Shown here one piece after another: positions 1-64,000 of a stretch of 64,000 nucleotides of DNA; the first letter of the stretch is position 1; each line of letters starts with the position of its first letter. The notes beneath the pieces are model-generated. The model had not been told where the DNA came from. It was given only the letters and a program-made list of their open reading frames with translations, and did no database searches. Source of the stretch: Ktedonobacterales bacterium. Its GTDB lineage: Bacteria > Chloroflexota > Ktedonobacteria > Ktedonobacterales > JADMIN01. The stretch is taken from assembly GCA_036391835.1 (NCBI GenBank), contig DASVZC010000093.1, positions 8,802-72,801 on the forward strand, in the 5' to 3' direction. Made by a program: the position numbers and the translations under genes.

Positions 1-54989: not shown

Positions 54990-56560
54990 CAACAGGCGGA
55001 CGTTTCGTTGGCGTAGGCGAATGGCTAGCGCGACGTGAACAGCTTTCGCCAGACCACATCGGGCTGATCGACGTCGCTACAGGCGAGCGTCTCACCTATC
55101 GAACGCTGAATACGCGCGCCTGTGCGCTTGCCGCGTGGCTCAGCGAGCGCCACGGAGTTCGAATGGGCGACCGCGTGGCGATCCTTGCCGCCAACAGCCC
55201 AGAGTACCTGGATGCGTTCTTTGCCTGCGCTCTACTGGGAGCCATCCTGACGCCGCTGAACTGGCGGCTGACACGGCCTGAACTCATCGGTATCCTGAGA
55301 GATTGCGAGCCAGTAGCGCTGATCGCTGACGACGCCTATATCAGTGTCGCGACGGACGTGGCGACGGAAGCTGGGACACCGCGCCTACTGCGAATCGATA
55401 ATTTCCCTGGCGCCGACGCGGTGTTGGCCGCGCGGGCAGAGCCTTTCGAAACGCAGGACGGCGAAGAGATTGCCCTGATTCTCTATACGTCTGGCACGAC
55501 GGGGACACCCAAAGGCGCCATGCTCTCCCATCGGATGTTGACCTGGAATGCCATCAATACGCAAATTTCCTGGGGACTGCGCGAGGAGGACATCGCTCCA
55601 ACGTTCGCGCCATTCTTTCATGCCGGCGGCCTCAATGTGCTCACGACACCGATGTATCACCTCGGGGGGACCGTCGTGTTGCTGCGCGATACGCGCCCTG
55701 AAGCAATCCTCGCCGCTGTCGAGCGTGAGCGCTGCACACTCCTTTTCGCTGTGCCTACCGTGTTTCAGATGATGATGGAATCGTCCACATTTATGTCGAC
55801 TAATTTGTCGTCCGTGCGATTCTGCATCAGCGGCGGCGCTCCATGTCCACTGCCGATCATCGAAGGCTATTCGACGCGAGGGTTGGAGTTTCGCCAGGGG
55901 TATGGACTGACCGAAGTTGGTGTCAACTGCTTCGGTCTCGCGCCTGAGGATGCGACCCGCAAGGGTGGCTCGGTTGGGCGACCTGTCTTTCACTCGCGGG
56001 CGCGCATCGTGGATGACCACGACGACGATGTAGCTCTGGGAGCCGTCGGCGAACTCGCGCTTGCGGGGCCACATGTGTGTTCGGGTTACTGGCGTCGCCC
56101 GACCGCTACCGCTGAGGCGTATCGAAACGGCTGGTGGCACACGGGCGACCTCGTGCGCCAGGACGAGGAAGGCTACTATTTCATCGTCGGGCGTAAGAAG
56201 GACATGTACATCTCCGGCGGCGAGAACGTGTACCCGGCCGAGATTGAGGGTGTGCTGGCGACGCATGAGGGTATCGCTGACGTTGCGGTGCTGGGCCAGC
56301 CAGACCCGCGCTGGGGCGAGGTTGGACTGGCCATAGTCGCGCCACGCTTGCCAGATGCGCTGACTGAGCAGGACATCTTGAGCTACTGCGACGGTAGGCT
56401 GGCCCGCTTCAAGATCCCCAAGTCCGTTATCTTCGTTGATGCCCTGCCACGCAACGCGATGGGCAAAGTGGTCAAAGCGGAACTGTATGAGCGTTACGTT
56501 TCGACCGCTCACGACGCGCAGATGAGCGCGGCGACTGGGGAAGCAGACAAGGCGCGTTGA
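54986..56560 (+). CDS. AMP-dependent acyl/aryl-CoA ligase (ANL superfamily)
   Basis: Carries YTSGTTGTPKG, GYGLTE, WHTGDL and GRKKDMYISGGENVYPAEIE. It shares an ATGA overlap with the KAS III-like gene. Confidence 0.85.
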   Translation: MTTGGRFVGVGEWLARREQLSPDHIGLIDVATGERLTYRTLNTRACALAAWLSERHGVRMGDRVAILAANSPEYLDAFFACALLGAILTPLNWRLTRPELIGILRDCEPVALIADDAYISVATDVATEAGTPRLLRIDNFPGADAVLAARAEPFETQDGEEIALILYTSGTTGTPKGAMLSHRMLTWNAINTQISWGLREEDIAPTFAPFFHAGGLNVLTTPMYHLGGTVVLLRDTRPEAILAAVERERCTLLFAVPTVFQMMMESSTFMSTNLSSVRFCISGGAPCPLPIIEGYSTRGLEFRQGYGLTEVGVNCFGLAPEDATRKGGSVGRPVFHSRARIVDDHDDDVALGAVGELALAGPHVCSGYWRRPTATAEAYRNGWWHTGDLVRQDEEGYYFIVGRKKDMYISGGENVYPAEIEGVLATHEGIADVAVLGQPDPRWGEVGLAIVAPRLPDALTEQDILSYCDGRLARFKIPKSVIFVDALPRNAMGKVVKAELYERYVSTAHDAQMSAATGEADKAR

Positions 56561-56601
56561 GCGTTGGGGCGTTGATCAGTTGATCGTAGGTAGACACACG
56601 T

Positions 56602-56639
56602 GAACAGGCCAGCGTGAACATTTCAACGCTGGCCTGTTC
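56602..56639. terminator. perfect 14-bp hairpin between convergent operons (bidirectional terminator candidate)
   Basis: GAACAGGCCAGCGT-gaacatttca-ACGCTGGCCTGTTC, followed on the plus strand by a T-rich tail. Confidence 0.6.
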
Positions 56640-56663
56640 GATCGTTCCTCTTCTTTGAAACGC

Positions 56664-56882
56664 CTATACGCCGAGGTCGTAGAGTTGCTCGAATTGCAGG
56701 TCGAGGTCGTTGGTGACCTGCCACATCGCCGCCAATGCCTTCCGTATGTTGCTGCTTGCGCAGGGCGGAAGGTCAGCGCGCGCGGCCAGTGACTTCAGCG
56801 CCTCATAGGCGCTCAGCGCTTCCTGTTCAACGGCTGTCAACTGCTTGCCTAGCAGGTCTGTCTCTGCCATGCTCATCTCCAT
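56664..56882 (-). CDS. small helical hypothetical protein
   Basis: 72-aa ORF lying 11 nt after the PaaK-like stop. Alternative in-frame ATGs occur at 56876 and 56870. No family recognised. Confidence 0.45.
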   Translation of the reverse strand: MEMSMAETDLLGKQLTAVEQEALSAYEALKSLAARADLPPCASSNIRKALAAMWQVTNDLDLQFEQLYDLGV

Positions 56883-56893
56883 CTCAGCGTGAA

Positions 56894-58240
56894 TTACTGA
56901 TTATAGATAGCGGTTGGGCGCGCATCTACCAGACGACGCGCTTTGAGTTCGAATCGTGGCAGCGTTCCCGGTTCCATCAGTTCGATCAGGAAGTGCAGGT
57001 TTTCGTGCGCCTGAGCGAGCGCGCGGGCCAGTTCATCGCCAAGCGACGGCCACTCCGATTCACGTCCGGGTTTGAGCTCAACCTTGATGGTGATTTCATC
57101 GCGGATGTCATTGCGCCAGATATACATCTGGAACTCGTCGATTGCATCGTATTCACGGACGATTGCTTCGACCGCGCGAGGGTAGACATTCGTGCCGCGA
57201 ATGAGCTTCATATCGTCCCAGCGTCCACGGATGCCGCCATCATAGAGATCACCAGTGCGACCACACGTGCAGTTCGTATGTGGGACTTTGACCACCATAT
57301 CTTTGGTGCGGTAGCGCAGCACTGGAATGAACCCACGGCCAAACGACGTCACCACACGCTCCCCGAGTTCGCCATATCCCACTGGCTCGCCCGTCGCTGG
57401 ATTGATGACTTCCTCGATGTAGTGATCTTCGATGATGTGCGTGCCGCCCGGCTGCTTCTCGCACTCAAACATCATGATCGTGCCCACCTCGGTCATGCCA
57501 GCGGTGTCACCACACTTGGCGCCCCAGGCGTCTTCGAGTTGCTTCTTGACGGCTGGAATCGAACCGGCTGGTTCACCGGAGAGGATGAGTTTGTTGACCT
57601 TGCTGTCTTTCGCCAGGTCGTACCCCATCTCCGCCGCCTGCTGCCACAGGCGCAGCGCATAGGTAGGAGTGGAGGCGACGGTGGTGACCCCCATGTCCAT
57701 AATCATCTTGACGCGCGCTTCGGTCGTCTGAGCGCCACCGGGAATGACCAGAGCGCCGATCTTCTCGCAGCCGTAATGCAGACCCCAGAATCCGATGAAC
57801 TGCCCATAGCCGAAGGCGACATACACGGTATCCTGCGGGCGCACGCCGAACGCCCACAGGCCATAGCACCACATTTCGGCGATCCACTCCCAGTCCTTCA
57901 TGCTGTCGAGCACACGGATCGGAGTGCGCCCACTTGTGCCAGATGTCAGGTGATAGCGAATGGCGTGTTCTGGGGAAGTAGCGGGCAAGTGACCGAACAG
58001 TGGCTTCTCCGCAATGGACTCCATCCACGCCTCGCGTGTCATGAAGGGAATGCGGCGAATGTCGCTCAACGTCTTGAGTTGTTCGGGATGGAAACCTGCG
58101 GCATCCCACCTCGTGCGGTGAAACTCGCTATTCGCGTGCGCCCACTCCACAAGCCGCCGCAACTTGGTCAGTTGCAGCCGTTCGAGTTCTTCGCGCGGTA
58201 GCGTCTCGTTCTTTGGGTTCCAGTACGCGGACGAATCCAT
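56894..58240 (-). CDS. phenylacetate-CoA ligase (PaaK) family adenylating enzyme
   Basis: Carries TSGTSGRTPI, GGAQTTEARV, SGEPAG and the KDM..IRGTNVYP pattern. GAGGGGG precedes the ATG at 58240. Confidence 0.85.
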   Translation of the reverse strand: MDSSAYWNPKNETLPREELERLQLTKLRRLVEWAHANSEFHRTRWDAAGFHPEQLKTLSDIRRIPFMTREAWMESIAEKPLFGHLPATSPEHAIRYHLTSGTSGRTPIRVLDSMKDWEWIAEMWCYGLWAFGVRPQDTVYVAFGYGQFIGFWGLHYGCEKIGALVIPGGAQTTEARVKMIMDMGVTTVASTPTYALRLWQQAAEMGYDLAKDSKVNKLILSGEPAGSIPAVKKQLEDAWGAKCGDTAGMTEVGTIMMFECEKQPGGTHIIEDHYIEEVINPATGEPVGYGELGERVVTSFGRGFIPVLRYRTKDMVVKVPHTNCTCGRTGDLYDGGIRGRWDDMKLIRGTNVYPRAVEAIVREYDAIDEFQMYIWRNDIRDEITIKVELKPGRESEWPSLGDELARALAQAHENLHFLIELMEPGTLPRFELKARRLVDARPTAIYNQ

Positions 58241-58318
58241 GCTTACCCCCTCAATCAACATCGATTGGAGTACCGCTCCCGAGCCAGGTATGCGATTCCG
58301 CGAATGATGATGCGACGC

Positions 58319-59467
58319 TTACTCGCGACCAAGGAGCTCGCGCGCAATGATGATACGCTGAATGTTGCTCGCGCCCTCGTAGATCTGCATCCCTTTGATG
58401 TCCCGCAGGTAGCGCTCGACGGGATAGATATTCGAGTACCCGCGGCTGCCATGCAACGTGACCGCTTCATTCGCGGCGCGTGCAGCCACCTCAGTCGCAT
58501 AGAGCTTTGCGATAGATGTCTCCTTCGTGGCTGGCTGGCCCCGATCTTTCAGCCATGCCGCGTGGTATGTCAGCAATCGCGCCGCCTCGATCTCCGACGC
58601 CATGTCGGCAAGCGCCGCTTGTGTCATCTGAAAGTCGCCGAGTCGCTTGCCAAACTGATGCCGTTCTCGCGCAAAGGTGACACTGGCATCCAGACAAGCT
58701 TGCCCGACGCCGACCGCACCCGCAGCGACCCCGAGACGTCCACGATCCAAGCCGGACATCGCGATTTTGAAACCCTCGCCTTCCACGCCCATGAGCGCGC
58801 TCGCTGGAATTTGGCAGTGATCGAACGTGATATGCGCGTGGTCAGAGCCTCGATGACCCAGTTCTCGTCCAGGCATGGGCTCGCGTTGGAATCTCACCGT
58901 ATCGGTCTCGACGAGAAATGCGCTCACCCCTCGATGACGCATGCCTGGGTCTTTGGTCGCGAACACAATGGCAAGCTGTGCGACACCACCGTTGGTGATC
59001 CAGACCTTCTCGCCATTCAATTCGTATCCGTCTGTGTTCGCATGCGCCGTTGTCTGGATGCTGGCGGCGTCTGAGCCGGCATCGGGCTCAGTCAAGCAGT
59101 AGCAGCCGATCAGTTCGCCGCTTGCCAGACGTGGTAGGTAGCGTGAGCGTTGCTCGTCGCTGCCCCACTCGCGAACGCAAAGGGTGACTAGTCCCGCATG
59201 CACCGTGAGAAAACCGCGCACTGAGGAATCAACACGCCCCAGCTCTTCGGCGACCAGCGCGAAGCTGACATAGTCCATGCCGGAACCGCCATACTCCGCC
59301 TCCAATGGACCACCTAGCAATCCGAGTTCACCCATCCGCTTCACAAGCATGGGCGAGAAGACGCCCTGCTCATCGGACTCACGGGCCAGCGGGGCCACCT
59401 CGTCCTGCGCAAACTGGCGCGCCAGCGTTTGCCACTGCTTCTGCTCGGGTGAGAGTTCAAAATCCAT
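58319..59467 (-). CDS. acyl-CoA dehydrogenase
   Basis: Carries [16 protein letters not shown], and the catalytic-base region [16 protein letters not shown]. Confidence 0.9.
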
Positions 59468-59512
59468 CGCCAGCGCCTTTCACTCGACGTTCTCGCACCT
59501 GTTGTCACGCGC

Positions 59513-59920
59513 CTAGTCGTCAGCGAGGACGGCAAAGCCTTCGATCTCGATCAGCGCTTCCGGTTGGAAGAACGCCGATACCTCGAAGAGCGCCAGCGCT
59601 GGATAGTAGTCATCGAAGTAGCGTTTCCAGACGGCTCCAAGCTCGCGATGTTTCGACACGTACTCGTTGCGGTCACGGACGAAGATGGTGAGCTTGACGA
59701 TATCCGTCATCTGTCCACCCGCTTCGTGCACGACAGCATGCAGGTTGTAGAGCACACGGTCGAGTTGCGCGACCACATCGCCCGGCGCGACGATCTTTCC
59801 ATTGGCATCGCTTGCATCCTGACCCGCCAGCCAAAGCGTTTTACCACCAGTGGTAACGATGCCATGGCTAAAGCCGCGCGGGCGGGCGAGCCCTGTTGGC
59901 GTGACAATACGTTTCTGCAT
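59513..59920 (-). CDS. RidA/YjgF family enamine/imine deaminase
   Basis: 135 aa when started at MQKRIVTP. The C-terminus LIEIEGFAV is typical of RidA. Confidence 0.8.
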   Translation of the reverse strand: MQKRIVTPTGLARPRGFSHGIVTTGGKTLWLAGQDASDANGKIVAPGDVVAQLDRVLYNLHAVVHEAGGQMTDIVKLTIFVRDRNEYVSKHRELGAVWKRYFDDYYPALALFEVSAFFQPEALIEIEGFAVLADD

Positions 59921-59925
59921 CTGAT

Positions 59926-60717
59926 TCACCGCCCCGTCCACTCTGGCTTGCGTTTCTCGGTGAATGCCTCGTAGAAGGCGCGATGGTCATCACCCAGGAG
60001 GAGCAACGCCTGCGCCTGCGCTTCCGCTTCGATCGCCGCGACGAAGTCCATGCCAAGTTCATTGTTCATCATGCGCTTGGTCATGCCAATCGCGAGGGAC
60101 GGACCCTTCGCCAGTCGAGCAGCCCAGGAGCGCGCCACGCTCATGAGTTCGTCATGCGGGGTGACGCGATTGACGAGGCCGTAGCGCTCGGCGGTTTGCG
60201 CGTCGATGGTGTCACCCAACAGTAGGAGTTCGCTGGCGCGTCCAAGGCCGACGATGCGCGGGAGCAGATAGCCAGCGCCCATATCAGCGCCCGTCAGCCC
60301 AACTTTGGTGAAGAGAAAGGCGAAGCGCGCACGTTCGGACGCGATACGTACATCGGAGGCGAGCGCCAGCACTGAGCCTGCGCCCGCTGTCATGCCATTG
60401 AGCGCCGCGATAATTGGCTTCTCGAGCAGGCGCATATGCTGTACTACTGCGCCAGTCATGCGCGTGAATTCGATGTGGCCCTTCAGGTCGCGCTTCAGCA
60501 ACTCGCCGATGATCTCTTGCACATCGCCGCCTGAGCAGAAGGCGTCTCCCGCGCCCGTCAGCACGACGACTTTCACGCTATCGTCGTAGCGCAGGTCATC
60601 AAACAGTTGACGGAGTTGCGCGTAGACCTCAAAGGTCAGCGCGTTGAGCACCTCAGGCCGATTGAATGTGAGCGTCGCGACACCGTCGCTTACCTCATAG
60701 AGAAAGTCGTAGGCCAA
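59926..60717 (-). CDS. enoyl-CoA hydratase/isomerase (crotonase) family
   Basis: Carries TLTFNRPEVLNAL, VVLTGAGDAFCSGGD and PIIAALNGMTAGAG. Confidence 0.9.
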   Translation of the reverse strand: MAYDFLYEVSDGVATLTFNRPEVLNALTFEVYAQLRQLFDDLRYDDSVKVVVLTGAGDAFCSGGDVQEIIGELLKRDLKGHIEFTRMTGAVVQHMRLLEKPIIAALNGMTAGAGSVLALASDVRIASERARFAFLFTKVGLTGADMGAGYLLPRIVGLGRASELLLLGDTIDAQTAERYGLVNRVTPHDELMSVARSWAARLAKGPSLAIGMTKRMMNNELGMDFVAAIEAEAQAQALLLLGDDHRAFYEAFTEKRKPEWTGR

Positions 60718-60769
60718 CGAGTGTATCCTCCTGCTCTGCTGCGACCACCTGGGTCAGACGCCGAGCATA

Positions 60770-61564
60770 TCAATAGTTGACGGAGCCACCATCTACGTTG
60801 ATGGCCTGGCCGGTGATACCCGCGCTGGTATCCAGCGCCAGAAACACGGCAACCGACGCGACCTCCTCCGGCGTGATCAGGCGATACTGCGGGCTCGTTC
60901 GCTCCAGCGCCTGCCGCGCTTGTTCGGCCGTCATACTGGTGCGGGCCGTCATATTGGCGACGCTTGCCTCAGTCATCGGAGTATCGACATAGCCGGGACA
61001 AATGGCGTTGACAGTGATGCCGGACCCATTGAGTTCGACTGCCAGCGCACGTGTCAGCCCGAGCACGCCATGCTTCGAAGCCGTGTATGCGGCGATATAC
61101 TTCCCACCGACCTTGCCAGCGATAGAGGCGACAGTAATGACACGGCCAGCGCGCTGCTCGATCATCGCAGGAACGAATGCCTTGGTCACGTAATAGACGC
61201 TGGTGAGGTTAATAGCCAGCATCCGATGCCACAACTCATCGGGGTGGTTCGCGAACTTCGCGCTGCCCGCATTCCCCGCATTGTTCACGAGGATGTCCAG
61301 GCCGCCCCAGCCGTCAAGAACGTCGCGTGCGAGCCGCCCAGCGACGAAATCCGGATCAGTCACATCGCCCGCGATGGCGAGCGCGCGCCTACCCATGCCC
61401 TCGATCTCATCTCGCAGCGCCCCGAGGTCACGTTCGGAACGAGCGTTGATGGCCACATCCGCGCCTGCCTCCGCTAGCGCAAGCGCGATACTGCGTCCTA
61501 TACCTTTCGTTGCGCCGGTAACTACAGCGCGTTTGCCGCGCAACGGAGTCGCGAAATCGGACAT
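60770..61564 (-). CDS. SDR family oxidoreductase (FabG / 3-hydroxyacyl-CoA dehydrogenase-like)
   Basis: Carries VTGATKGIGR, NNAG, YTASKHG and PGYVDTPM. Confidence 0.85.
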   Translation of the reverse strand: MSDFATPLRGKRAVVTGATKGIGRSIALALAEAGADVAINARSERDLGALRDEIEGMGRRALAIAGDVTDPDFVAGRLARDVLDGWGGLDILVNNAGNAGSAKFANHPDELWHRMLAINLTSVYYVTKAFVPAMIEQRAGRVITVASIAGKVGGKYIAAYTASKHGVLGLTRALAVELNGSGITVNAICPGYVDTPMTEASVANMTARTSMTAEQARQALERTSPQYRLITPEEVASVAVFLALDTSAGITGQAINVDGGSVNY

Positions 61565-61569
61565 CTACG

Positions 61570-63696
61570 CTATCCTTTCACCTGCGGCGTCGCGTGGCGC
61601 GAACTCGGCGGCGTCATCAGAATGAGGTCAGCGCGCCCGCCAGCGAGCAACGTGTTCGCTTCGTTCGTCGTCGTGATATAGCCGCCAACCAGGGTCACCA
61701 TCCCTACCTCAGTGCGGATGCGCTCGGCAAGTGGCGCAAGGAAGGCTTTGCCATAGGGCAGGCTGGCTTCGGGGGTTGTCTGCCCAGCCATGGGCTGAAT
61801 CAGATCGCAACCTAGCGCCTTGAGCGACGCAGCAGTCGCCACCGCATCGTCCAGGGTGAGTCCACCTTTGACGCCGTCATGACAATTGAGCGCTACGCCA
61901 AGGGGCTTCTGTCGAGGCCAGACCTCGCGCACCGCGGCGAAGACCTCGAGCGGGAAACGCATGCGGTTCGCTAGCGACCCACCGAAGTCGTCTGTGCGTT
62001 GGTTGGTGAGTGGCGACAGAAAGCTCGCCAGTAGATACCCTTGCGCCATATGGAGCAACAGCATATCGAAACCGCGCGCGTCAGCAACGCTCGCCGCCGA
62101 GGTGAATTGCTCGATCACCGCACGCATGGCGTCGCGTGTAAGCTCACTCGGCGTCTGGCTGCGTGGCGTATACGGCAGCGCCGAGGCGGAGACGAGTGGC
62201 CATGCTCCCGTCACCAGCGGACGATCGAGCAGCGAGGCGCTGGCTGTTGGCGCTCGGGACGCGCCACGTCGACCCGCATGGTTGAGCACGGCGCACACCT
62301 TGATGGATGTCTCGTGCAGGGAATCGACCTGCGCACGCAAGGTGGCGCTGTGGTCTGCGTCATACAGTCCTGGCTGGTTGGGTGTGGCGCGCCCATCCGC
62401 TGAGACTGCCAGCGGGCCATATATCTCCAAGCCAGCGCCAGCCTGCGCTGTCCAGGTCCTTTCGGCAGACGGCTGTGTGACAATGCGGTTCGAGAGCGAC
62501 AAACCTCCAAGCGCTAACGAGGTAAACACTGGTGGCGGCGCGAAAGTGATCTGTTCCGTCTGTGAACCGCACGTAGCGAACGAGCGGTCTACCCACTCTA
62601 TGTACCGTGGATCGCGGAGGCGCAGATCATCGTAGGTGATGCGCTTGCTGCGCGTGAGCAGATTGAATGAGAACTGCGCGGACGGCAGCGTGGTAAACCG
62701 CTGCGTATGTTCGAAGTATCCCTGACTCTCTGCGGCAGCGCCCTGCAGTAGTTCTACTATCGGGCGGCGCGTCAACTCATATTCCGTTAGCGCTCGCTCC
62801 AAATCAGGATACTGCTCGATAGCGTTTGCGAGCGCGATGGCGTCTTCCATCGCCAGCTTAGTGCCTGAGCCGATAGAGAAATGCGCCGTGTGGGCTGCGT
62901 CACCGAGTAGGACGAGATTTCCGGTGTGCCAGTGGGCACATTTCAGGGTCGAGAAGTTGATCCACTTCGAATTATTGCTGTATAGGCGCGCCCCCCGTAG
63001 CTCATCGGCGAAGAGCCGCTCGCAGAATACGATGCTTTCCTGCTCGCTCGCCTGCTCGAGACCTGCACGCCTCCAAACATCCTCGGCGCACTCGACGATG
63101 AACGTGCTACGGTCGCCGCTGAATGGGTAGGAGTGGACCTGGAACAGGCCGTATTCGCTCTCTTTGAAGATGAATGTGAAAGCGTCGAGTGTTTTGTCCG
63201 CTCCAAGCCAGATATAACGTGCGGTTCCTGGTGAGATACGGGGGACGAAGGCGGCTTCGTGCGTGCGGCGGGCAAGGCTATTGACCCCGTCCGCGGCGAT
63301 CACGAGATCAGCCGGGGCGAGTGATTCCAGGCGTTCCACTTCAGTAGAGAATGCTAGCAGGACGCCTAATTCTCTGCAGCGCTCTTGTAGCGTCGTGAGC
63401 AAGACTTTACGCGCAAGGCCTGCAAAGACATGCCCGCTGCAGTGTATCAACTCGCCGCGATAGTAGGTGTCGATCGCGTCCCACAGCACGAAACGACTGG
63501 TGATGGCCTTGTAGGATTTGAAGTCGGCCTCCTGGAACGCCGCGAGCGTGCGGTCAGAGAACACGACTCCCCACCCATAGGTCGCGTCGGGCGGGTTGCG
63601 CTCCAGAATGCGGACGTGGTGGCTGGGGTTGGCTTTCTTCAGCAGGAGTCCGCAATATAAGCCCGCTGGCCCGGCGCCTAAGATGGTTATGTACAC
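61570..63696 (-). CDS. two-domain flavoenzyme: FAD aromatic-ring monooxygenase fused to an OYE-like NAD(P)H:flavin oxidoreductase (2-aminobenzoyl-CoA monooxygenase/reductase or salicylyl-CoA 5-hydroxylase type)
   Basis: The N-terminus is ILGAGPAGLYCGLLLKK...RILERNPPDATYGWGVVFSD, with ADGVNS and LLGDAAHTAHFSIGSGTKLAMEDA. The C-terminal half has LNHAGRR, HMAQGYLL.SFLSP.TN.RTD.FGG and a TIM-barrel OYE pattern. Confidence 0.8.
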   Translation of the reverse strand: MYITILGAGPAGLYCGLLLKKANPSHHVRILERNPPDATYGWGVVFSDRTLAAFQEADFKSYKAITSRFVLWDAIDTYYRGELIHCSGHVFAGLARKVLLTTLQERCRELGVLLAFSTEVERLESLAPADLVIAADGVNSLARRTHEAAFVPRISPGTARYIWLGADKTLDAFTFIFKESEYGLFQVHSYPFSGDRSTFIVECAEDVWRRAGLEQASEQESIVFCERLFADELRGARLYSNNSKWINFSTLKCAHWHTGNLVLLGDAAHTAHFSIGSGTKLAMEDAIALANAIEQYPDLERALTEYELTRRPIVELLQGAAAESQGYFEHTQRFTTLPSAQFSFNLLTRSKRITYDDLRLRDPRYIEWVDRSFATCGSQTEQITFAPPPVFTSLALGGLSLSNRIVTQPSAERTWTAQAGAGLEIYGPLAVSADGRATPNQPGLYDADHSATLRAQVDSLHETSIKVCAVLNHAGRRGASRAPTASASLLDRPLVTGAWPLVSASALPYTPRSQTPSELTRDAMRAVIEQFTSAASVADARGFDMLLLHMAQGYLLASFLSPLTNQRTDDFGGSLANRMRFPLEVFAAVREVWPRQKPLGVALNCHDGVKGGLTLDDAVATAASLKALGCDLIQPMAGQTTPEASLPYGKAFLAPLAERIRTEVGMVTLVGGYITTTNEANTLLAGGRADLILMTPPSSRHATPQVKG

Positions 63697-64000: not shown

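What the first reader, a model, noticed from the sequence alone, without database searches (positions are those of the whole stretch)
61570..63696. ACMR/SdgC-type monooxygenase-reductase fusion immediately followed by SDR, crotonase, RidA and an acyl-CoA dehydrogenase
The 708-aa ORF has two domains. The N-terminal domain is a group-A flavoprotein monooxygenase (GAGPAGL, ADGVNS, GDAAH...G.G...A.EDA). The C-terminal domain is Old-Yellow-Enzyme-like (LNHAGRR, HMAQGYLL.SFLSP.TN.RTD.FGG).

In the characterised 2-aminobenzoyl-CoA enzyme this pair hydroxylates the aryl-CoA ring and then reduces it to a non-aromatic CoA thioester. That thioester is subsequently handled by beta-oxidation-like steps.

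The downstream gene order (SDR, enoyl-CoA hydratase, RidA, acyl-CoA dehydrogenase) has small gaps or overlaps. The LLM and monooxygenase genes overlap by 10 nt, and the crotonase stop lies 5 nt before the RidA start. This order matches that logic and places a dedicated deaminase in the pathway.
Basis: partly seen in the sequence, partly recalled or inferred. Interest (0 to 1): 0.6.

Follow-up and report, generated by a model that had tools for sequence, protein, structure and literature searches.

The report
Anthraniloyl-CoA oxygenase with decayed reductase half
This soil-bacterium gene belongs to a known operon type for degrading anthranilate as a CoA thioester, but the reductase half of its two-part enzyme has lost its flavin-binding residues and is always paired with an extra luciferase-like oxidoreductase gene, which probably took over that step.

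Summary
ORF 61570..63696 (-) is one intact 708-aa protein with a FAD-monooxygenase half and an Old-Yellow-Enzyme (OYE)-like half. It sits in the operon LLM–oxygenase–SDR–crotonase–Rid–acyl-CoA dehydrogenase–PaaK-like CoA ligase, with the stated overlaps. The source is a Ktedonobacterales (Chloroflexota) MAG.

The gene set SDR, crotonase, ACAD, Rid and CoA ligase accompanies homologues in many phyla. It is the widespread anthraniloyl-CoA (abm-type) cluster, so the basic reading is ordinary.

The protein is not a canonical bifunctional enzyme. It scores 810 bits on NCBIfam NF006101, below the 1078 cutoff. It belongs to a monophyletic clade found in Chloroflexota, Actinomycetota and haloarchaea. 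In that clade the OYE half lacks residues invariant in 66 canonical homologues and in solved OYEs (Q100, R225, S259, Q276, R319, M24, Y27), and it ends before the last barrel helix.

Every member examined has an orthologous luciferase-like oxidoreductase gene directly upstream: 17 bacterial loci and 7 haloarchaeal plasmids. That gene overlaps the oxygenase start by 10 nt here.

My best reading is that the OYE half no longer binds FMN and the LLM, possibly F420H2-dependent, performs the ring reduction. This is an inference and has not been demonstrated. Verdict: new variant of a known kind, moderate interest.

The parts
63687..64000 (-). 3' part (104 codons) of a luciferase-like (LLM-class) oxidoreductase gene. 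The gene runs off the window end, and its stop overlaps the oxygenase start by 10 nt.
   Evidence: Translation and junction sequence. The fragment is 57-67% identical to the C-terminus of full-length (~290 aa) LLM genes sitting directly upstream of the oxygenase in L001-L009, L011, L013, L016, L023, L025, L081 and L083. The full-length orthologue matches Pfam Bac_luciferase. Its nearest NCBIfam family is TIGR03619, an F420-dependent LLM family, but the score is below cutoff.
62617..63696 (-). N-terminal half (aa 1-360) of the 708-aa protein: a group-A FAD monooxygenase domain that appears intact.
   Evidence: Pfam FAD_binding_3 at residues 4-315. PDB hit VioD 3c4a, E 5e-53, over residues 1-351. 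The GxGxxG, DG and GD motifs are invariant in alignment A1.
61570..62544 (-). C-terminal half (aa 385-708): an OYE-like TIM barrel that lacks the FMN-binding residues, most of helix alpha-1, and the C-terminal helix with its GR..DP motif.
   Evidence: Pfam Oxidored_FMN at residues 417-694. Alignment to TsOYE 3hf3. Residue table, TsOYE numbering: Q100V, H175Q, R225A, S259M, Q276L, G318T/R319P, M24S, Y27R. In the 120 closest homologues, M24, Y27, R225, S259, Q276 and R319 are retained in none. The AF2 model shows 8 strands, a 7-residue helix alpha-1 and no helix after strand 8.
60770..61564 (-). Short-chain dehydrogenase/reductase, 264 aa.
   Evidence: Pfam adh_short. Nearest NCBIfam family is the 3-hydroxybutyrate dehydrogenase subfamily, below cutoff. 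An orthologue follows the oxygenase in most loci of both clades.
59926..60717 (-). Crotonase-fold protein, 263 aa, lacking both catalytic glutamates of enoyl-CoA hydratase. Candidate ring-opening or isomerising enzyme.
   Evidence: Pfam ECH_1. Passes the NF006107 (PRK08258) equivalog, 384 > 330. Best PDB match is the uncharacterised 3g64, E 3e-83.
59513..59920 (-). Rid-family (YjgF/L-PSP) protein, 135 aa from the ATG start (142 aa from the GTG at 59941). Candidate enamine/imine deaminase for the CoA-ester intermediate.
   Evidence: Pfam Ribonuc_L-PSP. Below the RidA TIGR00004 cutoff, 64 < 106. The Arg105 equivalent is Leu here, and Met/Thr/Val/Ile in the other 44 cluster-linked Rid proteins.
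58319..59467 (-). Acyl-CoA dehydrogenase, 382 aa.
   Evidence: Three Pfam ACAD domains. No NCBIfam equivalog is reached. Conserved in clusters of both clades.
56894..58261 (-). PaaK-like (short, AMP-binding_C_2) aryl-CoA ligase, 455 aa. Last gene of the operon and candidate anthranilate-CoA ligase.
   Evidence: Pfam AMP-binding and AMP-binding_C_2. PaaK models score 261-275 bits against cutoffs of 646-700. Orthologues at 62-76% identity lie in the same position or nearby in L004, L006, L007, L009, L013, L070 and L081. Other clusters carry an ANL/benzoate-CoA-ligase type instead.
46291..52567 (.). Liv-type ABC transporter (two permeases, two ATPases, Peripla_BP_6 binding protein). It may be the uptake system, but the link is weak.
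   Evidence: Pfam hits. A Liv-type ABC transporter also flanks the haloarchaeal LLM-oxygenase cluster in L084.

Best explanation
**What it is.** The region is a seven-gene operon for aerobic degradation of anthranilate (2-aminobenzoate) as its CoA thioester. It lies in a Ktedonobacterales genome.

**Proposed sequence of steps (all inferred).**
1. The PaaK-like ligase makes 2-aminobenzoyl-CoA.
2. The N-terminal FAD domain of the 708-aa protein uses NAD(P)H and O2 to hydroxylate the ring para to the amino group.
3. The non-aromatic oxo-intermediate is reduced to 2-amino-5-oxocyclohex-1-ene-1-carbonyl-CoA.
4. The Rid protein hydrolyses this enamine, releasing ammonia.
5. The glutamate-less crotonase opens or isomerises the resulting beta-keto ring.
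6. The SDR and the acyl-CoA dehydrogenase carry out beta-oxidation-like steps.

**What differs from the characterised enzyme.** The fused OYE-like half no longer binds FMN in the OYE manner, so it is probably not the reductase. It survives as a scaffold or substrate-binding module. The reduction in step 3 is done instead by the translationally coupled luciferase-like oxidoreductase encoded immediately upstream, most likely using F420H2.

**Shown here.** Architecture, gene order, clade structure, residue losses and the LLM linkage.

**Inferred.** The substrate, every catalytic step, loss of FMN, and the role and cofactor of the LLM.
For: **Family and cluster.**
- Both domains lie in one ORF. 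The NF006101 match has E 2e-243.
- JGI names the homologues anthraniloyl-CoA monooxygenase.
- The SDR, ECH, Rid, ACAD and ligase genes accompany the homologue in Betaproteobacteria, Streptomyces, Chloroflexota, Gemmatimonadota and haloarchaea.
- The Rid protein makes sense only for an amino-substituted substrate.

**Decay of the OYE half.**
- The YqjM FMN-binding set is listed in PMC4002455.
- In 66 canonical homologues, M24, Y27, Q100, H172, H175, Y177, S259, Q276, R319 and P325 are invariant, and R225 is present in 65 of 66.
- The window protein has S, R, V, H, Q, Y, M, L, P, a gap and A at those positions.
- Among the 120 closest homologues, none retain R225, S259, Q276, R319, M24 or Y27.
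- The C-terminal 45-70 aa, including the 'ARPHLxDP' motif, are absent.
- The clade is monophyletic in NJ trees of both halves. The identity ratio of the C half to the N half is 0.88, against 1.12 in the canonical clade.
- The equivalog cutoff is passed by 6 of 6 canonical proteins tested and failed by the window protein and 4 of 4 clade members tested.

**Linkage to the LLM.**
- An orthologous LLM (54-76% identical) lies directly upstream in 14 of 14 clade loci, in L081 and L083, and in the window.
- It is also present in 7 of 7 haloarchaeal plasmids carrying the truncated type: coordinates, annotation, residues.
- About 310 other plasmids carry a homologue of the oxygenase, and the ones examined or listed are of the canonical type. 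The LLM search at E<=1e-20 returned only 13 plasmid records, all from haloarchaea or Actinomycetota.
- The downstream genes are orthologous in both clades. The same intermediate is therefore needed, and the LLM is the only clade-specific extra gene.

**F420.**
- The nearest NCBIfam family is TIGR03619.
- The host range is Chloroflexota, Actinomycetota and Halobacteria. F420 or its enzymes are reported in all three, and LLM-fold hydride transferases include a picrate ring reductase (PMC8498797).
Against: - No biochemistry exists for any clade member.
- The OYE half still keeps H172 and Y177, and its members remain about 52% identical to one another. It is under selection and could bind a flavin in a new way.
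- The LLM cofactor is undecided:
  - It scores below every NCBIfam cutoff, and only its N-terminal half matches TIGR03619.
  - The PDB profile search and Foldseek rank FMN-dependent monooxygenases (RutA, MsuD) level with F420 enzymes.
  - The LLM model is poor, with pLDDT 64.
- Two canonical loci (L064, L017) also have an adjacent, different LLM, so an LLM next to this enzyme need not mean replacement.
- No F420 biosynthesis gene lies in the 64-kb window.
- I could not obtain the sequences of the characterised AbmA and SdgC. Their placement in the canonical clade rests on the NCBIfam model name and on an Arthrobacter relative (PMC3534580).
Confidence: 0.45

Rival explanations
1. First reader's reading. 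The protein is a fully functional bifunctional 2-aminobenzoyl-CoA monooxygenase/reductase. The OYE-like half still binds FMN, using a remodelled pocket, and reduces the hydroxylated ring with NADH. The LLM does an unrelated or accessory job.
For: - The architecture and the strong family match.
- The TIM barrel is predicted intact, with 8 strands.
- H172 and Y177 are retained, and the HAGRRG and GYLLASFLSP motifs are conserved.
- The half is under purifying selection.
- Clade-specific invariant residues such as G638-Q639-T640 could form a new pocket.
- Two canonical enzymes also have an LLM neighbour.
Against: - Eight of eleven conserved YqjM FMN contacts are substituted, including the Arg and Gln that hold the isoalloxazine and the Ser, Gln and Arg that hold the ribityl phosphate. 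These residues are invariant in 66 canonical homologues.
- The C-terminal segment is missing.
- The protein scores below the equivalog cutoff.
- The strict co-occurrence with the LLM would be unexplained.
Confidence: 0.2
2. Hydroxylase-only enzyme plus an oxygenase partner. The 708-aa protein merely makes 5-hydroxy-2-aminobenzoyl-CoA, in the way SdgC makes gentisyl-CoA. The LLM is an FMNH2/O2-dependent monooxygenase that performs a second oxygenation, or a Baeyer-Villiger-type ring attack. The OYE-like half is either inert or serves as its flavin reductase.
For: - FMN-dependent LLM monooxygenases (RutA, MsuD) are the top or joint-top sequence and structure matches.
- ACMR is reported to release 5-hydroxyanthraniloyl-CoA when NADH is limiting (PMC3534580).
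- No separate flavin reductase gene is in the operon, so the OYE-like half could supply one.
- A 52%-identical LLM paralogue sits in a Streptomyces type II polyketide cluster.
Against: - The downstream SDR, crotonase, Rid and ACAD are orthologues of those in canonical clusters. This argues for the same reduced, non-aromatic intermediate.
- The LLM is short (~290 aa), like hydride-transferase LLMs, and lacks the insertions of SsuD/RutA-type oxygenases.
- A flavin-reductase role for an OYE domain that has lost its flavin contacts is hard to picture.
- The host range matches F420 producers.
Confidence: 0.2
3. Different substrate. The operon degrades another aryl-CoA (salicylyl-CoA as for SdgC, or a substituted aminobenzoyl- or phenylacetyl-type CoA ester). 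The PaaK-like ligase reflects that different substrate.
For: - The NCBIfam model is named for salicylyl-CoA 5-hydroxylase.
- The ligase is of the PaaK type rather than the benzoate/anthranilate-CoA ligase type.
- No kynurenine-pathway gene is in the window.
Against: - The Rid-family deaminase is conserved in the cluster.
- No gentisate dioxygenase or maleylpyruvate genes lie nearby.
- The same clade uses benzoate-CoA-ligase-type ligases in other genomes.
- The PaaK-like family includes aminobenzoate-activating BagE/FevW.
- A PF04199 cyclase (kynurenine-formamidase family) lies near the cluster in L083.
Confidence: 0.1

Closest known systems
2-Aminobenzoyl-CoA monooxygenase/reductase (ACMR, AbmA; EC 1.14.13.40) and the abm cluster of Azoarcus evansii
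   Same: - The same two-domain fusion: a group-A FAD monooxygenase followed by an OYE-like barrel.
- The same companion genes: CoA ligase, crotonase, acyl-CoA dehydrogenase, SDR and Rid, as annotated in the Ralstonia cluster.
- The same presumed substrate and product (PMC4539516; PMC3534580).
   Different: - The window protein is 43-48% identical to canonical members and fails the equivalog cutoff.
- It lacks the FMN-contacting residues and the C-terminal 45-70 aa of the OYE half.
- It is coupled to an upstream LLM gene.
- Its cluster uses a PaaK-like ligase.
SdgC, salicylyl-CoA 5-hydroxylase of Streptomyces sp. WA46 (namesake of NCBIfam NF006101)
   Same: It belongs to the same superfamily and has the same architecture. 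It is a precedent for a family member whose physiological output is only the hydroxylated aromatic CoA ester.
   Different: The sdg pathway continues through gentisate ring cleavage (my own knowledge, not checked here). This window has no dioxygenase. It carries the beta-oxidation-like genes and the Rid gene instead. Streptomyces homologues keep the full OYE residue set.
Thermophilic-like Old Yellow Enzymes (YqjM, TsOYE/CrS 3hf3, XenA)
   Same: These are the best structural relatives of the C-terminal half (E 1e-53). The shared features are the TIM barrel, the HAGR motif, the first histidine of the His pair, and the Tyr proton donor.
   Different: - Lost residues: Q100, R225, S259, Q276, R319, M24, Y27.
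- The second histidine is Gln.
- Helix alpha-1 is shortened.
- The last helix is absent.
F420-dependent luciferase-like hydride transferases (LLHT; for example the TIGR03619 Rv2161c family, the picrate hydride transferase Fht/Npd, Mer, Fgd)
   Same: - The upstream LLM has the same fold and a similar short length.
- TIGR03619 is its nearest named family.
- The family contains an enzyme that transfers hydride to an aromatic ring (PMC8498797).
- The host range matches F420 producers.
   Different: - It scores below every family cutoff, and only its N-terminal half matches TIGR03619.
- FMN-dependent LLMs score equally well in PDB searches.
- No cofactor evidence exists.
RidA (YjgF/TdcF) enamine/imine deaminases
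   Same: Same fold and trimer-type family (Pfam PF01042). A plausible hydrolytic deamination of an enamine.
   Different: It lacks the carboxylate-binding Arg105 (Leu here; Met in most cluster-linked copies). It scores below the RidA model cutoff. Its substrate would be a CoA thioester rather than a 2-imino acid.

Membership tests
Bifunctional ACMR/SdgC (NCBIfam NF006101, EC 1.14.13.40) | FAD monooxygenase and OYE-like domains in a single polypeptide | tested here: met
   Pfam FAD_binding_3 at 4-315 and Oxidored_FMN at 417-694 in one 708-aa ORF. All 120 listed homologues have the same architecture.
Bifunctional ACMR/SdgC (NCBIfam NF006101, EC 1.14.13.40) | Score at or above the curated equivalog cutoff (1078 bits), with full-length match to the 768-position profile | tested here: not met
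   The window protein scores 810 bits and matches profile positions 1-719. Four clade relatives score 763-949, and six canonical proteins score 1162-1410.
Bifunctional ACMR/SdgC (NCBIfam NF006101, EC 1.14.13.40) | Intact group-A monooxygenase motifs (GxGxxG, DG, GD) | tested here: met
   GAGPAGL, ADGVNS and GDAAHTAHFSIGSGTKLAMEDA are present and invariant in alignment A1.
Bifunctional ACMR/SdgC (NCBIfam NF006101, EC 1.14.13.40) | FMN-binding reductase half (the enzyme contains FMN as well as FAD) | tested here: not met
   Sequence test only. The protein keeps 2 of 11 OYE residues that are invariant in 65 of 66 canonical homologues, and the C-terminal segment is missing. Flavin content itself cannot be tested with these tools.
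Bifunctional ACMR/SdgC (NCBIfam NF006101, EC 1.14.13.40) | Clustering with an aryl-CoA ligase and beta-oxidation-like genes | tested here: met
   SDR, crotonase, Rid, ACAD and ligase lie directly downstream. The same set is present in 40+ loci of both clades.
Bifunctional ACMR/SdgC (NCBIfam NF006101, EC 1.14.13.40) | Hydroxylation plus reduction of 2-aminobenzoyl-CoA with 2 NADH and 1 O2 | not testable with these tools
   This needs an enzyme assay.
Old Yellow Enzyme family (Pfam PF00724) | Pfam gathering threshold | tested here: met
   116 bits against a threshold of 27.
Old Yellow Enzyme family (Pfam PF00724) | Conserved FMN contacts (YqjM P24, C26, A60, Q102, H164, H167, R215, S249, Q265, G284, R308) and substrate/proton residues (Y28, H164, H167, Y169) | tested here: not met
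   Retained: P, H164-equivalent, G284-equivalent and Y169-equivalent. Replaced: C->A, A->P, Q->V, H167->Q, R215->A, S->M, Q->L, R308->P, Y28->R. The residue list comes from PMC4002455.
RidA proper (NCBIfam TIGR00004) | Score above cutoff and the catalytic Arg105 | tested here: not met
   64 bits against a cutoff of 106. The Arg105 position is Leu, and none of the 45 cluster-linked Rid proteins has Arg there.
Rid superfamily (Pfam PF01042) | Pfam gathering threshold | tested here: met
   77 bits against a threshold of 27.
Classical enoyl-CoA hydratase | Two catalytic glutamates (rat E144, E164) | tested here: not met
   BLASTP alignment to a rat ECH fragment places V116 and F136 at those positions.
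Crotonase NF006107 (PRK08258) equivalog | Score above the curated cutoff | tested here: met
   384 bits against a cutoff of 330. The family has no assigned reaction.
F420-dependent LLM class (TIGR03619 and relatives) | Score above a family cutoff | tested here: not met
   Full-length orthologues score 98-138 bits against a cutoff of 166.9. The LLMs of L064 and L017 pass with 240-254 bits.
F420-dependent LLM class (TIGR03619 and relatives) | Binding of F420 rather than FMN | tested here: inconclusive
   The PDB profile search and Foldseek intermix FMN and F420 enzymes. Only the host range points to F420.
Phenylacetate-CoA ligase PaaK | Score above the equivalog cutoff | tested here: not met
   261-275 bits against cutoffs of 646-700. 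It shares the PaaK fold family (AMP-binding_C_2) but is not PaaK.

The most novel reading that the evidence does not exclude
In three lineages where F420 or its enzymes are reported (Chloroflexota, Actinomycetota, haloarchaea), the FMN/OYE reductase module of the aerobic anthraniloyl-CoA dearomatising enzyme has become a flavin-less pseudo-domain. Its function has passed to a dedicated, translationally coupled luciferase-like F420H2-dependent hydride transferase. This would be a natural non-orthologous replacement of one half of a fused two-flavin enzyme. It would also be the first F420-dependent step in aerobic aryl-CoA ring dearomatisation.
Probability: 0.35. Interest if true: 0.7.

Novelty: new variant of a known kind. 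Interest (0 to 1): 0.5.

Why it matters
**The pathway is still open.** The aerobic anthraniloyl-CoA route is one of the few 'hybrid' aromatic pathways whose steps after the first two enzymes have never been worked out. GapMind's authors left it out in 2022 for lack of knowledge. The conserved companion set defined here gives concrete candidates for those missing steps. The set is a Rid protein without the RidA arginine, a crotonase without the hydratase glutamates, an SDR and an ACAD.

**The variant clade may be a natural experiment.** If the reading is right, a fused two-flavin enzyme lost one cofactor site and outsourced that half-reaction to a separate oxidoreductase, possibly one that uses F420. 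That would extend the known chemistry of luciferase-like hydride transferases to ring dearomatisation of CoA esters. It would also supply a pseudo-OYE domain whose remaining role (scaffold, substrate handover) can be studied.

**Annotation.** Current pipelines label the clade only as 'FAD-dependent monooxygenase' and 'LLM class flavin-dependent oxidoreductase'. The pathway therefore goes unnoticed in Ktedonobacteria, many Actinomycetota and haloarchaea.

Tried and rejected
- **Exact-sequence look-up.** Looking up the 708-aa protein and its identical database copy P0001 found no contig on record. I took the context from relatives instead.
- **Original abm cluster paper.** Schühle et al. 2001 is not held in the library. 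Whether that paper already listed a Rid gene could not be checked. An annotated Ralstonia cluster served as the canonical reference.
- **LLM cofactor.** Three approaches were inconclusive:
  - NCBIfam scores.
  - An alignment profile searched against the PDB.
  - An AlphaFold model (pLDDT 64) followed by Foldseek.
- **F420 biosynthesis genes.** A Pfam survey of about 45 window ORFs found none. This says little about the rest of the genome.
- **Promoter and terminator scan.** The scan at the 3' end of the operon found nothing.
- **Literature.** Full-text searches linking F420 or luciferase-like enzymes to (2-)aminobenzoyl/anthraniloyl-CoA returned nothing. A search combining Old Yellow Enzyme, pseudoenzyme and FMN also returned nothing.
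- **Rejected: two genes joined by an error.** There is no stop or frameshift, and thousands of homologues have the same fusion.
- **Rejected: the window clade represents the ancestral state.** Free-standing OYEs share the residues of the canonical clade, so the window clade is the derived, lossy state.

Full report
**Observation**

The window carries, on the minus strand, an uninterrupted 708-codon ORF at 61570..63696. It starts with GTG, and a GAGGTG motif lies 8 nt upstream. Pfam places a group-A flavoprotein monooxygenase domain (FAD_binding_3, residues 4-315) and an Old-Yellow-Enzyme-type domain (Oxidored_FMN, residues 417-694) in this one protein.

Solved structures match in the same two blocks. 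VioD matches the first half. Thermophilic-like OYEs such as Thermus chromate reductase and XenA match the second half.

The best NCBIfam model is NF006101, 'bifunctional salicylyl-CoA 5-hydroxylase/oxidoreductase', at E 2e-243.

The genes that follow on the same strand are:
- an SDR at 60770..61564
- a crotonase at 59926..60717
- a Rid-family protein at 59513..59920
- an acyl-CoA dehydrogenase at 58319..59467

The upstream ORF runs off the window. Its TAA stop overlaps the GTG of the big ORF by 10 nt.

**Source and size of the family**

An identical protein is on record from a Ktedonobacterales MAG. All 120 listed hits have both domains, and JGI names many of them anthraniloyl-CoA monooxygenase. 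The fusion is real and common.

**Context in other genomes**

I fetched 80 genomic loci encoding relatives. I then searched their ORFs with the window's proteins. Homologues of the SDR, crotonase, ACAD, Rid protein and a CoA ligase accompany the fusion gene in:
- Burkholderiales
- Streptomyces
- Solirubrobacterales
- Gemmatimonadota
- Chloroflexota
- haloarchaeal megaplasmids

An annotated Ralstonia cluster reads: bifunctional enzyme, SDR, MarR, enoyl-CoA hydratase, ACAD, AMP-binding ligase, thioesterase, RidA family protein.

It is the abm-type aerobic anthranilate pathway described for Azoarcus evansii (PMC4539516; PMC3534580). The steps after the first two enzymes remain uncharacterised. 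GapMind's authors omitted the pathway for lack of knowledge (PMC9007349).

**Two clades**

Aligning the 80 homologues with the window protein shows a sharp split.

- **Canonical clade, 66 proteins.** These come from Proteobacteria, Streptomyces, Myxococcota and others, and are 43-48% identical to the window protein. They carry the OYE hallmarks 'SPM(C/A/D)xYS' and 'H(C/M)AHGYLL', a C-terminal 'ARPHLxDPxWT', and a further tail.
- **Window clade, 15 proteins.** These are the window protein plus L001-L009, L011, L013, L016, L023 and L025, all from Chloroflexota or Actinomycetota. They lack the first motif and have a variable deletion where helix alpha-1 should be. Their His pair is variable (HMAQ, NFAH, DCAR, DAAT, DLAD and others). 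They stop a few residues after strand 8.

I added Thermus OYE (sequence taken) and read off the positions equivalent to the FMN- and substrate-binding residues of YqjM listed in PMC4002455.

| Position (TsOYE numbering) | Canonical clade (n = 66) | Window protein |
|---|---|---|
| M24 | invariant | S |
| Y27 | invariant | R |
| Q100 | invariant | V |
| H172 | invariant | H |
| H175 | invariant | Q |
| Y177 | invariant | Y |
| R225 | 65 of 66 | A |
| S259 | invariant | M |
| Q276 | invariant | L |
| R319 | invariant | P |
| P325 | invariant | gap |

Among the 120 closest database homologues, none keeps M24, Y27, R225, S259, Q276 or R319. By contrast, H172, H175 and Y177 are kept in 108, 91 and 115 of them.

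Further tests agree with the split:
- The clade is monophyletic in neighbour-joining trees of either half.
- Its C-terminal half evolves faster relative to its N-terminal half than in canonical proteins. The identity ratio is 0.88 against 1.12.
- The curated NF006101 cutoff of 1078 bits separates the two groups. Six canonical proteins score 1162-1410. Four clade members score 763-949, and the window protein scores 810.
- An AlphaFold model (mean pLDDT 78) keeps the eight-stranded barrel. It shows only a seven-residue first helix and nothing after strand 8.

Free-standing OYEs share the canonical residues, so the window clade is the derived state.

**The partner gene**

The only gene specific to the window clade is the luciferase-like (LLM) oxidoreductase directly upstream.

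- With a full-length copy as query, an orthologue (54-76% identical) lies immediately upstream in all 14 clade loci. It usually overlaps the oxygenase start.
- The same holds in two further contigs, L081 and L083.
- L081 encodes the closest available relative (71% identity). There the LLM is the first gene of the operon LLM–oxygenase–SDR–crotonase–Rid–ACAD–PaaK-like ligase.
- A tblastn search of 72,556 plasmids found the truncated type in seven haloarchaeal megaplasmids. PGAP annotates it as 'FAD-dependent monooxygenase' in six of them; the seventh record carries no annotation.
- A separate search with the LLM found its orthologue (57-60% identical) in exactly those seven records, adjacent to the oxygenase.
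- The Natronococcus protein shows the same residue losses and truncation.
- About 310 other plasmids carry a homologue of the oxygenase. The ones examined or listed are of the canonical type, and the LLM search (E <= 1e-20) returned only 13 records, all from haloarchaea or Actinomycetota.

There are two exceptions in the other direction. Canonical enzymes in L064 (Chloroflexota) and L017 (Binatia) sit next to a different LLM, a genuine TIGR03619 member only about 30% identical to the clade's LLM.

**What the LLM is**

It is about 290 aa long and highly conserved (77-88% identity among the 120 listed database clusters). Its nearest NCBIfam family is TIGR03619, 'F420-dependent LLM class oxidoreductase'. 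The score is below cutoff, and often only the N-terminal half matches.

Sequence-profile and fold searches of the PDB rank FMN-dependent oxygenases (RutA, MsuD) level with F420-dependent enzymes (KvPepI, Mer). The LLM model is poor. The cofactor is therefore undecided.

The circumstantial pointer to F420 is the host range: Chloroflexota, Actinomycetota and Halobacteria. F420 production is confirmed in Actinobacteria and Chloroflexi. F420-dependent enzymes are listed for Halobacteriales. Luciferase-like hydride transferases are described as widespread in F420 producers, and they include a picrate reductase that transfers hydride to an aromatic ring (PMC8498797). A 52%-identical paralogue lies in a Streptomyces type II polyketide cluster.

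**The other enzymes**

- **Rid protein.** It scores below the RidA model (64 vs 106 bits). It has Leu where RidA has the carboxylate-binding Arg105. None of the 45 cluster-linked Rid proteins keeps the Arg, and 36 have Met. This fits a substrate that is a CoA thioester enamine rather than a 2-imino acid.
- **Crotonase.** It passes the PRK08258 equivalog. Its closest structure is the uncharacterised 3g64. It is therefore unlikely to be a simple hydratase.
- **Possible crotonase role.** A ring-opening role like that of BadI on 2-ketocyclohexanecarboxyl-CoA is plausible. This comes from my own knowledge and is inference only.
- **Ligase.** It is PaaK-like but far below the PaaK cutoffs. Other members of the same clade use benzoate-CoA-ligase-type enzymes.

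**Interpretation**

Well supported: the operon is a member of the widespread anthraniloyl-CoA degradation clusters, and the 708-aa protein is its ring-hydroxylating enzyme.

The new point is that its OYE-like half has lost nearly every residue that holds FMN in OYEs and in canonical family members, while the downstream enzymes are unchanged. The pathway should therefore still need the reduced, non-aromatic intermediate. The only clade-specific gene, the coupled LLM, is the parsimonious candidate for the reductase.

I put this at about 0.45 for the full statement and about 0.35 for the F420-specific version. Three rivals remain open:
- a remodelled but working FMN site
- a hydroxylase-only enzyme with an oxygenase-type LLM
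- a different substrate

The OYE-like half stays about 52% identical within the clade and often keeps the His-His-Tyr triad, which is unexplained. It still does something, perhaps substrate binding or docking of the partner.

**Verdict**

As written, the finding is an ordinary, correctly recognised member of a known pathway cluster. On inspection it represents a distinct, previously unremarked variant of that system, in which one half of the fused enzyme has decayed and a partner gene has been recruited. Verdict: new variant of a known kind, with moderate interest.

Noticed in passing
window 46291..48225 (-): A single 644-aa ORF joins an ABC-transporter ATPase domain (residues 46-191) to an alpha/beta-hydrolase domain (residues 319-632). 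It sits inside a Liv-type ABC transporter operon. This is either an unusual fusion or two genes read as one.
   Followed up: no
window 48131..52567: A Liv-type ABC transporter (ATPase, two permeases, divergent Peripla_BP_6 binding protein) lies close to the operon. A similar transporter flanks the haloarchaeal cluster in L084, so it may import the aromatic acid.
   Followed up: partly
window 52700..56560 (+): Three genes converge on the operon: an alpha/beta hydrolase (412 aa), a KAS III-like condensing enzyme (372 aa), and an ANL acyl-CoA ligase (531 aa). The ligase's nearest family is o-succinylbenzoate-CoA ligase, below cutoff. Their relation to the anthranilate operon is unknown.
   Followed up: no
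L084 (Natronococcus sp. CG52 plasmid) 8109-11169; L085 (Haladaptatus caseinilyticus plasmid) 6126-9151: Haloarchaeal megaplasmids carry the same pair of LLM plus truncated-OYE oxygenase, with Rid, SDR, ACAD, MaoC and ligase genes nearby. The LLM is 59% identical to the Ktedonobacterial one, which suggests transfer between domains.
   Followed up: yes
L064 7761-8696 and L017 2368-3297: Two canonical (full-OYE) enzymes also have an adjacent LLM. It is a genuine TIGR03619 F420-family member, only ~30% identical to the clade's LLM. L064 has no SDR within 7 kb. This may be an intermediate state or a different role for the LLM.
   Followed up: partly
L083 5678-6457 and 13016-18616: In this relative the cluster is interrupted by a methyltransferase, an Rce1-like protease and a cytochrome P450. 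A PF04199 cyclase (the kynurenine-formamidase family) lies upstream.
   Followed up: no
L087 (Streptomyces sp. NBC_01591 plasmid) 8001-8849: A 52%-identical paralogue of the LLM sits between an acyl-CoA dehydrogenase and the KS-alpha/CLF genes of a type II polyketide cluster, not next to an ACMR-type gene.
   Followed up: no
window 59926..60717 (-): The crotonase lacks both catalytic glutamates of enoyl-CoA hydratase (V116, F136). Its closest solved structure, 3g64, has no assigned function.
   Followed up: partly
window 12275..15388 (+): A 1037-aa regulator with BTAD, AAA_16 and TPR domains, of the large ATP-binding SARP-like type.
   Followed up: no
window 7047..8303 (-), 16240..17547 (-), 22709..23959 (-), 27213..28547 (-), 39393..40436 (+), 40433..41362 (-): Six long ORFs (309-444 aa) have no Pfam match at E<=1e-5 or 1e-6. 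Some may be non-coding shadow ORFs in this 60% GC sequence.
   Followed up: no
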